Sequence record: MN850610.1
Length of the DNA stretch: 64,000 nucleotides
From: Escherichia phage Andreotti
Reading direction: 5' to 3' (one strand)
Shown: positions 1-64,000 of the stretch, one piece after another
How the letters are laid out: every line of letters begins with the position of its first letter
Position numbering within the stretch: the first letter of the stretch is position 1
Translations under genes and position numbers: made by a program
The notes under the pieces: model-generated
What the model saw: the letters and a program-made list of their open reading frames with translations, nothing else
The model's database searches: none
What the model was told of the DNA's origin: nothing

Positions 1-90
1 TGCAGACCACACTCAGGTCTGGCTCTCTATAAAAACCTACCTGCACAAATCTAAAATGATTTTTCTTGCCCGACCTGAGTGTGGTCTGCA
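1..90. repeat. perfect 19-bp inverted repeat (arms 1-19 and 72-90); may extend beyond window start
   Basis: tgcagaccacactcaggtc (1-19) is the exact reverse complement of gacctgagtgtggtctgca (72-90). Confidence 0.8.
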
Positions 91-227
91 CGTTTTGAAA
101 ATGAAAAAGCTCTTTGGAGATTATCTGCACAGTTTGAAAATGAATTTTCTCTTTGGAGTTCAAAATTCTCTCTACAGATTTCTCTACAGAACTCTACCTG
201 CACAATTCTGAAATGAAAAAGCCCTCC
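41..227. repeat. four degenerate direct repeats CTGCAC-N-TTTGAAAATGAA-(AAAAGC/TTTTCT)-CTTTGGAG (approx 41-68, 86-118, 125-158, 198-227)
   Basis: read directly: ctgcacaaatctaaaatga / ctgcacgttttgaaaatgaaaaagctctttggag / ctgcacagtttgaaaatgaattttctctttggag / ctgcacaattctgaaatgaaaaagc. Confidence 0.7.
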
Positions 228-289
228 TTACCTGAAAAATTTACCAGATAAGAAAGGCTTAGGCTATTGTGAATATCCTACAGAGTTTC

Positions 290-1075
290 TTAGTTCTTTG
301 CGTCTAAGAAGGTAACTTCTGGTGAAGAGAAAACTGTCTCGATATCCTCATCAGTTCTTGCATAGATATAAGTATCTGCATCACTGCCAAATGTTACTGC
401 AATCCTGTGATTGCTCTTCGACAGGTGGGTAACTAGAGCGTTACTCAGAGACATCTTTTCAACCGGAGGGTTACTTTGATGTATCTTACCTTTTCTTCGT
501 CTGAAGAGGGTAACTGCGTTATCTGTGAACACTGCTACACCTGCAAAGTATTCTGGTTCACAGTAGTTCTTCCAACCTGAGCGTAACTTGTGGTACATCT
601 CTCCTTCGTAGACATAAAGATACACATCTACACTCTTCATCACCTGATTAATGATAACTGTGACGGCTTGAGGGTCTAGCCCACCGATACCTGCACCAAT
701 CATAGGTAAACCAACCTTCTTCAACTGGTTGACTTCACAGTATCTGTTAAGCTGCTTCAAAGATGACTCTAAAGCACTGTATCGGGCATCTTTACCAGTC
801 TTAAGCTGAGTGTAAAGGTTAGCTATACGGCCTTGTTCTAAACGTGCTACAGAGAAATTACCCAGTAAATTTTCACAGGGTTTGTGGCCTATACCACCTG
901 CATATAGATAAACTTCTGTATCGGTCTCATATGCTTTTGGGTAAAGTTTAGAAATCTTGTCAGCGATACCTGCACCCATTAAATTCATACAGTTGCAACC
1001 GTGACCGATGATGTCAAACTTACCTTTATCAAATGCGGCAAAGATATCACCATTGATTATTTTTACAATACCCAT
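290..1075 (-). CDS. macro-domain-like (ADP-ribose binding/processing) protein, N-terminal half; C-terminal half unassigned
   Basis: N-terminus IINGDIF...DIIGHGCNCMNLMGAGIADKI fits the macro-domain pattern (GDIT...N...G.GV..AI); family assignment from motif only. Confidence 0.4.
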   Translation of the reverse strand: MGIVKIINGDIFAAFDKGKFDIIGHGCNCMNLMGAGIADKISKLYPKAYETDTEVYLYAGGIGHKPCENLLGNFSVARLEQGRIANLYTQLKTGKDARYSALESSLKQLNRYCEVNQLKKVGLPMIGAGIGGLDPQAVTVIINQVMKSVDVYLYVYEGEMYHKLRSGWKNYCEPEYFAGVAVFTDNAVTLFRRRKGKIHQSNPPVEKMSLSNALVTHLSKSNHRIAVTFGSDADTYIYARTDEDIETVFSSPEVTFLDAKN

Positions 1076-1276
1076 TTAACATCTCTCCCAAGACTCTTTA
1101 TCTTCTGAAGGTTTTACACGCTGTCCTTCGTGGTCTACCCAGATGCACCCACAACCTTCACAGATTACTGGCATTGCGTAGCCAGCTTTAAAGTCATCTT
1201 CAGTGATAAGACCTTTTAAGTCACCTGTATCACGTCCGAACATTTCGATAGAACAATCTTTACAGAAGTCAGCCAT
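1076..1276 (-). CDS. small Cys-rich (zinc-binding?) protein; start moved to ATG at 1276 (MADFCKDCS...)
   Basis: CxxC...CEGCGC motifs; GAGG Shine-Dalgarno about 10 nt upstream of the internal ATG; the upstream part of the track ORF overlaps the neighbouring gene. Confidence 0.4.
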   Translation of the reverse strand: MADFCKDCSIEMFGRDTGDLKGLITEDDFKAGYAMPVICEGCGCIWVDHEGQRVKPSEDKESWERC

Positions 1277-1496
1277 GAATAATTGCCTCTTGAATGATGA
1301 TACCTTTACCACAACGACTTTTAAAGTCTTCCAATGGTTCAGAGATGAAGCCACGTAAGCAGTCAGTGAATACTAAGTTCTTCCTGTAAGCTATCACATC
1401 ATTTGCTGTAAATGGGATGACCTCATTTCGTCCAATGAACACTGCTGACCTGATAAGCTTTCGTGTCTTTTTATCTCTGGCTAGTATTACTTTCAT
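1269..1496 (-). CDS. hypothetical protein
   Basis: co-directional ORF, 8-nt overlap with downstream gene; no recognisable motif. Confidence 0.4.
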   Translation of the reverse strand: MKVILARDKKTRKLIRSAVFIGRNEVIPFTANDVIAYRKNLVFTDCLRGFISEPLEDFKSRCGKGIIIQEAIIHG

Positions 1497-1797
1497 AGTT
1501 TACCTTCTCAGTTAGCTCATATAAATCAACATGCTCAATACTATCAATGTTGATATCAATCTTTTTGAAGCGTTCTATCACTTCGTTGTCAGTCATCCAT
1601 ATCAGACACCAATGATTCTGAATGGATTCTTCAAGAAGGTCAACACAATCTTTAAAAGTTTTTGTGTCACTTCTTGTTCCGACCACTGCAATTGTTCCAT
1701 ATAGCCACTTACCATTGCCGTAAGTTACTTGTGCTACACCAACCTCTTTATCTTTCTCGTAGTAAACGGCTACAAAATCTCTTCCATTAATCTGCAT
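1471..1797 (-). CDS. hypothetical protein
   Basis: co-directional ORF in tightly packed block. Confidence 0.45.
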   Translation of the reverse strand: MQINGRDFVAVYYEKDKEVGVAQVTYGNGKWLYGTIAVVGTRSDTKTFKDCVDLLEESIQNHWCLIWMTDNEVIERFKKIDINIDSIEHVDLYELTEKVNYESNTSQR

Positions 1798-1799
1798 AG

Positions 1800-2069
1800 T
1801 TACTTCCTCGTTTTAAGAACTGCTAAGATTTCTTTAGAGTCTGGTAAGAACCATGTGTAGTGATTCTCTTTGATTTCTGGATGAGTGTCAACCTTTATTT
1901 TGCACTCTTTACCAACATGCTTAAGCTGTGCTGTGACACCTTGCATAAAGATATGACACATCACATTATCCATAATGGTTGGTAAGAAGTCAATTCGCAT
2001 ATAAGTTTCTTTTGGTCGTGGTAACAGTAAGTAACCTTCTACATAGAAAGTGTCTTGATTCTCTGTCAT
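1800..2069 (-). CDS. hypothetical protein
   Basis: co-directional ORF, 2-nt gap to upstream gene. Confidence 0.45.
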   Translation of the reverse strand: MTENQDTFYVEGYLLLPRPKETYMRIDFLPTIMDNVMCHIFMQGVTAQLKHVGKECKIKVDTHPEIKENHYTWFLPDSKEILAVLKTRK

Positions 2070-2335
2070 TGCTGCTTATTCCCTAATAAAATCATGTCAA
2101 TAAGGTTATTAGCTTTAATTGTACACTGGTAAAAGCCGTCACGGTAGAACTCAAGTGCTTCTGCTACATCACTGCCTGTGTTGCCTTTGATGATATACCG
2201 TGACTCTTCTTGAGTGTACTTATCACTCTCACTTACTTGGGAGTTTTTGAATGTACTGTTCACTTTGTTCGTTGAACACCCTGACATAGTTATCAGTAAC
2301 ACAAACATTATAAAACTCTGGCTTAGTTTTTTCAT
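2066..2335 (-). CDS. o-spanin candidate (outer-membrane lipoprotein), overlapping the 3' end of the upstream gene
   Basis: N-terminal signal MKKLSQSFIMFVLLITMSGC with lipobox-like MSGC; start lies inside 2229-2576 in another frame, the classic overlapped Rz/Rz1 arrangement. Confidence 0.4.
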   Translation of the reverse strand: MKKLSQSFIMFVLLITMSGCSTNKVNSTFKNSQVSESDKYTQEESRYIIKGNTGSDVAEALEFYRDGFYQCTIKANNLIDMILLGNKQQ

Positions 2336-2576
2336 ATGTTAGTACCTCTTTTGTATGCTTATTCTTAGCAAGCACATCTTTCAAATCATTTTTGTAATTG
2401 GTGCTCAGTGTGACTAATCCTTCCTGATAAGCATCTTTAGCAACACTTATGAGCTTTTGATTGTTTAGCTCAGTTTCAGCAACTTGATAGTCTCTGTAAG
2501 AGTATCCTCCCCAGACACCTGCACCAACTAAGAAAACAATTATGAAAGTAGCTTGACAGAACTCTTTAAATGTCAT
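2229..2576 (-). CDS. i-spanin candidate (N-terminal TM anchor plus periplasmic helical domain)
   Basis: hydrophobic segment ATFIIVFLVGAGVWGGY then charged helical region; overlapped by lipoprotein ORF. Confidence 0.4.
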   Translation of the reverse strand: MTFKEFCQATFIIVFLVGAGVWGGYSYRDYQVAETELNNQKLISVAKDAYQEGLVTLSTNYKNDLKDVLAKNKHTKEVLTYEKTKPEFYNVCVTDNYVRVFNEQSEQYIQKLPSK

Positions 2577-2595
2577 TTAACAATCTCCTGAAATG

Positions 2596-2616
2596 AAAAA
2601 GGCTCCCGAAGGAGCC
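2596..2616 (-). terminator. intrinsic terminator (hairpin ggctcc-cgaa-ggagcc followed by U-run on minus-strand transcript)
   Basis: plus strand shows A5 then GC hairpin; downstream of gene ending at 2629. Confidence 0.55.
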
Positions 2617-2628
2617 TGTATCTTAACC

Positions 2629-3093
2629 TTAACCGAGGACTTTAGCAAGGATATTTGCAGCCATCGAAGAAGCTTTTGCAGCAGCAACTACGCCAGCTTT
2701 GACAGTGCTATCCTTGATAGCAGATACCGTTGCAGCATCAGTAAAGAGATAAGTAGTTGTTTTAGAACCACTTGTAAAGGAAAGCATAAGAGCAGTTTCC
2801 AGATTGAAAGAGCGATACGGAGCACCTTCTTTAACGATACCTTCAGCACCTAATTCTGAAGCCATCCCCATATCATAGATAGTCATCAGGTTTTCTTTGT
2901 GTGCTGTGGTTGAGCCAGAACCTTTTACGTGTTTCTTAACATTCAAAAGAGCACGATACTCTCGGATGTTACCGTCTGCTTTTACGTTGACAGCACGGAA
3001 AATTTTACCCTCAAAGTTGCTCTTGATAATGTTACGAACTACTTCAGATTTGTTTGCCGTAACGTCCAGTGCTACCGTAATGATATTGTTCAT
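2629..3093 (-). CDS. hypothetical protein
   Basis: co-directional ORF; no recognisable motif. Confidence 0.5.
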   Translation of the reverse strand: MNNIITVALDVTANKSEVVRNIIKSNFEGKIFRAVNVKADGNIREYRALLNVKKHVKGSGSTTAHKENLMTIYDMGMASELGAEGIVKEGAPYRSFNLETALMLSFTSGSKTTTYLFTDAATVSAIKDSTVKAGVVAAAKASSMAANILAKVLG

Positions 3094-3103
3094 AAGTTTT
3101 CTC

Positions 3104-3799
3104 TCAATGTTTAACTAACATGGTTTTGATGTGTGGAAGTATTCTGTTCACCTTCTGCACATTCTTCTCTGTGTCTTCTATAAAACATACTATATTAAAG
3201 TAAGGCAGAATGCAAGACTGAATCATCCTCACTTTCAAACTTTCTGCACTTATAGAGTTAGTCCCAAAACCACGCATAAAAAGCATGTAGTCATGCTCTG
3301 TGTTATGCCTTAAAAACATCTCAGTAGGTATTCTCTGAGATTCACCTCTCGCTGTCAAGAGTCCAATGGCAGCATGACTAGCAATTGCATCAATAATACT
3401 AAAGACATACGTTGGTTTTGCTCTTACAGAGTCAAGAAGATTAGTGTACTGTGAGAATGACCCATCAGTCAATTCCGTTGAGCAATCTTCGTGATTAAAA
3501 TTTGTAAGAACACCATCAATATCTGCTAAGATGAGGTTACCTTTTTCTACAAGGTCTTTATTGACTATGACTAAACTGTCACGTCTTACACCTATAGATT
3601 GTCCGGTCTCTTTGTCCACAACGTTCACAATTGGCTCTGATGTGTGAAACTCTTCAAGTGAACATACAACTTCTCTTGCAGTGTCTTCAAAATCCCTACA
3701 CTGTTCTGGAGTCCATACACAGGAATCAAGACCTAACTCATGAGGATGTAAGTCATAAGCATGGCACAGTACTTCATCAGACTTTTTTAATTTTTTCAT
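3104..3799 (-). CDS. HAD-superfamily phosphatase, possibly 5'(3')-deoxyribonucleotidase-like
   Basis: LILADIDGVLTNF resembles the DxDGVLxDF motif I of HAD/NT5C enzymes; motif sits about 90 aa from the N-terminus, so assignment is tentative. Confidence 0.35.
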   Translation of the reverse strand: MKKLKKSDEVLCHAYDLHPHELGLDSCVWTPEQCRDFEDTAREVVCSLEEFHTSEPIVNVVDKETGQSIGVRRDSLVIVNKDLVEKGNLILADIDGVLTNFNHEDCSTELTDGSFSQYTNLLDSVRAKPTYVFSIIDAIASHAAIGLLTARGESQRIPTEMFLRHNTEHDYMLFMRGFGTNSISAESLKVRMIQSCILPYFNIVCFIEDTEKNVQKVNRILPHIKTMLVKH

Positions 3800-4325
3800 G
3801 GTTTACCTTAGAAATGTTTATTGCAAATTCACATTGAGCGATGACTTTCATATTGTTATAGACATCTTGAGAGTATTTCTTAGCTTTAGGAATTTTGTAC
3901 GAATACCCAGCATTATATGATGCTAAAACTTTTTGTAAAGTCTTCTTTGACTTTGGCTGACCATGCACCTTTGTCCAAAACTCAAGCTCTTTGTGCGTTT
4001 CCTTCGCAGCATAGTCAAAGTCTTTTAAGAGTTTCTTTTTAGCCACATTAGGACTAATTTTGTTACGCTTTACAACAGTCTTCAAGTGATTCTGGAAAAT
4101 ACCATAATCATGTGTCTTTTTATTCTCTACCTTCAGACCTAACTCTGACTCTTGTAAGGCTATAGCAGCTAGAGTGATACCCCAACCTTTACCCATGTTA
4201 TTCTCACCATACTGGTAAGCTTTTAACATGTTTACTTTTTGGCTAATTGATAGCTCTGGGCAGTCAACTGCATAAGATAAGTGTGCTGTAAACATTAAGC
4301 ACAAACCTAGAATCAATTTCTTCAT
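3777..4325 (-). CDS. soluble lytic transglycosylase (SLT domain) with N-terminal signal peptide; endolysin candidate
   Basis: signal MKKLILGLCLMFTAHLSYA; SLT motifs AIALQESELG (catalytic Glu), GIFQ, SYNAGY. Confidence 0.65.
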   Translation of the reverse strand: MKKLILGLCLMFTAHLSYAVDCPELSISQKVNMLKAYQYGENNMGKGWGITLAAIALQESELGLKVENKKTHDYGIFQNHLKTVVKRNKISPNVAKKKLLKDFDYAAKETHKELEFWTKVHGQPKSKKTLQKVLASYNAGYSYKIPKAKKYSQDVYNNMKVIAQCEFAINISKVNHEKIKKV

Positions 4326-4384
4326 TGGTTCTCCTGTTTAGTTTATCGTGACAACAATTATACAGTACTCTGCACAAAACACAA

Positions 4385-4412
4385 ATAAAAAAGGCCGCCG
4401 AAGCAGCCTTTT
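4385..4412. terminator. GC hairpin flanked by A-run and T-run (bidirectional terminator-like)
   Basis: aaaaaaggccgccgaagcagcctttt between convergent-like gap after gene ending 4426. Confidence 0.4.
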
Positions 4413-4425
4413 AAGAAATTACTTA

Positions 4426-5535
4426 TTAGCTTTCACGTTTACGTTGGGAGATAAGTTCTCCAGCAGTACCAACGATGACATGTAAAGCTTCAGTCTTGCC
4501 ATCCCATGCTTTCAGCACTTTACGTTGATTATCAACGATTGCTGCAACTTCATAACGAGACGAGCGCATCTTCATATCGTTGTAATCAGTTGGTACGGAT
4601 ACAACGTCTCGTGGATGGACACGAACCTTCAGAATTGTATCACCTGAGAAACAACGAACATAATCCCAAGCACCAACATGAAGACCTTGAGAGCAAGTCA
4701 CGTTACGGTTATTATCAACCATCCAACGTGGCATTTCTACAATGTTACCCAAATCATTAGGTACTCTGTAGGTGTGGGAGTCAACCAGCTTGCCTTCACG
4801 AGTAGATACTTTCTTCCAACCAATGATGTAGCCTTCTTCATCAATTTCAACATCAAGGTGAGATACGAAGCCCCAAAGTTGTTCTACGGAATCTTTAGAT
4901 GGGTTTTCCATCAGTTTTTCGAAGAACATCACAAGGCGTTCGAAACCTTTATCTCCAGTCTTCATCATGTGAAGAATACGGTCAACCAGAGTAGAACGCA
5001 TCTCAACAGCACCATAGAATAGTTTGTCGCCTTTGATTGTGATAGCACCCTGAGTGAAGTTTTCGATAGACTTACGAATGTTCATCAGTTCAAAGGCTTT
5101 CTTAAACTCACCTTTCACAACATGAACTACAATCTCTTGATAGTTCGGATGAGTAGATTCAACAATTTCAGACTCTGAACCGTAAGTCATAATTACAGAG
5201 TCACCAGTAATCATGTACTCAATCTTGTCATCTTTCTGCATAGCTTCATGCAGTTTATTTACTGGAGCTTTCTGTACAGCATCTTTAACAACCTTTTCAA
5301 CTGGTTTGTCAGCTTTCTTTTTAAAGGTCTTAGCAACTTGCTTCAAAGTCTTCGTAGCTGGTGTAGAAGTCACCTTCTTATTCCCTTTTAAGGTTGCTTC
5401 ATGACGCTCTACAGCACGACCGACTGAACGGGTTGAGGTGTTAAATTTCTGTGCAATAGCGGTTTTAGTCAGCTTGCCCTCTTTAACCAGTTTGTAAATT
5501 TCTGCGTCAATCTGTGCTTTAGTTTTAGTAGTCAT
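4426..5535 (-). CDS. rIIB: rIIB-like protein
   Basis: immediately downstream of the rIIA-like gene in the same orientation and of comparable size to T4 rIIB; no motif verified. Confidence 0.45.
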   Translation of the reverse strand: MTTKTKAQIDAEIYKLVKEGKLTKTAIAQKFNTSTRSVGRAVERHEATLKGNKKVTSTPATKTLKQVAKTFKKKADKPVEKVVKDAVQKAPVNKLHEAMQKDDKIEYMITGDSVIMTYGSESEIVESTHPNYQEIVVHVVKGEFKKAFELMNIRKSIENFTQGAITIKGDKLFYGAVEMRSTLVDRILHMMKTGDKGFERLVMFFEKLMENPSKDSVEQLWGFVSHLDVEIDEEGYIIGWKKVSTREGKLVDSHTYRVPNDLGNIVEMPRWMVDNNRNVTCSQGLHVGAWDYVRCFSGDTILKVRVHPRDVVSVPTDYNDMKMRSSRYEVAAIVDNQRKVLKAWDGKTEALHVIVGTAGELISQRKRES

Positions 5536-5584
5536 CTTATTACTCTCTCTTGTTAGTTAATAAATCATTTTGTGATGCCATTTT

Positions 5585-5604
5585 AAGGGGCTTCAAAGCC
5601 CCTT
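5585..5604 (-). promoter_or_regulatory. conserved intercistronic stem-loop AAGGGGCT-N4-AGCCCCTT upstream of the rIIB-like start
   Basis: perfect inverted repeat, no U-run; the same hairpin family recurs at 10359-10374 and 45042-45059. Confidence 0.45.
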
Positions 5605-5614
5605 GTCAAACACT

Positions 5615-7981
5615 TTAATCGTAAATTGTAGTCCCTTCTGGAACACATTTTACATCAAAGCCTAAGAACTTACTCACTTCGATGGGTGACACTTTATTCC
5701 AATCCAAATGAGAAAGCAAGAAGTTTTCTTGTTTTCTTTTTGAAAGGTAGTTTGTCACCTTAATGACCATACGGTCACCAGCTTTCTTAATTTTCTTGTA
5801 AAGCTTTGTATCATTGTCAAGACAGTCTTTCAAAGTTTTCAATACACTAACAGTATAAGTGTATGCAAATGGTGCAGCAACGTATTGGATTTTACCGAAC
5901 ATTGCCTCTACAGCCTCTTCATTACCTTCTAAGAAGATAGTTTTGTTTGTGTCTCGTGAATAGCAATAGCCACGAGAAATCTTCCTGTTATTGAACGTAA
6001 AGTTTCTGGCAATAATCCAACTGCTTGTAAGGTCAAGGACACCATTCATATAGATACGTGTCATATACCTGTTATGATTAATCCAATGAACATCAGTTAA
6101 GCTGTCGTTCAAGAGTTTCTCATCTACTTCAATCCAGTCTTCTGGTATCTTTTTCCAATTTGCTTTTCGGAAAATATAGACTGTCTTCCCTGTAACATTA
6201 GCAACTGACTTGGCTACATCTTCTGGAGATGAGCAAAAACATTCGCCATCAACTGTATCACCAACTGCCTTAATGTAAAGCTGAGGTTCTTCAATTGTAT
6301 CGAAGTCCTCTGAAACCTCTTTATAGGAAGCTACACCTTCTGCTGGAACAGCTTTCCAGAGTTTTACAACACCCCTTACAGCTTCTTTGCGCTGGTAATG
6401 GTGCTCCTTATCAGACATTTTCACAATCTTTAACAAGCTTTTATCAAGTTTGTGTAGATTGATTAGGTCGTCTAACTCTTTTTCAGTCGAGAATACAAAC
6501 ACAATACCATTATATCTGTGAAACAGACTTGACTCACTGGCGTAGTCTCGACATGCACCACGCAGAATCTGATTGCGGCCTACAGTCTTTTCAGTACCGT
6601 TTTTATTGCGACGGTCATTAATCACGAACAAAAACTGTTCAATTTGGCTTTTACGCATTGCACCAAAGATATTGAACATGCTCGCCTCTTGAGTGTAGGA
6701 AAGTGCTGTTGCACGAATCTTACTCTCTAAAGAGTTGAACTTAACATAAGCAACTGGATTGTATAGGTAGTCCACTTTAGGAATGTTGTTTCCTTTACTG
6801 TCAACCTTAATATTACCTTTGCCGTCACGTTCATAGATGACTGAGCCGTCCTCTGCGTAGATAATTCCACGACGAATGTTTAGTAATTCTTCTTCCAGAG
6901 AATCAAGCTTAACACCTCCCCACTCTAGCTTTGGACACACAACATTAAACATCTCTCGTGAGTTCAAGCGTAACTCAGCATAAGCCTGTGCAGCATCCAT
7001 GAGTGTAGGTTGACTATTAACTTTCTTGATAACATCCTTTGTAATTGCTTCAGTTATCTTTTTAGTAGCCTCGATGATAACATTTTTTGTCGTGTCATTC
7101 ATCTGCAATGCTTCACGAGAAGCTGCAATAGCAACTGAACCAATAGGCATGTAGATGTTTACAAGGTCTATGCTCCTGCGGAAAAATTCTGGTAATACTT
7201 TGAAGAAATCATCACCAAGTAATGCCTCCATATTAACTGGGTAGGCAATATTACCCATAACCACGTTAAACTCTGTTCTATTGCTGCTTGAACGCCAGCT
7301 ATGCTTATGAGTCATGGCATCATAGACACCTTCTTCACGAGCAATCACATCCATATCTGCTAATATATCATTATACTCCACATTACTCTCTGGTTTTACA
7401 GCAAAGTATGAGTATACATTACCAGCCTCTTCAAAGAACTTTGAAATACGGTGGTCAGCAACTGCCACACGTACAGCTAAACCATTAGGTTCATTTGTTT
7501 GGTTAGTAGTAAGCTTAGTTACTTGAGGGATACCATTCTCAAGGTAAACAGAGTACTTATTAACAACACCATCAACATAGCTAGATACTGTGAATGACTG
7601 AGCAATTGCAAACGGTGACTTTGAGCCGATACCCATTGCACCAATGTAGTCATTAGAGTCATTCTTCGTAGAAGCCCCGTAGTTCAGATACAAGCTCATT
7701 ACTTTGTCATGGGTTAAACCAGTTCCAAAGTCACGGACTTCAAAGTAAGGCTCAAATCGAGTAGGCAAATGCACATGGAACGGGATGTTTTCTTTTCCAG
7801 CTTCTTTCTGAGCATCTACTGCGTTACATGACAGTTCACGAATCACTGCTCGCTCTTTAAACGTGTATACACCAGAACTCAAAAGGCTGAACATTTCAGG
7901 TGTCATTGTAATTTGTGCTTGAGATGTCTCCAAAGAAGTTGAACTCTTAATCACTTCTGCGTGGTCGTTTACCATGCGCAT
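5615..7981 (-). CDS. rIIA: rIIA-like protein with N-terminal GHKL-type ATPase fold
   Basis: N-terminal motifs RELSCNAVDA (N-box), VRDFGTGL (G1), GAMGIGSKSPF (G2), matching the pattern remembered for T4 rIIA; about 790 aa. Confidence 0.6.
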   Translation of the reverse strand: MRMVNDHAEVIKSSTSLETSQAQITMTPEMFSLLSSGVYTFKERAVIRELSCNAVDAQKEAGKENIPFHVHLPTRFEPYFEVRDFGTGLTHDKVMSLYLNYGASTKNDSNDYIGAMGIGSKSPFAIAQSFTVSSYVDGVVNKYSVYLENGIPQVTKLTTNQTNEPNGLAVRVAVADHRISKFFEEAGNVYSYFAVKPESNVEYNDILADMDVIAREEGVYDAMTHKHSWRSSSNRTEFNVVMGNIAYPVNMEALLGDDFFKVLPEFFRRSIDLVNIYMPIGSVAIAASREALQMNDTTKNVIIEATKKITEAITKDVIKKVNSQPTLMDAAQAYAELRLNSREMFNVVCPKLEWGGVKLDSLEEELLNIRRGIIYAEDGSVIYERDGKGNIKVDSKGNNIPKVDYLYNPVAYVKFNSLESKIRATALSYTQEASMFNIFGAMRKSQIEQFLFVINDRRNKNGTEKTVGRNQILRGACRDYASESSLFHRYNGIVFVFSTEKELDDLINLHKLDKSLLKIVKMSDKEHHYQRKEAVRGVVKLWKAVPAEGVASYKEVSEDFDTIEEPQLYIKAVGDTVDGECFCSSPEDVAKSVANVTGKTVYIFRKANWKKIPEDWIEVDEKLLNDSLTDVHWINHNRYMTRIYMNGVLDLTSSWIIARNFTFNNRKISRGYCYSRDTNKTIFLEGNEEAVEAMFGKIQYVAAPFAYTYTVSVLKTLKDCLDNDTKLYKKIKKAGDRMVIKVTNYLSKRKQENFLLSHLDWNKVSPIEVSKFLGFDVKCVPEGTTIYD

Positions 7982-8009
7982 AATACTTTCCTCTCAGTTT
8001 ACTGTTAAA

Positions 8010-8186
8010 TTACTTATTAAACATTTTACCAGAACCACCACACATAGGGCAACATCCTGCCCTTATGTACCCCTCTCCATTACAGTAGTCACATTTTTTG
8101 TGCTCTGCAAAGTACTTACAAAGGAGGTAAACAAATACTGCTACACTACCAAGTGACAGTAAAATTTCTATCCAATATGCTTGCAT
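8010..8186 (-). CDS. small membrane-anchored protein with DnaJ-type zinc finger (58 aa, not in ORF track)
   Basis: hand-translated MQAYWIEILLSLGSVAVFVYLLCKYFAEHKKCDYCNGEGYIRAGCCPMCGGSGKMFNK; two CxxCxGxG repeats; GAGAGGTGA Shine-Dalgarno upstream. Confidence 0.35.
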   Translation of the reverse strand: MQAYWIEILLSLGSVAVFVYLLCKYFAEHKKCDYCNGEGYIRAGCCPMCGGSGKMFNK

Positions 8187-8503
8187 GACTCACCTCTCAT
8201 ATTTTTGTAAAGGATAAAGCTTCTGTCATGGACAATACTTGTAGACACTGCAAAGTTACTTTCAAGCATCTGTTTGTTTGGATTGTAGAAGCTTTCTTTA
8301 AACTCGTCAAGTGCAAATTGGTGATTGTCTGGAAGACCTTTTACACAGACTTTTATTGTGATTGCTGCTGCAATCTTACCAGTCAGTTCTTCTTTAGCTG
8401 CTACTAAAATTTTGTTAAGGAACTTTTTACCATCTTCAGGTTTCTTAATGTTCTCCCAACGTTCTTCTAGGACAACGTTAATGTTCATTTCTTTGATTTT
8501 CAT
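8168..8503 (-). CDS. hypothetical protein
   Basis: co-directional ORF; no recognisable motif. Confidence 0.5.
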   Translation of the reverse strand: MKIKEMNINVVLEERWENIKKPEDGKKFLNKILVAAKEELTGKIAAAITIKVCVKGLPDNHQFALDEFKESFYNPNKQMLESNFAVSTSIVHDRSFILYKNMRGESCKHIG

Positions 8504-8518
8504 AATCTTCTCCAGAAA

Positions 8519-8543
8519 TTAAAAAGGCTCCCGTAGGAGCCTC
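8519..8543 (-). terminator. intrinsic terminator (ggctcc-cgta-ggagcc plus U-run on minus transcript)
   Basis: A-run then GC hairpin on plus strand, just downstream of gene ending at 8557. Confidence 0.55.
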
Positions 8544-8556
8544 TTATCATATACTT

Positions 8557-10338
8557 TTAAAGCTGCTTGTCAATATTATTTCGAATATCTCCAAGAGTTG
8601 TATAACCGAACTGCTCAGAGTCGCTAAAGACTAAACGTAAAGCACAAGCTTGGTGGTCAAGTACATCTGCAAAACTCTGGAATCCATAGCCATCTACAGC
8701 TTTCAGCTTATCACCATCCCACATAGGTGCTACACCACCAAAGGCAGATTTCTTAACACCACTATCTGTTTTAGGGTCTTTTGCAAGCATAATCTCTTTA
8801 CCACCAATGCTTGCAAGAGTTGCTTTGACAGCAAATGCAAAGGTGTCACGAGTCATGTACTGGTAAGTGTAAGAGCCTACACCAAACACTACGTTAGAGC
8901 TTGCAAAACCCATTTCATACAGACGCTTCAGGATTTCGTTTGCACGTTCCAGCGTGATAGAGTCACCATAGATAAGGCCGATGTGCTCATCCAGTACCTT
9001 AAACCCTTTAGAGTTAATAGTCCCTCCGAAGATGTTGTACAGGGTCTTAATAGCTCCATCAATCTCTGCTACAGGACGTGTTACAACGTTTGCAGAGCCA
9101 ACCATATAAGCATTTTTCAACATCACTGTATCAGCAACTCCAAAGTCTTCTCTGTCAACAACCATTTCGTAGCCTTCTGACAGTAGCCATCCAGCAATAC
9201 CATAGTTGATGTTTTCAAGCTTCATGTTCAGAACAGCATTCAACATTGTGTCACTAGCTTCCAGCTTGCTTAGGTGCTCATAATAAGCCTTCTTAGCACA
9301 CTCTAAGTGGATTGCTTTATAGCCTGTGACAATATGTACAGGGTCTCCAGAGTCAGGGCGAATTACCAGCTTACCATCACGTTCCATAATTTCTTTACGA
9401 AGTGCTGGTAAGATTTCTGACACAGTTCTCCAGAAGTTATAAGTATCTGAAACAATACTTGCAATACCAGTTGGGTAAGTTTCTGTTAAGAAACGACGGA
9501 AGGTTTGCAACTCACCTTTAAAGCGTCTTTCCTCTTCAATCAATTCATTACCACCTTCCCAAGCAATGTTTGCACACATTACAGAGTGTTCAGTGGCTGG
9601 TACAGAACTACCAATATCAGAAATTGGGTAAGACTGTCCATAGATGCGTTTAGCCGTGTATACAGCAGGGAAGCTATCAGTTCCTTTAAAGCTGGTTAAG
9701 TGACCTACAGCATTAAATGCGTCATCGGTAAAGCCGGACATACCACGCATAGCAAAGTCATGGCACTGATAAGGTAAATGTAAGTCATTGTCGCAAGTAA
9801 GGTCAGCCCACTTCTTACAGATACGTTTGTAGTGCAATGCAATAGTTGCAATGGTGCAAGTCTTCCAAATCTCAGCAGAGAAAGCATCTTCCAGATAACC
9901 TGCTACCCAATGGAAACCTGAAACAGTGTTCTGGAAGACAATCATTGGAACACACATAGGAACAACTGTACCTTCTTCTACAGCGTATACTTCAACTGGT
10001 AGATAGCCTAAATCGTGAAGTGCTTCCCAATGCTCTCGACCGATAGCATCTTTACCCAGAACACCATTCATGACTTCTAAGATTTCGTCAACTGCTTCTT
10101 TTTTATCACGTTCAAAGAAAGTGGCGTTCCAGTGGTCTATCAGGTAATCTTTAACGAAACGTTGAATACCAAAAGCTACTACACCATCAATTGCTAAGGG
10201 GCTGTTAAACCATTTGTCACTACGTGGTGTCAGGTTGAACATCAAGTATTCTGTTGCACTAGGGTACTGGTAAACATGACCAGATTTGTAAGCATCTGCG
10301 TTTAAACCTGCTGGTACTGCGTAAAGCGATTTAGTCAT
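8557..10338 (-). CDS. nicotinamide phosphoribosyltransferase-like protein (NAMPT/NadV family, or the related Namat)
   Basis: 593-aa ORF directly downstream of a Prs-like gene; assignment rests on size and gene pairing known from Felix-O1/KVP40-type phages, not on a verified motif. Confidence 0.5.
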   Translation of the reverse strand: MTKSLYAVPAGLNADAYKSGHVYQYPSATEYLMFNLTPRSDKWFNSPLAIDGVVAFGIQRFVKDYLIDHWNATFFERDKKEAVDEILEVMNGVLGKDAIGREHWEALHDLGYLPVEVYAVEEGTVVPMCVPMIVFQNTVSGFHWVAGYLEDAFSAEIWKTCTIATIALHYKRICKKWADLTCDNDLHLPYQCHDFAMRGMSGFTDDAFNAVGHLTSFKGTDSFPAVYTAKRIYGQSYPISDIGSSVPATEHSVMCANIAWEGGNELIEEERRFKGELQTFRRFLTETYPTGIASIVSDTYNFWRTVSEILPALRKEIMERDGKLVIRPDSGDPVHIVTGYKAIHLECAKKAYYEHLSKLEASDTMLNAVLNMKLENINYGIAGWLLSEGYEMVVDREDFGVADTVMLKNAYMVGSANVVTRPVAEIDGAIKTLYNIFGGTINSKGFKVLDEHIGLIYGDSITLERANEILKRLYEMGFASSNVVFGVGSYTYQYMTRDTFAFAVKATLASIGGKEIMLAKDPKTDSGVKKSAFGGVAPMWDGDKLKAVDGYGFQSFADVLDHQACALRLVFSDSEQFGYTTLGDIRNNIDKQL

Positions 10339-10358
10339 CTTTTAATCTCTCTCAAAAT

Positions 10359-10374
10359 GGGGCTTTCAAGCCCC
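10359..10374 (-). promoter_or_regulatory. conserved intercistronic stem-loop GGGGCTT-N2-AAGCCCC between the Prs-like and NAMPT-like genes
   Basis: perfect inverted repeat about 20 nt upstream of the NAMPT-like start codon. Confidence 0.45.
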
Positions 10375-10383
10375 TATAAAGTT

Positions 10384-11265
10384 TCAATCAATGGTTGCTA
10401 CAGTAACTTGGGCGTAATGTGTTAAGCCACGGTCTTTAGCTTCACCTAAAGTGTTTGTAGTGTAGATATGGTCAATACCGTTGTCAAGTAAGTTTTCAAC
10501 ACCTTTAGAGAAAATACCATGAGTTACATAGAGTTCCACACGTTTTGCACCTGCTTCACGTAGGTGTTTAGCTGCCTCTACGAAGGTTCGACCACCATCA
10601 CAGATATCATCAAGAATCATGACAGTTTTATCGGTCAAATCAACATCGTCAAGGATTCGCATACCAGTGATTTCTCCAGTCTTAAGATTGCGCACCTTAG
10701 ACATTGTGATATACGGTTTATCCACCTCTTTAGCGGTATCTTCAGTCTTCTTAGCTGCACCTGCATCTGGGGCTACCAAGAAATCAATGCGTGGGTCACT
10801 TGCAAAGTGTACTGCCACATCTTTTTGCTTCATGCTTTGAAAGCACTTAAATAAGTTTTCTGCAACATTACTGTGAGGGTCAAGAGCACATACTGCATCA
10901 AAACCCATTGCATTAACTAGGTTGGCAAAGACTTTCAGTGCTGCTGCATCACCTTTGAACATGTGGCGGTCATATCGAGCATTTGGTAAGAACCCGAAAA
11001 CAACGGTTTTCATCGCTGATTTCTGGGGAACAAGACTGTCAACGGCATCCTTAGCCAAAGCTAATGCAAACAGTGTATCTTTGTCATATCCCTGTACAGT
11101 AATTATAACATTATCAATCTTACCAGCATTACGCTCAGTAAACTTAACAAAATCTTCAGAGAAGTTTCCACCAATTTCTCCAGATGGGAATTGAATGATA
11201 TTAAATTTTTCTGTGTGGAAGAATTTCTCTTGAGCGGTGACGACGGCTTCAATAACAGTTTTCAT
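10384..11265 (-). CDS. ribose-phosphate pyrophosphokinase-like protein (Prs family; could be ADPR-PP synthetase type)
   Basis: PRPP-binding motif VMILDDICDGGRTF near C-terminus; start moved to ATG at 11265 (MKTVIE), preceded by a purine-rich GAGAGAG stretch. Confidence 0.6.
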   Translation of the reverse strand: MKTVIEAVVTAQEKFFHTEKFNIIQFPSGEIGGNFSEDFVKFTERNAGKIDNVIITVQGYDKDTLFALALAKDAVDSLVPQKSAMKTVVFGFLPNARYDRHMFKGDAAALKVFANLVNAMGFDAVCALDPHSNVAENLFKCFQSMKQKDVAVHFASDPRIDFLVAPDAGAAKKTEDTAKEVDKPYITMSKVRNLKTGEITGMRILDDVDLTDKTVMILDDICDGGRTFVEAAKHLREAGAKRVELYVTHGIFSKGVENLLDNGIDHIYTTNTLGEAKDRGLTHYAQVTVATID

Positions 11266-11276
11266 AGTTTTCTCTC

Positions 11277-11555
11277 TCAATCAAAAGTTACGTTTGTTAC
11301 TGCCATTGCAGATTTGCATTTTGCAGGGTCTACAACGTGATAAAGTACACTACAGTTACCTGTGCTGTCTGGTACAGGCTTTACCCATTGCTGCTTTATA
11401 TTTGGCTCCCCTAAGTCTTTGTAAGAGCCATCTGTAAAGTTGTTTACCATCTCAAGTGCAATTGGTTCTGGAACATGCCCACGTATCATGTACATTTCAC
11501 AACCATTACCGCCTTCACTGACTAATGGTAAAATCTCCCACTTCTCTTTAGCCAT
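11277..11555 (-). CDS. hypothetical protein
   Basis: co-directional ORF. Confidence 0.45.
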   Translation of the reverse strand: MAKEKWEILPLVSEGGNGCEMYMIRGHVPEPIALEMVNNFTDGSYKDLGEPNIKQQWVKPVPDSTGNCSVLYHVVDPAKCKSAMAVTNVTFD

Positions 11556-12063
11556 TGTAAGTTGCCCTATAAACTGTCTCGAACTTCAACAGGAGAGATA
11601 TTGCCAAATCTGTATAGTTGTTGTCAAGCACATCTGGCATATTATTTTTGATATATTTCTCTTGCTCTTCATAGGTCATCTTAGTTGTGCTTAGAAGGTT
11701 ATCTCCCTGCTTCTGGTTATCAAGTTTAGTCTGGATAAACCAGTTTGCACAGTGATGCTCACCACCCTTTGTAACAGGTTTGTGGTGGCCTAATGTGAAG
11801 GATTGACTACCTGTGTATCTACAAAGCTTATTGAGCACTGCAATGGTGTTCTTCACAACAAAACATTCATACAGGTTATCTATAGTGTAGTGTGGGTAAT
11901 AACGGAATAGTACTCTTTCACGAGTACTTTCACGATTCCAGAGAATCATGTGATTGGAGTTTGAGGGGTCGTATTGGTGGGAGTCAATGAACTCTTGACG
12001 TTCCTCAAAGCTAAGTCTTAACACTGACATTGCAGCAGAACGTTTTAGGTTTGACAGATACAT
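11548..12063 (-). CDS. hypothetical protein
   Basis: co-directional ORF. Confidence 0.5.
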   Translation of the reverse strand: MYLSNLKRSAAMSVLRLSFEERQEFIDSHQYDPSNSNHMILWNRESTRERVLFRYYPHYTIDNLYECFVVKNTIAVLNKLCRYTGSQSFTLGHHKPVTKGGEHHCANWFIQTKLDNQKQGDNLLSTTKMTYEEQEKYIKNNMPDVLDNNYTDLAISLLLKFETVYRATYNG

Positions 12064-12074
12064 ATCATCTCCAA

Positions 12075-12103
12075 AATAAAAAGGGAACTGTAAAGGTTCC
12101 CTT
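12075..12103 (-). terminator. intrinsic terminator (agggaac-loop-gttccct plus U-run on minus transcript)
   Basis: A-run then hairpin on plus strand, downstream of gene ending 12115. Confidence 0.5.
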
Positions 12104-12114
12104 ATAGTATCTGT

Positions 12115-12435
12115 TTACTGAGCTACTTTCAAGATGCTTGTGAATGAAATCTCACTCTCATCCATAAACTCTTTTGCTTCTCCAGTAACTTTTACAAAGT
12201 TATCTAGGCAGATAATCTTCTTATCTTTCTTGCTATAGGTTAGCTTGACCTTTTCAATATCTTTCTTAGAGTTTTTCTCTTCATTAAAGAGCTTCACAGC
12301 TTCTTTAAATGGTAGGTATGAACCATCATCATCGCTAATAAAACCTGTGCCGCAATAGTAGAAGTTATATTCTTTAGCCATAAACTGGCACAGTACGAAA
12401 ATCTGTAATTTGCGAGTGTTATATACTTTGCTCAT
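12115..12435 (-). CDS. hypothetical protein
   Basis: co-directional ORF. Confidence 0.5.
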   Translation of the reverse strand: MSKVYNTRKLQIFVLCQFMAKEYNFYYCGTGFISDDDGSYLPFKEAVKLFNEEKNSKKDIEKVKLTYSKKDKKIICLDNFVKVTGEAKEFMDESEISFTSILKVAQ

Positions 12436-12437
12436 GA

Positions 12438-12704
12438 TTATTTAACCTTCTTATTACGTTTACGGTTACGAGCTTTCTTAGCTGCTCGTTTAATAGCTGC
12501 TGCACCAGACTGGTGGTGAGCTTGTTTCTTACCACCTTTACCACGTCCTACGTAGATGTAAGGCTGCTGTTCAATTTGGCTTGTAAGAACCTGTGCAACC
12601 GCTGAAGCATCTACACCGACCTGCTTTCCAGTCATAGAAATGATTGCTGCTGCTTTTGCCAGTGCCTTCAAGAAGCCAGCCTTCATATTACCTAAAATTC
12701 CCAT
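12438..12704 (-). CDS. small protein with poly-basic C-terminal tail (nucleic-acid binding?)
   Basis: C-terminus KRAAKKARNRKRNKKVK. Confidence 0.45.
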   Translation of the reverse strand: MGILGNMKAGFLKALAKAAAIISMTGKQVGVDASAVAQVLTSQIEQQPYIYVGRGKGGKKQAHHQSGAAAIKRAAKKARNRKRNKKVK

Positions 12705-12719
12705 TTTTAGTCTCTCTCA

Positions 12720-13076
12720 TTAAAGTTTAATACAGAACTTATGGAGTTCTTCTTCAGTGATACCGATTGGAGTTACACCTTCTCTGATGTTTTGAATCCT
12801 GTAGAAGTCTCCAAATTTATCTGACTCGTGTATGGCAAAGGTGACATTCTTTACAATCGTTGCAAGAGCACATAATGAATGTGCACCAAATTTTTCTCTT
12901 GTATAAATAATCCAGGCATCTAACTTGTTGATGTCATAAGTCCACTTGCCAGAATAATCATTCTGCTCGCCATTGACAATCGCCTTGCCATCCATACTCT
13001 TTTCTCCAGAGGTTTTGGTTATCAGAACCACGATATGGTTTAACTGTTGGTTTAGACGAATCATACTTACCATCAA
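12720..13076 (-). CDS. hypothetical protein; true start probably downstream of the track start
   Basis: track start is TTG and overlaps the nrdG 3' end by about 119 nt. Confidence 0.3.
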   Translation of the reverse strand: MMVSMIRLNQQLNHIVVLITKTSGEKSMDGKAIVNGEQNDYSGKWTYDINKLDAWIIYTREKFGAHSLCALATIVKNVTFAIHESDKFGDFYRIQNIREGVTPIGITEEELHKFCIKL

Positions 13077-13443
13077 TCACCACGTCAACATATTTCATTA
13101 CATCTAAGTGGATTTTTTCGTGCAGTTGAAAACCTGTCCAAAGCCATATAGACTTTTCTGGATAAACAGTTTTAATACGCTTGCATATGTTGGTGACCTC
13201 TTGAATGTTTCTGTCATCCAGAGGCTCCCCACCAAGTATTGACAGCCCACTGATAGCATTATCATCCATTAACTTAATGATGCCGTAGAGGTTTGCATAG
13301 GTAAACTCTTTACCAGCATTAAACTTCCAAGACTCCCTGTTAAAGCAGCCTTCACAGTGATGCTTACAACCAGCTACGAAGAGGCTTACACGAACCCCTT
13401 CACCATTAGCTGTGTCAAATGGTCTAATCTCCATGTAATTCAT
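12958..13443 (-). CDS. nrdG: anaerobic ribonucleotide reductase activating protein (radical SAM)
   Basis: CKHHCEGC (CxxxCxxC) radical-SAM motif near N-terminus, about 160 aa, RGSDNQ near C-terminus. Confidence 0.7.
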   Translation of the reverse strand: MNYMEIRPFDTANGEGVRVSLFVAGCKHHCEGCFNRESWKFNAGKEFTYANLYGIIKLMDDNAISGLSILGGEPLDDRNIQEVTNICKRIKTVYPEKSIWLWTGFQLHEKIHLDVMKYVDVVIDGKYDSSKPTVKPYRGSDNQNLWRKEYGWQGDCQWRAE

Positions 13444-13502
13444 CTAGTTACCTCACCAATAAATATAAATGTTCTTTAAACCTTTTCTTCGAATTGTTTT
13501 AC

Positions 13503-13898
13503 TCATTCAAACACCACCTCACAAGGAACCTGTTTAGTAATAAACTCTTCACAGTGTTCTTTAATAAAGTTTTGTAATGGAACACAGTCTTGCGCGCAAG
13601 TCATTAGCATAATGTACTCTGGATTCATGATGTTTTCAAGGGTGTAGAAGACAACATCATTAGATAATTCATGACCATCTTCTTCAGACCAAGTTCCAGT
13701 GACTACAGCTAATTTATCAAGTAACTCATTAGGCAACGCTACACCGTCTTCTACGGAGTCGCTTAGAACATTGTCGCTGATGTACAATGTGAAGACTGTA
13801 TGGAATGTTGAGTATTTTACGTGATTCTTTTCGCAAGAGCCACACTCTGAGGCGTAGTCTTTAACCCACTCTAACTGTTTTTGGTTCAACTTAATCAT
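13503..13898 (-). CDS. hypothetical protein
   Basis: co-directional ORF. Confidence 0.45.
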   Translation of the reverse strand: MIKLNQKQLEWVKDYASECGSCEKNHVKYSTFHTVFTLYISDNVLSDSVEDGVALPNELLDKLAVVTGTWSEEDGHELSNDVVFYTLENIMNPEYIMLMTCAQDCVPLQNFIKEHCEEFITKQVPCEVVFE

Positions 13899-14095
13899 AA
13901 TTTCACCCTAGTTGGTAATGCACTGAATGCTATAGCTAACCCTAAAAATGGTTTGAAGCATGACCATAAATCCATTTGTCCGTGATATGATAATCTCCAT
14001 TGTGGGTCTGAAAAACCCCATACCATAACACTAACCCCAAAGAAGAAGATTAGAATGTGGAGTATGTATATCAACGTTTTTGATATTTTAAACAT
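13895..14095 (-). CDS. small membrane protein
   Basis: hydrophobic segment ILHILIFFFGVSVMVWGF. Confidence 0.4.
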   Translation of the reverse strand: MFKISKTLIYILHILIFFFGVSVMVWGFSDPQWRLSYHGQMDLWSCFKPFLGLAIAFSALPTRVKL

Positions 14096-14199
14096 TTTAA
14101 CTTATCTCTCAATTCACAATAAGAAAGTCCTAAAAAGAATCCTAGTAAGACAGAACCTATGAACAAACCGATAATACTCTCTGCCATGTCTGACATCCA

Positions 14200-14238
14200 A
14201 TAAAAAGGTGATGTAAGCCTATCAAGACCCACATCACC
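14200..14238 (-). terminator. intrinsic terminator after nrdD (8-bp stem ggtgatgt/acatcacc, large loop, U-run)
   Basis: inverted repeat plus A5 on plus strand immediately downstream of nrdD stop at 14249. Confidence 0.45.
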
Positions 14239-14248
14239 TTGTCAAGTT

Positions 14249-15115
14249 TTACATAGAAATCCTGTCACGAATCTCAGCGATTTTTGCATCATTCATTCGG
14301 GATTCACCTTTAATCTTAGTCCATCCCAGATATCCGCACACCCTGTTAATCACAGAGATGTCATGTGAATGGCAAACCTCACATTCTTCAACATCAGCCT
14401 TTGGTCTGTTACCACAATGTTCACAGATTGCTAAGTCAAAGTTAAGTCCCTGATAGAAACCTTTCAACATACCTCTTGTAATACAACTTTTAAGTGCTGG
14501 TAAGTTTTCTGGGTTAGCTACCCTTACATACTGGATTCTGCCACCTCTACAGATATGGAAGAATGGCTCTTCTAAGTCCTGCTTCTCAAATGGTGAGATG
14601 TTTGCTGCAACATTCATATGGAAACTGTTTGTAAAGTATTCCTTGTCAGAAACGCCTTTAATAACACCAAACATATCTCTGAACTGTTTTAGCTGAGTTC
14701 CACACAATGACTCTGCTGGAGTGCCATATACTGCATACAGGAAGCCATCTTCATTCTTAAACTCTTCAGTTTTCATGTTAATGTATGCCAGAACATCGTA
14801 TGCAAAACTAGAACTTCCAACTTCATGAAGTCGTTTACCTTCAGCAAGAACAGATAACTCATCAAGAGCAGTAACCCCAAAAGAAGCTGTGAAGGATTTC
14901 ACAATATCCCAACCAACCTTGTCAGTAGGCTTCTTAGTCCCTTTATACAGACCACCTTGTGTGAATGCAAGAGGGTTAGAACTTGCTGGCATATTGGCAA
15001 TCATTTCGTAACGTTTCTTATGGAAGCTGCGAATCATTTCTAGGTACTTATCAAGCTCTTTCCAGAAATCTAAACCATTCTCTTTAGAATACTGGTAAAT
15101 CATTGGTAAGTTCAA
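14249..15115 (-). CDS. nrdD: anaerobic ribonucleoside-triphosphate reductase, C-terminal part (exon 2)
   Basis: glycyl-radical motif RVCGYLG and Zn ribbon CEHCG...CEVC at C-terminus; exon boundary not determined, track start is only the first Met. Confidence 0.7.
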   Translation of the reverse strand: MNLPMIYQYSKENGLDFWKELDKYLEMIRSFHKKRYEMIANMPASSNPLAFTQGGLYKGTKKPTDKVGWDIVKSFTASFGVTALDELSVLAEGKRLHEVGSSSFAYDVLAYINMKTEEFKNEDGFLYAVYGTPAESLCGTQLKQFRDMFGVIKGVSDKEYFTNSFHMNVAANISPFEKQDLEEPFFHICRGGRIQYVRVANPENLPALKSCITRGMLKGFYQGLNFDLAICEHCGNRPKADVEECEVCHSHDISVINRVCGYLGWTKIKGESRMNDAKIAEIRDRISM

Positions 15116-15935
15116 AGATACAGCACCAATGTTAGCACGACCTACATAAAACTCTTCACCATCTTCGTTATGGTATGGTGATAAAAACGCTCTACACTTG
15201 TTGTTCAGGTAAGTTCGCTACGCTTACCCCGCTTTATTCAAGCTGCTTACTGTCACCAGTAAGTCCAGACTATATCTTCTACTTATTTCTAAGTAGCGTA
15301 CCATTTCGAGTCGCTTGACCCTACACCGCTACATTCATCACGGTTAGTCGTTTGGCATTTAGATGTATTCAAATTCATGTTCAAAGTTATTATGTTCTTT
15401 TACACCCTTCAGTATTGAAGAGATAGTCTTGCGATTATACCCAAGTATCTTGGATAACTCTCGTATCGAGTTCGCAACAATAACTTCTTTTGTTACTTTG
15501 TGTGTAGCCTTCACAGCATATGAACGCTTACAAAACTTGTAGCAACCATTCTCATAACCTTCTTTAACATTCTCAGAATGAGTTCCCCATTCTAAGTTAG
15601 AAGCATGGTTATTCAGTTTGTTATCATCTTTGTGTTTTACAATTGGAAGATTGTTCGGGTTAGGTACATATTTCTCAGCAACTAACCTATGAACATACAT
15701 GTCACGATTCTTCTTACCGTAAAACCTCACTTTCATATACCCAGTGTTGGATTTCCACTGCTTAAGTTCTACACCATTTTTCCTAAAGACTCTTCCGTCT
15801 TCAGTAACATGATAATTTGGCATGTAATACTCCTATGTTGTATAGTTTCTTACATCGTACATCATTTAGCACAGGATTGTCTACATCTGTAGAGTTTCCC
15901 TGTTTAGGCACGTTTTAGATGAGCTATAGAGCCTG
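15116..15935 (-). mobile_element. intervening sequence splitting nrdD, probably a self-splicing (group I-like) intron carrying an HNH homing endonuclease; boundaries approximate
   Basis: nrdD reading frame broken by stop at 15936 and resumed downstream; insertion contains a free-standing HNH ORF plus non-coding flanks; T4-type phages carry introns in nrdD. Confidence 0.45.
15359..15823 (-). CDS. HNH homing endonuclease (intron-encoded)
   Basis: HNH motif HKDDNKLNNHASNLEWGTHSEN; C-terminal helix-turn-helix-like region. Confidence 0.6.
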   Translation of the reverse strand: MPNYHVTEDGRVFRKNGVELKQWKSNTGYMKVRFYGKKNRDMYVHRLVAEKYVPNPNNLPIVKHKDDNKLNNHASNLEWGTHSENVKEGYENGCYKFCKRSYAVKATHKVTKEVIVANSIRELSKILGYNRKTISSILKGVKEHNNFEHEFEYI

Positions 15936-17135
15936 TTAACCCATCGGTGAAATAACCTTGCCAGAACGCTCAAAAGCTTCTGCTACAGCACCATGACCAG
16001 ATACACTTAAGAAATCTGGATACATTGCTTTAGAGCAACACTCAATAGCTTTACTGTACAGGTGTCCTTGACAGATATTCTCATCGTGTCTCTTCTGGTC
16101 ATAAATATAAACCAGTTTAGGGAATACAACAGGCTTCTTGCTCTTACCTTGTCCATTCATACGAACATCTAGGAGAGTACTTGCAATCATGTATTGCAGT
16201 CGGTTATCTTCATTGGACATATCTGAGTCAAGTAACCCGAATGTCAAAGTTGTAAATGCAAAATCCCCACGGCTACAAGGCACAGTGTTTAGCTTCATTT
16301 CAAGTGACTGGAAACCTTGAGTCAGTTCAATCTGTAGCTGCTCCATGACATAGTTGTGGTAATGTTCTTTAGGAATACCATAAGCTGTTGCTTTTTCAGC
16401 ATGGTAACGTAGAGACTTCTTAGCATACGGTACAAGTACCTTATCAATCTCTGCTAAAGTAAAGCCACCAAATTGCTGTGCAGTTGCTGAAAGAACTACA
16501 TCACCAATAACCTGTAAGGCTGATAGTACAGACTTTGGTTCACAATATTCAATGCCAGACATTTCAAAGCCACCTTTCAGGACTTTACCAATGTCAAACA
16601 GACAACAGTTGATACCACCAAAAATTAGGTCTCTTAAGTCATGGATATAAATAAACCCTTTTTCAATGGCTTCAAGTTCCTCTGGTGTTAAGTGGTACTG
16701 TTTAAAGATTTCTTTAGTCAGGTAACCACGAATAATTGAACCTTTTGTAGAAATTAAACTGCTGTCAAAATTAGCGTTTTCTCGGTCACCTAAGAAGAGT
16801 GTATCCTTAGTCTTCTGGTAAAGTTCATCCCAATTTTGAGCAACTTCTTTACGGTAATTTCTATATGTTGAGTAAGACTCATAAATCTCGTGATTGACTT
16901 CTGCCAAAGCACCCTCAACAATACTGTGAATATCATTTACTGAAATTAGCAAATTATTCTGTTTAGTAGATTTTACCAGAATCCTCATAAATGCTGACTC
17001 AAGAGCTTGAGTAACATCTGGTGGAAGCTCTTTATAACCAACTCTGTTAGCTGACTTTGTGACTGCTACTAAAACTTTTTTGATATCAGGTTCTTCAAGT
17101 GAGCCATTCTTTTTAATAATCTGTACTTTGTTCAT
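15936..17135 (-). CDS. nrdD: anaerobic ribonucleoside-triphosphate reductase, N-terminal part (exon 1)
   Basis: about 400 aa upstream partner of the glycyl-radical C-terminal part, adjacent to nrdG; terminates at an in-frame stop before the insertion. Confidence 0.6.
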   Translation of the reverse strand: MNKVQIIKKNGSLEEPDIKKVLVAVTKSANRVGYKELPPDVTQALESAFMRILVKSTKQNNLLISVNDIHSIVEGALAEVNHEIYESYSTYRNYRKEVAQNWDELYQKTKDTLFLGDRENANFDSSLISTKGSIIRGYLTKEIFKQYHLTPEELEAIEKGFIYIHDLRDLIFGGINCCLFDIGKVLKGGFEMSGIEYCEPKSVLSALQVIGDVVLSATAQQFGGFTLAEIDKVLVPYAKKSLRYHAEKATAYGIPKEHYHNYVMEQLQIELTQGFQSLEMKLNTVPCSRGDFAFTTLTFGLLDSDMSNEDNRLQYMIASTLLDVRMNGQGKSKKPVVFPKLVYIYDQKRHDENICQGHLYSKAIECCSKAMYPDFLSVSGHGAVAEAFERSGKVISPMG

Positions 17136-17154
17136 TATTGCCCCTTTACATGTT

Positions 17155-17176
17155 AAAAAGGTCTCCGAAGAGACCC
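17155..17176 (-). terminator. intrinsic terminator (ggtctc-cgaa-gagacc plus U-run)
   Basis: A5 then hairpin on plus strand between genes ending 17184 and starting 17135. Confidence 0.5.
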
Positions 17177-17183
17177 TTTCATT

Positions 17184-17390
17184 TTAAATCTTTTTAGAAA
17201 ACTTCGCAAAGAGTTCTCTTAGTTTTTCAGTGATACCTAACTGTATCTCTAATATTTCGAAGATAACCCATAGTAACATGGCTCCAAACAATGAACCTTG
17301 TTCAAAGTCAGTAAATAGGTTAACAATAAGCATACCAATCACAATAGCTGGTGCATCAACAACCAAACCTTCCCAAATGCGTTTAAGCAT
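17184..17390 (-). CDS. small membrane protein
   Basis: hydrophobic segments VVDAPAIVIGMLIVNLF and LFGAMLLWVIFEIL. Confidence 0.4.
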   Translation of the reverse strand: MLKRIWEGLVVDAPAIVIGMLIVNLFTDFEQGSLFGAMLLWVIFEILEIQLGITEKLRELFAKFSKKI

Positions 17391-17625
17391 TATTCACCTC
17401 TGCCATAAAATTCTGTAGCGTCCCAACAGGTTTTAGGTTTTGTCCATCAGTTTTCATGATGAATGGCATCTGACGAACTGGCATCTGTGCAATATCCATC
17501 AGGTCTGATAGCTCATAGTCCTGTCCTAACATTCTCACAACATGGTCAATACCACGAGCTTTTGCAAAATTCTTTGCAGTCTCACACTGAGGGCATCCAG
17601 TTTTGGAGTAAATTATATAAGTCAT
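17383..17625 (-). CDS. glutaredoxin-like redoxin (RNR electron donor)
   Basis: CPQC active-site motif near N-terminus, 80 aa, directly downstream of nrdB. Confidence 0.6.
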   Translation of the reverse strand: MTYIIYSKTGCPQCETAKNFAKARGIDHVVRMLGQDYELSDLMDIAQMPVRQMPFIMKTDGQNLKPVGTLQNFMAEVNNA

Positions 17626-18698
17626 TAAGGAACCTCTAAAAATCCACTATTCAAATCATCTACAACAGTATTCAACAGGTACGCACCGTTCTGTTGCTCC
17701 TGATTAGCATTCTGCTCTTTATCAATTTCCATCTTCTTAATCATGTACTTCAAAGGTGGTTCTTTGGGAGCTACAAAATCTCTTGGAATGCCAAACATAT
17801 CATACAGTGGGGCAGCATTATAGTAAACCCACTCATGAAGAAGCTTTGTATTTAAGCCAACTACAGCACGTCCTTCGGAGAAGATATAATACGACCATTT
17901 CTCTTCACTTTCAACTACTTCATCTAAGATTACTTTAATCTCTGGAAGAATCTGTTGAAAAGCTTTCTGCCACTCATCATCTCTTAAAGTTTCTTTTAAA
18001 ACTTCAATATCAATTTTAGTGTGAAGGATTTCGTCAAGCATAATTTTCTGTACCGCTTGAGCAATACCCTGAAATTTATCTTGAGCATCAAGTGCAAAAG
18101 TACATGCAAAGGATGCCATAAAAGATATACCTTCCAGTGCAGTCACTGCAAACAGACCTTTCAGAATCACTTTATGGAAGTGTAAAGGGTCTTTGTCCAG
18201 AAGTGAATCACGGACATAACTCAGTCGGTAGTTTATCCCTTCATCCAGTAATTCTTCAAGAACACGATTCACAGTTTTTAATCGGTCTTGCACAGCAACA
18301 TTCTGGTTAATCTCATCTAAGATTGTTTCAGGGTTTTTAATACATTGTCTTACAATCTCTGAGTAAGTAAGAGCATGTAGGTTTTCAATCTCAGACTGCT
18401 TCATAATTGCAGTTGCATAAATGTCATCAGAGATAAAAGGTGCAAAGGCAAATGCCAAGCTCTTAGCAACTTGAGTGTCTGCTTCCCATTGCCACTTAAG
18501 AATCTCAAGCATTACACCTGACATTGATGCTGGGACACTCTCAAAATCAAGACGTGATTGTTCAAAAGGGAACTCATCTTCTGACCAGTCTTGTGCTTTT
18601 TGTTGTTTATAAAGTTCAAAGATTTTTGGGTAGTGCTTATTGAGTGAGTCAAAAGTTTTTCTCTCACCACCTAAAAAGATTGGGTGCTGGTTAATCAT
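17625..18698 (-). CDS. nrdB: ribonucleotide reductase small subunit (class I R2)
   Basis: ferritin-like motif LFAVTALEGISFMASF; start moved to ATG at 18698 (MINQHPIF) because the track start is TTG and overlaps the upstream ORF. Confidence 0.7.
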   Translation of the reverse strand: MINQHPIFLGGERKTFDSLNKHYPKIFELYKQQKAQDWSEDEFPFEQSRLDFESVPASMSGVMLEILKWQWEADTQVAKSLAFAFAPFISDDIYATAIMKQSEIENLHALTYSEIVRQCIKNPETILDEINQNVAVQDRLKTVNRVLEELLDEGINYRLSYVRDSLLDKDPLHFHKVILKGLFAVTALEGISFMASFACTFALDAQDKFQGIAQAVQKIMLDEILHTKIDIEVLKETLRDDEWQKAFQQILPEIKVILDEVVESEEKWSYYIFSEGRAVVGLNTKLLHEWVYYNAAPLYDMFGIPRDFVAPKEPPLKYMIKKMEIDKEQNANQEQQNGAYLLNTVVDDLNSGFLEVP

Positions 18699-19036
18699 AG
18701 CGTGATTTCTCCTTTCTTTATCATTTCTAAGGCTTGTTTTCTGTCTAAAACTTCCCAATTTTCTTTGTTAAACATCTCATAAGGTCTTGCGTAGATTTTA
18801 CCATCTGCTATAGAGATGTAAGAGATACCAGCAACCCATGAGTCATCCTTTTGTTTTATCATCATATCTGTGCTACTCACATAGTACATCGTTTTCCGAG
18901 GCTTGTGGAGCAAGTATATAGGCCGCTCATGTTTTTCTATTAAATCTTTCATGGTCTCTCCAAAGTTATTTTTAGAGGGTCTTTTACGACCCTCATAATT
19001 GTTAAAACTAAACACCACAACCCTCGCAATAAGCAT
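18695..19036 (-). CDS. hypothetical protein between nrdA and nrdB; real start probably the internal ATG near 18952 (MKDLIEK)
   Basis: track ORF overlaps nrdA 3' end; internal ATG has GGAGAG Shine-Dalgarno. Confidence 0.35.
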   Translation of the reverse strand: MLIARVVVFSFNNYEGRKRPSKNNFGETMKDLIEKHERPIYLLHKPRKTMYYVSSTDMMIKQKDDSWVAGISYISIADGKIYARPYEMFNKENWEVLDRKQALEMIKKGEITL

Positions 19037-21242
19037 CTTGCAGTGCAGATTTACCTACACCAATGCGACTGTTAAGGTAGTACATGGTTTTCATACCTAC
19101 CGAGTTGGCATAAATCATGTACTTCAAAGCTTGAGCCAATGATACCTTCTTAGCTTTTGCGTAGTCAACATAGAAATCTGAAGAGATAGCTTGACCAGTG
19201 AACTTTTGAACAATTGCATAACAATCAATCAGGTCAAAGGTGTCAATACCCCAAGCAATTTCATAGACATACTTCAGTTCTTCATAATCTGGAACAATAA
19301 ACAGTACGTTACCGGTTGCAGACTTTTTAGTTAAAATAAAGTCACGAATTGGGTACAAGCCGTTTGTCGTATTAGTTGCTAGTGAAGAACTCTCATTAGG
19401 CATGTAAGCTTCTAATACAGAGTTTCGGATTCCACCATTTTCTTTGATACGTTGTGCTAAGTCATCCCAATCATATCGTAGTTTTGCATCATGCTTCTCA
19501 TCAATCTTCTTGTTGGCTGTCTTTGGAGGAACCCAGCCTTCAGGATACTTAGTGAACTTCATGTACTCTGGAACTCCACGCTCTTTAGCAAGTCTCAGAG
19601 AGGCTTCATGTAGATAGTAAGAGTGCATCTCTGCAAGTTCATGAAGCTTCGTTTTACCTGCTCGTGAAGAGTAGTTCACGTAGTTCTTCGCAAGGTAATG
19701 AGCCACATTTGTAAGGCCAATCCCAACAGAACGACGCTTCTGAACATGGTTACGCATCGACGGATACGGATAATCCATAAGGTCAATAACGGAGTCAACC
19801 ATTGCAAGAGCATAATAAGCAACGTCAGCGTATTCATCTTCTGAAATTCTCCCTGCAACCAAACTAGCTAGGAAGCAAAGAGCCACCTCACCATCCTCTT
19901 TCACAGCATCGTCTCTGTAAAGGTCTGTCTCTTTCTCAAAACCATACACTGGCAATACAATTTCCATACAAAGATTTGACATCTTCAATGGTTCTTTAAA
20001 TGGTGTATGTGTGTTTGCATTGTTGGTGAAGAATGGATACACACGACCTGTAGCATAACGCTGTTGAATAAACAGCTTAGCAATTTCACGAGCCTTGACT
20101 CGTCTGTGCTTAACACCTGAATGTACTGCATGACCAACTGCCATAGCAAACTCATCAGCAGATGCTGTGTAGAACATGTCATAGAGTTTTGGTGCATCTT
20201 TGTAAGAGAATAGCAACCAATCTGTATCATACTGAACACACTGCCAAAAATAATCGTTTGTGCCGAATGAATAGTCCATCTCATTAATACGTTTAGAAGG
20301 AACCGTTGTAGGGTGCTTCAAACGCAGTAAATCTTCAATCTGCGGGTCTAGAGCAGTGTAGAAGTTATTAGCTGAACCGCCACGACTCTTCTGTTTGTTT
20401 GCCTCTACAGATGAACGTACAAGCTTGTAATAAGGTAGTTTACCCATGTGCTCAATCGTATTTTGACGGATACCATCACCAATAGTACGTGTCTCCATCA
20501 GCATACCAATACCAGCTTGCTTTGTGGTCATATCATAAGCAACCTTTGCAGCAATACCAAGAGACTCAGCAGTATCATTTGCCTTAATCAAACAGCATGA
20601 CGCATAACCTGATTTAGTTGCTCTTAACCCGTTTAAATAGGGCGTAGGAGCGTTAATCTTCAGGTCAGATAGGTAAGTGTACAGCTTGATAACATCTTGC
20701 AGTCTACGGTGCTTTGGTTGCTTCTCAAAGGCTTTCATAGCCATACCCATGAACATAAATTGTGGTGACTCAAAAAGTCTTCCCGTTTTAATATCACGGA
20801 TACCATACTTGTCTCTGAACTGTTTCAAGACTGCATAACCGTAAGAGATATCTTTTGAGTGTACGATGTAACCTTGCAGGTATTCAAGCTCTTCCTGTGA
20901 ATAGTCCATCTTCTCCCAAAGTCCCGCCCTCTCCATGTTTTTAACGAAGGTAACCAGCGTAGGAACCTTAGTAAAACCTCCAAAGGCTTCTTTGTAGATA
21001 ATTCCTAGAAGTAGCCGTCCAGCCATATCTGAGTACTCTTGAGTTTGTTTATCAACACAAACATCAATCATGGCTTGGTGCATCTCTTTTGTAGTGCAAC
21101 CTTCATAGACACGTTTCATGGCTTCCATAGTGACTTCTGACCAGATAATACCACGCTTATCTGCCCATGATGCCCACTTATTCAGTCTTTCTGGGTCAAA
21201 GTTTACTACTGTACCGTTTGATTTTTTAATTGTCTTAATCAT
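19008..21242 (-). CDS. nrdA: ribonucleotide reductase large subunit (class I R1)
   Basis: 744 aa; active-site region MSNLCMEIVLP; C-terminal CEGCGV redox tail. Confidence 0.75.
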   Translation of the reverse strand: MIKTIKKSNGTVVNFDPERLNKWASWADKRGIIWSEVTMEAMKRVYEGCTTKEMHQAMIDVCVDKQTQEYSDMAGRLLLGIIYKEAFGGFTKVPTLVTFVKNMERAGLWEKMDYSQEELEYLQGYIVHSKDISYGYAVLKQFRDKYGIRDIKTGRLFESPQFMFMGMAMKAFEKQPKHRRLQDVIKLYTYLSDLKINAPTPYLNGLRATKSGYASCCLIKANDTAESLGIAAKVAYDMTTKQAGIGMLMETRTIGDGIRQNTIEHMGKLPYYKLVRSSVEANKQKSRGGSANNFYTALDPQIEDLLRLKHPTTVPSKRINEMDYSFGTNDYFWQCVQYDTDWLLFSYKDAPKLYDMFYTASADEFAMAVGHAVHSGVKHRRVKAREIAKLFIQQRYATGRVYPFFTNNANTHTPFKEPLKMSNLCMEIVLPVYGFEKETDLYRDDAVKEDGEVALCFLASLVAGRISEDEYADVAYYALAMVDSVIDLMDYPYPSMRNHVQKRRSVGIGLTNVAHYLAKNYVNYSSRAGKTKLHELAEMHSYYLHEASLRLAKERGVPEYMKFTKYPEGWVPPKTANKKIDEKHDAKLRYDWDDLAQRIKENGGIRNSVLEAYMPNESSSLATNTTNGLYPIRDFILTKKSATGNVLFIVPDYEELKYVYEIAWGIDTFDLIDCYAIVQKFTGQAISSDFYVDYAKAKKVSLAQALKYMIYANSVGMKTMYYLNSRIGVGKSALQDAYCEGCGV

Positions 21243-21261
21243 TTTTTGAATCCTACAGATG

Positions 21262-21284
21262 AAAAGAGCCTCCGAAGAGGCTCC
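21262..21284 (-). terminator. intrinsic terminator (gagcctc-cgaa-gaggctc plus U-run)
   Basis: A-run then hairpin on plus strand downstream of gene ending 21290. Confidence 0.5.
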
Positions 21285-21289
21285 CTAGT

Positions 21290-21625
21290 TTAAATCTTGA
21301 AAATTTGCTCATTCTGCCACATATCGTAAAACTTATCACTTACCTTTGTGACTGAAGAAGTGTGCATACAGTTCAGGAACCACGATGGTGTATTACCATT
21401 CATAATTGCTTCAAGCTCTTGTGCAGTGCTCTCATCCATGTCTGCAACAACGTAATTACCTCGTATCTTGCAAACAATTCTTCCAAACAAGATTGCACTT
21501 CTGCCTCTTCGGTCATCACAGTACATAACTGTGTCCCCGTGCTTAACATCTTGTCCGATACTATCAACACCTAATTTAGCACCTGAGATAATGTCATCAT
21601 AAGATAGCTTTTTTGCTTTAGACAC
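21290..21625 (-). CDS. hypothetical protein
   Basis: co-directional ORF. Confidence 0.45.
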   Translation of the reverse strand: MSKAKKLSYDDIISGAKLGVDSIGQDVKHGDTVMYCDDRRGRSAILFGRIVCKIRGNYVVADMDESTAQELEAIMNGNTPSWFLNCMHTSSVTKVSDKFYDMWQNEQIFKI

Positions 21626-21950
21626 GGTATTTCTCCAAGTTTCTTTTTAGATACAACCAACCATAGTCAGTCCTTTCTACACCCATAAAGAGCGGAGCCA
21701 TCACAACTTTACCGAAAGTATTCCTGTGTTGGCAGATTTCAAAGGAATACTCTTTCTCGATATCAATCCCATATTTGTACAGGACTGCTTTTAAAACTTG
21801 TTCATTATCCAGAAGTGTATCTGGAGTCTCACCATACTTCTCAAGTAACGGGTCATACATAAACACCGTCATAGAAATATTGTAGTTTGAGAAGTGGCTC
21901 TTCTGAGCCACACCTTCTTTATTAATGTTCTGTGAATCCATTATAACCAA
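21618..21950 (-). CDS. hypothetical protein
   Basis: co-directional ORF. Confidence 0.45.
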   Translation of the reverse strand: MVIMDSQNINKEGVAQKSHFSNYNISMTVFMYDPLLEKYGETPDTLLDNEQVLKAVLYKYGIDIEKEYSFEICQHRNTFGKVVMAPLFMGVERTDYGWLYLKRNLEKYRV

Positions 21951-22677
21951 CCCCTTTTAACCAGCACTTCAGGTTATTAGCATCATAATTCAGTTTCGGG
22001 TATGAGGTTACATGGAACTGCTCACCATCATAGTAGACAATATCTGCAATCCATAGTCCGTTCTCTTTACAGAAGTCTTTATCTGCTTTAGAGGTAATTG
22101 GATTAACTTCTACAAAACCATCTACACCCAAATCCTTTAAGCTACCTACAATACCTTTGCAGATAACGCATGTCTCAGATACTACCACAAAAAGTTCTTG
22201 GCTTTCAAGCTCTACAATGTATTCACCAAGCTGTACTTTAGGGAGATTTGATTGCTTCATAATCTTCCCATCGTCTGCACGGACAATCGCATACCACTCT
22301 TTACCATCAACCACTGACATTCGAATAATACACTCTTGACCAGTACGCTTCTCAATATCTGCAAGACGTTTTAAAGCTTCTTCATAGTCATCTGTGTACT
22401 TCAGGTCATTATTATGGCAAACAGCTTTCATAGCACCGTTATGGTCATGTTGTGACAGGTAAATCAAACCGTCAAGAACATATTGCAAATCTGCCTGAGC
22501 ATCCAGTGTCTCAATGGGGTCTTTCTCTTCAATTGCTTTTACAAGCTCTTTTGCTTCTTCAAGCATACACAGAGATTGAGATTTTAAAGATTCCCAATAC
22601 TCATTACTGTAAGGTTGCTTTTGAGTGTTTCCACAACGAAGGTTCCAGTTTTTTACTGATTCTCTTGAGTTAAACAT
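21922..22677 (-). CDS. hypothetical protein
   Basis: co-directional ORF. Confidence 0.45.
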   Translation of the reverse strand: MFNSRESVKNWNLRCGNTQKQPYSNEYWESLKSQSLCMLEEAKELVKAIEEKDPIETLDAQADLQYVLDGLIYLSQHDHNGAMKAVCHNNDLKYTDDYEEALKRLADIEKRTGQECIIRMSVVDGKEWYAIVRADDGKIMKQSNLPKVQLGEYIVELESQELFVVVSETCVICKGIVGSLKDLGVDGFVEVNPITSKADKDFCKENGLWIADIVYYDGEQFHVTSYPKLNYDANNLKCWLKGVGYNGFTEH

Positions 22678-22901
22678 TCGGACTCCTTAAAATATCTGTT
22701 AACTTTTAGCTCTCGTGTTTCAATATATTCTAGATGCTCACGTAGCTCTTGACGTTTAAGCATTAGGTGCTGCATTTGTGATTCAACGGCTTCAACTTCT
22801 TTAATTATTGACTCTCTAGCATTTGCAAGAATGCGCTCAAGTTCTTCAATCTTACTGTCAACTTTTGCTACATGACTCACAGCTTTGCTTTTGTTAAACA
22901 T
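22653..22901 (-). CDS. small coiled-coil protein
   Basis: heptad-like charged helical sequence. Confidence 0.4.
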   Translation of the reverse strand: MFNKSKAVSHVAKVDSKIEELERILANARESIIKEVEAVESQMQHLMLKRQELREHLEYIETRELKVNRYFKESECLTQENQ

Positions 22902-22922
22902 TTTATTCTCTCTTAATAGTTA

Positions 22923-23423
22923 TCAAGCACAATTTGCTTTCATTACCTTATGGATTCTTTTTTCAGCATCTTCATAAGTTTCTTTAGTAATAAACTTAAT
23001 TGCTGCAATATTGGCATTGTAGAAGAGTCTGAGCTTCGAGTCAATCCTTTTTGTCATTACATCGAACTTATGCTGAAGGTTTGCTTCACCATAAACTAGG
23101 CCACCTTTTGTGTAGTAGGTTTGGATAATGTAAAAATCAAAAGATTCCTTTCCAAAGCTCTCAATATCTTTTTTAATATACTCAGAAGAAGTTTCATAAG
23201 TCATCCAATCACTCTCCTTAGTGACTACCTTCTTCCGAGTCTTCCCAGCAACTTTTCTTTTGGTCACACTATTAAGCTGCTTCTTACCCAAATAGTACTG
23301 TCCAGTCTTTTTGCAGTACACTAGGTAGACAAAACCAAAGTGCTTTGCTGGGTCAACTTCACCACATAGTGAAACCCAATGTCCATATTCAGGGCAATTG
23401 CCAAAACCTTTAACTTTAATCAT
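22923..23423 (-). CDS. GIY-YIG-type endonuclease-like protein (possible homing endonuclease)
   Basis: N-terminal FGFVYLVYCKKTGQYYLGKK resembles the GIY...YIG module. Confidence 0.4.
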   Translation of the reverse strand: MIKVKGFGNCPEYGHWVSLCGEVDPAKHFGFVYLVYCKKTGQYYLGKKQLNSVTKRKVAGKTRKKVVTKESDWMTYETSSEYIKKDIESFGKESFDFYIIQTYYTKGGLVYGEANLQHKFDVMTKRIDSKLRLFYNANIAAIKFITKETYEDAEKRIHKVMKANCA

Positions 23424-23956
23424 TCATGAGCTTCTCCGTGATTTGTAAACTCTCTATGGAGTTCTTCTCTTTTCTTTTTGACAACTGATTCAGCCTCAGT
23501 GATAGAGTCAAATAAACCTAGATGGTAGCATACTTTATTATGCTTGACTTGTGCAGCCCACCTACCCCTTTGCTTGTGGTAATATACACCCTTCACACCA
23601 GACTTATTATCTTTTCTTTTGACTGCATTGCAGTTGTTGTCTGACCTGCTACACTCTCTCAAATTGTCGAACCAGTTGTCGTGCCTGATACCATTCTTGT
23701 GGTCAACAAATTTTGGGAGGTATCCTTTCATATACAAGAATGCCAGTCTGTGTGCTGCATATCTTTTTCCGAAGAGTTTTATATAAATATAACCACTATG
23801 ATGTTTAAGACCTGCTACTGAGCCAGCTTTGGCCTTACCTTTTCTACCAACTAACCAAGTAAAGACCCCTGTTTCGGGGTCATAGTGCAGGTATTCTTTA
23901 AGAGTTTGTTGAGTTAACATTTGGTGTCCACCCATACTTATCAAAAGTGAAATCAT
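23420..23956 (-). CDS. HNH homing endonuclease (AP2-like C-terminal domain), paralog of 33512-34024
   Basis: HNH region FVDHKNGIRHDNWFDNLRECSRSDN; shares N-terminal YDPETGVFTW with the other HNH gene. Confidence 0.6.
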   Translation of the reverse strand: MISLLISMGGHQMLTQQTLKEYLHYDPETGVFTWLVGRKGKAKAGSVAGLKHHSGYIYIKLFGKRYAAHRLAFLYMKGYLPKFVDHKNGIRHDNWFDNLRECSRSDNNCNAVKRKDNKSGVKGVYYHKQRGRWAAQVKHNKVCYHLGLFDSITEAESVVKKKREELHREFTNHGEAHE

Positions 23957-24944
23957 CTTTCTTGTTTCTTTCCTGATAAGCTAAGAAAAAGTGTTGCTGC
24001 ATTAGCTCTAAGGGTGTTCTGGTAATTGTTTGACCATCCCACGAGACATAAGTGTATGACTCTTTCTTAGCATAAAGCTCATAAATTGCATCAAGACACT
24101 CTTTGTAAGTGGTTTTACCTTCAAGGGCTTTCATTATAGTAACCTTACCAACACCCTTTAAACCAAAATAGTTATCCGCATTATCACCAGCCACAGCTTG
24201 GTAACAAAGAAATTTAAAACCTACCCCAACTGTCTTCTTAGCTTTTGGTGTCGATTTTATTGGGCAATCCCAAATTTCACCAACGTTGTTATCAGCAATG
24301 AAAATCAAAGGTGACTTTTCATAGGTCATATCAATGCAGTAAGTCCCTTCAGCTTGGCGAAGGTCTTTATCAATACTCATTAAGGCAGCCTTTTTTCCCA
24401 TCTTTTCAGCTTTAGCAATAACGATAGAGTCTGCTTCAAATCCATCAAGAATTAGTTTGAACTCTGGTCTTGACAGAAGATACTCACGACAAGCGACTAA
24501 GTGTGTTGGTGTGACAGCATCTTTACGGTTACCTTGATATTGGTGTTCAAGACCTTTAATGTCTTTATGTTTATGCACACCTTTCTCTGTTAAATAACCT
24601 ACCCAAGTTCTTTCTTTACCCACAATCTTAAGCCATTCCTGAAGAACCTGTTGAGTAGCCATGATAGCTTCTTTTTCACTCTTAGCTTCTTTCCAAGTCT
24701 GTCTTTCCCATTCATCTTCATCAAATGTCAGGCCAAGTTCTTCCACAAGGATTCTCTGGTCTGCTAACCATCTTGCAGCGTCTTTCGCATTATCAAATGG
24801 TTCAGATTCCTCTGCTGTGAGTTTATTGACATATTTATATTTTGCTTTCTCAACTACACAAGCACCTTTATAGGCAATACTGTCAGAGTCGATAAAAACA
24901 TGTGTAACTGAATCGGGAAGTTTTGGTAATGTGTACTTCTCCAT
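23898..24944 (-). CDS. 5'-3' exonuclease / flap endonuclease (RNase H-like)
   Basis: FEN motifs VFIDSDSIAY, LILDGFEADSIVIA and LMSIDKDLRQ. Confidence 0.6.
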   Translation of the reverse strand: MEKYTLPKLPDSVTHVFIDSDSIAYKGACVVEKAKYKYVNKLTAEESEPFDNAKDAARWLADQRILVEELGLTFDEDEWERQTWKEAKSEKEAIMATQQVLQEWLKIVGKERTWVGYLTEKGVHKHKDIKGLEHQYQGNRKDAVTPTHLVACREYLLSRPEFKLILDGFEADSIVIAKAEKMGKKAALMSIDKDLRQAEGTYCIDMTYEKSPLIFIADNNVGEIWDCPIKSTPKAKKTVGVGFKFLCYQAVAGDNADNYFGLKGVGKVTIMKALEGKTTYKECLDAIYELYAKKESYTYVSWDGQTITRTPLELMQQHFFLAYQERNKKDDFTFDKYGWTPNVNSTNS

Positions 24945-24960
24945 TATGGCTCTCCATATG

Positions 24961-24988
24961 AAAAAGCCCCATACTAAGTACAGGGCTT
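24961..24988 (-). terminator. intrinsic terminator-like hairpin plus U-run
   Basis: A5 then agcccc...agggct hairpin on plus strand downstream of gene ending 25007. Confidence 0.4.
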
Positions 24989-25006
24989 TAAAGTAACTTT
25001 TAGAGA

Positions 25007-25864
25007 TTAGTCTTCTGTATCGAAGTCTTCATCTTCTTCGTCATCTGGGTCTGGCAAGTCTTCATCATCACCATCATCAGAATCGTTCGAAGGTTTGTGG
25101 TCTTTTGCGTCTTCTTCAGTGATTTCACCGTTATCTTCAACACCATCAAGACCAAGCATAGCCAGTTCATCTTCATCCAGTTCAGGTTCACCATTAGCAC
25201 CGTTACCACCAGTGTAAGGTACAAGAGTATCAATGATAAACTGTTCCTGAATAGGTTTTGTCAGAACATTGTTCTCAAAAGTGTAGAAGTGAGTAGAGAG
25301 AATCACACTACCGAAAGAACCGTTACCAACTGCAATATCTGGATGAATTACATCATAGTTCTTGTCATCTTCATGTTTATCAGATGCTTGAGCTTTGATT
25401 TTCTTCATCGGCTGTTTAACAGCTACACGCTTACCATTTACTTCTTCAATCAGCATTACAGGGAATGACTGTTTAGCTGTCCATACAGCACCATCTTTAT
25501 AAGCTGCTGCACGACTTACTTTCAAGATGTAGTAAGTGTCTGCTTCAAATGGTGGTTTGCAGCCAAACTTCTCTTCGAAGTCATCTGCATCAACTGCTTC
25601 AGTAGTAACTTTATCCCAACCTTCTGGGTTCTTCTTAGACTTAGTAAACTCTTTAAAGAGTTTGTTACCGTCTTCTGCCAGAATTGATACGCTGTAGTTA
25701 CAGTCTTTGCCTGGGAATTTCTTATCAATAGACTTACCTTTTCCCGGACGTGGTGAAGTGTTCAGGTAATAAAACCAGACATCTTTCAGCAGGTAACGCA
25801 GAGTTTGACGTTCAGTACCATTGTACTTCTCTACCGGAGCTTTCATTTTAACAACTTTAGACAT
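25007..25864 (-). CDS. ssDNA-binding protein candidate with acidic C-terminal tail
   Basis: C-terminus DGDDEDLPDPDDEEDEDFDTED, reminiscent of phage SSB tails; sits beside the primase-helicase gene. Confidence 0.35.
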   Translation of the reverse strand: MSKVVKMKAPVEKYNGTERQTLRYLLKDVWFYYLNTSPRPGKGKSIDKKFPGKDCNYSVSILAEDGNKLFKEFTKSKKNPEGWDKVTTEAVDADDFEEKFGCKPPFEADTYYILKVSRAAAYKDGAVWTAKQSFPVMLIEEVNGKRVAVKQPMKKIKAQASDKHEDDKNYDVIHPDIAVGNGSFGSVILSTHFYTFENNVLTKPIQEQFIIDTLVPYTGGNGANGEPELDEDELAMLGLDGVEDNGEITEEDAKDHKPSNDSDDGDDEDLPDPDDEEDEDFDTED

Positions 25865-25936
25865 TATTTAAACCTCTATCTCAATTTATGAAGAGTACCA
25901 ATTCTAGTTTGTTGATACTCTATTGTCAAATACTAA

Positions 25937-26086
25937 TTACTGGAAGTTGTGCTTATCTTTAGAAGCTGCTTTACGTGCAGTTTTTCCAGTTCTTACACGT
26001 TTTTCTTCATAGTATTTTGCTGGTTTTCCAGCAGTGGCTTTTAAGGAATCCCCAAAAACTTTTTCAAATGCTTTAGAGTGTTTCAT
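25937..26086 (-). CDS. small basic protein (49 aa, not in ORF track)
   Basis: hand-translated MKHSKAFEKVFGDSLKATAGKPAKYYEEKRVRTGKTARKAASKDKHNFQ; GGAGA Shine-Dalgarno; ATGA overlap with upstream stop. Confidence 0.3.
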   Translation of the reverse strand: MKHSKAFEKVFGDSLKATAGKPAKYYEEKRVRTGKTARKAASKDKHNFQ

Positions 26087-26376
26087 GATATTCTCCGATA
26101 TACTTGATATTCAAACACATTCTCTTTAATTATAAACAGCCAACTAATATTATGCTGAGGCAGCGCAATGATGACTGTAATCATGCTTTGGTGGAAATCT
26201 TCTTTTATCTCAACTTCCCCGTCGCATTTCATAAGGAGCATTCTATAGAACCTATCAATCTTTGTCAAACACTCTTCCTGAAATTTATTTAAACTTTTTT
26301 CTTCAAAGAAGGGTGTGAACCCCTCTCTTTTATAACTATCACTCAGTTTCGAATGGGCAGTCATCTGCATCCTCAC
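26083..26376 (-). CDS. hypothetical protein (start uncertain; overlaps primase-helicase 3' end)
   Basis: co-directional ORF. Confidence 0.3.
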   Translation of the reverse strand: MRMQMTAHSKLSDSYKREGFTPFFEEKSLNKFQEECLTKIDRFYRMLLMKCDGEVEIKEDFHQSMITVIIALPQHNISWLFIIKENVFEYQVYRRIS

Positions 26377-28330
26377 TTAATACAGGTGGAATCGTTGAGC
26401 TTTGACGCTGCTCTTCAGTATAGACTTCACCAGTCTCACGGTCAAACACTTCATCCTCATAATGTGGCAAAGAGTCATCATAATGGTCTTCAGCTTCACC
26501 AATACCAAACTGTTGGCGAATATTTTCTGCTGCGCCATCAATGTCAACTCCACAACCAGATGCTTTGATAAGACGCCCTGTATCTGGATTGTACCAAGTA
26601 TGACCAGCAATACCAGTTGACTTACCATGACGACGACATTTAGTTAGCTTGATTTTTGTCAAGTTTTTCTTAACAGGGTCTGGGTCAACCTTGTTACGCA
26701 TTAACAGAATGTTGTTCATAGAAATCTGGAAATACGCACCAGAACCTTTAATATCCTCTTCAGAGATATCTCCACCTTCAGAGTTAGCCTTCTGACCACC
26801 TGCACTCTTACGAACGTGACAGACGTTCACCTGTGCATACTGGTAGCGTTTGCAACGACGCAATAGCTCAGATAAAACTTCCTCTTCATCCGTATCTGAA
26901 CGTGACAGAGCCAACGTAATAGGGTCAAGAATAATAATCTTACAGTCTAAGCTGTTAACAAGATAGTCAACAAACTCCAGCAAGTTATCTTGGTCAATTG
27001 CCCCTTGATGGTCAACGATGTGGATACGACGACCTTTAGACAGTTCTGCGTGTGCCTTCTTCAATTCATCCCAATCACGTTCGTCATAAGGAATCTCAGA
27101 AATCTGCTTGCTAAGGTGGATTGCACAGAGCATCTCCATCAACTCTTCATAGGTATCTTCTACAGGAATTACACCAATATTGTAATCGGTATCTTTCCAA
27201 GCAGTATAAATCATTTCACGGGTGTAAGCTGATTTACCTACTGAGGATGGTGCTGCCAGAGTTGTAATCTCACCTAAACCGTAACCACCATAAGTCAGTC
27301 TGTTCAAATCCCCGAAAGATTCTGGGAAAGGAATCAATGGAATCTGACCACGATTCTTCATTGCCTCAAAACCATCTGCGAAGTTCTTGATACCAGCAGG
27401 ACAGTAACGAGGTGCATTGTAGATACGCTGCTTAAATCCTTCCAGAACTGTATCTTTCTCTTTATAGAACTTTGTCCACCATTCGTTAAGGTCTTTTACA
27501 CCCTCTGGATACTGGAATAAACGAACCTTCTCAATCGGAAGGATACCAGCAGCCTCTTTGGTAGCTTTAGCACCTGCTTCATCATTATCAAAGCACAAGT
27601 AAATCTCATCAAATGATGTGATGTACTGATAGTTGTCTTTGATAGACTTAATGTTTGCACCTGATGGGACAGATACGTGACAGTAATTCTTACGACGAGA
27701 CTTGTCCTTAATCGCAAGAGAAGTCATATAGATTGCTGTCGCACATTCCATCTCACCTTCCCAGATGAATAGGCGGTTACCACCTTCTGGAGCAATCCAT
27801 GAACCGAACATTGCAAGTTCACCTTTAATATCTCCAACACCACCAGAAAAGTCTTTTAGCTTACCACGTAGGTGCTCTTTTGGATGGTCTTCTGGATAAC
27901 GATGACGTACACGGTAACCGACGTGCTCTAGCTTACCATCTTCATTACGTTTGTAAGTTGGATAGAAATGCGCATCAATTTCACCGTCACTGTCAATGTC
28001 AACCTTGATACCCAAACGCTCAAGAACTTTTGCAGGAATCTTCCTATCCTTTAAGTCCATTGCTTCAAGGTTTTCTTTGACATCTTCTAAATCCATTCCA
28101 CGGAAAGTACGGTTTTTATTGTCTGAACCAGTAGAATAAGTGCTCACGATTTGTCCTTTATCAAAATCCCACTCTGGGAAACCTTTGTTACAGCTAAAGC
28201 AAGTCATCGAATAAGAATCATCGTCATGATGATAGATTGAACCAGCATCTGATGAACCACAACGTGGACATGCACAATGACCAATAAACTGACCAGCCTC
28301 TTTCAATTTACGACCTTTAGACATTAGCAC
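26339..28330 (-). CDS. bifunctional DNA primase-helicase (T7 gp4-like)
   Basis: N-terminal Zn ribbon CPRCGSSD...CFSCN; Walker A APSSVGKSAYT in the C-terminal helicase half. Confidence 0.7.
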   Translation of the reverse strand: MLMSKGRKLKEAGQFIGHCACPRCGSSDAGSIYHHDDDSYSMTCFSCNKGFPEWDFDKGQIVSTYSTGSDNKNRTFRGMDLEDVKENLEAMDLKDRKIPAKVLERLGIKVDIDSDGEIDAHFYPTYKRNEDGKLEHVGYRVRHRYPEDHPKEHLRGKLKDFSGGVGDIKGELAMFGSWIAPEGGNRLFIWEGEMECATAIYMTSLAIKDKSRRKNYCHVSVPSGANIKSIKDNYQYITSFDEIYLCFDNDEAGAKATKEAAGILPIEKVRLFQYPEGVKDLNEWWTKFYKEKDTVLEGFKQRIYNAPRYCPAGIKNFADGFEAMKNRGQIPLIPFPESFGDLNRLTYGGYGLGEITTLAAPSSVGKSAYTREMIYTAWKDTDYNIGVIPVEDTYEELMEMLCAIHLSKQISEIPYDERDWDELKKAHAELSKGRRIHIVDHQGAIDQDNLLEFVDYLVNSLDCKIIILDPITLALSRSDTDEEEVLSELLRRCKRYQYAQVNVCHVRKSAGGQKANSEGGDISEEDIKGSGAYFQISMNNILLMRNKVDPDPVKKNLTKIKLTKCRRHGKSTGIAGHTWYNPDTGRLIKASGCGVDIDGAAENIRQQFGIGEAEDHYDDSLPHYEDEVFDRETGEVYTEEQRQSSTIPPVLSEDADDCPFETE

Positions 28331-28517
28331 CTCTTCGTTGTAGTTCTGCTTTTAATCCATTTTCAATCTTATCCAGTTCATGAATTTCATCTGCAATCTC
28401 TTTCCTTCGTGATTCAACTCTCTTAAGACGTTCAATCATTACCTCATTGGAAAGAGATGAGAGTTCCACTAAACGGTGGTCAATAACTTTAAAATTGTCT
28501 TTTACTCTCATCTTCAT
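28317..28517 (-). CDS. hypothetical small coiled-coil protein
   Basis: co-directional ORF. Confidence 0.4.
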   Translation of the reverse strand: MKMRVKDNFKVIDHRLVELSSLSNEVMIERLKRVESRRKEIADEIHELDKIENGLKAELQRRGANV

Positions 28518-28525
28518 TCTCTCTT

Positions 28526-29269
28526 TTAAATCTTCAGGATAGCTCTTAGTTTGCTCTCAAGGTCTTCAAGAGTACCATTATTATGAATAATGTCACGCTC
28601 ATATTTTGTAGAAATGCCATTTTCTGAAACATGTGATGAAACTTTGTCCACATTGTCTCTTTTTACTTCAATAGTTTGGTGTGCAAATCTACTCAGCCAC
28701 TCAGCTTCAGAGTCAAATCTTAAATCACTGATTAAAACAACACCTTCTTGATTTCTAAGTGAGCAAACATCAAAGAAATTTACCATTCGTTTTTCGAGGT
28801 CTTTAGACCAGAACTTGTCACCCATAACTTTACGGATAACTTCAGTGCCCCAAATCTGTTGAATTTGTCTTGATGAGAATTTATACTTTTTACTAAATCC
28901 CAGACGTGTTAATAGAGTCGGTTTAGCAACCTTCTTAAGCTCCATGATTAATCGTCCGGTTAACTCTGACATAAGCTTAAAATCCATATGGTAACGTTCG
29001 CCTTTGAAGGTGAACTCCATAGCTTCAGTAACTTTGAACATTAGCTCAGGATATGATAAGTCAAATACCTGTGGAGTCTCTTTAGTTTCACCATACAGGT
29101 CATTCCAAGTCAGGTCAAATATCTTTGATGCAGATAGCTTAAGGTTGTCTGCATAAGCCATTACAGCAACATTATAGCCATATTCATCCTCTAAGATGTT
29201 CTTCACAATAGAACATGAGGTGTCTTTTCCAGAACGTGCCTTTCCAGTAAATGCGATAATATTACTCAT
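28526..29269 (-). CDS. P-loop nucleotide kinase, dNMP-kinase-like
   Basis: Walker A IIAFTGKARSGKDT at N-terminus. Confidence 0.45.
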   Translation of the reverse strand: MSNIIAFTGKARSGKDTSCSIVKNILEDEYGYNVAVMAYADNLKLSASKIFDLTWNDLYGETKETPQVFDLSYPELMFKVTEAMEFTFKGERYHMDFKLMSELTGRLIMELKKVAKPTLLTRLGFSKKYKFSSRQIQQIWGTEVIRKVMGDKFWSKDLEKRMVNFFDVCSLRNQEGVVLISDLRFDSEAEWLSRFAHQTIEVKRDNVDKVSSHVSENGISTKYERDIIHNNGTLEDLESKLRAILKI

Positions 29270-29288
29270 TTTATCTCCCTTAATTACT

Positions 29289-29311
29289 AAAAAGCCCCCA
29301 ACTAAGGAGGC
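29289..29311 (-). terminator. intrinsic terminator (hairpin with G-U pair plus U-run)
   Basis: A5 then gcccccaactaaggaggc on plus strand downstream of gene ending 29331. Confidence 0.4.
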
Positions 29312-29330
29312 TTGTAAGATTTATAAAGAC

Positions 29331-30131
29331 TTAGTGCAGTTGCTCAGCAGACTCTTTTTCAGCCATAGCTGAGATTTGCTTCACAAAATCATCACCGAAG
29401 TTAATGCGTAGTTTCTCTTCAATGATTGAAGCACCAATGTTCACCAAAACATCATTGATTGCTTGCATACTAACGCCACCAGTCATCTCCTCAATGAACT
29501 CAATACTCACACCCATCATCTGTGAAAGTTGGATTAGTGCAACGATATTCATCATCGTGGAGATAGCTGGAATCATCAGTGCAACTTTCACCTGAAGTGG
29601 TTCTATATCAGCTACAGAGTCATTTTCAACAGCTTCTTCCAAAGACTCTTTAGTTTGCTGGATAATCTCTTTGATTCGTGGGTTTAATTCTTCTACGCCC
29701 CAATCAAGTTTTTCATATCGTGAAAGTTTCTCTTCCATACGCTTCTCAAGAACAGCCATAACAGCACTCGTTGATGAGATAAGCGTATCAATAATGAAAT
29801 CAGTGTCCTTAGTCAGCAACAGTTCCTTATCTTCGTCTGACATCCTGATATAGTCATTCTTTTGCATTTCATAAAAAATGAACTCAGCAAGTGCATCAAC
29901 ACCAACCGCAATAGATGCCAGAGCAAGTGTAGTGTCTGTTAACATCATGTTGACCTGTTCTGCAAAAGCACCGTTATCAGACTTGTCTTCAGGCAAGTTA
30001 TAGCTTGCAGGCATAAACTGTTCTGTGTAGTTGTTACCACGAAGAATCATAGCCATGCTTTCTACGGCATTGATTAAGAATGCTTCATCAACACCTTTCT
30101 CTTCAAGCATCTTTTCTACATCGATATTCAT
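29331..30131 (-). CDS. hypothetical protein
   Basis: co-directional ORF. Confidence 0.5.
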   Translation of the reverse strand: MNIDVEKMLEEKGVDEAFLINAVESMAMILRGNNYTEQFMPASYNLPEDKSDNGAFAEQVNMMLTDTTLALASIAVGVDALAEFIFYEMQKNDYIRMSDEDKELLLTKDTDFIIDTLISSTSAVMAVLEKRMEEKLSRYEKLDWGVEELNPRIKEIIQQTKESLEEAVENDSVADIEPLQVKVALMIPAISTMMNIVALIQLSQMMGVSIEFIEEMTGGVSMQAINDVLVNIGASIIEEKLRINFGDDFVKQISAMAEKESAEQLH

Positions 30132-30132
30132 A

Positions 30133-30555
30133 TTATTTCTCTCTCAGTTGGTTAAGTTTCTTTCTAGAACATTTTAAGTTTTCGGATGAAGAAAAGTCAA
30201 GTGTCTTTTCAGAACGTGGATAATAGTGCCTATCCCAAGAAGTTTCAACATCGTTAATCAGTGACGCTAGATTACACAGGTCTGTACCACTTTGCAACCT
30301 CTTTTTAAGAGAATCTAGTAAAGCAACTGTGTCTTTAGCTTTACGTCTCGCTGTAGCAACATCTTTCATATGCTCAAACACAGAGCATTTTAAGTCATCT
30401 TCATAGTTTTCAGATAACTCTATTTCATGTTGTATATCAACCATTCTCCTGTGATGGTGAGCATATTCCCGTTGAGCAGCAATGTCAAGTTCTTCCAACT
30501 TCTGCAAAGCTCTAACAAAGTCAGCTATGTCTGGGTGAACAAACATTTTCTGCAT
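30133..30555 (-). CDS. hypothetical protein
   Basis: co-directional ORF, first gene of the minus block next to the divergent region. Confidence 0.5.
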   Translation of the reverse strand: MQKMFVHPDIADFVRALQKLEELDIAAQREYAHHHRRMVDIQHEIELSENYEDDLKCSVFEHMKDVATARRKAKDTVALLDSLKKRLQSGTDLCNLASLINDVETSWDRHYYPRSEKTLDFSSSENLKCSRKKLNQLREK

Positions 30556-30812
30556 GTAAGCCTCTTTTAAGTAACTATTAAGTTTTAATCTTTTATCTTA
30601 ACGTATTCTATACGTTATACTTTAAAGCTTTTTAAAAGCTATTAAATAATCTTTTAAGAGTTTTAAAGTATCTGTATAGTTAAACTGTTAAGTAACCTTT
30701 TAAGTAAAAACCCACTTCGCAAAGATTAACACCTTGTCAAGTGCATTGTCAACTTGCTTTTTATAATTTTTTGCAGTAATGTATGAGGTTAATGATTTTA
30801 GAGGGAGTAAAA
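30556..30812. promoter_or_regulatory. AT-rich divergent intergenic region with three CTTTTAAG repeats and a consensus TATAAT; candidate divergent early promoters or origin
   Basis: 257 nt non-coding between divergent gene blocks; ctcttttaagt, atcttttaagag, accttttaagt; TATAAT near 30762 with no good -35 at 17 nt. Confidence 0.35.
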
Positions 30813-33512
30813 ATGGAAAACGTAGATTTTAAAAACTTACATTTAGTTGGTGATACAGAAACTGATGGTTTACTCCTTGAGTTCACTAAAGTGCACGTAA
30901 TGGCTTTCGCAGACTATAAATCTGACGATGAAGAGCCGCCTGTATGGGTCTTTACAGATGAGCCTATCCTCGGTCACAAGTATACCAAGTATATTAAGGG
31001 TGGCTTACGTGAAGGTATTGAGTTTGCGTTAAAGGCAAAACGTCTTTGCATCCATAACGGTCTCGGTTATGACTGGTGGGTTTTCAATCACATTGCACCT
31101 GATTTATGGAACTTTGATAATCCAAAGTGTAAACCGTGGAGTAATTTCTTTCAGGATTCTCTTATCCAGTCTCGTGTTCAGTGGATGGATAGACCAACTC
31201 CAAAGGGTTATAAAGGTGCTCATGGTTTGGCTGCATGGGGTGCTCGTGTCGGTGTTCGTAAACCAGAGATTGAACATTGGGGTGTGTGGAATGCAGAAAT
31301 CTTCACTCGTGTTGTAGAAGATATCCGTATTAACGCCAAAACTAAACGGGCACTTGATAACGAGTATCTCAAGCTTAAGAAGTGTGGTATAGACACTTAT
31401 GAAACTTACATGCGAGCTAAAGAAACATCTTTCTGGATGAGTCAACAGGCTATCAATGGTTGGAAAGCTGATAAAGAGCTTATGGAGTTCCATGTAAAGG
31501 AACTTGACAAGTTGACTAATGAACTTGCTTCAGAAGTTGAACCGCATCTACCTCCAACTATTAAGACCAAAGGTAAAGTCACTGGAGAAGAGTTTGCAAA
31601 AGCTTGGAATGAGTATGTTGAAGCATTTGGTCATGCAGATGGACTGAAAAGAATTACCAAGTACCCTAAGACGAAGTATCGTCAGCAGGTGCGTAATGGT
31701 GAGATGCAGACTTATGAAATCAAACCATTTGGTAAGCCAACTACAAAGATTTTTAACATTGAAAAAAGGAATTGCTATACACCAACCAACTCTGTAACTG
31801 GTGAAGAGTACAAGGAAGGTTTTGTAGCAATGAAGGATGCTCGTGCAATTTGCAATGAGTTGAATGCAAAGATTGGTAAGAAATGCAAAGACTGGAAGCC
31901 AGTAAAAACAGTCAAAACTGTGAAGTACTATAACAGCCACGTTGTTAACCACTTTGAACTTGAGTCAAGTCGCTACACAGGTTTGATTGATGCACCATAT
32001 ACACCAATTGAGTTTGAAGTTTCTCGTATGACTCAGGTAGCAGTTGTTAAAGACTACTTGAAATCGGTTGGTTGGATTCCAGATGACTGGAACTACAAGA
32101 AAGACTCAGACGGTCGCCCTGTCAAAGTTTGTCGTTTCAAAGACAATAAAAAGATGATTACAAAACATCCTAAGTGGCAGGAAATGGTTGAGCGGTGTGG
32201 TTTGAGCTATGTTGAGCACGAAGGTGTACAGTACATTGAGCATAATTGGTCTGTGAAGAAATACACAGATTTGCTTGAACCTTGCTTAATCCGTACTTCA
32301 CCAAAACTTACTGAATCATCTTATGATACGATTGAAGGTGAGCTTGGGCAGAAGATTGCTAAATACTACACTTTGATGCACCGACGCAGAACTATTGAGA
32401 ACTCAAAGGATGACGAGAAAGGTTGGCTGAACCAGATTCGTCCAGATGGTCGCCTTAGTGCTGGTGCAATGGTATTTGGTACTTCAACTGGACGTATGAC
32501 CCAGTATGGTATTGTAAACGTACCGTCTGGTGCTGCTGTCTATGGAGAACCAATGAGGGCAGTGTGGATTTGTGAAGAGGGAACCAACGTAGTCTCTGTT
32601 GATATGAACTCAGCCCAGCTAGTTCTACTTTGTAACTTTATGGGTGATAAAGAGTTCACCAAAGCGGTAACGCAAGGTAAAGAAGAGATTGAGTTTATTC
32701 GTCAAGAAGATGGACGCTATTACTGCAAACATTTTGATGAGTACCTAAACCCAGAGATTGATAAGTACCTTCGCTATGACTCTGAGAATGACCTGTACGT
32801 TGTCTATTCAGGGACTGATGCACATACACTGAACAGTATTTACTTTAGCTTGAATGATGAGCAGGATATCTTGACTTGTCGAGCTACTCAGGATGAGAAT
32901 CTTCTTCATGAGATTAGCAAAGGTCGTAAGAAAGCTAAGAATGGTATCTATGCACTACTGTTTGGTGCAGGTGATGAAAAGTTTGCTAAAACTATTAAGG
33001 CAGCCACTACTCAGGAAGGTGCATTAACTAAACAGACTTACTTTGTGCGTTTGCCAAAGATTAAGAAACTATTAGATGACTTGGAAGATGACTACAAAGC
33101 AACTAAAAAGGCACTTGAAGAGGTGTTTGGTAAGACTGCTGCAATCTCTAAAGGGGGCTTTGTAAAGGTTGCTGGAGCTTGGTTGTGGTGTAAATCTCCA
33201 CATAAGTTATTGAATTATTTGCTCATGGGTTCGGAGGCTCAGATTCAGAATGAGGCAATTAACCTTGCTTGTAGAAGAGCATGTGAAGAAGGGTTGACAA
33301 AATTAAATGGACGAAAACCAGCAATTGGTGCTAGGCTTTTGCTGGCATACCACGATGAAAACAGTTGGGAGTGCCCAGAAAGTATGACTCAAGAAGTTAA
33401 AGCCATAACTGACTGGATGTATGGTCAGGCATCTAAGAATTTAGGTTTGAAGAGTGAGACGCTTGTAACTGGCACAGGAAAGGTTGGTAAGAGCTGGTAT
33501 GAGGTACATTGA
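30813..33512 (+). CDS. DNA polymerase, family A, with 3'-5' exonuclease domain
   Basis: Exo I LVGDTETDGL; pol motifs VVSVDMNSAQL (A), RKKAKNGIYALLFGAG (B), LAYHDE (C); start moved to ATG 30813 (MENVDF) after AGAGGGAG Shine-Dalgarno. Confidence 0.8.
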   Translation: MENVDFKNLHLVGDTETDGLLLEFTKVHVMAFADYKSDDEEPPVWVFTDEPILGHKYTKYIKGGLREGIEFALKAKRLCIHNGLGYDWWVFNHIAPDLWNFDNPKCKPWSNFFQDSLIQSRVQWMDRPTPKGYKGAHGLAAWGARVGVRKPEIEHWGVWNAEIFTRVVEDIRINAKTKRALDNEYLKLKKCGIDTYETYMRAKETSFWMSQQAINGWKADKELMEFHVKELDKLTNELASEVEPHLPPTIKTKGKVTGEEFAKAWNEYVEAFGHADGLKRITKYPKTKYRQQVRNGEMQTYEIKPFGKPTTKIFNIEKRNCYTPTNSVTGEEYKEGFVAMKDARAICNELNAKIGKKCKDWKPVKTVKTVKYYNSHVVNHFELESSRYTGLIDAPYTPIEFEVSRMTQVAVVKDYLKSVGWIPDDWNYKKDSDGRPVKVCRFKDNKKMITKHPKWQEMVERCGLSYVEHEGVQYIEHNWSVKKYTDLLEPCLIRTSPKLTESSYDTIEGELGQKIAKYYTLMHRRRTIENSKDDEKGWLNQIRPDGRLSAGAMVFGTSTGRMTQYGIVNVPSGAAVYGEPMRAVWICEEGTNVVSVDMNSAQLVLLCNFMGDKEFTKAVTQGKEEIEFIRQEDGRYYCKHFDEYLNPEIDKYLRYDSENDLYVVYSGTDAHTLNSIYFSLNDEQDILTCRATQDENLLHEISKGRKKAKNGIYALLFGAGDEKFAKTIKAATTQEGALTKQTYFVRLPKIKKLLDDLEDDYKATKKALEEVFGKTAAISKGGFVKVAGAWLWCKSPHKLLNYLLMGSEAQIQNEAINLACRRACEEGLTKLNGRKPAIGARLLLAYHDENSWECPESMTQEVKAITDWMYGQASKNLGLKSETLVTGTGKVGKSWYEVH

Positions 33513-34024
33513 TGAGAGATTGTGGATTCACACATGAACAGTTAAAGTCTTGGTTAGATTATGACCCCGAAACAGGGGTCTTAACATGGATTGGCAGACC
33601 CCCACATAGTAGTAGGGTGGTTATTGGAAGCCAAGCCGGAGCAATTAAGCGCACAAGGTCTGGTGTGTATATGCACACACAGATTTTAGGATACAGGACA
33701 GGTAATCACCGAATTGCTTGGTTCTGGATGACAGGTAAGTGGCCTGATAAACACATTGACCACAAAGATGGAGATGGTTTGAATAACGCTTGGGACAATC
33801 TAAGAGAGGCCACAAAAGAACAGAATATGTCTAATAGGAGACAACCTAGAACATCAAAAAACTTAAAAGGTACAAGTAGAAGCAAGTCTGGTAAGTGGAT
33901 AGCCCAGATTAACCATAATGGCAAGACTATACATATAGGAACATACACAACAGAAGAAGAAGCCCATAAAGCTTACTGTGAAGCTGCTGTGAAACTCCAC
34001 GGAGAGTTTGCAAAACTATCTTGA
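33512..34024 (+). CDS. HNH homing endonuclease (AP2-like C-terminal domain), free-standing downstream of the polymerase gene
   Basis: HNH region HIDHKDGDGLNNAWDNLREATKEQN; start overlaps polymerase stop. Confidence 0.6.
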   Translation: MRDCGFTHEQLKSWLDYDPETGVLTWIGRPPHSSRVVIGSQAGAIKRTRSGVYMHTQILGYRTGNHRIAWFWMTGKWPDKHIDHKDGDGLNNAWDNLREATKEQNMSNRRQPRTSKNLKGTSRSKSGKWIAQINHNGKTIHIGTYTTEEEAHKAYCEAAVKLHGEFAKLS

Positions 34025-34075
34025 CAAGGTGCTCATGGAAGAGTACCTTATACAATATCTTATATAGGAGGGCTT

Positions 34076-34285
34076 ATGAGCCACCGTGGAAGAACCCATG
34101 CAGCGATGATGAAAGGTGCTTCAAAGGAAACTATCAAGAACCGTAAGCAGAAGTTGTTTGAGAGAATGAATAGACTCATTGATAACACTTCCCTGTCTGG
34201 TGGTGAGAAAGTTTTCCTTAAAAGTAACCTTAAAAGTATTGCACAAGAACTTGTAGATATTGAATATTGGAGACATCAAAAATGA
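34076..34285 (+). CDS. hypothetical protein
   Basis: co-directional ORF. Confidence 0.4.
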   Translation: MSHRGRTHAAMMKGASKETIKNRKQKLFERMNRLIDNTSLSGGEKVFLKSNLKSIAQELVDIEYWRHQK

Positions 34286-34500
34286 CACTTGCAGACGTTA
34301 TTCAGCAACTTCATGATAACTGCTACACTCCAGAGTTAATTCAGGAGATGTCCATTGTAGTCATGCCTAGCAAGTTCGTAAAAACCTTTAACAACGACGC
34401 TTTAAGGTCTACACACATCCTTATCGTTGATGGTAAGATTGCAAAAGACCGTACTGGAGTACTCAAAGGCGAACGTATTGATATTCTGGAGTTGCTATGA
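34282..34500 (+). CDS. hypothetical protein (start set to ATG 34282, MTLADVIQ)
   Basis: co-directional ORF with ATGA-type coupling to neighbours. Confidence 0.4.
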   Translation: MTLADVIQQLHDNCYTPELIQEMSIVVMPSKFVKTFNNDALRSTHILIVDGKIAKDRTGVLKGERIDILELL

Positions 34501-34643
34501 AGAAAATGTACAGTCTATGGGGAAGGGTTGGTAAGGGTTTTGACTGGACACTTCTTCGTTCAAACGTTAAACGTAGTGAATTACCAGAACTCATCACTCA
34601 CTATTTAAAAACATACAGAGAGGTAGACTATCGTGAACAATAA
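34497..34643 (+). CDS. small basic protein (48 aa, not in ORF track)
   Basis: hand-translated MKKMYSLWGRVGKGFDWTLLRSNVKRSELPELITHYLKTYREVDYREQ; start overlaps upstream stop. Confidence 0.25.
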   Translation: MKKMYSLWGRVGKGFDWTLLRSNVKRSELPELITHYLKTYREVDYREQ

Positions 34644-34890
34644 GGTTAAGAGTTGTGTGAAAGCAATGGTTGCACTTGGAGTAATTTTTCTGGCTGGCTG
34701 CAACCCATCTTATGAAAACAAAGATGCTTCTTACAGCCTCCCTCCAGAGATGCAAGACTGCAAAATCTACAAACTCAATGGTGATGCTATAAGCAGAGAT
34801 ATTGTTGTTGTCAGATGCCCAAACTCTCAAACAACAACATCTTATAGCTATGGCAAAAATGGTCAATCACATACTACGGTTATTGAGTGA
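34633..34890 (+). CDS. lipoprotein candidate
   Basis: signal peptide with lipobox LAGC (VALGVIFLAGCNPS); GTG start. Confidence 0.45.
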   Translation: MNNKVKSCVKAMVALGVIFLAGCNPSYENKDASYSLPPEMQDCKIYKLNGDAISRDIVVVRCPNSQTTTSYSYGKNGQSHTTVIE

Positions 34891-34900
34891 GGTTTTCACG

Positions 34901-35107
34901 ATGGAAGTATTAGTAAACTATATCTATCGTTATGATGTTGTTCACTCCACTACAACCATAGCTCAACGTAACCCAATAGTCCCACGAGAAGGTGAATTGG
35001 TTCGCATTGATGGTTGGACTTACACTGTTGAGAGCATCATTCATAAGTTTGATGTTGCTGGTGATGTTCAAGTTATCGACGTAGAGATTGGTGGTAAGAG
35101 AAAATGA
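34901..35107 (+). CDS. hypothetical protein (start set to ATG 34901)
   Basis: GAGG Shine-Dalgarno then ATG; upstream part of track ORF overlaps the previous gene. Confidence 0.4.
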   Translation: MEVLVNYIYRYDVVHSTTTIAQRNPIVPREGELVRIDGWTYTVESIIHKFDVAGDVQVIDVEIGGKRK

Positions 35108-35322
35108 CTGTAGAAGATAAATTTAAGAACGCAGTTCTTACAGAAGATGGTGAGCTTGAAACATTCATTCTTCGTGTTGATGGTAAGCTATTCCGGTGTC
35201 GTTGTGGGTCAAACTGTTTCCATAAACCAGATAAAAATGACTTAGAGCTTTACGCATGTAATGCTTGCAATACTTGGTATCACTCAGAGGTTAAAAATGA
35301 CAATCCTATACAAACAAAATAA
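35104..35322 (+). CDS. small Cys-rich zinc-ribbon protein
   Basis: CRCGSNC...CNACN motifs. Confidence 0.4.
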   Translation: MTVEDKFKNAVLTEDGELETFILRVDGKLFRCRCGSNCFHKPDKNDLELYACNACNTWYHSEVKNDNPIQTK

Positions 35323-36400
35323 AGATGGTTCCTTCAACGTCTGGTCATGCGTTGCTGTAGGTGACAAAGTTATCACAACCTACGGTAAAGAAAATGGCAA
35401 GATGATGTTTGAAGAGTACACAGCAGAGCCTAAGAACATCGGTAAAAAGAATGAGCGTAACGCTGAACAGCAAGCTCTCTTTGAAGTTGCTGCTAAGTAT
35501 AAAAAGCAAGTTGACCGTAAAGGCTACGCTTACACAAAAGAGTCTGCAAAGAATACTGAGAAAGTAGGTGTACAACTTGCTCATGATGCTGCAAAGGTTA
35601 GTCATGCAAAGTATCTGAAGTTCCCTGCTGATGCTCAACCAAAACTTGATGGTGTACGTTGTAGAATTTCAAGACACTTAAGTATTGGCAGTGTATTTAC
35701 AGCATATTCTCGTGAGAATACTGTTTACAAAATCCCTACTGAACTAATACCTGACATTATGGCAATGTTAAGGCTCCACAAAGATGTTGATGAATTTGAT
35801 GGAGAGATTTATGCTCATGGGTGGGACTTAGAAGATATTGTCTCCATGATTAAAAATGAAGACAATCCTGACAGACACTTACTTAAGTTCTACTGGTATG
35901 ATATCTGTGACAGTACTAAAACGTGGCCTGAGCGTAGAGATATTATTGAGACTTCACCATTGAATGACTTTAGAGACGGCTGTAAAGTTGTCCCTGTTAA
36001 ATCTCGTCGTGTAAATTCTTGGGAAGAGTTTGATGAAGCTCATGATAAGTGGGTTGAAGCTAAGTTTGAAGGTGCAATGTACCGTTCAATCTCTGAAGAA
36101 TCTTTCTACGAGTGTGGTCACCGTTCATACTTCTTGATTAAACACAAGAAGATGCACACTGAAGAGTTTAAAGTGACTGGTGTAAAGACCGATAAGCGTG
36201 GTCATGGCAAGTTCGTTGTAGAGACTCTTCCTAATGTCTTTGTAGATGTTTCATGGAAAACTACCCATGAGAAGAAGAAGTATCTTGCTGAACATCCTGA
36301 AGAGTTTATCGGGAAACCTTTAACGGTTCAGTTCCAGAAGATGACTCGTAAGGGGTCTTTACAGTTCCCTGTAGGGCTAGTTATTAGGGATTATGAATAA
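35297..36400 (+). CDS. ATP-dependent DNA ligase
   Basis: motif I KLDGVRC (KxDGxR), later FEGAMYRS and LIKHKK; start set to ATG 35297 after GAGG. Confidence 0.65.
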   Translation: MTILYKQNKDGSFNVWSCVAVGDKVITTYGKENGKMMFEEYTAEPKNIGKKNERNAEQQALFEVAAKYKKQVDRKGYAYTKESAKNTEKVGVQLAHDAAKVSHAKYLKFPADAQPKLDGVRCRISRHLSIGSVFTAYSRENTVYKIPTELIPDIMAMLRLHKDVDEFDGEIYAHGWDLEDIVSMIKNEDNPDRHLLKFYWYDICDSTKTWPERRDIIETSPLNDFRDGCKVVPVKSRRVNSWEEFDEAHDKWVEAKFEGAMYRSISEESFYECGHRSYFLIKHKKMHTEEFKVTGVKTDKRGHGKFVVETLPNVFVDVSWKTTHEKKKYLAEHPEEFIGKPLTVQFQKMTRKGSLQFPVGLVIRDYE

Positions 36401-36403
36401 ACT

Positions 36404-36562
36404 ATGTTCAGTACAGTCATTCTGTTTATACTGGTTGTCTTTGTATTGTCATACGTTGCAAGTAAGCTTTTGGACACATCTTTTGCAATGGGTGTCTTGT
36501 TTACAATCTTTTGTTTCGTGACACATATAGCTATCAGAACTTTTTTTATAAAAAGTTGTTGA
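36404..36562 (+). CDS. small hydrophobic membrane protein (52 aa, not in ORF track)
   Basis: hand-translated MFSTVILFILVVFVLSYVASKLLDTSFAMGVLFTIFCFVTHIAIRTFFIKSC. Confidence 0.3.
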   Translation: MFSTVILFILVVFVLSYVASKLLDTSFAMGVLFTIFCFVTHIAIRTFFIKSC

Positions 36563-36586
36563 CATAGAAAATTTGGTGAGTATACT
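36559..36586 (+). promoter_or_regulatory. sigma70-like promoter TTGACA-N16-TATACT directly upstream of the first repeat array
   Basis: TTGACA at 36559-36564, TATACT at 36581-36586. Confidence 0.45.
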
Positions 36587-36619
36587 GAGCAGCATAAACC
36601 AACGGGTACTCACCAACAT

Positions 36620-36926
36620 CACTTAAGAGTCTTTGAAAAGGGTTTTTTAAGTGATGTGGGGCGAGGCTCGGTGAGGTGGGGTAAGGCATAGTGCGGTGCT
36701 GTTTGGTATGGGTAGTTAGTCTCAGCTACATTAAAATGAGACTTACCTTTTTAAAAGGTCTTTAAACAGGGTCTTTTAATAAGGTTGTGTGATGTGATGT
36801 ATGGTGCTGTGGAGTTTGGTTAGGTCCGGTCAGGTATGGTATGGTGATGTGAGGTATGGGTGGATGGTAGTAGCCACGTTAAAAATCTACCAAGTTTCTA
36901 AAGAGTCTTCTGTTGAGGGTTCTTTA
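36620..36926 (+). repeat. repeat array A: two full modules (hairpin-1, G/T-rich pentamer tract, hairpin-2) plus a terminal hairpin-1 copy
   Basis: hp1 36620-36653 and 36745-36785; GT tracts about 36654-36715 and 36786-36865; hp2 36718-36743 (then T5) and 36866-36891; hp1 variant 36899-36926. Confidence 0.75.
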
Positions 36927-36949
36927 CAAACAACTTAACAATCAACTAA

Positions 36950-37555
<606 letters not shown>

Positions 37556-37557
37556 TT

Positions 37558-37998
37558 ATGAATACAAAAGCATTAGCAGCAAAGTTTAGTTACGGTGACA
37601 CTGTATCACACTCTGAGATGGATACCTTCTTAGGTATTGTGAAGCCAACTTATCAAGGTGACATTGTTAAGTACGAAGATGAAATGAAGGCTTATGCGCT
37701 TACACGTCTAAACCGACTTGAGAAGTTTATTGAGAAGCTTCTTAAAGAAGAGAAGATTTATCTGGTTGCTTCAATGGGTGTTGGTTATCGTGTGGTTGAG
37801 CCTAAGCATCAAGCAACTATTGCAAAACGCAAAATGTCTGGTAAGATTGGTCGTGCTTTAAAGCAAGCCACTCAAGCGATTGAGAATGTGAACACTATGG
37901 CACTTAGCCATCAAGAACGTTCACGACTAATTGAACAGCAAAACCACTTAGCTGCTATGAAAGCTAACATTAACAAGCAACGTAGAAAACCTTTCTAA
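37558..37998 (+). CDS. hypothetical protein (cassette gene 2)
   Basis: 2-nt spacing to gene 1; basic C-terminus; followed by a terminator. Confidence 0.5.
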   Translation: MNTKALAAKFSYGDTVSHSEMDTFLGIVKPTYQGDIVKYEDEMKAYALTRLNRLEKFIEKLLKEEKIYLVASMGVGYRVVEPKHQATIAKRKMSGKIGRALKQATQAIENVNTMALSHQERSRLIEQQNHLAAMKANINKQRRKPF

Positions 37999-38011
37999 GT
38001 TGACTAGGTAG

Positions 38012-38034
38012 CCTCTTCGGAGGCTCCTTTTTAA
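38012..38034 (+). terminator. intrinsic terminator (agcctc-ttcg-gaggct plus T5)
   Basis: GC hairpin with T-run 14 nt after cassette gene 2 stop. Confidence 0.55.
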
Positions 38035-38420
38035 AAGGTCTTTAAACAGGGTCTTTTAATAAGGTATTGTTCGGTGTTGTATGGTAGGGTCTGGTCCGGC
38101 AGGGTCTGGTTCGGTCCGGTAGGGTCTGGTATGGGTAGTTAATCGGAGCTACATAAAAATTCGATTACATCACTTAAGAGTCTTTTAAGAGGGTTTTTAA
38201 GTGAGGTGTGGCACGGTAATGCTAGGTAGGGTCAGGTCAGGTCAGGTGAGGTAAGGTGTGGGTAGTTAGTCTCAGCTACATTAAAATGAGACTTACCTTT
38301 TTAAAAGGTCTTTAAGAGGGTCTTTTAATAAGGTATTGTATGGTGTAGTTTGGTTAGGTATGGTTGGGTGTGGTAAGGTAGGGTATGGAAGGATGGCAGT
38401 AGCCTTATAAAAAATCTGCC
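38028..38420 (+). repeat. repeat array B: three modules (hairpin-1, G/T-rich pentamer tract, hairpin-2)
   Basis: hp1 38028-38067, 38173-38205, 38297-38336; GT tracts 38068-38140, 38206-38267, 38337-38394; hp2 38142-38169, 38270-38295 (then T5), 38395-38420. Confidence 0.75.
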
Positions 38421-38439
38421 AAATAAGCTATAAAATCTG

Positions 38440-38474
38440 TTGACAAGTCAGGTGTTATAGCTTATTTTTATACT
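38440..38474 (+). promoter_or_regulatory. possible promoter (TTGACA with weak -10 TATTTT at 17 nt, TATACT further on)
   Basis: TTGACA 38440-38445; imperfect spacing to the better -10. Confidence 0.25.
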
Positions 38475-38512
38475 CAATGTAATACAAAATTTAATATAAC
38501 TTTGAGGTCATT

Positions 38513-38896
38513 ATGAAAAAGGTTTTATTAGCTGCTGCAATGGTTATGGCAATGAATTTACCAGTTAATGCAACAGAACTTCCAAATGTGGACTTATCAG
38601 GTGTTCCAGAAGACACTTGCCAGATTGTTAAAGGTGTTGCTCTAGCTAATGGTGAGTTACTTAAACCAATCTCTGAAGAGTCTTTAACAGAGATGACTGA
38701 TAAGGTAACTGACTATCAGTATCGTGTTCTTGCAGAGTATTTCCTACAATCTGCAAATATTAAAGAGAAGCACCCTGATGATATTGATGTACAGGCTATG
38801 CTCAATCATCGTATTCAGTTTAAAGAAGACTTGATGCAAAAAGCTATGTATGGTGTTGAGTATTTCTTAGAAAACAGAAGCTGCACAGGTATTTGA
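38513..38896 (+). CDS. secreted/periplasmic protein of unknown function
   Basis: signal peptide MKKVLLAAAMVMAMNLPVNA. Confidence 0.5.
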   Translation: MKKVLLAAAMVMAMNLPVNATELPNVDLSGVPEDTCQIVKGVALANGELLKPISEESLTEMTDKVTDYQYRVLAEYFLQSANIKEKHPDDIDVQAMLNHRIQFKEDLMQKAMYGVEYFLENRSCTGI

Positions 38897-38897
38897 T

Positions 38898-39110
38898 ATG
38901 GCTCTTAAAAAGTTACATCCCAGAAGCGGTTATGGTAAGATAATTGACGATACAGACGGCTTTACAGTCTTTACAGTCATCTGTCAAGATGATTCACAGA
39001 TTGAAAAGGTTCTTGATGATTATCTTAATGATGAACGTGAAAAGGTTAGAGCTACAAACATAGATTCATTGCTTGACACTTCACGCAAACGGAAGAAGAA
39101 AGATGAATGA
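38898..39110 (+). CDS. hypothetical small protein
   Basis: co-directional ORF. Confidence 0.4.
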   Translation: MALKKLHPRSGYGKIIDDTDGFTVFTVICQDDSQIEKVLDDYLNDEREKVRATNIDSLLDTSRKRKKKDE

Positions 39111-39402
39111 GGTTTTTGACCCTTATGCCCCACAAGATGATTGGGAGGCTGATAGAGAGGCTGAAATGGAGAGTTATATTTGTCCAATGGATGTAGACGA
39201 AATGAGAGACTTCGTTGCACATCGTTTTAAGAGAGAGATTAAATCCAGAGGTCTTTCTCAAGAGCAAGTTGCTAAAATTTGTGGTATCTCTCAGGCTCGT
39301 GTATCCAACATAATCCATCTCACTGGTAACGTCTCCCTTGAGTATATGTTGGAAGTATGTGAAAAATTTGGTGTTAATTTCAATTTAAGGTTGGCAGATT
39401 AA
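39103..39402 (+). CDS. helix-turn-helix DNA-binding protein
   Basis: HTH-like segment LSQEQVAKICGISQARVSNIIH; start set to ATG 39103. Confidence 0.45.
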   Translation: MNEVFDPYAPQDDWEADREAEMESYICPMDVDEMRDFVAHRFKREIKSRGLSQEQVAKICGISQARVSNIIHLTGNVSLEYMLEVCEKFGVNFNLRLAD

Positions 39403-39403
39403 T

Positions 39404-39763
39404 ATGAAACGTGAAAACATTATCCACTCTGAAAACTTCGCATTAGGCTTTTATGGCGTACCAACTCACCTTGAAAAGTATTATGGTGTGAAGATTCTCT
39501 CCAATCTCATTATGGCTTACAAAGATGGTAAGATTAAGCACACTGAGAAGAAACGTGTCATGGGCTATATGGCTGTAGGTTCAGCAATCTCGAACATTAA
39601 GCTGGAAACCACTAGCAGTCAGATTGTAAAAGACCACTTCATCAAAGAGCTTTACCAGAATCTTGATGGTGTAGATGTTCAGGCTGTTTGGTTGGATGTT
39701 GATGGTCATAATTACACAAGTTTTGTTTTCAAAAACGATGACATTAAGTGTTTGTTCCCATAA
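39404..39763 (+). CDS. hypothetical protein
   Basis: co-directional ORF. Confidence 0.45.
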   Translation: MKRENIIHSENFALGFYGVPTHLEKYYGVKILSNLIMAYKDGKIKHTEKKRVMGYMAVGSAISNIKLETTSSQIVKDHFIKELYQNLDGVDVQAVWLDVDGHNYTSFVFKNDDIKCLFP

Positions 39764-39776
39764 TAGGTGATTAACT

Positions 39777-40292
39777 ATGATTGATATCTTCTTACAAGAT
39801 GCTCATGCAGACTTCCTTAAAGAGATGCTTAAAAAGTTTATGGCTTCACAGTATGAGAATGAAGCATCTTTTAAAATAGTTACATGTGGCGACGAAGCTG
39901 GTTTTGTTGAGATTGAACATGAAGGTACTGGAAAGACTGTTTGTAAGCTACCTGATAGCATGTTCTCTAAAACGTTCTTAACAAAGACTAGTATAAATGT
40001 TAAGCTTGTTCCTCAGATTGAAACATACTCTGGTACAGATTACCCTAAAGGCTTCAAGTCACTGATGAAACACTTCTTAGATGACTTTGTGAGTAATCTT
40101 CTAAGTGAGGTAACAGAAAGCCGTACAATATTAACTGTAGAGAATCTAGGGAACACTATCAGGGTTACTTCTGACCGATATTCTATGAGTCTCTTCGACT
40201 TTGTACCTAAGAACTTTGATGGTATTCTGGATGAAGAAGATGACTGTGTAGACTTTATATTGGTTCTTGAACCAGTTTTTGAGGTTAAATAG
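39777..40292 (+). CDS. hypothetical protein
   Basis: co-directional ORF. Confidence 0.45.
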   Translation: MIDIFLQDAHADFLKEMLKKFMASQYENEASFKIVTCGDEAGFVEIEHEGTGKTVCKLPDSMFSKTFLTKTSINVKLVPQIETYSGTDYPKGFKSLMKHFLDDFVSNLLSEVTESRTILTVENLGNTIRVTSDRYSMSLFDFVPKNFDGILDEEDDCVDFILVLEPVFEVK

Positions 40293-40553
40293 ATGAAAAT
40301 TGAACACTGCTATGAGTCTGATGGAACACCTATCCGTTGTCCACATTGTGGGTGTACAGACTTACAAGGCGAGGTAAGTGAAATAGTCAACGGTCATATT
40401 GCTGAAGAAAGTACCCGATGCACAGTGTGTAATGAAATTATCGCTTTCTGGGCTTATGGTTCATACCAACCCTCTCCACATTTTATCTACCATCGTAGTA
40501 AAGTTGTGAAGAGTGTCATCAACTGGTTCATTAAGAAAGGGTTTACAAAATGA
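40293..40553 (+). CDS. small zinc-ribbon protein
   Basis: CPHCGC...CTVCN motifs. Confidence 0.45.
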   Translation: MKIEHCYESDGTPIRCPHCGCTDLQGEVSEIVNGHIAEESTRCTVCNEIIAFWAYGSYQPSPHFIYHRSKVVKSVINWFIKKGFTK

Positions 40554-41095
40554 TTAAACTAATATTTGCAAGTGGTGAAAACGGTGAATTTGGTACTCCA
40601 ACTGGTATGCCGTGGCCTCGACATAAACAGGACATGCAAGAGTTTAAGAGACTCACTAAAAATAACTTAGTAGTCATGGGTAATGAGACTTTTAAGACTC
40701 TGGGTAGTAAACCTTTACCAGAACGTTCAAACCTCATCTTAACAAATTCTGTACCATACTTAGGCATAGACTTTGGCAAAGATGATGTAATGTATGCTAA
40801 AGCCAGTAAAGAGTCATTTGGAGCATTTTTGAAGTATCTTGATAGCTCTATTGATGAAGATGTCTTTGTAATTGGTGGTGCAGGTGTTCTTGTCGATGCT
40901 TTGCCGTATGCTGGTGTAGTTTTCCATACAGTTTTCCATAAAGTCACTGAAGAGGCCACTGTGTATTTACCTTTTGAAAACTTCTTCGATAAACTGTATG
41001 ATAACCGTGTATTTGCAAAGGTGCAGTCAAGACCCTCAGATGATGGTAAAGCAACCTTTGAGATTTATGTTCCACAAGTAAAAGGACACTTTTGA
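40550..41095 (+). CDS. frd: dihydrofolate reductase
   Basis: MIKLIFASGENGEFGTPTGMPW...VVMGNETFKTLG...LPERSNLILT matches the DHFR N-terminal pattern. Confidence 0.75.
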   Translation: MIKLIFASGENGEFGTPTGMPWPRHKQDMQEFKRLTKNNLVVMGNETFKTLGSKPLPERSNLILTNSVPYLGIDFGKDDVMYAKASKESFGAFLKYLDSSIDEDVFVIGGAGVLVDALPYAGVVFHTVFHKVTEEATVYLPFENFFDKLYDNRVFAKVQSRPSDDGKATFEIYVPQVKGHF

Positions 41096-41096
41096 T

Positions 41097-41996
41097 ATGT
41101 CACAAGCTGATTTGAGTTACAAAAATATCCTGAACCATGTTCTATCTGTTGGTGAACTGCGTACTACACGAACTGGGGATGTTATCTCTGCATTTGCTCC
41201 ACCACAGTTTCGTTTTGATATGCGTACTGGTTTCCCACTCTTAACATCTAAACAGGTGTTTACACGGCAAGTTATTGGGGAAGCTTTATGGTTCCTGAAT
41301 GGTGAGAATAAACTTGGCGAACTCCGTTACCGTACTTGGGGTGAAAATGATGGGGAACGCTGGACTATCTGGTCAGATGATTTTAAACGCTGGTTAAGCT
41401 CTAACTATTCTTCTGAGCAAGACTGGTTAGAAGATGCAGGTGGGAGAATCTACGGGGTTCAGTGGAGAAACTTTGAAGGTCATAACGGTTGTGTTGTAGA
41501 CCAGTTAGAGACCTTAGTAACGAAGATGAAAGGTGATATCACAGACCGTTACATGCTTGTTAATGCTTGGAATGCAGCAGATATTGCAGCTAACTCAATG
41601 GCTTTAGCACCTTGTCATGTTCTGTTTCAGATTTATATCACTAACGAAGGTGAGGTTGACTTACAATGGTATCAACGTTCTGTAGACACCTTTTTAGGTC
41701 TTCCATTTAACATTGCATCTTATGGTTTTATTCTGGAAGTACTTTGCAAGATGACTGGATATACTCCACGGTACTTGATAGGTGTCTTTGGGGATACTCA
41801 GATTTATCAGAACCATATGAAGCAGGTTTATGAACTGATGAACAATGAAGAGTTCCATGCACCAACTTTTGAGATTGGTCTACAACTTAATACTTTAAGT
41901 GACCTGAAACATCTTACTGCAAGTGACTTTATCGGTGGAATTAGTAACTACCAACATGCAGGAAAGATTGAAGCACCTTTGTCAGTAGGTAAGTAG
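41097..41996 (+). CDS. thyA: thymidylate synthase
   Basis: active-site region ALAPCHVLFQIYI (catalytic Cys). Confidence 0.8.
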   Translation: MSQADLSYKNILNHVLSVGELRTTRTGDVISAFAPPQFRFDMRTGFPLLTSKQVFTRQVIGEALWFLNGENKLGELRYRTWGENDGERWTIWSDDFKRWLSSNYSSEQDWLEDAGGRIYGVQWRNFEGHNGCVVDQLETLVTKMKGDITDRYMLVNAWNAADIAANSMALAPCHVLFQIYITNEGEVDLQWYQRSVDTFLGLPFNIASYGFILEVLCKMTGYTPRYLIGVFGDTQIYQNHMKQVYELMNNEEFHAPTFEIGLQLNTLSDLKHLTASDFIGGISNYQHAGKIEAPLSVGK

Positions 41997-42000
41997 AAAC

Positions 42001-42028
42001 AAAAAAGGCTCCCGTAAAAAGGAGCCTT
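42001..42028. terminator. terminator between convergent thyA and minus-strand block (hairpin ggctcc-cgtaaaaa-ggagcc)
   Basis: A6 before and T-rich stretch after the hairpin; strongest for the minus-strand transcript. Confidence 0.5.
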
Positions 42029-42034
42029 AAAATT

Positions 42035-42406
42035 TTATTTTTCAGTATTCTTTGTGTTCTTCTCAGTAATAGCTTGGAGGGCTGATACTGATTGAGCCAG
42101 ATTATTTACACTGTCAGAGAATTTATCAAGAGTTTTGGTAAGTTTTGCGTTTTCACCCTTAACATTCTCTAACTGAACTTTCTGGTTCTCCATCCCTAGC
42201 TGAATCAGTCTCATGTCAGACTGTAAATCACGAATAGCTGAATAGTTACTTTTGGAATAATTATCTAGCTGCTGTAACTTTGTTGTGACAGACACTTCTT
42301 GCTTACCACTTGAAACTTGCATAGTGGTATACATCCCAATAACACTAAAAATACCAACAACAATTACACCAATATTGTTTTTAAAAGCTTCCTCTAGCCA
42401 CTTCAT
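42035..42406 (-). CDS. membrane-anchored coiled-coil protein
   Basis: N-terminal TM IGVIVVGIFSVIGMY then helical region. Confidence 0.4.
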   Translation of the reverse strand: MKWLEEAFKNNIGVIVVGIFSVIGMYTTMQVSSGKQEVSVTTKLQQLDNYSKSNYSAIRDLQSDMRLIQLGMENQKVQLENVKGENAKLTKTLDKFSDSVNNLAQSVSALQAITEKNTKNTEK

Positions 42407-42600
42407 TTATTCTCCCCCTTAAAAGCTTTTTCTAAGTTATCTACGAACTCATCATCAATAGGTGTGTCTGTTTTACTCGCAAGATATCTTGCAAGCCTAA
42501 AGAACACTTTCTCAATCATGTATTCACTTAGAAGGGATAAAATGAGTTTCCAGAAGAAGCTACCTAGATTTTTTAGAAGAATTGCTAGGATTGTAGGCAT
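42403..42600 (-). CDS. small hydrophobic protein (holin-like or tail-fibre associated)
   Basis: PTILAILLKNLGSFFWKLILSLL hydrophobic segment, 65 aa. Confidence 0.35.
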   Translation of the reverse strand: MPTILAILLKNLGSFFWKLILSLLSEYMIEKVFFRLARYLASKTDTPIDDEFVDNLEKAFKGENK

Positions 42601-42679
42601 TTAATCACCTCATCAGCCAAGATGGTGAGAATACCCATAAAGAATATTAACACCATCTTAACAATCAGTCAACAAGGGA

Positions 42680-45022
42680 TTAAGCAGTTCTCACCCAAGC
42701 CATTAACTTGTAGAACTGGTTAGTAACACTAAATGCTGAACCAGAACCTGTACCACCAGTGTTACCACTTACTGTATGACTGTGAGCACCAATACCAACA
42801 CTGTGAGCATGGTTACCAGCAGAAGCGGCAGTACCACTTACGGAGTGGGTGTGAGCACCGTTAGCATCGGTGTAACCCGGTCCTACACCAATACTACCAC
42901 CACCACCACCAGAGTAGTGTGTAGAGTTCTGACCAATCCACGAAATGGAATGGTTGTGGTTACCAGCAGATGAAGTAGAGCCACTTACAGAGTGAGTGTG
43001 AGCACCAGTCGTGTTAGTGTTTTTTGTTCCGTAGTCAAACGATGAGGTAGTCGCAGAAAAACTGTGCGTGTGCGAAGGTAAGTTACCAACAGCTAACGTT
43101 ACAGAATCTGAACCACCAGTTGTAGCAACATCTGAACCATTTGCTGCTGCAATTCTAATAGTCCTACCAACACCATTCTTCAGATACGTCCAAGTTAGGC
43201 CAGGCAGTGCTGTATTAGGGTTAACATTACTGTTAAACCACGTCACAATACCTACTGGATAGATTTTATTCAGGTCTGTAGAGTCACTAATTGCTTCTGC
43301 AATCTTCTGGTCAGTTTCAGCTTTAGTGTATGCACCAATCTCTGAAGGGGTAGGTTTCTGAGCTTCAGTGTAAACCTTAGACCATTCAACCTCAAAGCCA
43401 AGTGTGTCTCTGGCTGACCTGTACCACATCCCACCATTTTTCGATTCAAATCTTAATTGTGCAGATGGTGTTAGGGCTTTCGCATTAGAGGCCATGTGCA
43501 AGACTAAACGGTTTTGCCCACTAGATTTTGTCTCAAGATAGATTCCTGATGGTTGGTCCCAAGCCACACCACCAGCAGCCTCGGTCTTCGAAGCTCTGAA
43601 TGCTGACCAGAAATACTTTGAATCGGCTTTGTCTTTACCGTAATACCTTGCATCAAAGTTTGTGAAGTTGCTAGGTTGTACTTGACCACCAATTACTAAG
43701 TTTGCATTAATTGATACTTCGGAACCAATGCTTAGTCTTTTACCAGTTTTATAGTTATACAACCTAACAGTGTCACTGCCGTCGTCATCATTGCCAACAT
43801 ACCACCTATTCGTTCCATCATAATCCTTACCCATAATGTAAAGTTCGGAGGTTGATTTTCCTTGTAACACGAGAGCTTCACCATTAGTGTTAATAACCTG
43901 CTTTGCAGTGAACGTGTTACTTCCATTAGTTCTTGCAATTGTACTTAATGTTGCTGCTGGAATGTATCTAGAGTCAATGTTAGCCCAATCTGAAGGCTGA
44001 ACTTGACCAGTGATTTTCACAGTCTTAGTAGTGGTAATCACATTTGACAAAGAGATAGTTGTACTCGTGGTGTAGTTATGTAGGTTGACTACAGAATCAG
44101 AGTTATCAGTCCCTAAGTAGAACTTGTTTGTCCCATCAGCCTTCTGCCCCAGCAAGTATAGTCCAGTTGCAGCAGTGGCATTCTTAATGACTAGTACAGC
44201 GTTATCTCTGGTGATATTGAACTCTCCTACAAAATTGTTAATACCCCTGAAGGTGTTATTGCCAACTAGCTGTGCAAATCTCTGATTAGCTGCTGTCTGT
44301 GTGAAGTATCTTGCATCCAAGTTAGAGAAGTCAGAAGGTTGCACTTGACCATTGATTGATAAAGACCTATTAAAAGAAGCAGCCGTGCCTAGAGTGAGGA
44401 TGGAACCTAGTTTACTCTCGATTTGAACATCAAGACTACCCCTAATCAGGTTCCCAATAGCCCAAGTTTTTTCATTACTTGCATCCCTACCTACAATAGC
44501 AGAGTATGCTCTATCCCCACTCACAGGAGACCTTAGTGTTAACTGTTCCCCATTTGCTACAATTGTCTGTCTAGAGTTAAATGTGTTTGTAACAGCCAAC
44601 CTTGCATATCTTGCGTCATTCTCTTCATTAGTTCTCATCCCAAGTTCATTAGGGCTTGGCTTATTCAGAGTATGATAAACAGTTGCAGACCTTGAAGCAT
44701 CTGCAATAGTTAGTTTAAGACCGTTTGCATTGATTTTAAAAGCCTTTAAAACATCCCCCATAGTAATCTCAGAAGAGTCTGTAGGGTCAAATACTGCCTT
44801 ACCACCATAAAGTAACTTGACAATTCCTAAGTCACCCGTCATAGTGCTACCAGCAATCTGAACAAATCTTTCTAGTTTAAAAGACGCTAAGAAGTCTTGA
44901 TAGGTCATTCGACGGTCTTCATCACCTAACATTTCAGGTCTCTTTTTAACCCTGACATGGAGAAGGTCGTCTGAACGGATTGTGTCGATTGAGTTTAATT
45001 CACTCAACTTGTAATCTGCCAT
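42680..45022 (-). CDS. tail fibre protein with C-terminal His-rich HxH repeats
   Basis: 780 aa at distal end of tail module; AHTHSVSG, NHNHS, NHAHSVGIGAHSHTVSG repeats; C-terminal region similar to 45069-46217. Confidence 0.6.
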   Translation of the reverse strand: MADYKLSELNSIDTIRSDDLLHVRVKKRPEMLGDEDRRMTYQDFLASFKLERFVQIAGSTMTGDLGIVKLLYGGKAVFDPTDSSEITMGDVLKAFKINANGLKLTIADASRSATVYHTLNKPSPNELGMRTNEENDARYARLAVTNTFNSRQTIVANGEQLTLRSPVSGDRAYSAIVGRDASNEKTWAIGNLIRGSLDVQIESKLGSILTLGTAASFNRSLSINGQVQPSDFSNLDARYFTQTAANQRFAQLVGNNTFRGINNFVGEFNITRDNAVLVIKNATAATGLYLLGQKADGTNKFYLGTDNSDSVVNLHNYTTSTTISLSNVITTTKTVKITGQVQPSDWANIDSRYIPAATLSTIARTNGSNTFTAKQVINTNGEALVLQGKSTSELYIMGKDYDGTNRWYVGNDDDGSDTVRLYNYKTGKRLSIGSEVSINANLVIGGQVQPSNFTNFDARYYGKDKADSKYFWSAFRASKTEAAGGVAWDQPSGIYLETKSSGQNRLVLHMASNAKALTPSAQLRFESKNGGMWYRSARDTLGFEVEWSKVYTEAQKPTPSEIGAYTKAETDQKIAEAISDSTDLNKIYPVGIVTWFNSNVNPNTALPGLTWTYLKNGVGRTIRIAAANGSDVATTGGSDSVTLAVGNLPSHTHSFSATTSSFDYGTKNTNTTGAHTHSVSGSTSSAGNHNHSISWIGQNSTHYSGGGGGSIGVGPGYTDANGAHTHSVSGTAASAGNHAHSVGIGAHSHTVSGNTGGTGSGSAFSVTNQFYKLMAWVRTA

Positions 45023-45041
45023 TATAAATTTTCCTCTTAAA

Positions 45042-45059
45042 AGGGGCTATACAGCCCCT
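45042..45059 (-). promoter_or_regulatory. conserved intercistronic stem-loop AGGGGCT-N4-AGCCCCT between the two tail-fibre genes
   Basis: perfect inverted repeat about 20 nt upstream of the 42680-45022 start codon. Confidence 0.45.
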
Positions 45060-45068
45060 GTAAAGAAA

Positions 45069-46217
45069 TTAAGCTGTTCTCTGCCATACATACAATACGA
45101 AGGATGGCTGTTCAACACTAAATGCTTGACCAGAACCAGTTGGACCAGTTGTGCCAGAGTGCGAATGCTCACCTGCTCCGGTTACTGTTACTGTTGCTGA
45201 GTGGCTGTGGGAACCAATTGCAACAGAATGGCTGTGAGCACCAATACCAACCGTATGATTATGCGCACCAATTGCTACAGAGTGAGTGTGGTTGTTAGCT
45301 GTTGTCAACGTAGCTCTTGGGTCATAGCTTGCCCCCTCAACCGATAAACCTCTCCAGCCACCATCAGCATAGCCACGGTTAATGAATGTTGTTTGTGTTA
45401 AGCCAGCGGCACTTGTTGTTCTGTTGCCATAGTCGTAAGTAGATACGGTCTTGGTTCCGTAGTCAAACGTTGTAGTCCCTTTAGTGCCATAATCAAAAGC
45501 ACTGATAGAGGACGTTGCACCATGAGTGTGACCGCCACCAGTGACATACACTGAGTGGGTATGTGCAGGGATGTTATTAACCGTCAATGCAGTAGTCTGT
45601 GAACCAAACGTTGAACCAACTGGCCTAGAAGCACTATCATAACCTACAAGTGCTCTTCCTTTTGAAACTAACTCCCAAGTGCCTCCACAAATTAAATATG
45701 TAGAAGGGTTTGCAGGATTCATAGAGAGATGGATAGTACCTACTGGATAAGAAGCCTGAACAGCCTTGTACAAGTTATTTACTGCTCTTGCTGTAGCATA
45801 CTTATCTGCATCCTCGTTATAAAGGTTAGATGTCACCCAGTTCTGAACATTACTTAACCCAACCTGTGCCTTAGTGGTATTGTGTGGGTTGCTCTTATCA
45901 TCAATATGTTGTTGAATAAGATTATTAACCTCTTCTGAAGACATAATCTGTAGATTTGCTCTTGCCTCAGCTACATTAACAATGTCTGATAAGTTATTTT
46001 CAGCAACTAACTGGAGAGCATTAATAACGTTATCTAAACCAATTTGTGTCTTAGTAACACCATGAGGGTTATTTCTTAGGCTTGAGTGTGGAGCAAGTAA
46101 TTGCTCAAGAGTGCATCTCTTATCCTCGATACCCTGTTTAAGATGGAAGATATCACTAAGGTCAATTGGTAAGGCTGCTTGAGGCAAGGCACTAATTTGA
46201 ATTTCACCTACTGCCAT
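45069..46217 (-). CDS. tail fibre protein paralog with His-rich HxH repeats
   Basis: AHTHSV, NHTHSVAIGAHNHTVGIGAHSHSVAIGSHSHS; C-terminus GSGQAFSVEQ...WQRTA parallels GSGSAFSVTNQ...WVRTA. Confidence 0.6.
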   Translation of the reverse strand: MAVGEIQISALPQAALPIDLSDIFHLKQGIEDKRCTLEQLLAPHSSLRNNPHGVTKTQIGLDNVINALQLVAENNLSDIVNVAEARANLQIMSSEEVNNLIQQHIDDKSNPHNTTKAQVGLSNVQNWVTSNLYNEDADKYATARAVNNLYKAVQASYPVGTIHLSMNPANPSTYLICGGTWELVSKGRALVGYDSASRPVGSTFGSQTTALTVNNIPAHTHSVYVTGGGHTHGATSSISAFDYGTKGTTTFDYGTKTVSTYDYGNRTTSAAGLTQTTFINRGYADGGWRGLSVEGASYDPRATLTTANNHTHSVAIGAHNHTVGIGAHSHSVAIGSHSHSATVTVTGAGEHSHSGTTGPTGSGQAFSVEQPSFVLYVWQRTA

Positions 46218-46219
46218 TA

Positions 46220-54235
<8,016 letters not shown>

Positions 54236-54236
<1 letters not shown>

Positions 54237-54475
54237 TACATTTTTCCTGCTCTTCTAAGTTCGTTGTAAGCAATTTCCTCTTTATACGACCTCTGAATTT
54301 CAAGAAATTGTCTCAATGATAATAAATCAGAGAATGTCATAGCAAAGAGTTGGTCAAGTGTTTCTTTACACCCTTCCATACCATAAATAGCAAGCACAAA
54401 TTTCATCTCGTCTGCTTCTTCATAGGTTGCCTCTACAGCAGCATCAGTTAGTGGTGTCTGTAGAGTGTTACCCAT
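54236..54475 (-). CDS. tail assembly chaperone, frameshift-extension (T-like) part; frame open upstream to about 54556
   Basis: ORF in -1 frame relative to 54478-54876, overlapping its last ~26 codons. Confidence 0.45.
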
Positions 54476-54477
54476 GT

Positions 54478-54876
54478 TTACTGAGAAGTTAGGCTTTTGA
54501 AAATGCTTGCTTCGAAAAAACTTCCGAAGTTTGCCTCCAGCGCAAATGCTAAGTAATCAATGAACTCACCATAGTTTGCTTGGAAGTACGTATCAATATT
54601 AAGTGGGAAGTCATCAACAGTTGCCCCTTGAAATAACAGGGTTGCCATCTCTTCAAGGTTAATTTCTTCAATTCTGTCAAAACAAGCTTCAACAAGCTCT
54701 TTAAATGGAACCATTGGAGCTTCTTTCTTATCTTTATCCGTAAGACTTGACAGCATCTGTGCAAATGTTGGAACAACAATTTTACCCAACTTCATAGACA
54801 TCTTAATACCATCTCTTGCCCCAAGCAGGATGATATTTACTTTCTTACCATTAATTACTCTAGATTCTGTTTTCAT
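54478..54876 (-). CDS. tail assembly chaperone (G-like)
   Basis: position between tube and tape-measure genes; contains slippery heptamer near 3' end. Confidence 0.5.
   Translation of the reverse strand: MKTESRVINGKKVNIILLGARDGIKMSMKLGKIVVPTFAQMLSSLTDKDKKEAPMVPFKELVEACFDRIEEINLEEMATLLFQGATVDDFPLNIDTYFQANYGEFIDYLAFALEANFGSFFEASIFKSLTSQ
54514..54520 (-). other. programmed -1 ribosomal frameshift slippery site U UUU UUC
   Basis: minus-strand agt ttt ttc in the zero frame; -1 frame continues into ORF 54236-54475. Confidence 0.5.
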
Positions 54877-54904
54877 TGTGATTCCTTAATACTTTTAAAA
54901 GAAA

Positions 54905-54938
54905 CAAAAAAGGGGAAGACCTTTTAAAGTCTCCCCCT
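54905..54938 (-). terminator. terminator-like hairpin with U-run
   Basis: A6 then gggga(a)gac...gtctcccc on plus strand downstream of tube gene. Confidence 0.4.
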
Positions 54939-54949
54939 TATAGGATTTA

Positions 54950-55396
54950 TTAAACACTTGACGCTGGAATTGTAGAAGTGTAGTCTAACTTCTCACAACC
55001 AAAAATCCAAGTTTTAGAGTTCTGGTCACGACCAAGTTCAATCTGCGGTAACTCCTGCAACCAAGCGTTAATACCAGTTGCCAGAACAGAGCCTGATGGG
55101 TCGTAGATTACGAAGTTAGAAGAGATATCTTCTTCAAGTTCCATATTGTCTTGTTTAGCTTGAATTGCAGAAAGCATCTGGTTAGAGAGAGAAGTCTGCA
55201 TTAACTCAATCTCAATAGTACCTGTCTTGTCTGCATTTCTTGTCAGAGCAACTTGACCACCTGCACCAACAACTGGTGTCACGAGTGGTGATGTTCTCTG
55301 TAGACGCAAGAATGAGTCTGGGGCAAAGCCTTCAATGGCAATACCATTCCAGCTACATACAACGTCTTTAGGGGAATATTGCTGATACATAGCCAT
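54950..55396 (-). CDS. tail tube protein candidate
   Basis: 148 aa between sheath and chaperones. Confidence 0.45.
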   Translation of the reverse strand: MAMYQQYSPKDVVCSWNGIAIEGFAPDSFLRLQRTSPLVTPVVGAGGQVALTRNADKTGTIEIELMQTSLSNQMLSAIQAKQDNMELEEDISSNFVIYDPSGSVLATGINAWLQELPQIELGRDQNSKTWIFGCEKLDYTSTIPASSV

Positions 55397-55411
55397 TCCA
55401 ATTTACCTCTA

Positions 55412-56764
55412 TTATTCGTAAGCCACTGTACCTTTCAAGTCAACATCCAAGATAGCCCCTGCTAAGATACCTGCGAAGGTAACATCTTTCAGGATACGTG
55501 CTTTCTTGTCTGCTAAAGCAACTTGAGAGGCTTTAGGAACATTAACTGTGTAAGATGACAGGAAGTTTCTGTTGACTGCTCTTTGCAGAGAGGTTTCAAT
55601 GACTTGACGAATACGGGTAATACCAGTATCATCATAAGTAATCTTACCACCCTTCTGGTTAATTAGCAAGTCTCTCAGAGAAGTTTTCAGGTCTGATTCT
55701 AACCAGTCAACACCACGGACGATATCAATCCATTCCCCACCAGAAGTAATCCCTCTACGAACCACTGGAACACCACCATCAAGGTCAATAAAGTTACAGT
55801 GACGTACATCTAAAGCAGACTTCTGAATACTTGTCAGAGGTCTCTGATTAGATGGTTGTAGAGAAGCTGCTACGCCAGTTAGCTGAGCATTACCCCAAGC
55901 AATTGAGCCTGCATCATATGGAGCACCATAAGCAATGTATGCCATCTCTGGGTAATCTTCTGCTGCTGCGTGATGCCACAAGCAAACTGTACGAGTGTAC
56001 ATATTCTTAGCAAGCTGTGCTGGAACATCATTTGCACTGGCTAATTCTGTACCTTGTAGGGCTGTTACATCAGAGTTAGCCGTAAAGAAGATTTTCTTAC
56101 GAGCCTGAATCTCAGAAGCCATTGCTAAGACAAACTGTTGAGTTCTGTCTTCTGCTGCAATGAAATACCAGTCAGTAGAGTAAGCTTCGATAGCTGCCAG
56201 AGCAGTTGCTGCTGTATCAGCAGTTGTACTTGCAATATATACAGTCTGTGCTGTGGTTGTTACTTTCACAAAGTCATTATCACCAGCTTTGGTAATAATC
56301 ATTGTGGCAGAGCCATTGCTACCAGTTACATTCACAGAAACCTTATCTTTGATTGTTGGGTCAGCTTCAATCTGTGTTTTAAACTGTTGCAACACTACCT
56401 CAGCAGTGTCTGAATCTTGTGCTGTGTACTGGTATGGTTGAGAAATTCCACCGCCAACAGCTACAGTAATTGAGTAGTCTGTACTTTCGGTAACGGCATC
56501 AGGAATTGATACAGTGTACTGCATAGCACGTCTACCAATATAAAGCTGAGTTACTTTAGGAGTCTGACTCCAAAGTTGTTTAGCAGCCTTATATGCAGCA
56601 GACCTCTCATCGAAATCTTCAGCAACTTCAGTTAAGGAAGTGTAACCACGTACTCTTTCTTCAAAGTTATCTGTTGAAGCTAAGAATAGTGGCAAACCAA
56701 AACCTTCTCTTGTAGTTCCTGCGGTGTTCAATGTAATATCTACATTAACAATTGGATTCCACAT
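55412..56764 (-). CDS. tail sheath protein candidate
   Basis: 450 aa immediately upstream of tube gene. Confidence 0.5.
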   Translation of the reverse strand: MWNPIVNVDITLNTAGTTREGFGLPLFLASTDNFEERVRGYTSLTEVAEDFDERSAAYKAAKQLWSQTPKVTQLYIGRRAMQYTVSIPDAVTESTDYSITVAVGGGISQPYQYTAQDSDTAEVVLQQFKTQIEADPTIKDKVSVNVTGSNGSATMIITKAGDNDFVKVTTTAQTVYIASTTADTAATALAAIEAYSTDWYFIAAEDRTQQFVLAMASEIQARKKIFFTANSDVTALQGTELASANDVPAQLAKNMYTRTVCLWHHAAAEDYPEMAYIAYGAPYDAGSIAWGNAQLTGVAASLQPSNQRPLTSIQKSALDVRHCNFIDLDGGVPVVRRGITSGGEWIDIVRGVDWLESDLKTSLRDLLINQKGGKITYDDTGITRIRQVIETSLQRAVNRNFLSSYTVNVPKASQVALADKKARILKDVTFAGILAGAILDVDLKGTVAYE

Positions 56765-57364
56765 TTATTTTACCCCTTTGGAGTCTACATCTAGATGGAT
56801 AGTATATTCTGGTGGCTCTTGTCCTTCTTCATAAACCAACTCACCATCAACAATGACACGCTCAATAATACTTCCACGTTCATCCTTCAGGACTGAGTTT
56901 TTTACAAGAGTTACAACAAGAGGTGCAGAATTTTCGAAATCTGTATTGAGATAAGTATAGTCATTCGGGATAGCTCCAGTGTCTAGTACTGTAGCTCCTG
57001 TTTCTTCAAGGATTAAATCTCTGACTGAACTCATCTCTAATCGTTGTTTAAGCTCAAGCATAATACTGTGAGCACCTTTACCATTCACCGTAATTAATAC
57101 TGGAATCTGAAAAGCAATTCTGTAGCAAACTACATCATCCTCAACAAACTTATCAAGAACCCAACCATAAGGTGTTGCAGCATCTTGACAATATACGGTA
57201 ATAAATGGCTGGTCAGGTTTTAAACCTTTGTCATTTGAGTTATCAGAAGGGTAAGCTCTAATTACATTTGGTCTATTATTTTTATCACGAGCTAGTCTGT
57301 GACCAATAACACCCACTAAGGTTCTAACTAGACCTTTTTCAAGTTCTGCTGTTTCTAACTGCAT
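56765..57364 (-). CDS. neck / tail completion protein (hypothetical)
   Basis: synteny between capsid and sheath genes. Confidence 0.35.
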   Translation of the reverse strand: MQLETAELEKGLVRTLVGVIGHRLARDKNNRPNVIRAYPSDNSNDKGLKPDQPFITVYCQDAATPYGWVLDKFVEDDVVCYRIAFQIPVLITVNGKGAHSIMLELKQRLEMSSVRDLILEETGATVLDTGAIPNDYTYLNTDFENSAPLVVTLVKNSVLKDERGSIIERVIVDGELVYEEGQEPPEYTIHLDVDSKGVK

Positions 57365-57740
57365 TCATTTTATCCCTTCTAATAATGATATATTCATAAT
57401 GGGATGTATGGGCTAATTGCTGTGACCAATCCATAGTCATAAATACTTCATACTCATGACCATCAATCATAACAATATCAGACTCATTCCACTCTACATC
57501 ATCTGAAGTTCTAAGTCTATATGTGGTATACAGGATTCTTGTATCGGTAAGCCTGATACCTTCCGGTAAAGCAATTTGTGTACCATTCTTTACAGAACCT
57601 TTGATATATGGCTGGATATTACCTTTACAGTTAACCTCTACAATATCTTGTGAAGCTACCCAATCACCATCATCATTATAATAACCGTCTTCAGAGACTT
57701 TACGCTTTACTACAAAGCTGTGTCTGTTTAAGAGTCTCAT
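57339..57740 (-). CDS. neck / head-tail joining protein (hypothetical)
   Basis: synteny. Confidence 0.35.
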   Translation of the reverse strand: MRLLNRHSFVVKRKVSEDGYYNDDGDWVASQDIVEVNCKGNIQPYIKGSVKNGTQIALPEGIRLTDTRILYTTYRLRTSDDVEWNESDIVMIDGHEYEVFMTMDWSQQLAHTSHYEYIIIRRDKMNAVRNSRT

Positions 57741-58219
57741 TTCTTAATACCCTTCTTAGTAGAAATTTTATAAGCAAGGTTATCTCTTAAGTCACCTGTC
57801 TCAACAAGAGGTGCGTTAAAGCCTTTTTTCTTGACTGTGGAAGGTGCGTTAGGAGGGAGGATAGCAGAATTACCAAAACCCCTTTTAATTGCCTTTTGAG
57901 CATTCTTTGCAAATGCTTCTAAGGTATCTGAAGGGTCTGTGTTGAGACTGCTAAGTTGCTTATATAGATTCTTCTTAGTCTGCTCTAACAAGGTCTGTTT
58001 GTTTAGCATCATAGTGATTTCAAACAACCTACGATATACTTTACCAGAAGCTGAAGGAACCCCAATAACTTCTTGCAAATACATTAAAGCAGGATAAGAA
58101 AAACCAGAGCTATGTTGACCTTGTTCTTGAAAATACCCAACTTGAGCATTAGCCGTTTGCAAGTTCTTCATAGCCCCGACTAATTTTGCTCTAGCGGGGT
58201 GAATAACCCTTTTAACCAT
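57737..58219 (-). CDS. head-tail connector protein (hypothetical)
   Basis: synteny. Confidence 0.35.
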   Translation of the reverse strand: MVKRVIHPARAKLVGAMKNLQTANAQVGYFQEQGQHSSGFSYPALMYLQEVIGVPSASGKVYRRLFEITMMLNKQTLLEQTKKNLYKQLSSLNTDPSDTLEAFAKNAQKAIKRGFGNSAILPPNAPSTVKKKGFNAPLVETGDLRDNLAYKISTKKGIKK

Positions 58220-58668
58220 TATTCATCTCGCTCGATAATAAATACGCCATTAACACGGTTGCAGTAATCTCTGCCTTCGTATCTGGCAGCATCACCATAT
58301 TCTGTGTATTTCTTGACAGAGCAAGGATTCTGACGACGCATGTCAATATCACACTGATTAATACCACCTGCATAGGGTAGTCCTGAAACAGAGCTTTTAA
58401 CAAGGTCGTCATAAACAGCTTTCAGAGACTTGAATCTGGAAGAGTTACGTAAATAAACACCACCAACCTTCTCATCTCCCATCTTGGCTACTTGAAAGAG
58501 TAAATATTTAAGAGCTTTGATGGCTGCTTTCTTTTCATCCTTTCCAGATTCTAGATAGAACCACTCTAGCACAGACTGCTCAATAAGAATTTCATCATTA
58601 TTGGTGTCTGTGCAGAGGATTCTTACTCTATCAAGAGGGTTATTGGCTGGGTCGCCTGTATAACACAT
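58219..58668 (-). CDS. head completion protein (hypothetical)
   Basis: synteny. Confidence 0.35.
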   Translation of the reverse strand: MCYTGDPANNPLDRVRILCTDTNNDEILIEQSVLEWFYLESGKDEKKAAIKALKYLLFQVAKMGDEKVGGVYLRNSSRFKSLKAVYDDLVKSSVSGLPYAGGINQCDIDMRRQNPCSVKKYTEYGDAARYEGRDYCNRVNGVFIIERDE

Positions 58669-58689
58669 TCATAACCCTCCTTAAGAATA

Positions 58690-59799
58690 TTATTCTTGAG
58701 CGTCAGAACGAACATCTACCAGCAACTGAGGACGTGTGCAGTATGGCAGCATGTAAGAGTGAGCTTCAAAGTCAATACCTTCGTCACGGTCTTTTTCGTA
58801 TTCGAATACGTACAGTTCCTGACCCAAAGTATTTGCATAACCCATCTTAGGACATGGGCCATATGCCACTTCGAAGATGTTGTTTGCTTCACCCAGCATA
58901 GAAACGTTAGGGAAAGCATGACCTACACCTACAGTTCCATCCTGAGTAACACCATCAATACTAACCAGAGTATGAACCTTACCACGCTTGTCTTTGAACT
59001 TACCGTTGTACTGGACAAACTTAACACCACCGTAGTAGAAAGTGTTCATATGAGCCTGAACGCCGTCAGCACCACCAGTTCTCAGAGAACCAGTAATCTG
59101 TTGCCAAGCCAGTGGAGTCTGCTGTGCAAGATAAGCGTCACGAATCTTAGGGTGCTTAACCAGTTTGCTGAAGAATACACGGTCAACAACTACGTGAATT
59201 TCTTCACCGTTGATTACAGTGCCAGTCTTAGCTTCGTCTTCCATGTGCATACGCAGTTCTTCAATAGCAGCATCGATGTCAGCATTAGGGTTGTCAAGGT
59301 CGAAGTAAATAGTCTTCTTCTCAACGTCGAACTGCTTGTACAGGTCAGCATACAGAGTACCACGAGCATCAACAACTTTACCCTTCAGAGCTTGCATAAA
59401 CAAGAACTCACGAGTAATATCGAACTTGGTACGAATCTTCATCAGCTTCTTAGCACGTACTACAGCTTCAGTAGTCAGTTCGTTTGCAGTGCCTGGCTGA
59501 CGTACACCCTGAATCTCATCAGGAGTAATGCTTTCAACTTCTTTGAAGTACATCATTGGGAAGCTGATTTGACGAACACGCTCAGGTGCGCTAGTCTCTG
59601 CTTTACGGCTATCACGGTCTACCGCATCAAGCAAGCTAACATCCCAATCAGTCAAGTCCATAAGGAAAGTAGTTTGGGTGATTGGTGCTGAACGGAACAG
59701 ACCTAAGTTGGAAATATACCCATAAGTATTAGGGATAGACTGGACTTCACCAGTCAGGTCAGCAAGGAAAAATCTGCTTTTTTCAGAATTAGTCAACAT
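58690..59799 (-). CDS. major capsid protein
   Basis: 369 aa, follows S49 protease/scaffold and a small decoration-like gene in a lambda B-C-D-E-like order. Confidence 0.55.
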   Translation of the reverse strand: MLTNSEKSRFFLADLTGEVQSIPNTYGYISNLGLFRSAPITQTTFLMDLTDWDVSLLDAVDRDSRKAETSAPERVRQISFPMMYFKEVESITPDEIQGVRQPGTANELTTEAVVRAKKLMKIRTKFDITREFLFMQALKGKVVDARGTLYADLYKQFDVEKKTIYFDLDNPNADIDAAIEELRMHMEDEAKTGTVINGEEIHVVVDRVFFSKLVKHPKIRDAYLAQQTPLAWQQITGSLRTGGADGVQAHMNTFYYGGVKFVQYNGKFKDKRGKVHTLVSIDGVTQDGTVGVGHAFPNVSMLGEANNIFEVAYGPCPKMGYANTLGQELYVFEYEKDRDEGIDFEAHSYMLPYCTRPQLLVDVRSDAQE

Positions 59800-59832
59800 T
59801 GTAAAATTCTCCAGAATGTCTTATTATTGTTA

Positions 59833-60210
59833 TTACAGGCCAGTTGGTACGAAATCAATACCTTTAGCAGCCAGAGCTTTCTTGACTTCAGTAGCATCAA
59901 CGCTTGATTCAAGAGTTAGCAGGTCTTTCAGTTCTGCATCACGGTGGATACCTACCACTTTCAACTGACCATGATAAGACAGTTGCAGGTCTGCGTAGAA
60001 ATTAACGATACATACAGAGTCTGCTTGGGCTTCTTCTCCAGCTTGTACCTTAGTACCATCTGCTTTCAGAACTTCACCTACGCGGTATTCTGTTGAAGCA
60101 ACTGGAGTGTACTCTTTACGAGAGTGGCCTGTTGGTGTAATCTGTTCCCAAAGAATGATATCATTCAGAGGTTCTCTGTTACCTAACTTAGTAAAACCTT
60201 GATATGCCAT
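59833..60210 (-). CDS. head decoration-like protein
   Basis: 125 aa between protease/scaffold and major capsid genes. Confidence 0.35.
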   Translation of the reverse strand: MAYQGFTKLGNREPLNDIILWEQITPTGHSRKEYTPVASTEYRVGEVLKADGTKVQAGEEAQADSVCIVNFYADLQLSYHGQLKVVGIHRDAELKDLLTLESSVDATEVKKALAAKGIDFVPTGL

Positions 60211-60221
60211 TATTGTGTTCC

Positions 60222-61568
60222 TTATTTGATAAGAGATTTTAGAGCATTCTGGAGAGCCAGTTTGCGTTGTTCAGCGGTGTCTTCGGAAGCATTCTTAGCT
60301 GGTTCTTTTTCTTCTTCAACCAAATCAGCTTCGCCGTCATTACCCATTTCTTCCATAGCATTAGAATGTTCAAGAACAGCACCAGCAGTTTCTTTCAGCT
60401 TGGTAATTTCTGATTCTTTTTCTTCCATTGCAGAAGCATGGGACGCGATAGTTTCATTAAGTTTCTGGTTAGCACCTTCCATAGCATTCATAAACAGAAC
60501 ACTCAGAGGGTTGTCAAGACCAGCACCTAAAATAGTCGTTGCAGCTTCTTTTGCATCAAATCCAAAAGCTTCAGCAGAAGCAGAAATCTTATTAGTCAAA
60601 TCTGACAAAGCAGCTTCCTGTTCTTTAGCTTTCATTTGAGCAACCTGAAGACGCAAAGCTTCTAGTTCTTGCTTTTCTTGTTCAGTCATTTCTTCACCTG
60701 AATTGTTAACGTTTAAACTTACAGGAGCCTCTTCAGAACCTTGTAAGTAATTTAAGAAATCATCTTGAGACATGATTGAGTTAATTAAACCAAGTTCAAG
60801 AGCTTCCTGAGCAGAATAAACATTCGCCTCAGTATTCTTTACAGCTTCTTCAGAGAGATTACGAGATTCGGCTACAAAACCTGTAAAGGTTGCGTAGGTA
60901 TCATTAATTCTCTTTTGAAGTCTTTCTTTGCTTTCTTCTGAGAGTGCTTGGAATGGTGAACCCATACCTTTAAACTCACCAGCTTTGATGACGTTAATTG
61001 TTACGCCATTCTTTTCAAATGCCTTAGTTAATTCCTGATGAACCATAATTACACCAATAGAACCAACATCTGCATCTGGTGATGCAATAATTTCTTCAGC
61101 AGAAGATGCAAGAGCGTATGCAGCGGAACAAGCGAACTCATCTACATAAGCAATAATTTTCTTTTGGCCTCTTGAAGCCATAATGTGACGTGCTAATTCA
61201 AAGCAACCTGAAGCTTCACCACCACCGGAATCAATATGCAGAACAATAGTCTTGATTGACTCATCTGCTAAAGCTTCGTCAAAGCCTCTACGCAAACCTT
61301 CATAAGAGCTTAATCCACCAGTACACATTGCATCAATGAATGTCATACGATGGGTTAAACCACCCATAATAGGAATAATAGCAATGTCATCTTTTACTTT
61401 TAAAAGACTTCTTGCTTCACCTTTGGGTTTATCAAAGTTTACTGCTGCTTGGACATCACCCAGCAATCTGTTATTCACATAAGTTGCTGCTGAGTGAGCT
61501 AATGATTCAGTGGCTAGTAAAGGTTGGTTGAATAATCTATCAGCAAGTCTGAAGATATTCGAACTCAT
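60222..61568 (-). CDS. prohead protease (S49/ClpP-fold) fused to scaffold-like C-terminal domain
   Basis: IVLHIDSGGGEASG...YVDEFACSAAYALASSA matches S49 peptidase pattern; C-terminal half is charged and helical. Confidence 0.55.
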   Translation of the reverse strand: MSSNIFRLADRLFNQPLLATESLAHSAATYVNNRLLGDVQAAVNFDKPKGEARSLLKVKDDIAIIPIMGGLTHRMTFIDAMCTGGLSSYEGLRRGFDEALADESIKTIVLHIDSGGGEASGCFELARHIMASRGQKKIIAYVDEFACSAAYALASSAEEIIASPDADVGSIGVIMVHQELTKAFEKNGVTINVIKAGEFKGMGSPFQALSEESKERLQKRINDTYATFTGFVAESRNLSEEAVKNTEANVYSAQEALELGLINSIMSQDDFLNYLQGSEEAPVSLNVNNSGEEMTEQEKQELEALRLQVAQMKAKEQEAALSDLTNKISASAEAFGFDAKEAATTILGAGLDNPLSVLFMNAMEGANQKLNETIASHASAMEEKESEITKLKETAGAVLEHSNAMEEMGNDGEADLVEEEKEPAKNASEDTAEQRKLALQNALKSLIK

Positions 61569-61579
61569 TTTTACTCACC

Positions 61580-61912
61580 CTATTTGTTTAAATCTACAGA
61601 GACTGAAGAGATAACATAGATACCTTCTTCAGCAAAGAATTGAGGTTTGCTAAGAGCACCAGTTGCCACGCATTTATCGTTAGCATCCCACAAGCTATAG
61701 TGTGAGACCGTTGCAGAAGCTGGAACAGTAATATTAACTGTATCTTCTGAGGCAATTAAGCCATTATCCGGTTCAGAAAAATAAATAGCCACTGGCTGAG
61801 TAACCTTATTTGCTGTAGGGTCTGCCGTTGGGTCTACATTGTGTAAAATAATAGTCGTTGGGGTTAGCGTGGCGAGGATTTTATTCTTACCATCAATAGT
61901 TAATGTTCCCAT
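61580..61912 (-). CDS. hypothetical head protein
   Basis: synteny. Confidence 0.4.
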   Translation of the reverse strand: MGTLTIDGKNKILATLTPTTIILHNVDPTADPTANKVTQPVAIYFSEPDNGLIASEDTVNITVPASATVSHYSLWDANDKCVATGALSKPQFFAEEGIYVISSVSVDLNK

Positions 61913-62412
61913 TAATTAAACCTTACTTTTTGTTTAAGGACTGTTGAATGGTTACCAGATTCATCTACCACATTTACAATCATATCATATACTTTACCTT
62001 TGACAAGTACTTTGTAATCATTTTGTGAAAAAATGTATTCAAGTCTGTTTGTTTCTTTATTAACTGTCATTGGAGATTGAAATGCAGTGTCGAGGGTAAT
62101 GAAAGCGGCTTCAATGCTATTAACATTGATACGTTTATTCTCGCAGTTATATAACTTTACACCCAAAAGGCATGAACTGTCAAATGGAATTTTAACAATT
62201 TCACTACAATTTCCTGAAATAAACGGTTTTCCACTCATTGGTGCATCAAGTAACCTGCAAATAGTGAAAACGTCAGAGGTTCCACCATCACTTACATAAC
62301 CTGAAAGGCTGACCCTTGAGCCAGCCCCTACAGATAATTTGTCAGTGATAATAAGAACACCTCTATACGAATGCACTCGTGTAGCATTTGAAATAGAGAT
62401 AACTTCAGCCAT
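61912..62412 (-). CDS. hypothetical head protein
   Basis: synteny. Confidence 0.4.
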   Translation of the reverse strand: MAEVISISNATRVHSYRGVLIITDKLSVGAGSRVSLSGYVSDGGTSDVFTICRLLDAPMSGKPFISGNCSEIVKIPFDSSCLLGVKLYNCENKRINVNSIEAAFITLDTAFQSPMTVNKETNRLEYIFSQNDYKVLVKGKVYDMIVNVVDESGNHSTVLKQKVRFN

Positions 62413-63878
62413 TATTTATTTGCCTTATTTGCTGTGCTTGGGTCTTTCGCTGAAGGTGTCTTTGCAGTACCTTCTCCAGCGGTCTTATAACCATCTCCTG
62501 AGCGGCTTTGACTATTTGGAGAAAGCTTTTCAGATACTGGTTGAGACTCATCAGCAGGAGGAAGACCAATATGCTCTCTAAGCTTGTTAGATAGCTCTTT
62601 GTCAACTTCCAAAGCACCTACTGCAACAGTCTTCTGGATATAAGAGCCAATTGCTTCAAGGTCTGGAGTTTCGATATCATCATATGTGATTTGTACATGT
62701 TCTTCATCGTCCCACATATTAAGAGCATAAGTCTGTGCAACTAAATCACGGTTAATTACGTTCTTAATTTGCTTCAGCAGAATATCTACCGACATTGCTA
62801 GTAAGCTTGTCTTAGAATCTGCAAGAGAGAATGAACCGTATTTTGACTGACCCATAGCAAGAACATCTGACATAAATGCCATCATAATCTGCTTGGAATA
62901 TCTGTCAATAATAGAACCTGTGTCGTATGCTTTAGCACCCTGTCTAGAAACTAATGAGAACTCGAAAATATCCTCTTTAGTATCTGGGTCGATATATCTA
63001 GGCCAGATTAAACCTGCTCTGTCATTTGCAATCATATCATTAACAACAGTTTTGCAGTATTGTACGAAAGCTTTCTTTTCAGGTTCTGCATTTTCATCCA
63101 GATAGTCCGGTGGTAAACCAATCTTTGGCATACCTACCAAGTCTCTTGAAACACCAACAGCTTCATACTCTTCAATCTGTACTTTATATTTCCACGGTAC
63201 ATAAGCATTAAGTAATGGTGAACGACCTTCTGGGTTTCCATATTCATCGTCATACTTAAACAGCATGAATTTAGCTCGTGGAAGTTTTCTTGTCAGTGGT
63301 CTTTCTCCGAGATTAATTGCTCCAGCAATATGTGAAACATTTCTCAGATTCTGTCTAACACCAGTAACTTTTCTAAAGTCTTCGTCAAAGTACCACTTAT
63401 CAAGCGTTGACTGGTTTCTGATTGGCAATTTAGCCCATCCGATTAAACCATCATCGAATTTCGATTGGTACTTCCCTTTCTTACCCTGACGCTTCTTATA
63501 AACTTTTTCATTAACACAGAACCCATAAGTGCAGAATGACATTACAGAATTAATAAAATCTGCCCAATCATGCTCCATGTCATCCATTAAAGAATTAAAG
63601 AAGTCTGCTCTTTCAAGCATTTTAGGGTCTTGCTCTTTTCCCTTTGGAGGTACGAATCTCCAGTTGACTTTTCTGACAAACATCTTAATAATATTTACAG
63701 ATGCTGCTACAGCAGGGTCACGCATCATTAATTGGAAAGTTTTAATACTTTCAGGGAACCTTAGTGCCTGACGAGGTTCTTCATAGATTCTTCCATTCTT
63801 AACCTTCAGACCCAAAGAACCTACTTCACCCATTCTAAATGGTGGTAAGCTTTCTTGTGTTTCTGTAATATCTGCCAT
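62412..63878 (-). CDS. portal protein candidate
   Basis: 488 aa at the head-module start upstream of protease; AGGTGA Shine-Dalgarno; terminase expected just beyond the window end. Confidence 0.5.
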   Translation of the reverse strand: MADITETQESLPPFRMGEVGSLGLKVKNGRIYEEPRQALRFPESIKTFQLMMRDPAVAASVNIIKMFVRKVNWRFVPPKGKEQDPKMLERADFFNSLMDDMEHDWADFINSVMSFCTYGFCVNEKVYKKRQGKKGKYQSKFDDGLIGWAKLPIRNQSTLDKWYFDEDFRKVTGVRQNLRNVSHIAGAINLGERPLTRKLPRAKFMLFKYDDEYGNPEGRSPLLNAYVPWKYKVQIEEYEAVGVSRDLVGMPKIGLPPDYLDENAEPEKKAFVQYCKTVVNDMIANDRAGLIWPRYIDPDTKEDIFEFSLVSRQGAKAYDTGSIIDRYSKQIMMAFMSDVLAMGQSKYGSFSLADSKTSLLAMSVDILLKQIKNVINRDLVAQTYALNMWDDEEHVQITYDDIETPDLEAIGSYIQKTVAVGALEVDKELSNKLREHIGLPPADESQPVSEKLSPNSQSRSGDGYKTAGEGTAKTPSAKDPSTANKANK

Positions 63879-64000
63879 TCTTCTTCACCTAGCTATCAAC
63901 GTCTAAGCCCCTCATATGGGTTTCCTCTCACTAAGTCTGTGTGAGCACCCATTGATGGTGGCTTGAATAATTTAACTTCGTTAAGACTGTTGAAAGCATC

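What the first reader, a model, noticed from the sequence alone, without database searches (positions are those of the whole stretch)
8557..11265. Prs-like + NAMPT-like gene pair: candidate NAD+ reconstitution (anti-defence) module
A PRPP-synthetase-family gene (DDICDGGRTF PRPP-binding motif) is immediately followed, after a conserved hairpin, by a 593-aa NAMPT-family-sized gene. To my knowledge this pairing has been described in phages as NAD+ salvage, and more recently a Prs-like ADPR-pyrophosphate synthetase plus a NAMPT-like transferase were reported to rebuild NAD+ from ADP-ribose and nicotinamide, countering NAD+-depleting defences (Thoeris, DSR, SIR2-type). No NMNAT-like partner is obvious in this window, which is more compatible with the two-enzyme ADPR-based route than with canonical salvage. 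A macro-domain-like gene (290-1075) elsewhere in the window would fit an ADP-ribose theme.
Basis: partly seen in the sequence, partly recalled or inferred. Interest (0 to 1): 0.65.

Follow-up and report, generated by a model that had tools for sequence, protein, structure and literature searches.

The report
Known phage NAD+ rebuilding operon (NARP1)

Summary
On the minus strand a 293-aa PRPP-synthetase-like gene (11265..10384) is followed, after a 45-nt spacer holding a conserved hairpin, by a 593-aa NAMPT-like gene (10338..8557). The window is a Felixounavirus genome. The two proteins are 99% and 98% identical to genes 79 and 80 of phage Bas63 (JohannRWettstein), the operon in which NARP1 was discovered. 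The Adps sequence printed for the nearest relative, phage LNA1, in that paper's supplementary table is identical to the window's. Its Namat is listed there as 'Adps-associated'. The sequence features that separate Adps from Prs and Namat from Nampt are present. No NMNAT gene was found in the window or in the whole Bas63 genome.

Two side points are less well covered. The macro-domain gene at 290..1075 belongs to the same family as Adpp, the ADPR-1''-phosphate phosphatase that extends NARP1 against aRES defence. It lies 7.5 kb from the operon and is absent from the published list. The Namat also carries an undescribed ~70-80-aa inserted subdomain.

The parts
10384..11265 (-). adps: ADP-ribose pyrophosphate synthetase (PRPS-like), 293 aa. 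It converts ADPR + ATP to ADPR-PP + AMP.
   Evidence: Pfam Pribosyltran and Pribosyl_synth. 291/293 residues identical to Bas63_0079. The sequence printed for phage LNA1 in the Adps table of Osterman et al. is identical. The PP loop, catalytic Lys and acceptor residues align with the structurally characterised ICP1 Adps.
10359..10374 (-). Conserved 6-bp GC-rich hairpin (GGGGCT-UGAA-AGCCCC, followed by AUUUUG) in the 45-nt adps-namat spacer. Possibly a weak terminator or an RNA stability or processing element.
   Evidence: Fold -14.4 kcal/mol, z -3.3. Conserved in Felixounavirus and Mooglevirus. The same hairpin type occurs at 5587-5602 and 45043-45058, with 0 expected by chance. It does not pass the terminator scan because it has only 4 T.
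8557..10338 (-). namat: nicotinamide ADP-ribose transferase (NAMPT-like), 593 aa. It converts ADPR-PP + nicotinamide to NAD+ + PPi.
   Evidence: Pfam NAPRTase and NAMPT_N. 584/593 residues identical to Bas63_0080 and 100% identical to phage Andreotti. The best PDB match by sequence and by fold is the SpbetaL1 Namat crystal structure 9w5w/9w5x. The Namat motif GSYTYQYMTRD is at residues 488-498.
9061..9309 (-). Insertion in Namat (about residues 344-426) relative to the roughly 490-aa Namats. It is predicted to form a small alpha/beta subdomain of unknown role.
   Evidence: Gap in the HMMER alignment to 9w5w. The length at this site varies from 14 to 97 aa across 35 homologues. AF2 pLDDT is 92-96 over this stretch. 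No Pfam match.
8522..8545 (-). Terminator-like hairpin immediately after the namat stop codon, preceded by a promoter-like site at 8573..8546. Probable 3' end of the transcription unit.
   Evidence: Consensus scan only. This is an inference, not shown.
11277..12063 (-). Two upstream genes probably co-transcribed with the operon: ORF171 (12063..11548, homologue of Bas63 gp77) and ORF92 (11555..11277, homologue of gp78).
   Evidence: The two ORFs overlap by 8 nt, and ORF92 ends 11 nt before the adps ATG. Promoter-like and hairpin sites lie at 12132..12081. Bas63 gp77 is reported to counter the Ec67 retron. ORF92 is restricted to Ounavirinae. Co-transcription is inferred.
290..1075 (-). Macro-domain protein, 261 aa (homologue of Bas63_0095 'putative phosphatase'). 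Candidate unlinked Adpp (ADPR-1''-phosphate phosphatase) with an extra C-terminal beta-rich domain.

Best explanation
This is the NARP1 operon (NAD+ reconstitution pathway 1) of a Felixounavirus.

When an NAD+-depleting defence such as SIR2-HerA, type I Thoeris, DSR1/2 or SEFIR cleaves NAD+ into ADP-ribose and nicotinamide, two enzymes reverse the damage. [quoted passage not shown] Namat, on a NAMPT scaffold with an adenine-binding 'selectivity clamp', then joins nicotinamide to ADPR-PP. This releases pyrophosphate and regenerates NAD+, so phage replication continues.

Shown here: gene order, near-identity to the characterised Bas63 genes, and presence of the diagnostic residues.

Taken from the literature: the chemistry, measured on SpbetaL1 and ICP1 homologues, and the anti-defence phenotype, measured on Bas63.

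Inferred: that these specific alleles behave the same way, and that the operon is co-transcribed with the two upstream genes.
For: Identity and context:
- The region is 99.8% identical in DNA to Escherichia phage LNA1 and 97.1% to Bas63.
- Adps is 291/293 and Namat 584/593 identical to Bas63_0079 and Bas63_0080.
- None of the 11 substitutions falls on a catalytic or clamp residue.
- Osterman et al. (bioRxiv 10.1101/2024.02.11.579819) list the LNA1 and Andreotti proteins as Adps and as 'Adps-associated' Namat. The Adps sequence printed for LNA1 is identical to the window's.

Published phenotype for Bas63:
- Deleting genes 79-80 sensitises the phage to SIR2-HerA, and ADPR-PP appears only in wild-type infection.
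- An independent screen found drops in plating efficiency of 10^4 to 10^6 on Sir2-HerA for single g79 or g80 deletions.

Adps signatures against the ICP1 Adps structure (PMC13586617), read from alignment A2:
- F26 = F18, R97 = R87, H131 = H121, D167 = D161, K190 = K185.
- DDICD at 219-223 corresponds to D212-D216, and F228 = F221.
- The C-terminal alpha11-12 of Prs is missing.
- The protein scores only 58 bits, at 24% identity, against E. coli Prs.

Namat signatures (PMC12774641):
- The clamp-helix (SCH) motif GSYTYQYMTRD is present, and K42/W43 in the clamp loop (SCL) match the description for Bas63.
- Catalytic residues F195, R198, D221, H251, R327 and D329 are present.
- A Nampt-like homologue from a Slopekvirus, with no Prs-like gene annotated within 3 kb, has GMGGGLLQEVTRD at the same site.
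- The best structural match is the Namat crystal structure, TM 0.95.

No NMNAT was found in the window or in the Bas63 genome.
Against: - No biochemical assay has been reported in the papers read here for a purified Felixounavirus Adps or Namat. The enzymology comes from SpbetaL1 and ICP1 homologues that are 33-46% identical.
- Two Adps contact residues of ICP1 are not conserved: F92 aligns with M102 (F103 is adjacent) and F223 aligns with E230.
- The Namat carries a roughly 70-80-aa insertion absent from the crystallised enzyme.
- SpbetaL1 Namat can still make NMN from PRPP in vitro when ADPR-PP is absent, so some canonical activity cannot be excluded.
Confidence: 0.95

Rival explanations
1. 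Canonical NAD+ salvage, as the GenBank annotations imply. The first enzyme would be a true ribose-phosphate pyrophosphokinase making PRPP. The second would be a true NAMPT (NadV) making NMN, which host NadR or PncC/NadD then converts to NAD+.
For: The Pfam and PHROG names are Pribosyltran/Prs and NAPRTase/NAMPT. Relatives are annotated this way. SpbetaL1 Namat can make NMN from PRPP in vitro when ADPR-PP is absent.
Against: [quoted passage not shown] ADPR-PP accumulates in wild-type but not in delta-79-80 infection. With both donors present, only NAD+ is made. The window's proteins carry the Adps PP loop and the Namat clamp rather than the Prs and Nampt versions. No phage NMNAT was found.
Confidence: 0.03
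2. An extended three-enzyme pathway (NARP1-AP) working in trans. The macro-domain protein at 290..1075 would be an Adpp that converts ADPR-1''-phosphate, the product of aRES/RES NADases, to ADPR. That would feed Adps and Namat and so also protect Felixounaviruses from aRES.
For: The macro domain scores 107 bits over the full length of an HMM built from 10 NARP1-operon Adpp proteins. Its pairwise scores to them (33-77 bits) overlap the spread within that set (37-199). It is 27% identical to the assayed Gary Adpp and to AG74_177, which sits between adps and namat. The fold is closest to BT1257, TARG1, DarG and Poa1p. The gene is syntenic with NARP1 on the same strand even in relatives whose Namat is only about 50% identical. 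aRES was described from E. coli.
Against: The gene is 7.5 kb and 13-14 genes away from the operon, behind several terminator-like sites. It is never adjacent to NARP1 in this lineage. The same macro family is common in T4-like phages, whose macro loci (next to a valyl-tRNA-synthetase modifier gene) show no NARP1 gene in the annotation; the rest of those genomes was not checked. It carries an extra C-terminal domain of unknown function. The fold is equally close to DarG and TARG1, which remove ADP-ribose from DNA or protein. No experiment exists, and it is absent from the published Adpp table.
Confidence: 0.3

Closest known systems
NARP1 of Escherichia phage JohannRWettstein (Bas63), genes 79-80 (Osterman et al., bioRxiv 10.1101/2024.02.11.579819)
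   Same: Same genus, same gene order, same spacer hairpin and same flanking genes. The proteins are 99% and 98% identical.
   Different: There are 11 amino-acid substitutions, none at catalytic or clamp sites. Bas63 has one extra small gene (0081) just downstream of namat that this window lacks.
SpbetaL1 Namat (PDB 9w5w/9w5x) and Vibrio phage ICP1 Adps, the biochemically and structurally characterised NARP1 enzymes
   Same: The catalytic core, the clamp-helix (SCH) motif, the Adps PP loop DDICD, the catalytic Lys, and loss of the Prs C-terminal helices.
   Different: Identity is 38-39% (Namat) and 33% (Adps). The window's Namat has insertions of about 15 and about 70-80 aa. Its clamp loop (SCL) uses K42/W43 instead of an Arg. 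ICP1 F92 and F223 are not conserved in the window's Adps.
NARP1-AP of Vibrio phage Gary (adps-adpp-namat; Osterman et al., bioRxiv 10.64898/2026.01.28.702374)
   Same: Adps, Namat and a Poa1p-like macro protein of the same family are all encoded in one genome.
   Different: Here the macro gene is 7.5 kb away rather than inside the operon. It has an added roughly 90-aa C-terminal domain, and it has not been tested.
NARP2 (Nampt + Nmnat/Nudix of KVP40) and NARP3 (PnuC + NadR-like of Bas30)
   Same: Phage pathways that restore NAD+ against the same class of defences. The Nampt of NARP2 is a homologue of Namat.
   Different: No NMNAT or NadR-like gene was found here, so NARP3, which needs a NadR-like enzyme, is excluded. 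The NAMPT homologue carries the Namat clamp, not the Nampt GxGGGLLQ sequence.

Membership tests
NARP1 (Adps + Namat) | Adps: a PRPS-like protein that falls in the phage Adps clade rather than with cellular Prs | tested here: met
   99% identical to Bas63_0079, one of the queries that defined the clade. The sequence printed for phage LNA1 in the published Adps table is identical. 33-35% identity to the ICP1 and AG74 Adps against 24% to E. coli Prs.
NARP1 (Adps + Namat) | Adps active site: PP loop DDICD, catalytic beta-hairpin Lys, acceptor residues (ICP1 R87, H121, D161, D212, D213, D216), and loss of the Prs C-terminal alpha11-12 | tested here: met
   R97, H131, D167, K190 and D219-D223 align, and the protein ends about 20 aa before E. 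coli Prs. Exceptions: F92 aligns with M102 and F223 with E230.
NARP1 (Adps + Namat) | A Namat homologue encoded next to adps (within 10 genes) | tested here: met
   The genes are adjacent on the same strand with a 45-nt spacer.
NARP1 (Adps + Namat) | Namat clamp-helix (SCH) motif GS-x-Phi-x-Phi-x-Phi-TRD with aromatic residues at motif positions 3 and 7 | tested here: met
   GSYTYQYMTRD at 488-498, with Y490 and Y494. A Slopekvirus Nampt-like homologue has GMGGGLLQEVTRD at the same site.
NARP1 (Adps + Namat) | Namat clamp loop (SCL) with a stacking residue (Arg at position 3, or Lys/Tyr at position 3 followed by the stacking residue at position 4) | tested here: met
   S-D-K42-W43, the arrangement the paper describes for Bas63. 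This is a sequence-level test only.
NARP1 (Adps + Namat) | Conserved NAMPT-type catalytic core (SpbetaL1 F189, R192, D215, catalytic His, R306, D308) | tested here: met
   F195, R198, D221, H251, R327 and D329 are invariant in 35 homologues.
NARP1 (Adps + Namat) | Enzyme activities: ADPR + ATP gives ADPR-PP, and ADPR-PP + nicotinamide gives NAD+ | not testable with these tools
   Shown in vitro for SpbetaL1 and ICP1 homologues. ADPR-PP was detected in Bas63-infected cells.
NARP1 (Adps + Namat) | Counter-defence phenotype against NAD+-depleting systems | not testable with these tools
   Shown for Bas63 by two independent groups. Not tested for this exact isolate.
Canonical Prs (ribose-phosphate pyrophosphokinase) | Prs-type PP loop (DDMIDTGGT in E. 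coli Prs) and the C-terminal alpha11-12 regulatory and filament module | tested here: not met
   The window has DDICDGGRT and lacks the last roughly 20 residues of E. coli Prs.
NARP2 (Nampt + Nmnat) | An NMNAT encoded in the same genome, and a Nampt without the adenine clamp | tested here: not met
   No NadD- or NadR-like ORF in the window or the Bas63 genome, best E 0.79. The Namat clamp is present. A very divergent NMNAT could escape phmmer.
NARP1-AP (Adps + Adpp + Namat) | A macro-domain (Poa1p-like) protein within two genes of the NARP1 genes | tested here: not met
   The macro gene is 13-14 genes and 7.5 kb downstream. No Escherichia or Salmonella phage appears in the published table.
NARP1-AP (Adps + Adpp + Namat) | The macro protein is homologous to the validated Adpp | tested here: met
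   107 bits against an Adpp HMM over its full length, and 27% identity to Gary Adpp. The family also includes macro proteins of T4-like phages, so homology alone does not show the function.
NARP1-AP (Adps + Adpp + Namat) | ADPR-1''-phosphate phosphatase activity and protection against aRES | not testable with these tools
   Assayed only for the Vibrio phage Gary protein.

The most novel reading that the evidence does not exclude
Felixounaviruses and their relatives may run a 'split' NARP1-AP. The conserved two-domain macro protein 7.5 kb downstream of namat (window 290..1075, Bas63 gene 95) would act as an unlinked ADPR-1''-phosphate phosphatase. It would let the Adps-Namat pair also overcome RES-type (aRES) NAD+ phosphorolysis. 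The published operon-proximity screen, which looked only two genes either side, would have missed it, so the reach of NARP1-AP would be underestimated. The extra C-terminal domain and the Namat insertion could be lineage-specific adaptations.
Probability: 0.3. Interest if true: 0.4.

Novelty: already known. Interest (0 to 1): 0.12.

Why it matters
As it stands the finding mainly confirms that a reader working from sequence alone can recognise NARP1. It adds no new biology, because the system was discovered in a phage 97% identical over this region and the nearest relative's proteins are already in the published tables. Its practical value is in annotation. In most GenBank relatives these genes are still labelled 'ribose-phosphate pyrophosphokinase' and 'nicotinamide phosphoribosyltransferase', which misstates their substrates. 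The only open questions are the unlinked Adpp-like macro protein and the Namat insertion. If the macro protein proved to be a functional Adpp, it would widen the known host range of the anti-aRES extension to enterobacterial phages used in therapy and typing.

Tried and rejected
- Canonical Prs/NAMPT salvage: rejected on the residue signatures and on the published delta-pncC delta-nadR result.
- NARP2 and NARP3: rejected, since no NMNAT or NadR-like ORF was found. The ICP1 case shows that NMNAT absence is not diagnostic in itself.
- Spacer hairpin as an intrinsic terminator: it does not meet the scan criteria. The stem is invariant, so there is no covariation support. No Rfam family matches anywhere in the window at gathering threshold. 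Its role is left open.
- ORF92 (gp78) as a third NARP1 component: it is confined to Ounavirinae and does not travel with NARP1 elsewhere, so there is no support.
- Pfam on the Namat insertion and on the macro C-terminal domain alone: nothing significant.
- The KVP40-like phage PVA23, fetched as a NARP2 control: the locus turned out to be a NadR/PnuC region. A Slopekvirus Nampt-like gene was used instead.
- The Adpp residues mutated by Osterman et al.: these could not be recovered from the text or supplements, so catalytic-residue conservation in the macro protein was judged only from motif alignment.
Full report
**What is in the sequence**

Both genes lie on the minus strand.
- The Prs-like ORF starts at the ATG at 11265 and ends at 10384 (293 aa). 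The ORF listing extends it to a TTG at 11280. However, a GAGAGAGA Shine-Dalgarno-like run precedes the ATG, and every annotated relative uses that ATG.
- The NAMPT-like ORF runs 10338..8557 (593 aa) and has the same GAGAGAGA run before its start.
- Pfam gives Pribosyltran and Pribosyl_synth for the first protein, and NAPRTase (E 4e-35) plus NAMPT_N for the second.
- DDICDGGRTF is at residues 219-228 of the first protein.

The 45-nt spacer holds the hairpin GGGGCU-UGAA-AGCCCC followed by AUUUUG, at window 10359-10374.
- It folds at -14.4 kcal/mol, z -3.3.
- It is conserved in Bas63, warpig and the Mooglevirus Sf19, with an unchanged stem.
- In Salmonella virus VSe102 an HNH endonuclease gene sits in the spacer instead.
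- The same GGGGCT-loop-AGCCCC hairpin also occurs at 5587-5602 and 45043-45058, with none expected by chance.

**Where the window comes from**

The 3.2 kb around the pair is 99.8% identical to Escherichia phage vB_EcoM_LNA1 and 97.1% to Escherichia phage JohannRWettstein, also called Bas63. In all, 258 Ounavirinae-type records match. Gene order around the pair is the same as in Bas63: nrdG, several small genes, gp77, gp78, gene 79, gene 80, small genes, rIIA, rIIB.

**What it is**

Bas63 genes 79-80 are the operon in which NARP1 was discovered (Osterman et al., bioRxiv 10.1101/2024.02.11.579819).
- Deleting them sensitises Bas63 to SIR2-HerA.
- ADPR-pyrophosphate appears only in wild-type infection.
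- Purified homologues from SpbetaL1 convert ADPR + ATP to ADPR-PP (Adps) and ADPR-PP + nicotinamide to NAD+ (Namat).
- An independent knockout screen of Bas63 found drops in plating of 10^4 to 10^6 on Sir2-HerA for single g79 or g80 deletions.

The window's proteins are 291/293 and 584/593 identical to Bas63_0079 and Bas63_0080. The Namat is 100% identical to that of phage Andreotti. The supplementary tables of the discovery paper already list the LNA1 and Andreotti proteins as Adps and as 'Adps-associated' Namat, and the Adps sequence printed there for LNA1 is identical to the window's.

**Membership tests**

Adps. The structural paper on ICP1 Adps (PMC13586617) defines a PP loop, a catalytic beta-hairpin Lys185, acceptor residues, and loss of the C-terminal alpha11-12 helices of Prs. 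In alignment A2 the window's protein has:
- F26 (= F18), R97 (= R87), H131 (= H121), D167 (= D161), K190 (= K185);
- DDICD at 219-223 (= D212-D216) and F228 (= F221);
- an end about 20 residues before E. coli Prs.

Two ICP1 contacts differ: F92 aligns with M102 and F223 with E230. E. coli Prs has DDMIDTGGT at the PP loop and is only 24% identical.

Namat. PMC12774641 defines a selectivity clamp made of a helix motif (SCH), GS-x-Phi-x-Phi-x-Phi-TRD with aromatic residues at motif positions 3 and 7, and a variable loop (SCL) that supplies one more stacking residue.
- The window has GSYTYQYMTRD at 488-498, and S-D-K42-W43 in the loop, as described for Bas63.
- The catalytic residues F195, R198, D221, H251, R327 and D329 are invariant in 35 homologues.
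- As a control, a Slopekvirus Nampt-like homologue with no Prs-like gene annotated within 3 kb has GMGGGLLQEVTRD and a short loop at these sites.
- By sequence the best PDB match is the SpbetaL1 Namat (431 bits, against about 140 bits for mammalian NAMPT).
- An AlphaFold2 model (pLDDT 93.2) matches that crystal structure with TM 0.95.

NMNAT. phmmer with E. coli NadD and NadR against all six-frame ORFs of the window and of the whole Bas63 genome found nothing (best E 0.79). The Bas63 annotation lists none either. It is not diagnostic by itself, because ICP1 carries NARP1 and a NadR-like gene together.

**How it works**

NAD+-depleting effectors split NAD+ into ADPR and nicotinamide. Adps pyrophosphorylates the terminal ribose of ADPR using ATP. 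Namat then couples nicotinamide to ADPR-PP, releases pyrophosphate and restores NAD+.

What rests on which basis:
- Shown here: gene order and residue signatures.
- From the cited papers: the chemistry and the phenotype.
- Inferred: that these alleles behave like those of Bas63, which is safe given that 11 substitutions lie outside functional sites.
- Inferred: the transcription unit. Promoter-like and hairpin sites at 12132..12081 and 8573..8522 bracket ORF171 (gp77), ORF92 (gp78), adps and namat. The first two ORFs overlap by 8 nt.

Bas63 gp77 is reported to counter the Ec67 retron, and rIIA/rIIB to counter QatABCD. The neighbourhood is therefore rich in counter-defence genes.

**Side observations**

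(a) The macro-domain gene at 290..1075 is real.
- It hits Pfam Macro at E 1.2e-7 and PHROG 335 'phosphatase', and corresponds to Bas63 gene 95.
- A 2026 preprint shows that a Poa1p-like macro protein, Adpp, inserted in some NARP1 operons dephosphorylates ADPR-1''-P. That compound is the product of aRES defence, and its removal restores NARP1 function.
- The preprint's screen looked only two genes either side of NARP1. Its table holds no Escherichia or Salmonella phage.
- The window's macro domain scores 107 bits over the full length of an HMM built from 10 of those Adpp proteins. It is 27% identical to the assayed Gary protein.
- Its model (pLDDT 88.8) is closest to BT1257, TARG1, DarG and Poa1p.
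- The gene keeps its position relative to namat in relatives whose Namat is only about 50% identical, but it is never adjacent to it.
- The same family is common in T4-like phages, whose macro loci show no NARP1 gene in the annotation. The protein also has an unassigned C-terminal beta-rich domain.
- A split NARP1-AP is therefore a reasonable but untested idea.

(b) The Namat is about 100 aa longer than the crystallised enzyme. Most of the excess is an insertion at residues about 344-426, at a site whose length varies from 14 to 97 aa across the family. It is confidently predicted as a small alpha/beta subdomain, has no Pfam match, and is not discussed in the structural paper.

**Verdict**

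The system is already known, in this very genus, with genetics, metabolomics and structures published. Interest is low. The only threads worth an experiment are the unlinked Adpp-like macro protein and the Namat insertion.

Noticed in passing
window 290-1075 (- strand): A two-domain macro protein (macro domain at residues 1-168 plus a beta-rich C-terminal domain at about 175-261). It belongs to the same family as the NARP1-associated phosphatase Adpp, but it is unlinked from the operon and absent from the published Adpp list.
   Followed up: partly
window 9061-9309 (- strand; Namat residues about 344-426): An insertion of about 70-80 aa in Namat at a length-variable site. It is predicted with high confidence as a small alpha/beta subdomain, has no family match, and is not discussed in the Namat structure paper.
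   Followed up: partly
window 5587-5602, 10359-10374, 45043-45058: Three intergenic copies of the same GGGGCT-loop-AGCCCC hairpin, with 0 expected by chance. Separately, the terminator-like hairpins at 8545..8522 and 12103..12081 sit directly after promoter-like sites and just before the next gene's ribosome-binding site.
   Followed up: partly
window 14249-17135 (- strand): The anaerobic ribonucleotide reductase gene nrdD is split into two exons (15936..17135 and 14249..15115). Between them lie a sub-threshold group I intron match (RF00028, 35 bits, 15246-15426) and an HNH_3 homing-endonuclease ORF (15359..15823). Bas63 annotates the gene the same way.
   Followed up: partly
L004 (Salmonella virus VSe102) 3391-3882: In some Felixounaviruses (VSe102, and probably LinBro and ekra) an HNH endonuclease gene is inserted exactly in the adps-namat spacer, replacing the hairpin. 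In the distant relative L013, an HNH_3 gene follows namat.
   Followed up: no
window 11548-12063 and 11277-11555 (- strand): ORF171 is the homologue of Bas63 gp77, reported to counter the Ec67 retron. The PhageMaP paper calls it GIY-YIG, whereas PHROGs here gives a weak HNH-endonuclease hit. It overlaps by 8 nt with ORF92 (gp78), which has unknown function and is restricted to Ounavirinae. Both lie directly upstream of adps.
   Followed up: partly
window 3104-3799 (- strand): A polynucleotide kinase gene lies between the NARP1 operon and the macro gene. This order (namat, rIIA, rIIB, PNK, macro) is conserved in distant relatives (L012, L013), where a D12-class DNA methyltransferase is also present.
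   Followed up: no
L005 and H108 (Vibrio phage ICP1): ICP1 encodes both a NARP1 pair and a NadR-like protein elsewhere in its genome. One phage can therefore combine NAD+ restoration routes, and absence of NMNAT is not what defines NARP1.
   Followed up: no

What the first reader, a model, noticed from the sequence alone, without database searches (positions are those of the whole stretch)
14249..17135. nrdD interrupted by an intron-like insertion carrying an HNH homing endonuclease
The anaerobic RNR gene is split into an N-terminal ORF (15936-17135) ending at a stop codon and a C-terminal ORF (14249-15115) carrying the glycyl-radical motif RVCGYLG and a Zn ribbon. The roughly 820-nt gap contains a free-standing HNH endonuclease ORF (15359-15823) and non-coding flanks. 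This is the expected layout of a self-splicing intron with a homing endonuclease; T4-type phages are known to carry introns in nrdD, but there the endonuclease belongs to another family.
Basis: partly seen in the sequence, partly recalled or inferred. Interest (0 to 1): 0.55.

Follow-up and report, generated by a model that had tools for sequence, protein, structure and literature searches.

The report
Group I intron in phage nrdD

Summary
The window comes from a Felixounavirus (95.9% identical to UAB_Phi87). On the minus strand, nrdD is interrupted by a 742-nt insertion (15197-15938), not about 820 nt, because exon 2 starts at 15196.

Removing the insertion joins ...SPMG|CRAFL... without a gap. 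This restores the codon for the catalytic cysteine (T4 Cys290 equivalent).

The insertion has the group I hallmarks:
- U·G at the 5' splice site in a 7-bp P1, a 7-bp P10 and a terminal G.
- Helices P3-P9.2 that closely resemble the T4 td intron, but without P2.

The HNH ORF (I-HmuI family) sits in the P6a loop. With the ORF present, Rfam scores the window copy below threshold. Natural ORF-less alleles of the same intron in sister phages pass it.

Related phages show three states: no intron, ORF-less intron and full intron. Intron presence is tightly linked to a roughly 55-nt exon-2 haplotype, which looks like a co-conversion tract.

The same intron and endonuclease occupy the same site in an rV5-like coliphage and in a Vibrio phage. 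The T4-type nrdD intron sits about 120 codons upstream and encodes a GIY-YIG enzyme.

Two GenBank records already annotate this exact splice. It is ordinary and essentially known, and splicing and cleavage remain untested.

The parts
15939..17135 (-). nrdD exon 1 (399 codons: ATP-cone plus the N-terminal half of the NrdD barrel). It ends ...TCA CCG ATG GGT (SPMG).
   Evidence: The last base, U (15939), forms the U·G pair of P1.
15197..15938 (-). Group I intron, 742 nt. It starts UAA (an in-frame stop) and ends ...CAACAAG (terminal G at 15197).
   Evidence: The identical junction gives GenBank proteins QXV81758.1 and AXY86276.1.
15918..15931 (-). Internal guide sequence. Intron nt 8-14 (CUCUAUA) pairs with exon 2 UGUAGAG to form P10. 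Intron nt 15-21 (GCUCAUC) pairs with exon 1 GAUGGGU to form P1.
   Evidence: Read from the sequence and checked.
15857..15912 (-). 5' half of the catalytic core: P3 5' strand (15912-15907), P4 5' strand (15903-15898), P5 hairpin (15893-15880), P4 3' strand (15876-15871), P6, and P6a 5' strand (15864-).
   Evidence: Rfam partial hit at 15806-15903, 17 bits. Helix table and coordinates.
15359..15823 (-). HNH homing endonuclease ORF (154 aa) looped out of P6a. Shine-Dalgarno AGGAG at 15834-15830. The stop codon (15361-15359) lies inside the 3' strand of P6a/P6.
   Evidence: HNH_3 E=2.6e-10 and NUMOD1 below cut-off. I-HmuI, PDB 1u3e, E=5.7e-11 over residues 3-145. The catalytic H and N residues are kept. 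Coordinates.
15197..15366 (-). 3' half of the core: P6a/P6 3' strands, P7 5' strand (GACUA, 15349-15345), P7.1, P7.2, P3 3' strand (15302-15297), P8 (15296-15279), J8/7 plus P7 3' strand (AAGAUAUAGUC; UAGUC at 15272-15268), P9 (15263-15246), P9.1, P9.2 and the terminal G.
   Evidence: Rfam Intron_gpI 35 bits, E=6e-7, at 15246-15426. About 71% identical to the 3' core of the T4 td intron and 78% to the U5 nrdD intron..
14249..15196 (-). nrdD exon 2 (315 codons plus stop). It starts TGT AGA GCG (CRA...; the Cys is the T4 Cys290 equivalent) and contains the Zn ribbon and the glycyl-radical motif RVCGYLG.
15143..15196 (-). Exon 2 positions +1 to +54: the haplotype tightly linked to intron presence, a putative co-conversion or cleavage-immunity tract.
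   Evidence: 10 intron-bearing against 8 intron-less alleles. Fixed differences at +18, +33, +39, +48 and +54, near-fixed at +3, +12 and +26, and none in 290 nt of exon 1.
14205..14240 (-). Terminator-like hairpin (16 pairs plus a T run), starting 9 nt after the nrdD stop codon.
   Evidence: Meda annotates a terminator at the same place.

Best explanation
The 742-nt insertion at 15197-15938 (minus strand) is a mobile group I intron of the T4-td-like (IA2-type) kind.

Inferred splicing mechanism. nrdD is transcribed as one pre-mRNA. The ribosome stops at the UAA that forms the first three intron bases. The RNA folds: P1 pairs exon GAUGGGU with the guide GCUCAUC, with U·G at the splice site. P3-P9.2 form the core, and P7 forms the guanosine-binding site. 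An external guanosine attacks after U15939. P10 (CUCUAUA with UGUAGAG) aligns exon 2, and the terminal G (15197) is released. The exons are joined to read ...SPMG-CRAFL.... This produces a 714-aa NrdD whose catalytic cysteine codon is the first codon of exon 2.

Inferred mobility. The P6a loop carries an I-HmuI-family HNH endonuclease gene with its own Shine-Dalgarno sequence. In mixed infections the enzyme most likely nicks or cuts intron-less nrdD alleles near the insertion site. Repair from the intron-bearing genome then copies in the intron together with about 55 nt of exon 2.

What is shown and what is inferred. Shown here by sequence and comparison: the exact junction, the fold, the family of the endonuclease, the three allelic states, and the linked exon-2 tract. 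Inferred: splicing itself, endonuclease activity, and its cleavage position.
For: Junction:
- The spliced product aligns gap-free to solved NrdDs: 9d3x at E=5e-78 and T4 1h78 at E=7e-76.
- Intron-less Felixounavirus alleles are collinear with the junction.
- The same junction reproduces GenBank QXV81758.1 and AXY86276.1 exactly.

Intron identity:
- Window hits to RF00028 score 35 bits (E=6e-7) and 17 bits.
- ORF-less alleles, 97-98% identical in the shared parts, score 60.4, 55.4 and 54.4 bits against a gathering score of 50.
- The 3' core is about 71% identical to T4 td and 78% to the U5 nrdD intron.
- The full-core alignment to td shows the same helices minus P2.
- Every helix from P1 to P9.2 is complementary in Felix-type, Vibrio F95, phita32, T4 td and U5. 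Compensatory changes occur in P3, P6a, P7.1, P8, P9, P9.1 and P9.2.

Need for splicing:
- There is no start codon between the stop at 15220-15218 and the TTG at 15115. The codons for CRAFLSPYHNEDGEEFYVGRANIGAVS, which include the Cys aligned with T4 Cys290, can therefore only be expressed after splicing.
- The exons are under strong purifying selection: 100 synonymous against 10 nonsynonymous codon differences versus Bas63, and 97 against 20 versus Meda.

Endonuclease:
- HNH_3, I-HmuI 1u3e at E=5.7e-11, and relatives labelled I-BasI and I-KsaIII.
- The H/N/N residues are conserved.
- Codon differences are 14 synonymous to 6 nonsynonymous, and 27 to 9.

Mobility:
- Three allelic states occur among 245 records.
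- There are two independent ORF deletions and one frameshifted ORF.
- The exon-2 tract from +3 to +54 is linked to intron presence, with 22% and 18.5% divergence against 2-9% elsewhere.
- The same intron plus a homologous HNH sits at the same G|C site in rV5-like phita32 and in Vibrio phage F95.
Against: - No RNA or enzyme data exist for this element in the papers I could search.
- The window copy itself does not reach the Rfam gathering score, because the 465-nt ORF sits in P6a.
- P2 is absent, which differs from td.
- The residue before the catalytic His is Lys, not the Asp of I-HmuI. This position also varies in the other relatives.
- NUMOD1 is below its cut-off (18.8 against 22.8 bits).
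- The linked exon-2 haplotype could reflect shared ancestry of the intron-bearing alleles, or selection for P10 pairing, rather than repeated co-conversion.
- The comparison sample is small: 10 against 8 alleles.
- No promoter-like site beyond chance was found for the HNH gene.
Confidence: 0.92

Rival explanations
1. The intron splices, but it is now an immobile passenger. The HNH protein would be inactive or no longer have targets, and the present distribution would reflect descent and ordinary recombination rather than ongoing homing.
For: ORF loss has happened at least twice, and a frameshifted ORF exists in EC106. The Asp preceding the catalytic His in I-HmuI is Lys here. NUMOD1 is below threshold. 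The linked exon-2 haplotype could simply be identity by descent.
Against: The ORF is intact in the window and in most full-length copies, with more synonymous than nonsynonymous change (14 to 6 and 27 to 9). The H/N/N motif is kept. Linkage decays abruptly beyond about +60 nt and is absent in exon 1. This fits short conversion tracts better than clonal descent. momo carries the intron and the exon-2 tract next to a divergent exon 1, 78.7% identical.
Confidence: 0.2
2. nrdD is a truly split gene. A homing endonuclease cassette cut it in two, and the two halves are translated separately and assemble into an active enzyme without RNA splicing, as in Aeromonas phage Aeh1 nrdA.
For: Most GenBank records annotate two separate nrdD CDSs. 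A functional split RNR of this kind is documented for Aeh1 nrdA (cited in PMC3653736).
Against: The segment coding for the catalytic Cys and the next 26 residues has no start codon and follows an in-frame stop, so both polypeptides would lack it. ORF-less alleles still carry a 292-316-nt insertion that matches the group I model above threshold. P1, P10, U·G and the terminal G are present.
Confidence: 0.03
3. The insertion is an intein, or nrdD is a decaying pseudogene inactivated by the insertion.
For: Inteins are known in phage RNR genes (PMC3653736). The gene looks broken to gene callers.
Against: For the intein: TAA is the first codon of the insertion, the HNH ORF is in a different frame from exon 1, and the insertion contains non-coding structured RNA. 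For the pseudogene: both exons are intact in more than 90 genomes, and about 100 synonymous against 10-20 nonsynonymous codon differences show purifying selection.
Confidence: 0.02

Closest known systems
Phage T4 td group I intron with I-TevI (subgroup IA2)
   Same: The catalytic core is nearly the same. J8/7-P7 (GAUAUAGUC), P7.1/P7.2, P9 and P9.2, and the 3' tail ...CUGAACA(U/A)AA(U/A)G all align. The ORF is looped out of P6a. The intron begins with UAA right after ...GGGU. Both sit in a nucleotide-metabolism gene.
   Different: The host gene is nrdD, not td. P2 is missing. The endonuclease is HNH (I-HmuI-like), not GIY-YIG. The ORF's 3' end runs into the P6a/P6 3' strand.
T4/U5 nrdD (sunY) intron with I-TevII
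   Same: Same host gene. The core is related: 78% identity over 111 nt, and U5 scores 105 bits to RF00028. The guide sequence is almost identical (GCUCAUG against GCUCAUC), pairing with similar exon ends (UAUGAGU| against GAUGGGU|).
   Different: The insertion site is about 120 codons upstream: after ...DAFQAYE, not at SPMG|C. The endonuclease is GIY-YIG (PMC2988022). The ORF lies 3' of P9, not in P6a.
Felixounavirus nrdD intron as already deposited (Bas63/JohannRWettstein MZ501086, Meda MH586731, UAB_Phi87, FSL SP-010 and others)
   Same: It is the same element, 94-97% identical. Bas63 and Meda annotate nrdD as a two-piece join whose product equals my splice. UAB_Phi87 is described as having nrdD split by a homing endonuclease (PMC4837284).
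   Different: Nothing of substance. I found no paper giving the RNA structure or any splicing or cleavage experiment. Felix O1 itself was reported to be intron-free (PMC3185647).
I-HmuI / I-BasI / I-TwoI family of intron-encoded HNH endonucleases from Bacillus and Staphylococcus phages
   Same: Sequence homology runs over nearly the whole protein to I-HmuI (1u3e). tblastn finds ORFs labelled I-BasI and I-KsaIII. Both are carried in group I introns of phage DNA-metabolism genes. From my own knowledge, these enzymes nick one strand a few bases from the insertion site. That would fit the one-sided exon-2 tract.
   Different: The host is a phage of Gram-negative bacteria and the target gene is different. 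The residue before the catalytic His is Lys, not Asp. Whether the enzyme nicks or makes a double-strand cut is unknown.
HNH-carrying introns of rV5-like phages (for example Pectobacterium phage CB7, splicing shown by RT-PCR; PMC7344957)
   Same: rV5-like coliphage phita32 has a homologous intron and a homologous 169-aa HNH at the identical SMG|C site of nrdD. CB7 shows that such HNH introns in RNR genes do splice.
   Different: The CB7 experiments covered terminase, DNA polymerase, nrdA and nrdB, not nrdD. The phita32 nrdD has a second intron upstream.

Membership tests
Group I catalytic intron (Rfam RF00028) | The covariance model score reaches the curated gathering score (50 bits): the window copy itself. 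| tested here: inconclusive
   No hit at gathering. With E-value reporting there are two partial hits: 35 bits (E=6e-7) at 15246-15426 and 17 bits at 15806-15903. The 465-nt ORF in the P6a loop splits the match.
Group I catalytic intron (Rfam RF00028) | The covariance model score reaches the gathering score: natural ORF-less alleles of the same intron. | tested here: met
   RPN213 60.4, REP9 55.4 and momo 54.4 bits. These are 97-98% identical to the window intron in the shared parts.
Group I catalytic intron (Rfam RF00028) | The 5' exon ends in U, paired to G of an internal guide sequence (P1). P10 pairs the guide with the 3' exon. | tested here: met
   P1 is GAUGGGU/GCUCAUC with a terminal U·G. 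P10 is CUCUAUA/UGUAGAG. Each has 7 pairs.
Group I catalytic intron (Rfam RF00028) | The last intron base is G. | tested here: met
   The intron ends ...CAACAAG at 15197. The same holds in F95, phita32 and td.
Group I catalytic intron (Rfam RF00028) | Conserved core helices P3-P8, including P7 and J8/7, supported by covariation. | tested here: met
   All helices are complementary in five divergent introns. Compensatory changes occur in P3, P6a, P7.1, P8 and P9, while P7 (GACUA/UAGUC) is invariant. This was a hand-built helix table, not a shuffled-control statistic.
Group I catalytic intron (Rfam RF00028) | Precise removal restores an intact, conserved reading frame, and intron-less alleles exist. 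| tested here: met
Group I catalytic intron (Rfam RF00028) | Guanosine-dependent self-splicing. | not testable with these tools
   This needs RT-PCR or in vitro GTP labelling.
Subgroup IA2 (T4 td/nrdB/nrdD type) | Extra P7.1/P7.2 hairpins between P7 and P3', and a td-like core sequence. | tested here: met
   CCGU...GCGG and GGGUC...GACUC lie at 15343-15308.
Subgroup IA2 (T4 td/nrdB/nrdD type) | P2 helix between P1 and P3, as in td. | tested here: not met
   Only 5 nt (UAAAA) separate the guide sequence from P3. U5 nrdD, F95 and phita32 also lack it. I treat this as a variation within the subgroup, not as an exclusion.
HNH homing endonuclease, I-HmuI-like (Pfam HNH_3) | HNH_3 domain above the curated cut-off, and homology to I-HmuI. 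| tested here: met
   40.2 bits against a cut-off of 24.8. 1u3e at E=5.7e-11 over residues 3-145.
HNH homing endonuclease, I-HmuI-like (Pfam HNH_3) | The catalytic His and the Asn residues of the beta-beta-alpha-metal motif are present. | tested here: met
   VKHKDDNKLNNHASNLEWGTHSEN aligns with I-HmuI H75, N83, N87 and N96. The D74 equivalent is Lys.
HNH homing endonuclease, I-HmuI-like (Pfam HNH_3) | C-terminal DNA-binding module (NUMOD1 / helix-turn-helix). | tested here: inconclusive
   NUMOD1 scores 18.8 bits, below the cut-off of 22.8. However, the region aligns to the I-HmuI C-terminal domain.
HNH homing endonuclease, I-HmuI-like (Pfam HNH_3) | Site-specific cleavage or nicking of the intron-less allele. 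| not testable with these tools
   There is only indirect support: the exon-2 haplotype tract.
Intein | An in-frame insertion translated together with the host protein. | tested here: not met
   TAA is the first codon of the insertion, and the HNH ORF is in a different frame.
Split gene expressed as two polypeptides (Aeh1 nrdA type) | Both halves have their own translation start, and together they cover all essential residues. | tested here: not met
   There is no start codon upstream of 15115 in the exon-2 frame. The catalytic Cys and the 26 residues after it would be lost.

The most novel reading that the evidence does not exclude
The SPMG|C-site intron may have arisen from a T4-type nrdD (sunY-like) intron that moved to a second site in the same gene. 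The two introns share almost the same guide sequence (GCUCAUG and GCUCAUC), and the two exon ends are alike (UAUGAGU| and GAUGGGU|). Reverse splicing into the look-alike site would explain this, followed by capture of an I-HmuI-type HNH gene in P6a in place of the GIY-YIG gene. The resulting element would then have spread across unrelated phage groups (Felixounavirus, rV5-like phages, a Vibrio phage). It may act as a weapon that damages intron-less competitors in mixed infections.
Probability: 0.15. Interest if true: 0.45.

Novelty: already known. Interest (0 to 1): 0.2.

Why it matters
It matters mainly for annotation. Most of the more than 90 deposited Felixounavirus genomes that carry this element list two nrdD fragments plus a stray endonuclease. 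The correct annotation is one 714-aa NrdD made by splicing.

The phage population also offers a natural series: empty site, full intron, frameshifted endonuclease gene, two independent ORF deletions, and a short linked exon tract. That series would be convenient for studying the gain-decay-loss cycle of homing endonuclease genes and co-conversion.

The intron sits exactly in front of the catalytic cysteine codon. It occupies the same site in three unrelated phage groups. This is one more example of introns targeting the most conserved sequence of an essential enzyme. None of this would surprise a specialist.

Tried and rejected
- Rfam at gathering threshold on the whole window gave no hit. The explanation is the ORF in P6a, not absence of an intron.
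- The sigma-70 promoter scan of 14100-17400 found 8 sites against 9.1 expected, so nothing can be said about a separate promoter for the HNH gene.
- An RNAfold of the region around the HNH start suggested no convincing sequestration of the Shine-Dalgarno sequence, and I make no claim on it.
- I searched for other td-like introns in the window with the J8/7-P7 motif RAGATATAGTCY. Only the known site matched exactly, and the one-mismatch hits are within chance.
- tblastn of the HNH protein against the window found only weak paralogy, at 23636-23848.
- A MAFFT alignment of full-length and ORF-less introns misplaced the 5' part. I therefore trimmed the P6a loops by hand and checked helices one by one. 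I did not use the count of structure pairs, so no shuffled-control statistic is offered. P5 in those three is therefore not counted as support.
- I did not build my own covariance model, because the ORFs in the relatives would split the matches.
- Literature searches for Felixounavirus plus 'group I intron' (0 papers) and related terms found no structural or experimental description.
- Intein, split-gene and pseudogene readings were considered and rejected, as given under the rival explanations.
Full report
**What is in the window.** The region belongs to a Felix O1-like myovirus (Ounavirinae, Felixounavirus). The stretch 14249-17135 is 95.9% identical to UAB_Phi87 and matches 359 phage records.
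- The 399-aa N-terminal ORF (15936-17135) carries an ATP-cone and positions 1-250 of the Pfam NRDD profile.
- The C-terminal ORF carries NRDD positions 264-560 and the glycine-radical domain.
- The 154-aa ORF between them (15359-15823) is an HNH_3 endonuclease with a weak NUMOD1 match.

nrdB, a glutaredoxin gene and a small membrane-protein gene lie upstream. nrdG lies downstream. A strong terminator-like hairpin starts 9 nt after the nrdD stop codon.

**The exact junction.** The exon-2 frame is open upstream of the TTG at 15115, as far as 15217, and reads RTYLNNKCRAFLSPYHNEDGEEFYVGRANIGAVS. I joined ...TCA CCG ATG GGT (ending at 15939) to TGT AGA GCG... (starting at 15196). This gives a 714-aa protein.
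- It aligns without a gap across the junction to solved class III reductases: SPMG-CRAFLSPY against PMGCRSFLQGW in 9d3x (E=5e-78) and T4 NrdD 1h78 (E=7e-76).
- In the T4-like U5 sequence, this Cys lies exactly 290 residues before the glycyl-radical Gly. With the published numbering (Gly580, from my own knowledge of the T4 NrdD literature) this makes it Cys290, the catalytic cysteine.
- The insertion is therefore 742 nt (15197-15938). Its first three bases are the TAA that ends the N-terminal ORF.

**Is it a group I intron?** Rfam at gathering threshold finds nothing in the window. With E-value reporting there are two partial Intron_gpI hits: 35 bits (E=6e-7) at 15246-15426 and 17 bits at 15806-15903. 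The reason for the low score is the ORF.

Some sister phages (REP9, RPN213, momo, BPSELC-1, SP2) carry the same intron without the ORF, at 316 or 292 nt. It is 97-98% identical in the shared parts. These copies score 55.4, 60.4 and 54.4 bits against a gathering score of 50.

The structure can be read directly from the sequence:
- P1 pairs exon GAUGGGU with intron nt 15-21 (GCUCAUC), with the canonical U·G at the splice site.
- P10 pairs intron nt 8-14 (CUCUAUA) with the first seven bases of exon 2 (UGUAGAG).
- The intron ends in G.
- P3, P4, P5, P6, P6a, P7 (GACUA/UAGUC), P7.1, P7.2, P8, P9, P9.1 and P9.2 are all present.

After trimming the P6a loop, the core aligns along its whole length with the T4 td intron, except that P2 is missing. 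The helices stay complementary in the Vibrio phage F95, phita32, T4 td and U5 nrdD introns through compensatory changes. For example, P3 is CGUGCC/GGUACG, UCUAUC/GAUAGA, UCUGCC/GGCAGA or CAUCC/GGAUG, and P9 is CUUACUG/CAGUAAG or CUGCAUG/CAUGCAG. This check was made by hand, helix by helix, without a shuffled control.

**The endonuclease.** The ORF sits in the loop of P6a, as I-TevI does in td. It has an AGGAG seven bases before the ATG (15834-15830). Its stop codon lies inside the 3' strand of P6a/P6. In F95 and phita32 the homologous ORFs read five codons further, into P7.

The protein is homologous over residues 3-145 to I-HmuI (PDB 1u3e, E=5.7e-11). tblastn finds relatives labelled I-BasI and I-KsaIII. 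The His and Asn residues of the HNH motif are kept, while the Asp before the His in I-HmuI is Lys here. That position varies among the relatives. Codon differences to Bas63 and Meda are mostly synonymous (14 to 6 and 27 to 9).

**Population evidence for mobility.** I searched with a 300+300-nt query made from the spliced junction. It finds 245 records in three states:
- contiguous nrdD (span 599; KhF1, FO1a, HY02 and many others);
- ORF-less intron (span 891-915);
- full intron (span 1341).

In the evenly spaced sample of 60 rows, about 13 are full and about 8 are ORF-less. Most of the rest are intron-less.

The ORF has been lost at least twice, with different breakpoints. The REP9/momo type keeps an in-frame 12-codon remnant. 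EC106 has a frameshifted ORF.

I compared 10 intron-bearing alleles with 8 intron-less alleles:
- Fixed differences lie only at exon-2 positions +18, +33, +39, +48 and +54. Near-fixed differences lie at +3, +12 and +26.
- There are none in 290 nt of exon 1.
- Divergence between the two groups is 22% and 18.5% in the first two 30-nt bins of exon 2, and 2-9% everywhere else.

That is what a short, one-sided co-conversion tract would look like. A stretch retained because it resists the endonuclease would look the same.

momo combines the intron and this tract with a divergent exon 1, 78.7% identical. Both exons are under strong purifying selection in intron-bearing phages: about 100 synonymous against 10-20 nonsynonymous codon differences. 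The gene is therefore in use, which requires splicing.

**Beyond Felixounavirus.** The rV5-like coliphage phita32 and Vibrio phage F95 have a homologous intron with a homologous HNH gene at the identical site. The HNH is 38.7% identical at the protein level in the F95-type Vibrio phage F101. The junctions read SMG|CRSFL and YMG|CRSLL. Each phage also has a second, different insertion further upstream in nrdD.

The classical T4-type nrdD intron (U5 record) sits about 120 codons upstream, after ...DAFQAYE. It carries a GIY-YIG-type ORF 3' of P9 (PMC2988022). Its guide sequence is almost the same as here, and the two exon ends are alike. That allows, but does not show, a move between the two sites.

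**What is already known.** The Felix O1 genome paper reported no introns in that phage (PMC3185647), and its close relative FO1a is indeed intron-less at this site. The UAB_Phi87 paper describes nrdD as split by a homing endonuclease gene and notes the same in HB-2014 and JH2 (PMC4837284).

GenBank records for Bas63/JohannRWettstein and Meda annotate nrdD as a two-piece join. Applying my junction to those genomes reproduces their deposited proteins exactly. The BASEL paper states that intron boundaries associated with homing endonucleases were annotated by comparative genomics (PMC8594841).

I found no paper that gives the RNA structure or tests splicing or cleavage. Splicing of comparable HNH introns in RNR genes was shown by RT-PCR in phage CB7 (PMC7344957).

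**Verdict.** The element is a T4-td-like group I intron without P2. It carries an I-HmuI-family HNH homing endonuclease gene in P6a and is inserted directly before the catalytic cysteine codon of nrdD.

It is ordinary in kind and already recognised in database annotation, so interest is low. The main practical value is correcting the annotation of nrdD in most deposited relatives. The allele series would also make a convenient study system.

Noticed in passing
window 22923-23956 (minus strand): Two free-standing homing-endonuclease-type genes sit in tandem just downstream of the exonuclease gene. One is a 178-aa HNH_3 plus AP2-like protein (23420-23956). The other is a 166-aa SegE-type GIY-YIG protein (22923-23423). 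UAB_Phi87 lists only one 498-nt hypothetical ORF at this place, so the HNH-AP2 gene may be an extra insertion in this phage.
   Followed up: partly
L007 (Escherichia phage momo, MN850580) 988-3448: It carries the ORF-less intron. The last 300 nt of exon 1 are only 78.7% identical to the window, while the first 300 nt of exon 2 are 96.3% identical. This is a mosaic whose breakpoint lies at or near the intron.
   Followed up: partly
L021 (Escherichia phage EC106, ON210138) 416-688: The intron is 743 nt and the HNH ORF is cut short to 273 nt. This looks like a frameshifted, decaying endonuclease gene. The record's note says 'Phage intron'.
   Followed up: no
L004 (REP9), L007 (momo), L005 (RPN213): There are two independent ORF deletions. 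The 316-nt form keeps the Shine-Dalgarno sequence, the ATG and an in-frame 12-codon remnant (MPNNFEYEFGYI in REP9). The 292-nt form has different breakpoints, with short sequence repeats at the joins.
   Followed up: partly
L013 (phita32, PQ758395) 161-3630; L008 (Vibrio phage F95, OZ196198) 50-4184: Both phages have nrdD in three or more pieces. Besides the intron at the ..MG|C site, each has a second ORF-carrying insertion upstream. In phita32 it lies after ...TLTSVNG, and its 3' flank contains a GAGAUAGUC-type group I motif. F95 also annotates exon 3 as two CDSs (3144-3803 and 3804-4184), which I did not examine.
   Followed up: partly
L003 (phage U5 nrdD, AY262145) 195-440, compared with window 15918-15945: The T4-type nrdD intron, at a different site, uses nearly the same internal guide sequence (GCUCAUG) on a similar exon end (UAUGAGU|) as the intron here (GCUCAUC on GAUGGGU|). 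This could reflect common descent, with a move between look-alike sites.
   Followed up: no
H118 (Salmonella phage ST11, MF370225) 74927-75519: This is an intron-less junction spanning 593 nt instead of 599, and it is annotated as two nrdD CDSs. It may be a small deletion or frameshift in nrdD, or a sequencing error.
   Followed up: no

Follow-up and report, generated by a model that had tools for sequence, protein, structure and literature searches.

A conserved block of six small genes upstream of frd and thyA in a Felix O1-like phage

Felix O1-like phages are widely used for typing of Salmonella and E. coli, for biocontrol and in therapy; according to the Felix O1 genome paper the timing of their transcription is still unknown. 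The closest described counterparts of the locus considered here are the equivalent blocks of Felix O1 and of Bas63 (JohannRWettstein). The six genes, g1 to g6, are orthologues of Felix O1 ORF87-82 (NP_944938, NP_944937, NP_944934, NP_944933, NP_944932 and NP_944930) and of Bas63 genes 37-32. In both phages, as in the window phage, the annotation consists of five entries reading 'hypothetical protein' and one reading 'transcriptional regulator' (the window is the whole 64,000-nt stretch of Escherichia phage Andreotti, MN850610.1, that was analysed). Gene order, spacing and the flanking genes (frd and td) are the same, the proteins of Felix O1 share 83-99% amino-acid identity with those of the window phage and the DNA of the block is about 94% identical to both relatives. 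Nothing of substance differs within the block. Upstream of it, a cassette of about 2 kb (repeat arrays and two genes) separates the ligase gene from g1 in the window phage; Felix O1 has no such cassette. The six-gene block is already known as annotation and is ordinary catalogued phage "dark matter"; nothing in the sequence suggests a new kind of system.

Other described systems provide functional points of comparison. In acr-aca operons an inverted repeat overlaps a strong host-type promoter, and a small helix-turn-helix (HTH) gene lies in the operon among several small genes without known function; the present cluster shares these features. The HTH_3 (XRE/Cro-C1) domain is common to the PezA antitoxin, the controller C-proteins of restriction-modification systems and g3. 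Lar/RalR of the Rac prophage, T4 Spackle (Sp, gp61.3) and the T4 dNTP-synthetase complex bear on g6, g1 and the cluster as a whole, respectively.

A fixed and constrained block

The phage of the window is a Felixounavirus with 97% identity to Escherichia phage heid. The six small plus-strand genes that the preliminary description had placed upstream of frd and thyA are all found at the coordinates it gave:

38513..38896, plus strand: g1, open reading frame of 127 aa with a PHROG match (phrog_4332); Felix O1 ORF87 / Bas63 gene 37; dN/dS 0.07
38898..39110, plus strand: g2, 70 aa, phrog_4473; Felix O1 ORF86; near-invariant C-terminal tail; dN/dS 0.04
39103..39402, plus strand: g3, 99 aa, phrog_1373; Felix O1 ORF85 / Bas63 gene 35; XRE/Cro-C1-type HTH; dN/dS 0.06
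39404..39763, plus strand: g4, 119 aa, phrog_4116; Felix O1 ORF84; the most widely conserved of the six; dN/dS 0.03
39777..40292, plus strand: g5, 171 aa, phrog_4422; Felix O1 ORF83; acidic, pI 4.6; dN/dS 0.14
40293..40553, plus strand: g6, 86 aa, phrog_2993; Felix O1 ORF82 / Bas63 gene 32; four-Cys zinc ribbon; dN/dS 0.11
40550..41095, plus strand: frd (dihydrofolate reductase), annotated in all relatives and placed by its gene junctions; dN/dS 0.09
41097..41996, plus strand: thyA/td (thymidylate synthase), last gene of the predicted unit, from annotation in relatives and its junctions; dN/dS 0.03

The six reading frames are genuine, because each aligns over its full length with a PHROG family (E 1e-40 to 1e-88), 26-27 of 27 Felixounavirus sequences carry them intact and their dN/dS values lie between 0.03 and 0.14; the end-to-end matches and the dN/dS values rule out chance reading frames or antisense genes.

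In Felixounavirus, Mooglevirus and Suspvirus the block belongs to the fixed core and evolves under strong purifying selection. In 36/36 related loci from these three genera the six genes occur together and in one constant order. Across about 214 Felixounavirus genomes the 2154-nt block retains 93-98% DNA identity with essentially zero length variation. Fixed order and constant length lend no support to the accessory, variable cluster that the preliminary description implied, and the presence/absence comparison that it proposed returns no variation (36/36 loci); since the block is core and constrained, such a comparison among relatives is uninformative. Nor is the claim of a fast-evolving cluster supported: its dN/dS values are as low as those of frd and thyA, and between genera g3 (65-79% identity) and g4 (62-71%) are better conserved than frd (57-67%). 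The corresponding figure for g2 is 51-60%, and g1 and g5 alone diverge fast between genera (31-41%). The practical outcome is a correction, the block being core and constrained rather than a variable anti-defence island.

A predicted transcription unit and candidate operators

The preliminary description located the genes 'near' nucleotide metabolism. Their position is as stated, but the association appears closer than this wording implies, since g1-g2-g3-g4-g5-g6-frd-thyA is predicted to form one tightly packed eight-gene unit of which the six genes would be the promoter-proximal two-thirds. Successive gaps from g1 to thyA measure +1, -8, +1, +13, 0, -4 and +1 nt, and the stop codon of g6 overlaps the start of frd (ATGA). 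Apart from one upstream site (38010-38025) and one downstream (42005-42028) no terminator-like sequence was found, so that the next site after 38010 lies past thyA. The arrangement is that expected of a single operon, with a promoter upstream, a terminator downstream and neither an internal terminator nor long gaps between. Its control elements are as follows:

38421..38467, no strand assigned: inverted repeat with 19-nt arms (AAATAAGCTATAAAATCTG / CAGGTGTTATAGCTTATTT) enclosing the -35 hexamer; unique in the window, 0/100 shuffles
38440..38474, plus strand: predicted sigma-70-like promoter P2, with TTGACA at 38440-38445; conserved in relatives
38481..38498, plus strand: AT-rich near-palindrome AATACAAAATTTAATATA, candidate g3 operator or 5'-UTR element, between the promoter and the g1 ribosome-binding site
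42005..42028, no strand assigned: bidirectional intrinsic terminator from the terminator scan, common to the convergent holin gene and corresponding to Felix O1 terminators t79/t80 (PMC3185647)

The possible promoter noted earlier ahead of the cluster is borne out by conservation, as TTGACA at 38440 is kept in every relative, and GTTGACA and TATACT are kept in all 36 related loci. P2 has 10/12 consensus matches. Its -10 element could be TATTTT at N17 (ending at 38468) or TATACT at N23 (38469-38474); in cassette-less relatives the arrangement is TTGACA-N16-TATACT. P2 is one of three TTGACA...TATAC elements in the window, against 0.63 expected, and all three lie within the plus-strand module. 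A generic promoter scan performed at chance level (16 sites, 16.7 expected). We observe that the -10 of P2 at canonical spacing, TATTTT, is weak and that the better hexamer, TATACT, stands at N23.

Two elements were considered as the operator of g3. The inverted repeat around the -35 hexamer shows no differences among the loci with the upstream repeat cassette, whereas the cassette-less relatives have unrelated arm sequences. It was downgraded as an operator, as relatives with an identical recognition helix carry different arms. As RNA, the repeat would fold into a hairpin with a U-run behind it (-22.4 kcal/mol, z = -3.0); a search of 36000-42200 against Rfam gave no match. The AT-rich near-palindrome is the other candidate. 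It is kept as ATAyAAAATwTnATATAG before g1 in every genus, cassette-less loci included, and a second copy (34049-34066) is placed likewise with respect to a further TTGACA element and a ribosome-binding site; positions 1-44000 of heid contain none. With two copies to judge from, the element may be an operator of g3 but could equally act at the RNA level. Most likely, g3 would repress or tune its own promoter through this near-palindrome between promoter and ribosome-binding site.

The six proteins

Searches of Pfam, NCBIfam, PHROGs, PADLOC, the PDB (sequence and profile) and two very large protein sets, together with structure prediction, returned no assignable function for g1, g2, g4 and g5. 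The earlier statement that the cluster has 'no assignable function' largely holds; g3 passes the Pfam HTH_3 threshold. The signal peptide of g1, the HTH of g3 and the Zn-ribbon of g6 had all been recognised correctly, and the two proteins described as motif-less, g4 and g5, are so in family and PDB searches. Over all six proteins, NCBIfam and PADLOC gave only HTH and weak Zn-ribbon matches, those to PADLOC (defence proteins) being to HTH models only. PDB searches by phmmer and profile hmmsearch with g1, g3, g4, g5 and g6 gave only a weak match of g3 to the HTH of PezA. The functions that we infer stand in falling order of confidence, g3 first, then g1, then g6 and finally g4, g2 and g5.

g3 would be a sequence-specific DNA-binding protein of the XRE family, the assignment in which we have the highest confidence. 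It contains the LSQEQVAKICGISQARVSNI motif and scores 39.4 bits with Pfam HTH_3 (PF01381), for which the cut-off is 23 (E 6e-10, profile positions 2-52 of 55); HTH_37 is also above threshold (27.9 against 27). An alternative TTG start at 39073 would give 109 aa, but the start at 39103 is favoured because all orthologues in other genera begin at the MNEVF ATG. The nearest natural PDB sequence is PezA (E 0.007), a stronger match, 8vd6, being a repeat protein named 'CAP REPEAT'; PADLOC controller-protein models match at E 5e-5. Across genera the recognition helix, ISQ(A/S)RVSNI, does not vary. Two features set g3 apart from the XRE/Cro-C1 regulators compared. It is encoded by a strictly virulent phage, and it has a near-invariant 40-residue N-terminal extension (MNEVFDPYAPQDDWEADREAEME), acidic and aromatic, which is conserved better than the HTH scaffold and is without parallel in XRE/Cro-C1 families. 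Of the genes in this block, g3 is the one annotated as a regulator.

g1 is probably exported via Sec and periplasmic. Its N-terminus consists of MKK, a hydrophobic run and VNA|T with no Cys at +1, and the signal peptide, MKKVLLAAAMVMAMNLPVNA|TE, judged by inspection, fits the Sec pattern of a charged n-region, a 10-15-residue h-region and small residues at -3/-1, with no lipobox. The signal peptide recurs in nine orthologues whose mature parts are just 31-34% identical, and in eight orthologues it ends in AVA, ASA or AYA. Two cysteines, C36 and C124, are invariant. g1 is found in 258 phage records, all from Felixounavirus, Mooglevirus or Suspvirus, and has no PDB or Pfam match. T4 Spackle, a periplasmic superinfection-exclusion protein, is comparable in that it too comes from a virulent myovirus, has about 100 aa when mature and combines a cysteine pair with a Sec signal peptide. 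The resemblance is one of kind only, and homology was rejected (hhalign probability 17%, with the alignment confined to the signal peptides). After secretion into the periplasm and oxidation, g1 would be a helical, disulphide-bonded protein with an action on the envelope, superinfection exclusion and control of lysis being examples.

g6 has the motif CPHCGC...CTVCN, in which C16, C19, C43 and C46 are invariant among 12 homologues, together with an (F/Y)(W/F)(A/S)YG..P motif and a lineage-specific C-terminal helix. A four-Cys zinc ribbon near the N-terminus is common to many unrelated Zn-ribbon families, and the matches of g6 to the Lar and ECs_2282 families are sub-threshold. Membership of the Lar family (PF14354, TIGR03655) was rejected on these scores: g6 reaches 17.2 bits against a TIGR03655 cut-off of 39.6 and does not match PF14354, its Sf13 orthologue reaches 15 bits against a PF14354 cut-off of 28.6, and RalR, the positive control, scores 53.5 bits. 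Six of the 12 g6-family members match TIGR03655 below threshold (best E 5e-5). Lar/RalR resembles g6 in being small, phage-encoded and equipped with an N-terminal zinc ribbon of the form CP(x)CG(C/G)...CxxC, but the match covers the two zinc knuckles only, and these are spaced by 23 residues in g6 and 17 in RalR. Unlike Lar, g6 has the (F/Y)(W/F)(A/S)YG..P motif and C-terminal helix of its own, and RalR falls in phrog_599 rather than phrog_2993. An attempt at a more diverse Lar profile yielded only near-identical (98-100%) Rac prophage copies from an IMG/VR scan and 7 records from tblastn against phages.

The main text of a knockout screen of Bas63 (PhageMaP) reports that gene 32, the orthologue of g6, is less essential in DH10B than in BW25113, MG1655 and S17-1, and its authors call the gene Lar-like and read it as anti-restriction (PMC11482910). 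According to the same authors, two of the strains in which the gene matters lack intact type I systems; on that account the phenotype cannot be classical Lar activity, which consists in alleviating type I (EcoKI) restriction and enhancing modification. The reported phenotype gives the g6 orthologue independent experimental support for a role in host interaction. In the text concerned, gene numbers agree with locus tags for 65, 79, 80, 84 and 85 and are one off for 74. HIDEN-SEQ and a transposon-mutagenesis study, both preprints on gene essentiality, do not include Felix O1-like phages. g6 may be described as a zinc-ribbon host-interaction factor whose importance would depend on the restriction background of the host, and which would be only remotely related to Lar, if at all.

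The remaining proteins, g2, g4 and g5, are orphans restricted to Ounavirinae. g2 has the C-terminal tail VRATN(I/L)DSL(I/L)DTSRKR(K/R)KKDE and no family match in Pfam, NCBIfam or PADLOC. g4, an orphan of pan-subfamily range, occurs in all genera of Ounavirinae examined (Kolesnikvirus and a Hafnia phage included) and always within the pol-ligase-frd arm. Large-scale searches returned 12 clusters for g4 and about 20 for g5, and an exhaustive search with g4 over 1.84 billion proteins found 5 true family representatives; all are from Ounavirinae and none of these homologues has an informative name. g4 has no PDB match and its AF2 model failed at pLDDT 50. The model of g5 (pLDDT 75) shows two helix plus four-strand units that matched no known fold, and the gene is disrupted in two phages. 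Guilt by association would make g4 and g2 accessory partners of replication or nucleotide metabolism and g5 a dispensable, faster-evolving acidic protein. Labels in JLBYU phage records, 'heme-degrading enzyme-like' for g2 and 'nucleoside triphosphate hydrolase' for g4, are unsupported by any profile search. Defining g3, g4 and g6 would close genuine gaps in annotation.

Readings of the cluster

Taken together, the evidence therefore favours a mixed core operon, situated in the replication/nucleotide-metabolism arm of this Felix O1-like myovirus, over an anti-defence island of readily exchanged genes, and we regard this reading as probable though far from certain.

The alternative that survives best, itself unlikely in our view, is a host-takeover or anti-defence island of the acr-aca type, in which g1, g2, g4, g5 and g6 would inhibit defences or host machinery and g3 would be an Aca-like repressor of a strong promoter. 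The architecture fits in that the genes are small, five lack homologues of known function, the operon includes an HTH gene and its promoter overlaps an inverted repeat. However, that large palindrome is not kept in relatives with the same, invariant recognition helix, and the genes share their predicted unit with frd/thyA instead of lying in an early or leading region. In Felix O1 the timing is 'middle' (PMC3185647). g1 and g5 diverge between genera much faster than frd, and g5 is disrupted in two phages; but the patchy distribution and fast turnover of acr-aca operons are not seen in 36/36 loci, in the constant length of the block over about 214 genomes or in gene content and order over about 258, while dN/dS equals that of housekeeping enzymes and g3 and g4 are more conserved than frd. 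A lead towards anti-defence comes from g6, whose Bas63 orthologue is conditionally essential and interpreted as anti-restriction by its authors (PMC11482910). g6-like genes have a DNA methyltransferase as their neighbour in RB49 and, in phiEa21-4, prs-nadV, which is known as an NAD-based counter-defence. Yet g6 is the only such lead among these neighbours, and genes 33-37 go unmentioned in the main text of the Bas63 study, where gene 32 figures with a host-strain effect alone.

A second alternative, which we consider more doubtful still, would make the small proteins subunits, accessory or regulatory, in the phage's machinery for nucleotide synthesis and replication, assembling with or regulating Frd, ThyA, ribonucleotide reductase and ligase in a manner comparable to the T4 dNTP-synthetase complex. 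The predicted unit with frd and thyA, down to the overlap of the g6 stop with the frd start, is consistent with this, as is the constant presence of g4 in the pol-ligase-frd arm of every Ounavirinae genus examined. Expression data, which count towards the core-operon reading as well, also agree: Felix O1 ORF83, 84 and 87 peak together with td and ligase at 25 min, and frd at 10 min, by an RT-PCR timing coarse enough that several structural genes score as 'early' (PMC3185647, Table 3). None of the proteins, however, has homology or fold similarity to a metabolic or replication protein, g5 is dispensable in two phages, and g1, if exported as predicted, cannot act on cytoplasmic enzymes. The genomic setting of g6 cuts both ways, with g6-like genes of other Ounavirinae lying directly upstream of prs or between nrdD and nrdG, but those outside the subfamily lying among unrelated small early genes.

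There is a more ambitious joint interpretation, which we offer as an improbable one. g6 would found a new, widespread zinc-ribbon counter-restriction family (CxxC...CxxC...WAYG..P core, phrog_2993 and relatives, distinct from Lar) in Ounavirinae, the T4-like Krischvirus/Tegunavirus and several siphoviruses, with host barriers of type IV (McrA/McrBC/Mrr-type) or of other kinds as its target; g3 would be the operon's dedicated timing regulator, its conserved acidic tail binding an effector; and g1 would be a new periplasmic superinfection-exclusion factor. The zinc-ribbon family of g6, with its one reported host-dependent phenotype, extends across unrelated virulent phages: its core is found in 412 phage records, among them RB49, Yersinia TG1 and siphoviruses of Klebsiella and Vibrio.

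Conservation of the six-gene block

The six plus-strand genes g1-g6 match the ORF list exactly as the preliminary description gave them, including the 70-aa second protein. In other genera every g3 orthologue starts MNEVFDPY at the ATG, and 39103 is therefore the likely start of this gene.

Table. Genes of the block and its neighbours: coordinates, strand, length in the ORF list, pairwise dN/dS (Nei-Gojobori, 27 Felixounavirus sequences) and inter-genus amino-acid identity
38513-38896, +, g1, 127 aa; 0.07; 31-35%
38898-39110, +, g2, 70 aa; 0.04; 50-60%
39103-39402, +, g3, 99 aa from ATG (109 aa from TTG at 39073); 0.06; 64-79%
39404-39763, +, g4, 119 aa; 0.03; 62-71%
39777-40292, +, g5, 171 aa; 0.14; 33-41%
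40293-40553, +, g6, 86 aa; 0.11; 59-66%
40550-41095, +, frd; 0.09; 57-67%
41097-41996, +, thyA; 0.03; 78-82%

At the sequence level this block has been described and annotated before. The region corresponds to Felix O1 ORF87-ORF82, with frd (ORF81) and td (ORF80) after them, and to bas63_0037-0032 of Bas63 (JohannRWettstein). Megablast of 37900-41200 matched 251 phage records, nearly all Felixounavirus of Escherichia, Salmonella and Shigella, the closest being Escherichia phage heid (97.1% identity, 100% query coverage). In relatives five of the six genes are annotated 'hypothetical protein' and the third 'transcriptional regulator'. The proteins match, end to end and in order, phrog_4332, 4473, 1373, 4116, 4422 and 2993 (E values 1e-27 to 1e-88); among these families only phrog_1373 (g3) carries a function label.

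Each gene is intact in 26-27 of 27 Felixounavirus sequences and dN/dS is low, indicating that the six ORFs are real genes under purifying selection; antisense ORFs in the ORF list have no comparable support. The 2154-nt block aligns over approximately its full length at 93-98% identity in about 214 genomes (2154-2156 nt in the matches listed). Comparison of presence and absence across related phages found all six genes in one order in 36 loci of Felixounavirus, Mooglevirus and Suspvirus (from GenBank and IMG/VR), and thus no variable island. The premise of a fast-evolving accessory cluster is therefore wrong when the block is taken as a whole. Fast divergence is confined to g1 and g5, and to comparisons between genera.

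Between the g4 and g5 orthologues, Mooglevirus and Suspvirus have one more gene, of 167 aa (phrog_9143, no function label), which is absent from Felixounavirus (related loci L003, 3834-4337; L004, 3268-3768; L005, 4238-4741). Citrobacter phage Mijalis (L003) has an interrupted g5 and SUSP2 (L034) a truncated one. In distant Ounavirinae (Kolesnikvirus, a Hafnia phage) g4 alone is detectable in the pol-ligase-frd arm.

OM386661 (Escherichia phage vB_EcoM_ESCO45) covers 87% of the block in two pieces, the sole such partial record among the matches listed at 93% identity or more (Felixounavirus level), and may be a natural partial deletion inside the cluster. MG065668, MG065664, OK283618 and one Staphylococcus-labelled record contain Felix O1-like (Ounavirinae) sequence under the names Campylobacter phage A126/A132, Listeria phage LPML1 and Staphylococcus phage; the Campylobacter-labelled records are ~95-98% identical to the six-gene cluster. 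These host assignments seem questionable; contamination or mislabelling may explain them.

Transcription unit and upstream sites

The block is a core, constrained operon with frd and thyA. Junction gaps from g1/g2 to frd/thyA are +1, -8, +1, +13, 0, -4 and +1 nt, and terminator-like hairpins occur in the region at two places only.

38010-38025, terminator-like hairpin upstream of the block, after an unrelated gene
38421-38467, unique inverted repeat with 19-nt arms, bracketing the -35 hexamer
38440, +, promoter-like TTGACA, with TATTTT at N17 and TATACT at N23
38481-38498, AT-rich near-palindrome between promoter and ribosome-binding site
42005-42028, bidirectional terminator-like hairpin after thyA, equivalent to Felix O1 t79/t80

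A generic promoter scan of the region performed at chance level. GTTGACA and TATACT are kept upstream of g1 in every relative, and in relatives where the upstream repeat cassette is missing, a canonical TTGACA-N16-TATACT stands right after the ligase gene. The window has three copies of TTGACA-N15-24-TATAC (34021, 36559, 38440) against 0.63 expected, all on the plus strand and inside the replication module. With their surroundings these elements span 34021-34075, 36559-36620 and 38421-38500; all of them have an inverted repeat within or surrounding the spacer, and two of the three are followed, just ahead of a ribosome-binding site, by the AT-rich element TATACAAnATnTTATATA. In Felix O1 the RT-PCR maximum of ORF83, 84, 87, td and ligase is at 25 min and that of frd at 10 min; the timing table omits ORF82, 85 and 86 (PMC3185647).

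The RNA form of the 38421-38467 repeat has a folding energy of -22.4 kcal/mol (z = -3.0), with a U-run after it. All loci that have the cassette carry the repeat unchanged. Cassette-less relatives have other inverted repeats upstream of the g1 orthologue, bracketing the -10 region and leader (L004, 1960-2030; also L005, L030, L033). Their arms differ in sequence but stay complementary (CCGGTAG/CTACCGG, CATAGCAAG/CTTGCTATG, CCTGACGGG/CCCGTCAGG, CTTAGTGGG/CCCACTAG), and such covariation points to a hairpin, in DNA or RNA, that is conserved around these promoters. An Rfam search of the region gave no match. The arms change whilst the recognition helix of g3 does not, which argues against the 38421-38467 palindrome as the g3 operator. 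A better candidate, judged by sequence, is the AT-rich near-palindrome, which may act as DNA or as RNA. It is kept in the g1 leader of all genera and has a second copy (34049-34066), whose position with respect to a further TTGACA element and its ribosome-binding site is the same. A 44-kb stretch of heid, mostly outside the window, lacks the element.

At 40282-40300, g5 and g6 share a reading frame and only a stop codon lies between them; of 26 related loci, 13 have TAG here and 13 have TAA. Both proteins belong to one 90%-identity cluster of the protein collection, suggesting that somewhere the two have been called as a fused or read-through gene.

A variable cassette (36404-38512) separates the DNA ligase gene from g1.

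36404-36562, hydrophobic 52-aa ORF
36558-36586, promoter P1
after P1, before the two genes, GGT-rich repeat array A
36953-37555, gene of phrog_4652
37558-37998, gene of phrog_5926
after terminator 38010-38025, before g1, repeat array B

Between the ligase gene and g1, the 36 related loci have 88 to 2139 nt. Over approximately 110 nt just upstream of g1, Felixounavirus barely differs from some Mooglevirus and Suspvirus loci whose g1 proteins are just ~33% identical, and the cassette thus appears to be mobile between genera.

Predicted roles of the proteins

We propose, with some confidence, that the block is a mixed middle-period operon of a regulator, an envelope protein, a zinc-ribbon factor and three orphans. 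The regulator would be g3, a predicted XRE-type protein that is probably autoregulating. Its assignment as an HTH protein is borne out by Pfam HTH_3 (39.4 bits, cut-off 23), and among natural PDB sequences the PezA HTH comes closest (E 0.007). Across genera, the recognition helix, ISQ(A/S)RVSNI, and a 25-residue N-terminal acidic segment show no or almost no variation.

g1 is predicted to be exported and to act on the envelope. The signal peptide noticed earlier (MKK, hydrophobic run, VNA|T) and the invariant cysteines C36 and C124 are kept in orthologues at about one-third identity. g1 occurs in 258 phage records, all Felixounavirus, Mooglevirus or Suspvirus, and has no match in Pfam, NCBIfam or PDB; homology to T4 Spackle was rejected, the profile comparison pairing signal peptides only (probability 17%).

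g2, g4 and g5 would be lineage-restricted orphans, g4 pan-subfamily and g5 dispensable. g2 has a near-invariant C-terminal tail, VRATN(I/L)DSL(I/L)DTSRKR(K/R)KKDE, and no family match. g4 has 56 invariant columns in nine sequences (identity down to 61%) and only five true relatives among 1.84 billion representative proteins searched exhaustively with HMMER; its AlphaFold model is unusable (pLDDT 50).

The earlier suggestion of host-takeover or anti-defence genes lacking assignable function holds in part: most of the functions are indeed unassignable and a host-dependent phenotype is reported for one gene, but the block is core and constrained. An Aca-style anti-defence operon seems unlikely. 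That the proteins are accessory subunits of the nucleotide-synthesis machinery is more doubtful still.

In the mixed operon that we favour, g6 is a putative zinc-ribbon host-interaction factor. Its four cysteines are invariant, as expected of the Zn-ribbon protein first described, and are accompanied by a (F/Y)(W/F)(A/S)YG..P motif. The core (residues 7-60) has matches in 412 phage records; RB49, Yersinia phage TG1, Klebsiella and Vibrio siphoviruses and Erwinia phiEa21-4 are among them. Neighbours vary between phages, and the small gene seems to relocate beside different enzyme genes; besides those listed, g6-like genes sit among small unnamed genes.

L039 2968-3297, RB49, directly after a DNA methyltransferase
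L124 2447-2743, phiEa21-4, directly before prs-nadV (NAD salvage and counter-defence module)
L126 2438-2692, LPML1 (Ounavirinae record), between nrdD and nrdG

RalR/Lar of MG1655, taken for comparison, reaches 53.5 bits on Pfam Lar_restr_allev and belongs to phrog_599. g6 is not a Lar member by any curated criterion, since it has no Pfam Lar match, scores 17.2 bits on TIGR03655 (cut-off 39.6) and aligns with RalR by BLASTP over CPxCGC alone; Lar is unmentioned among the database names examined for the g6 cluster. Sub-threshold matches link 6 of 12 g6-family members to TIGR03655 and 9 of 12 to the ECs_2282 zinc-binding family, and generic Zn-ribbon families are each matched by one to three of the 12. 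A remote relationship to Lar, inside a broader phage and prophage zinc-ribbon group, is possible.

In a published knockout screen (PMC11482910), gene numbers equal Bas63 locus tags for genes 65, 79, 80, 84 and 85; the paper's gene 74, described as an activator of ribonucleotide reductase, is tag 0073 (NrdG), off by one; the numbering is therefore uncertain by ±1. The only zinc-ribbon protein among tags 0031-0033 is 0032, the g6 orthologue. The host-dependent phenotype reported there for gene 32 is an independent lead for g6.

What the first reader, a model, noticed from the sequence alone, without database searches (positions are those of the whole stretch)
42680..46217. Two adjacent tail-fibre paralogs with shared C-terminal His-rich (HxH) repeat domain
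Both fibre genes end in a closely related domain with repeated HxH motifs (AHTHSV, NHNHS, GAHSHTV, GAHNHTV, GSHSHS) and near-identical C-terminal tails (GSGSAFSVTNQ...WVRTA versus GSGQAFSVEQ...WQRTA), while their N-terminal parts differ. HxH repeats in fibre tips are known from T4-type fibres as metal-coordinating motifs. Two fibres sharing a tip but differing in shaft could reflect duplication with divergence of receptor specificity or a heteromeric fibre.
Basis: seen in the sequence. Interest (0 to 1): 0.5.

Follow-up and report, generated by a model that had tools for sequence, protein, structure and literature searches.

The report
Felix O1-type phage's two tail fibres
These are the short and long tail fibres of a Felix O1-like coliphage, both ending in a histidine-rich, T4-like receptor-binding tip; the arrangement is real but was already described in genome papers from 2010 and 2015 and in two cryo-EM studies from 2025.

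Summary
Two adjacent minus-strand genes (45069-46217, 382 aa; 42680-45022, 780 aa) share a C-terminal domain: 36% identity over about 230 aa, E=7e-21 with composition correction. It carries 7 and 6 HxH motifs against about 1 expected by chance.

The window is a Felixounavirus, 98% identical in DNA to Escherichia phage humlepung. The two proteins are orthologues of Bas63 gp26 (short fibre, 97% identical) and gp27 (long fibre, 70%).

Cryo-EM of Bas63 and Sf14 showed two separate homotrimeric fibres on different baseplate sites. Each ends in a T4 gp37-like collar, HxH needle and head. Both window proteins match the T4 gp37 tip crystal sequence (2XGF: 1e-17 and 9e-14).

"Sharing a tip" is imprecise, though. 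Only the collar, the proximal needle and the C-terminal tail are shared. The receptor-contacting head segments (STF aa 267-309, LTF aa 692-723) are unrelated (28% identity). A heteromeric fibre is not supported.

Across 37 Ounavirinae genomes the heads behave as swappable cassettes bounded by conserved FDYGTK and GIGAHxHTV boxes. The Felix O1 lineage carries the same head on both fibres. VpaE1 carries a T4 head cassette at 93-94% DNA identity.

Verdict: already known, low interest.

The parts
45069..46217 (-). Short tail fibre (STF) gene, 382 aa; orthologue of Bas63 gp26, Sf14 gp52 and Felix O1 gp76
   Evidence: ORF. 97% identical to Bas63 gp26. phrog_2097 tail fibre, E=8.8e-127. Pfam Gp10_C 2e-17. 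2XGF 9.1e-14. Shine-Dalgarno TAGGAG 7-8 nt before the ATG, with the upstream gene's stop codon ending 2 nt before the ATG.
45750..46217 (-). STF aa 1-156: N-terminal baseplate-binding region and alpha-helical shaft, with two copies of NPHxxTKxQ(I/V)GLxNVxN (aa 50-66 and 110-126)
   Evidence: Translation. 92-100% conserved against Bas63, Felix O1 and LMP34. Baseplate-binding role taken from the Bas63 cryo-EM study.
45564..45749 (-). STF collar domain (aa 157-218), T4 gp10-C / gp37-collar type
   Evidence: Pfam PF21939 match at aa 154-259. Aligns to the T4 gp37 and gp10 collars. Conserved in all STFs.
45420..45563 (-). STF ascending needle strand (aa 219-266): 2 HxH motifs plus three FDYGTK-type repeats
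45291..45419 (-). STF head cassette, type E (aa 267-309: TTSAAGLTQTTFINRGYADGGWRGLSVEGASYDPRATLTTANN); predicted receptor-contacting end
   Evidence: Occupies the position of the T4 gp37 head. Identity to other STFs falls to 25-42% here while the flanks stay at 86-100%. This head type was found only in phages isolated on rough E. coli. GLTQT replaces an HxH that 39 of 42 homologues have.
45072..45290 (-). STF descending needle strand (5 HxH motifs, aa 310-353) and C-terminal tail ...GSGQAFSVEQPSFVLYVWQRTA
   Evidence: His 337 and His 339 are invariant in 42 homologues.
42680..45022 (-). Long tail fibre (LTF) gene, 780 aa; orthologue of Bas63 gp27, Sf14 gp53 and Felix O1 gp77
   Evidence: ORF. 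70% identical to Bas63 gp27 overall. phrog_4277 over the full length. Shine-Dalgarno AAGAGGA at 45032-45038.
44588..45022 (-). LTF aa 1-145: conserved N-terminal baseplate- or platform-binding region
   Evidence: Roughly 82-100% identical to Bas63 per 40-aa block. Role taken from Bas63 cryo-EM.
43613..44587 (-). LTF shaft (aa ~146-470): repeated beta-helix modules separated by GQVQPSD(F/W)xNxDxRY junctions (Pfam gp37_trimer, 3 copies); highly mosaic
   Evidence: Pfam PF20744, 3 stretches, E=1.7e-49. Only 25-75% identical to Bas63 per 40-aa block. The same variability is noted in PMC12609058.
43277..43579 (-). LTF aa 482-582: gp37_C (PF12604) domain, similar to the phage Mu tail fibre S
   Evidence: Pfam 1.1e-14. 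PDB 8JU3 1e-17.
43073..43261 (-). LTF collar domain (aa 588-650)
   Evidence: Aligns to the STF collar and to the T4 gp37 collar in 2XGF. The Pfam Gp10_C match is weak (22.3 bits, below the 27-bit cut-off).
42950..43072 (-). LTF ascending needle strand (aa 651-691): 3 HxH motifs plus one FDYGTK box
42854..42949 (-). LTF head cassette, type F (aa 692-723: SISWIGQNSTHYSGGGGGSIGVGPGYTDANGA)
   Evidence: Occupies the position of T4 gp37 head residues 932-965. Identity to other LTFs falls to 22-40% here except in Bas63-type phages. Close matches (at least 80% identity) occur only in E. coli-isolated Felixounavirus/Suspvirus phages; weaker 45-55% matches, which rest on the His-box flanks of the query, occur in other phages.
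42683..42853 (-). LTF descending needle strand (3 HxH motifs, aa 724-749) and C-terminal tail ...GSGSAFSVTNQFYKLMAWVRTA
   Evidence: 100% conserved at aa 761-780 in Felixounavirus LTFs.
46220..46522 (-). 100-aa protein upstream of the STF gene; orthologue of Bas63 gp25, the trimeric LTF platform (T4 gp9-like)
   Evidence: phrog_4141 4e-62. Synteny with bas63_0025. Role from PMC12609058.
42005..42028 (.). Bidirectional intrinsic terminator that closes the minus-strand late operon (baseplate, STF, LTF and two small ORFs) and the convergent thyA unit

Best explanation
The two genes encode the two kinds of side fibre of a Felixounavirus virion. The 382-aa protein forms the short fibre (about 430 A) and the 780-aa protein forms the long fibre (about 630 A). 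Each is a homotrimer present in six copies and attached by its N-terminus to a different baseplate site: the STF to a wedge protein, the LTF to the small platform trimer encoded just upstream.

Both fibres end in the same type of module as the T4 long-fibre protein gp37. The module has a globular collar followed by a thin six-stranded needle. In the needle each chain runs outward, turns in a small head and runs back, so the C-terminus returns to the collar. The HxH motifs (6 in the LTF, 7 in the STF) face the needle axis. By homology with T4, three chains at each HxH level coordinate one Fe(II) ion, which stiffens the needle.

The part that should touch the host is the small head between the outgoing and returning strands. 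In this phage the two heads are unrelated (type E on the STF, type F on the LTF). The two fibres therefore most likely recognise two different epitopes of the rough E. coli K-12-type LPS core. By analogy with T4, the LTF would scan reversibly and the STF would engage after baseplate rearrangement.

The conserved FDYGTK box and the GIGAHxHTV His box flank the head. They are the points at which head cassettes have been exchanged between phages and, in other lineages, between the two fibres.

Shown: gene structure, homology, HxH enrichment, orthology to fibres visualised by cryo-EM, and the cassette pattern. Inferred: Fe binding, the receptor identities and the order of engagement.
For: Structure and identity:
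- ORFs and motifs; paralogue alignment E=7e-21; HxH enrichment, 0 of 20,000 shuffles.
- Pfam and PHROG tail-fibre assignments; matches to the T4 gp37 tip 2XGF at 1.1e-17 and 9.1e-14.
- The locus is 98% identical in DNA to phage humlepung, and 259 phage records, nearly all Felix O1-like (Ounavirinae) phages by name, match it.
- STF 97% and LTF 70% identical to Bas63 gp26 and gp27 in a syntenic locus.

Published evidence on the homologues:
- Bas63 cryo-EM describes both fibres, their attachment sites, and the collar/HxH-needle/head tip with 7 (STF) and 6 (LTF) HxH motifs, exactly the counts found here.
- Sf14 cryo-EM shows the same two fibres, both detected by mass spectrometry.
- Felix O1 gp77 was found in the virion proteome, with gp76 at lower coverage.

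Head position and cassette pattern:
- T4 residues G938-A955, which set LPS/OmpC specificity, align with the HxH-free segments of both window proteins.
- Identity dips to 22-42% in those segments while the flanks stay at 86-100%.
- Head types reassort among 37 genomes.
- The VpaE1 LTF carries a T4 gene 37 cassette at 93-94% DNA identity, bounded by FDYGTK and GIGAHxHTV.

Receptor and expression:
- Both genes have Shine-Dalgarno sites and lie in one terminated late operon.
Against: - No metal analysis exists for any Ounavirinae fibre, so Fe binding rests on homology alone.
- The receptor of neither fibre has been mapped. Genome-wide screens did not assign a receptor to Felixounavirus phages.
- The fibre densities in Bas63 were too weak for side-chain modelling and were fitted with AlphaFold models.
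- My own AlphaFold2 monomer model of the STF was of low confidence (pLDDT 59.9, head region below 50) and gave no significant fold match.
- The LTF collar falls below the Pfam Gp10_C cut-off.
- T4 gp37 needs the chaperones gp38 and gp57A. No gp38-like gene follows the LTF gene here, so folding may differ.
- The Sf14 authors suggest that receptor contacts on the short fibre could lie nearer the middle of the fibre than its tip.
Confidence: 0.85

Rival explanations
1. The two proteins assemble into one heteromeric fibre, for example as proximal and distal halves or as a mixed trimer, and the shared C-terminal domain is the interaction surface.
For: The genes are adjacent and co-transcribed. They share a C-terminal domain. 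T4 long fibres are built from several gene products (general knowledge).
Against: Cryo-EM of Bas63 (STF 97% identical) and of Sf14 resolves two separate fibres of different length, each attached to the baseplate by its own N-terminus at a different site. Each protein has its own N-terminal attachment region and its own complete tip.
Confidence: 0.02
2. The C-terminal similarity is only low-complexity Gly/Ser/Thr/His composition and does not reflect homology.
For: The region is compositionally biased: G, S and T together make up about 40-44% and H 6.6-6.7%. It is also internally repetitive.
Against: The E-value of 7e-21 was obtained with compositional adjustment. The alignment includes the non-repetitive collar and the C-terminal tail. 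Both proteins independently match the T4 gp37 tip sequence and Pfam/PHROG fibre families. The HxH spacing and context (G-x-H-x-H-[ST]-[VF]) is conserved in 42 homologues, with invariant His residues.
Confidence: 0.01
3. The pair is a recent tandem duplication within this phage lineage, and the two copies are now diverging in specificity by point mutation.
For: The genes are adjacent, in the same orientation, and share a C-terminal module.
Against: The two genes share no extended DNA similarity; the longest exact match is 20 nt. STF-type and LTF-type scaffolds are each conserved as separate orthologue sets across Felixounavirus, Mooglevirus and Suspvirus. More distant Ounavirinae-like contigs (L039-L041) keep the STF-type HxH tip, but their second fibre has no HxH motifs. 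This suggests that the LTF acquired its tip by module transfer. Head differences are cassette-like with sharp boundaries, not graded.
Confidence: 0.05
4. Both fibres bind the same receptor and are functionally redundant, differing only in reach.
For: In Felix O1 and close Salmonella relatives the two fibres carry nearly the same head: 81-100% amino-acid identity and 81-91% DNA identity over 195-270 nt. Same-receptor pairs therefore do exist in this phage group.
Against: In the window phage, and in the five other genomes with the type E / type F head pair, the heads are unrelated (19-28% identity).
Confidence: 0.1

Closest known systems
Bas63 (Escherichia phage JohannRWettstein) gp26 short tail fibre and gp27 long tail fibre (cryo-EM, Sci Adv 2025, PMC12609058)
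   Same: Syntenic orthologues. The STF is 97% identical with the same length of 382 aa. The LTF is 70% identical overall and about 90% in the tip. The HxH counts are the same (7 and 6), and both phages carry the same head types E and F.
   Different: The LTF shaft (aa ~160-480) is only 25-75% identical per 40-aa block. Bas63 has HHxH at the head-proximal motif (H692, H693, H695), whereas the window has NHNH.
T4 gp37 receptor-binding tip (PDB 2XGF; collar, needle with 7 Fe-binding HxH motifs, head)
   Same: Significant sequence homology from the collar through the needle. The FDYGTK box and the GIGAHxHTV His boxes are shared. The HxH-free central head sits at the same position as T4 residues 932-965.
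   Different: The head sequences are unrelated to the T4 head. The HxH distribution is 3+3 (LTF) and 2+5 (STF) against 3+4 in the T4 tip by my head delimitation. The tip sits on a single-polypeptide fibre rather than on the four-protein T4 long fibre. No gp38-type chaperone gene lies downstream. In this phage the same tip type is also used on the short fibre, whereas the T4 short fibre gp12 is different.
Sf14 (Mooglevirus) gp52 and gp53 (cryo-EM, Commun Biol 2025, PMC11821841)
   Same: The same two-fibre architecture and lengths (430 and 630 A), the same gene order, and both proteins in the virion by mass spectrometry.
   Different: Different head cassettes (types C and B). The Sf14 LTF has only 4 HxH motifs and a 67-aa head.
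Felix O1 gp76/gp77 and VpaE1 gp74/gp75 (genome papers PMC3185647 and PMC4690856)
   Same: Both papers already note that the two adjacent fibre proteins resemble T4 gp37 at the C-terminus.
   Different: Felix O1 carries the same head (type A) on both fibres. The VpaE1 LTF carries a T4-type head (type K). The window has types E and F.
Phage Mu tail fibre S (PDB 8JU3) / Pfam PF12604
   Same: LTF aa 484-575 matches Mu S residues 338-427 (E=1e-17).
   Different: In the LTF this domain is internal and is followed by the gp37-type tip. No Mu U-type chaperone homologue is encoded in Sf14, according to its authors.

Membership tests
T4 gp37-type receptor-binding tip (collar-needle-head) | Sequence homology to the crystallised gp37 tip (2XGF) | tested here: met
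   phmmer: LTF aa 582-759 against chain positions 23-218, E=1.1e-17. STF aa 146-352 against positions 18-229, E=9.1e-14.
T4 gp37-type receptor-binding tip (collar-needle-head) | Collar domain of the gp10-C / tail-collar type preceding the needle | tested here: met
   STF: Pfam PF21939, 64.9 bits against a 27-bit cut-off. LTF: only 22.3 bits, below the cut-off, but it aligns to the STF collar and the 2XGF collar.
T4 gp37-type receptor-binding tip (collar-needle-head) | Multiple HxH motifs on both the outgoing and the returning strand | tested here: met
   LTF 3+3 and STF 2+5. 0 of 20,000 shuffles reached these counts. The His columns are conserved in 42 homologues.
T4 gp37-type receptor-binding tip (collar-needle-head) | Chain reversal at a small distal head, giving a six-stranded needle in the trimer | tested here: inconclusive
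   The alignment places an HxH-free segment at the T4 head position. My AlphaFold2 monomer model was of low confidence (pLDDT 59.9) and Foldseek gave no significant hit. The topology is reported for the 97%-identical Bas63 STF from cryo-EM with fitted AlphaFold models.
T4 gp37-type receptor-binding tip (collar-needle-head) | Fe(II) ions coordinated octahedrally by the HxH motifs of three chains | not testable with these tools
   Needs metal analysis or a high-resolution structure. Inferred from T4 only.
T4 gp37-type receptor-binding tip (collar-needle-head) | Dedicated folding chaperone gene (gp38) immediately downstream | tested here: not met
   The downstream ORFs of 65 aa and 123 aa match only PHROGs of unknown function (phrog_402, phrog_4038) and no significant Pfam family. 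T4 has gp38 directly after gene 37. This is a difference in assembly, not in fold.
Felixounavirus/Ounavirinae STF-LTF pair (Bas63 gp26 and gp27) | Orthology and synteny: wedge genes, 100-aa platform, STF, LTF, two small ORFs, convergent thyA-frd | tested here: met
   The gene order is identical in Bas63, Felix O1, Sf14, Michonne, Ro111lw, LMP34 and phiST56. STF 97% and LTF 70% identical to Bas63.
Felixounavirus/Ounavirinae STF-LTF pair (Bas63 gp26 and gp27) | Both proteins are virion components forming separate homotrimeric fibres | not testable with these tools
   Shown for the homologues by cryo-EM and mass spectrometry, not for this phage itself.

The most novel reading that the evidence does not exclude
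The shared His-rich scaffold does more than stiffen the needle. Its conserved FDYGTK and GIGAHxHTV coding boxes may serve as recombination junctions that let a roughly 100-300 nt head cassette move in three ways:
- between phage families (T4 gene 37 to the VpaE1 LTF, 93-94% DNA identity);
- between genera (Sf14 and Ro111lw share both head types);
- between the two fibres of one genome (Felix O1 lineage, 81-91% DNA identity).

On this reading the window phage is a "two different heads" state of a system that toggles between single- and dual-specificity fibre sets. The idea of conserved motifs acting as fibre recombination boxes exists for T-even phages (recalled from memory: Tetart, Krisch and colleagues, 1990s; I could not retrieve the papers). 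I did not find exchange between the short and long fibres of one genome described in the papers I read.
Probability: 0.5. Interest if true: 0.3.

Novelty: already known. Interest (0 to 1): 0.1.

Why it matters
For this window it matters little, because it re-identifies a published architecture. More generally, Felix O1-like phages are used for Salmonella and E. coli diagnostics and biocontrol, and their host range is set by these two fibre tips. It is useful for fibre engineering to know that only a short head segment differs between phages (STF aa 267-309, LTF aa 692-723), that this segment is flanked by conserved boxes, and that it is naturally exchanged between phages. The same facts help in predicting from sequence whether a phage has one or two receptor specificities.

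Tried and rejected
1. AlphaFold2 on the STF monomer with a 42-sequence alignment gave mean pLDDT 59.9 and pTM 0.28, with the head region below 50. Foldseek against the PDB gave nothing at E<=0.001. The best hits were T4 gp10 at E=0.02 and the C24 protein at E~3. This is uninformative, as expected for one chain of an intertwined trimer.

2. A profile-profile comparison of the first 80 aa of STFs and LTFs gave only a weak EDKRCT/EDRRMT-centred match (E=0.013, probability 3%). I cannot confirm by sequence the structural similarity of the baseplate-binding domains reported for Bas63.

3. DNA comparison of the two window genes, looking for recent gene conversion, found only 20-36 nt matches. Recent conversion is rejected for this phage.

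4. tRNA and Rfam scans of the whole window found nothing.

5. The promoter and terminator scan of the locus was no better than shuffled sequence, apart from the clear terminator at 42005-42028.

6. The Bartual et al. 2010 paper on the T4 tip structure was not available. I took T4 head residues from PMC5221442 instead.

7. My first automatic head delimitation, the longest HxH-free gap, wrongly picked the FDYG-repeat stretch in some STFs. I corrected this. A few sequences (L030_L, L037_L, L031_S) were still mis-parsed and are excluded from the conclusions.

Full report
**What is there.** The finding's coordinates hold two complete minus-strand ORFs. One is 45069-46217 (382 aa) and the other is 42680-45022 (780 aa), separated by 46 nt. 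Both have good Shine-Dalgarno sites (TAGGAG and AAGAGGA). They sit in a run of same-strand genes: baseplate J-like wedge (47382-48851), wedge (46522-47379), a 100-aa protein (46220-46522), the 382-aa gene, the 780-aa gene, and two small ORFs. This run ends at a strong bidirectional terminator at 42005-42028, facing the convergent thymidylate synthase and dihydrofolate reductase genes.

**Checking the observation.** BLASTP with compositional adjustment aligns aa 588-780 of the long protein with aa 157-382 of the short one at 36% identity, E=7e-21. HxH occurs 6 and 7 times against 0.35-0.99 expected, and none of 20,000 shuffles reached the observed counts. The alignment includes a non-repetitive collar and the C-terminal tail, so composition does not explain it. 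The N-terminal parts show no BLASTP similarity, and only a weak profile match around EDKRCT/EDRRMT (hhalign E=0.013).

**Identity of the locus.** The 5.4-kb locus is 98% identical in DNA to Escherichia phage humlepung, and 259 phage records match it, nearly all of them Felix O1-like (Ounavirinae) phages by name. The gene order is identical in Bas63 (JohannRWettstein), Felix O1, Sf14, Michonne, Ro111lw, LMP34 and phiST56. The 382-aa protein is 97% identical to Bas63 gp26. The 780-aa protein is 70% identical to Bas63 gp27: near-identical at both ends and 25-75% per 40-aa block in the shaft.

Pfam and PHROG searches call both proteins tail fibres. The long one has gp37_trimer (3 copies), gp37_C, a weak Gp10_C match and Phage_fiber. 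The short one has Gp10_C. Both match the crystallised T4 gp37 tip (2XGF) at 1.1e-17 and 9.1e-14. The long one also matches the phage Mu fibre S (8JU3) in an internal domain.

**What is already published.**
- The Felix O1 genome paper (2010) noted that gp76 and gp77 both resemble T4 gp37 at the C-terminus. It found gp77 in the virion proteome, with gp76 at lower coverage.
- The VpaE1 paper (2015) made the same comparison.
- The Sf14 cryo-EM paper (2025) placed two fibres of 430 A and 630 A on the tail and detected both proteins by mass spectrometry.
- The Bas63 cryo-EM paper (2025) describes the feature in the finding directly. The STF (gp26) and LTF (gp27) are separate trimers. The STF binds wedge-2A domain 2, and the LTF binds the gp25 platform, whose homologue here is the 100-aa protein. 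Both end in a T4 gp37-like tip of collar, six-stranded HxH needle and small head, with 7 and 6 HxH motifs.

The counts I obtained for the window match those published numbers. The finding is therefore already known, and the "heteromeric fibre" alternative is contradicted by the structures of near-identical homologues.

**What exactly is shared.** I aligned the tips of eight Ounavirinae pairs together with T4 gp37. I then extended the comparison to 29 further IMG/VR genomes fetched through the conserved platform gene.

The collar, the proximal needle and the C-terminal tail are specific to each fibre type and highly conserved. STF tails end ...FSVEQPSFVxYVWQRTA and LTF tails end ...FSVTNQFYKLMAWVRTA.

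Between the last outgoing and the first returning HxH lies an HxH-free segment. It aligns with T4 gp37 residues 932-965. That stretch includes G938, T939, V941, G943, Y949, Y953 and A955, whose mutation changes LPS/OmpC recognition in T4.

In the window these head segments are STF aa 267-309 and LTF aa 692-723, and they are unrelated to each other (28% identity). So the two fibres share a scaffold, not the receptor-contacting end. Windowed identities show the same thing. Against other Ounavirinae, identity falls to 22-42% in the head blocks while the flanks stay at 86-100%.

The window's STF, like that of Bas63, has also lost the head-proximal outgoing HxH. It reads GLTQT where 39 of 42 homologues have HxH, and it carries three FDYGTK-type repeats instead of two.

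**Cassette behaviour.** Head sequences fall into discrete types that reassort between genomes: E/F (the window and five others), C/B, D/G, D/K, H/I, H/G, A/A and A/M. Three cases are informative.
- In Felix O1 and related Salmonella phages both fibres carry the same type A head. Amino-acid identity is 81-100% and DNA identity is 81-91% over 195-270 nt.
- In VpaE1 (locus L019, 100% match) the LTF carries the T4 head. DNA identity to T4 gene 37 is 93-94% over about 275-287 nt, and the protein of the related L018 is 88% identical over T4 aa 898-994. The cassette begins at the FDYGTK box and ends at GIGAHxHTV.
- Sf14 (Mooglevirus) and Ro111lw (Felixounavirus) share both head types.

The window's two genes share only 20-36 nt matches, located at or near these boxes (the GIGAHSH box, the FDYGTK region and the C-terminal TGSGxAFSV region). 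There has been no recent exchange between them.

More distant Ounavirinae-like contigs (L039-L041) keep the STF-type HxH tip, but their second fibre has no HxH motifs. This fits the Sf14 authors' remark that the long fibre "acquired" a gp37-like tip.

**Likely function.** Bas63 needs an intact LPS core and is little affected by O16 antigen. Felixounaviruses are grouped with LPS- or O-polysaccharide-recognising clades in large receptor screens, which gave them no receptor assignment. The window's head types E and F occur, at close identity, only in Felixounavirus and Suspvirus phages isolated on rough laboratory E. coli: K-12 MG1655, DH5alpha and C.

I therefore infer that both heads bind LPS-core structures, probably different ones. 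By analogy with T4 and following the Bas63 authors' discussion, the LTF would sample the surface and the STF would engage after baseplate rearrangement. Fe(II) coordination by the HxH motifs is inferred from T4 only.

**Limits.**
- My AlphaFold2 monomer model of the STF was poor (pLDDT 59.9) and gave no significant fold match.
- No gp38-type chaperone gene follows the LTF gene.
- No experiment on this phage exists.

**Verdict.** This is a correct and careful reading of the sequence, but of a feature that is published in detail. The novelty category is "already known" and the interest is low (0.1). The cassette analysis, especially the same-head state of Felix O1 against the two-head state here and the near-identical T4 cassette in VpaE1, is a modest addition. 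It concerns relatives rather than this window.

Noticed in passing
window 45039-45058: A short G+C-rich hairpin (GGGGCT-GTAT-AGCCCC) followed by TTTT lies between the STF stop codon and the LTF Shine-Dalgarno site. It could attenuate read-through or set the STF:LTF expression ratio. It falls just below the terminator scan's T-run criterion.
   Followed up: no
window 42603-42679: The 80-nt gap after the LTF gene holds a promoter-like site (TTGACT-17-TAATAT with an upstream TG) and a 9-bp inverted repeat (AAGATGGTG...CACCATCTT). Both lie ahead of the 65-aa membrane-protein ORF.
   Followed up: no
window 42035-42406 (minus strand): A 123-aa protein with an N-terminal transmembrane segment and a long coiled coil (phrog_4038, function unknown). 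It is annotated "holin" in some relatives, yet its positional counterpart in Sf14, gp55 (not compared by sequence), was detected in purified virions by mass spectrometry. It may therefore not be a holin, or not only one.
   Followed up: partly
window 45390-45404 (STF aa 272-276): The window's STF, like that of Bas63, reads GLTQT where 39 of 42 homologues have G-x-H-x-H. It also has a third FDYG-type repeat (YDYGNR). This gives 7 HxH motifs instead of the 9 usual in Ounavirinae STFs.
   Followed up: yes
window 43580-44540 (LTF aa ~160-480): The LTF shaft is only 25-75% identical to Bas63 per 40-aa block, while both ends exceed 85%. This mosaic beta-helix repeat region was also remarked on as unexplained by the Bas63 authors.
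   Followed up: partly
L002 (Felix O1) 2014-5579; L009, L010, L014, L016: In Felix O1-type Salmonella phages the short and long fibres carry nearly the same head cassette (GGRYGGDSIGGKxRVQVSGTEQVSS). Amino-acid identity is 81-100% and DNA identity is 81-91% over 195-270 nt. This implies exchange between the two fibre genes of one genome.
   Followed up: yes
L019 (= vB_EcoM-VpaE1) about 9000-9290; L018: The LTF of VpaE1 and of a relative contains a distal-needle and head cassette from T4 gene 37. DNA identity is 88-94%, and the protein is 88% identical over T4 aa 898-994. The cassette is bounded by the FDYGTK and GIGAHxHTV boxes.
   Followed up: yes
L039-L041 (distant Ounavirinae-like contigs), ORFs after the platform gene: The STF-type gene with the HxH tip is retained (6-10 HxH motifs), but the second fibre gene has no HxH motifs and a different C-terminus. 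The HxH tip on the long fibre therefore appears restricted to Felixounavirus, Mooglevirus and Suspvirus.
   Followed up: partly
This agrees with the Bas63 paper's remark that the Si3 and EC6 LTFs look truncated.
   Followed up: no
window 45840-45890 and 46020-46070 (STF aa 110-126 and 50-66): There are two copies of a 17-aa motif, NPHxxTKxQ(I/V)GLxNVxN, in the STF shaft. They probably correspond to the "triple alpha-helix and turn" elements described for Bas63.
   Followed up: no
window 1-64000: No tRNA genes and no Rfam family at gathering score were found anywhere in the 64-kb window, although Felix O1 encodes 22 tRNAs. The tRNA cluster must lie outside this window.
   Followed up: partly
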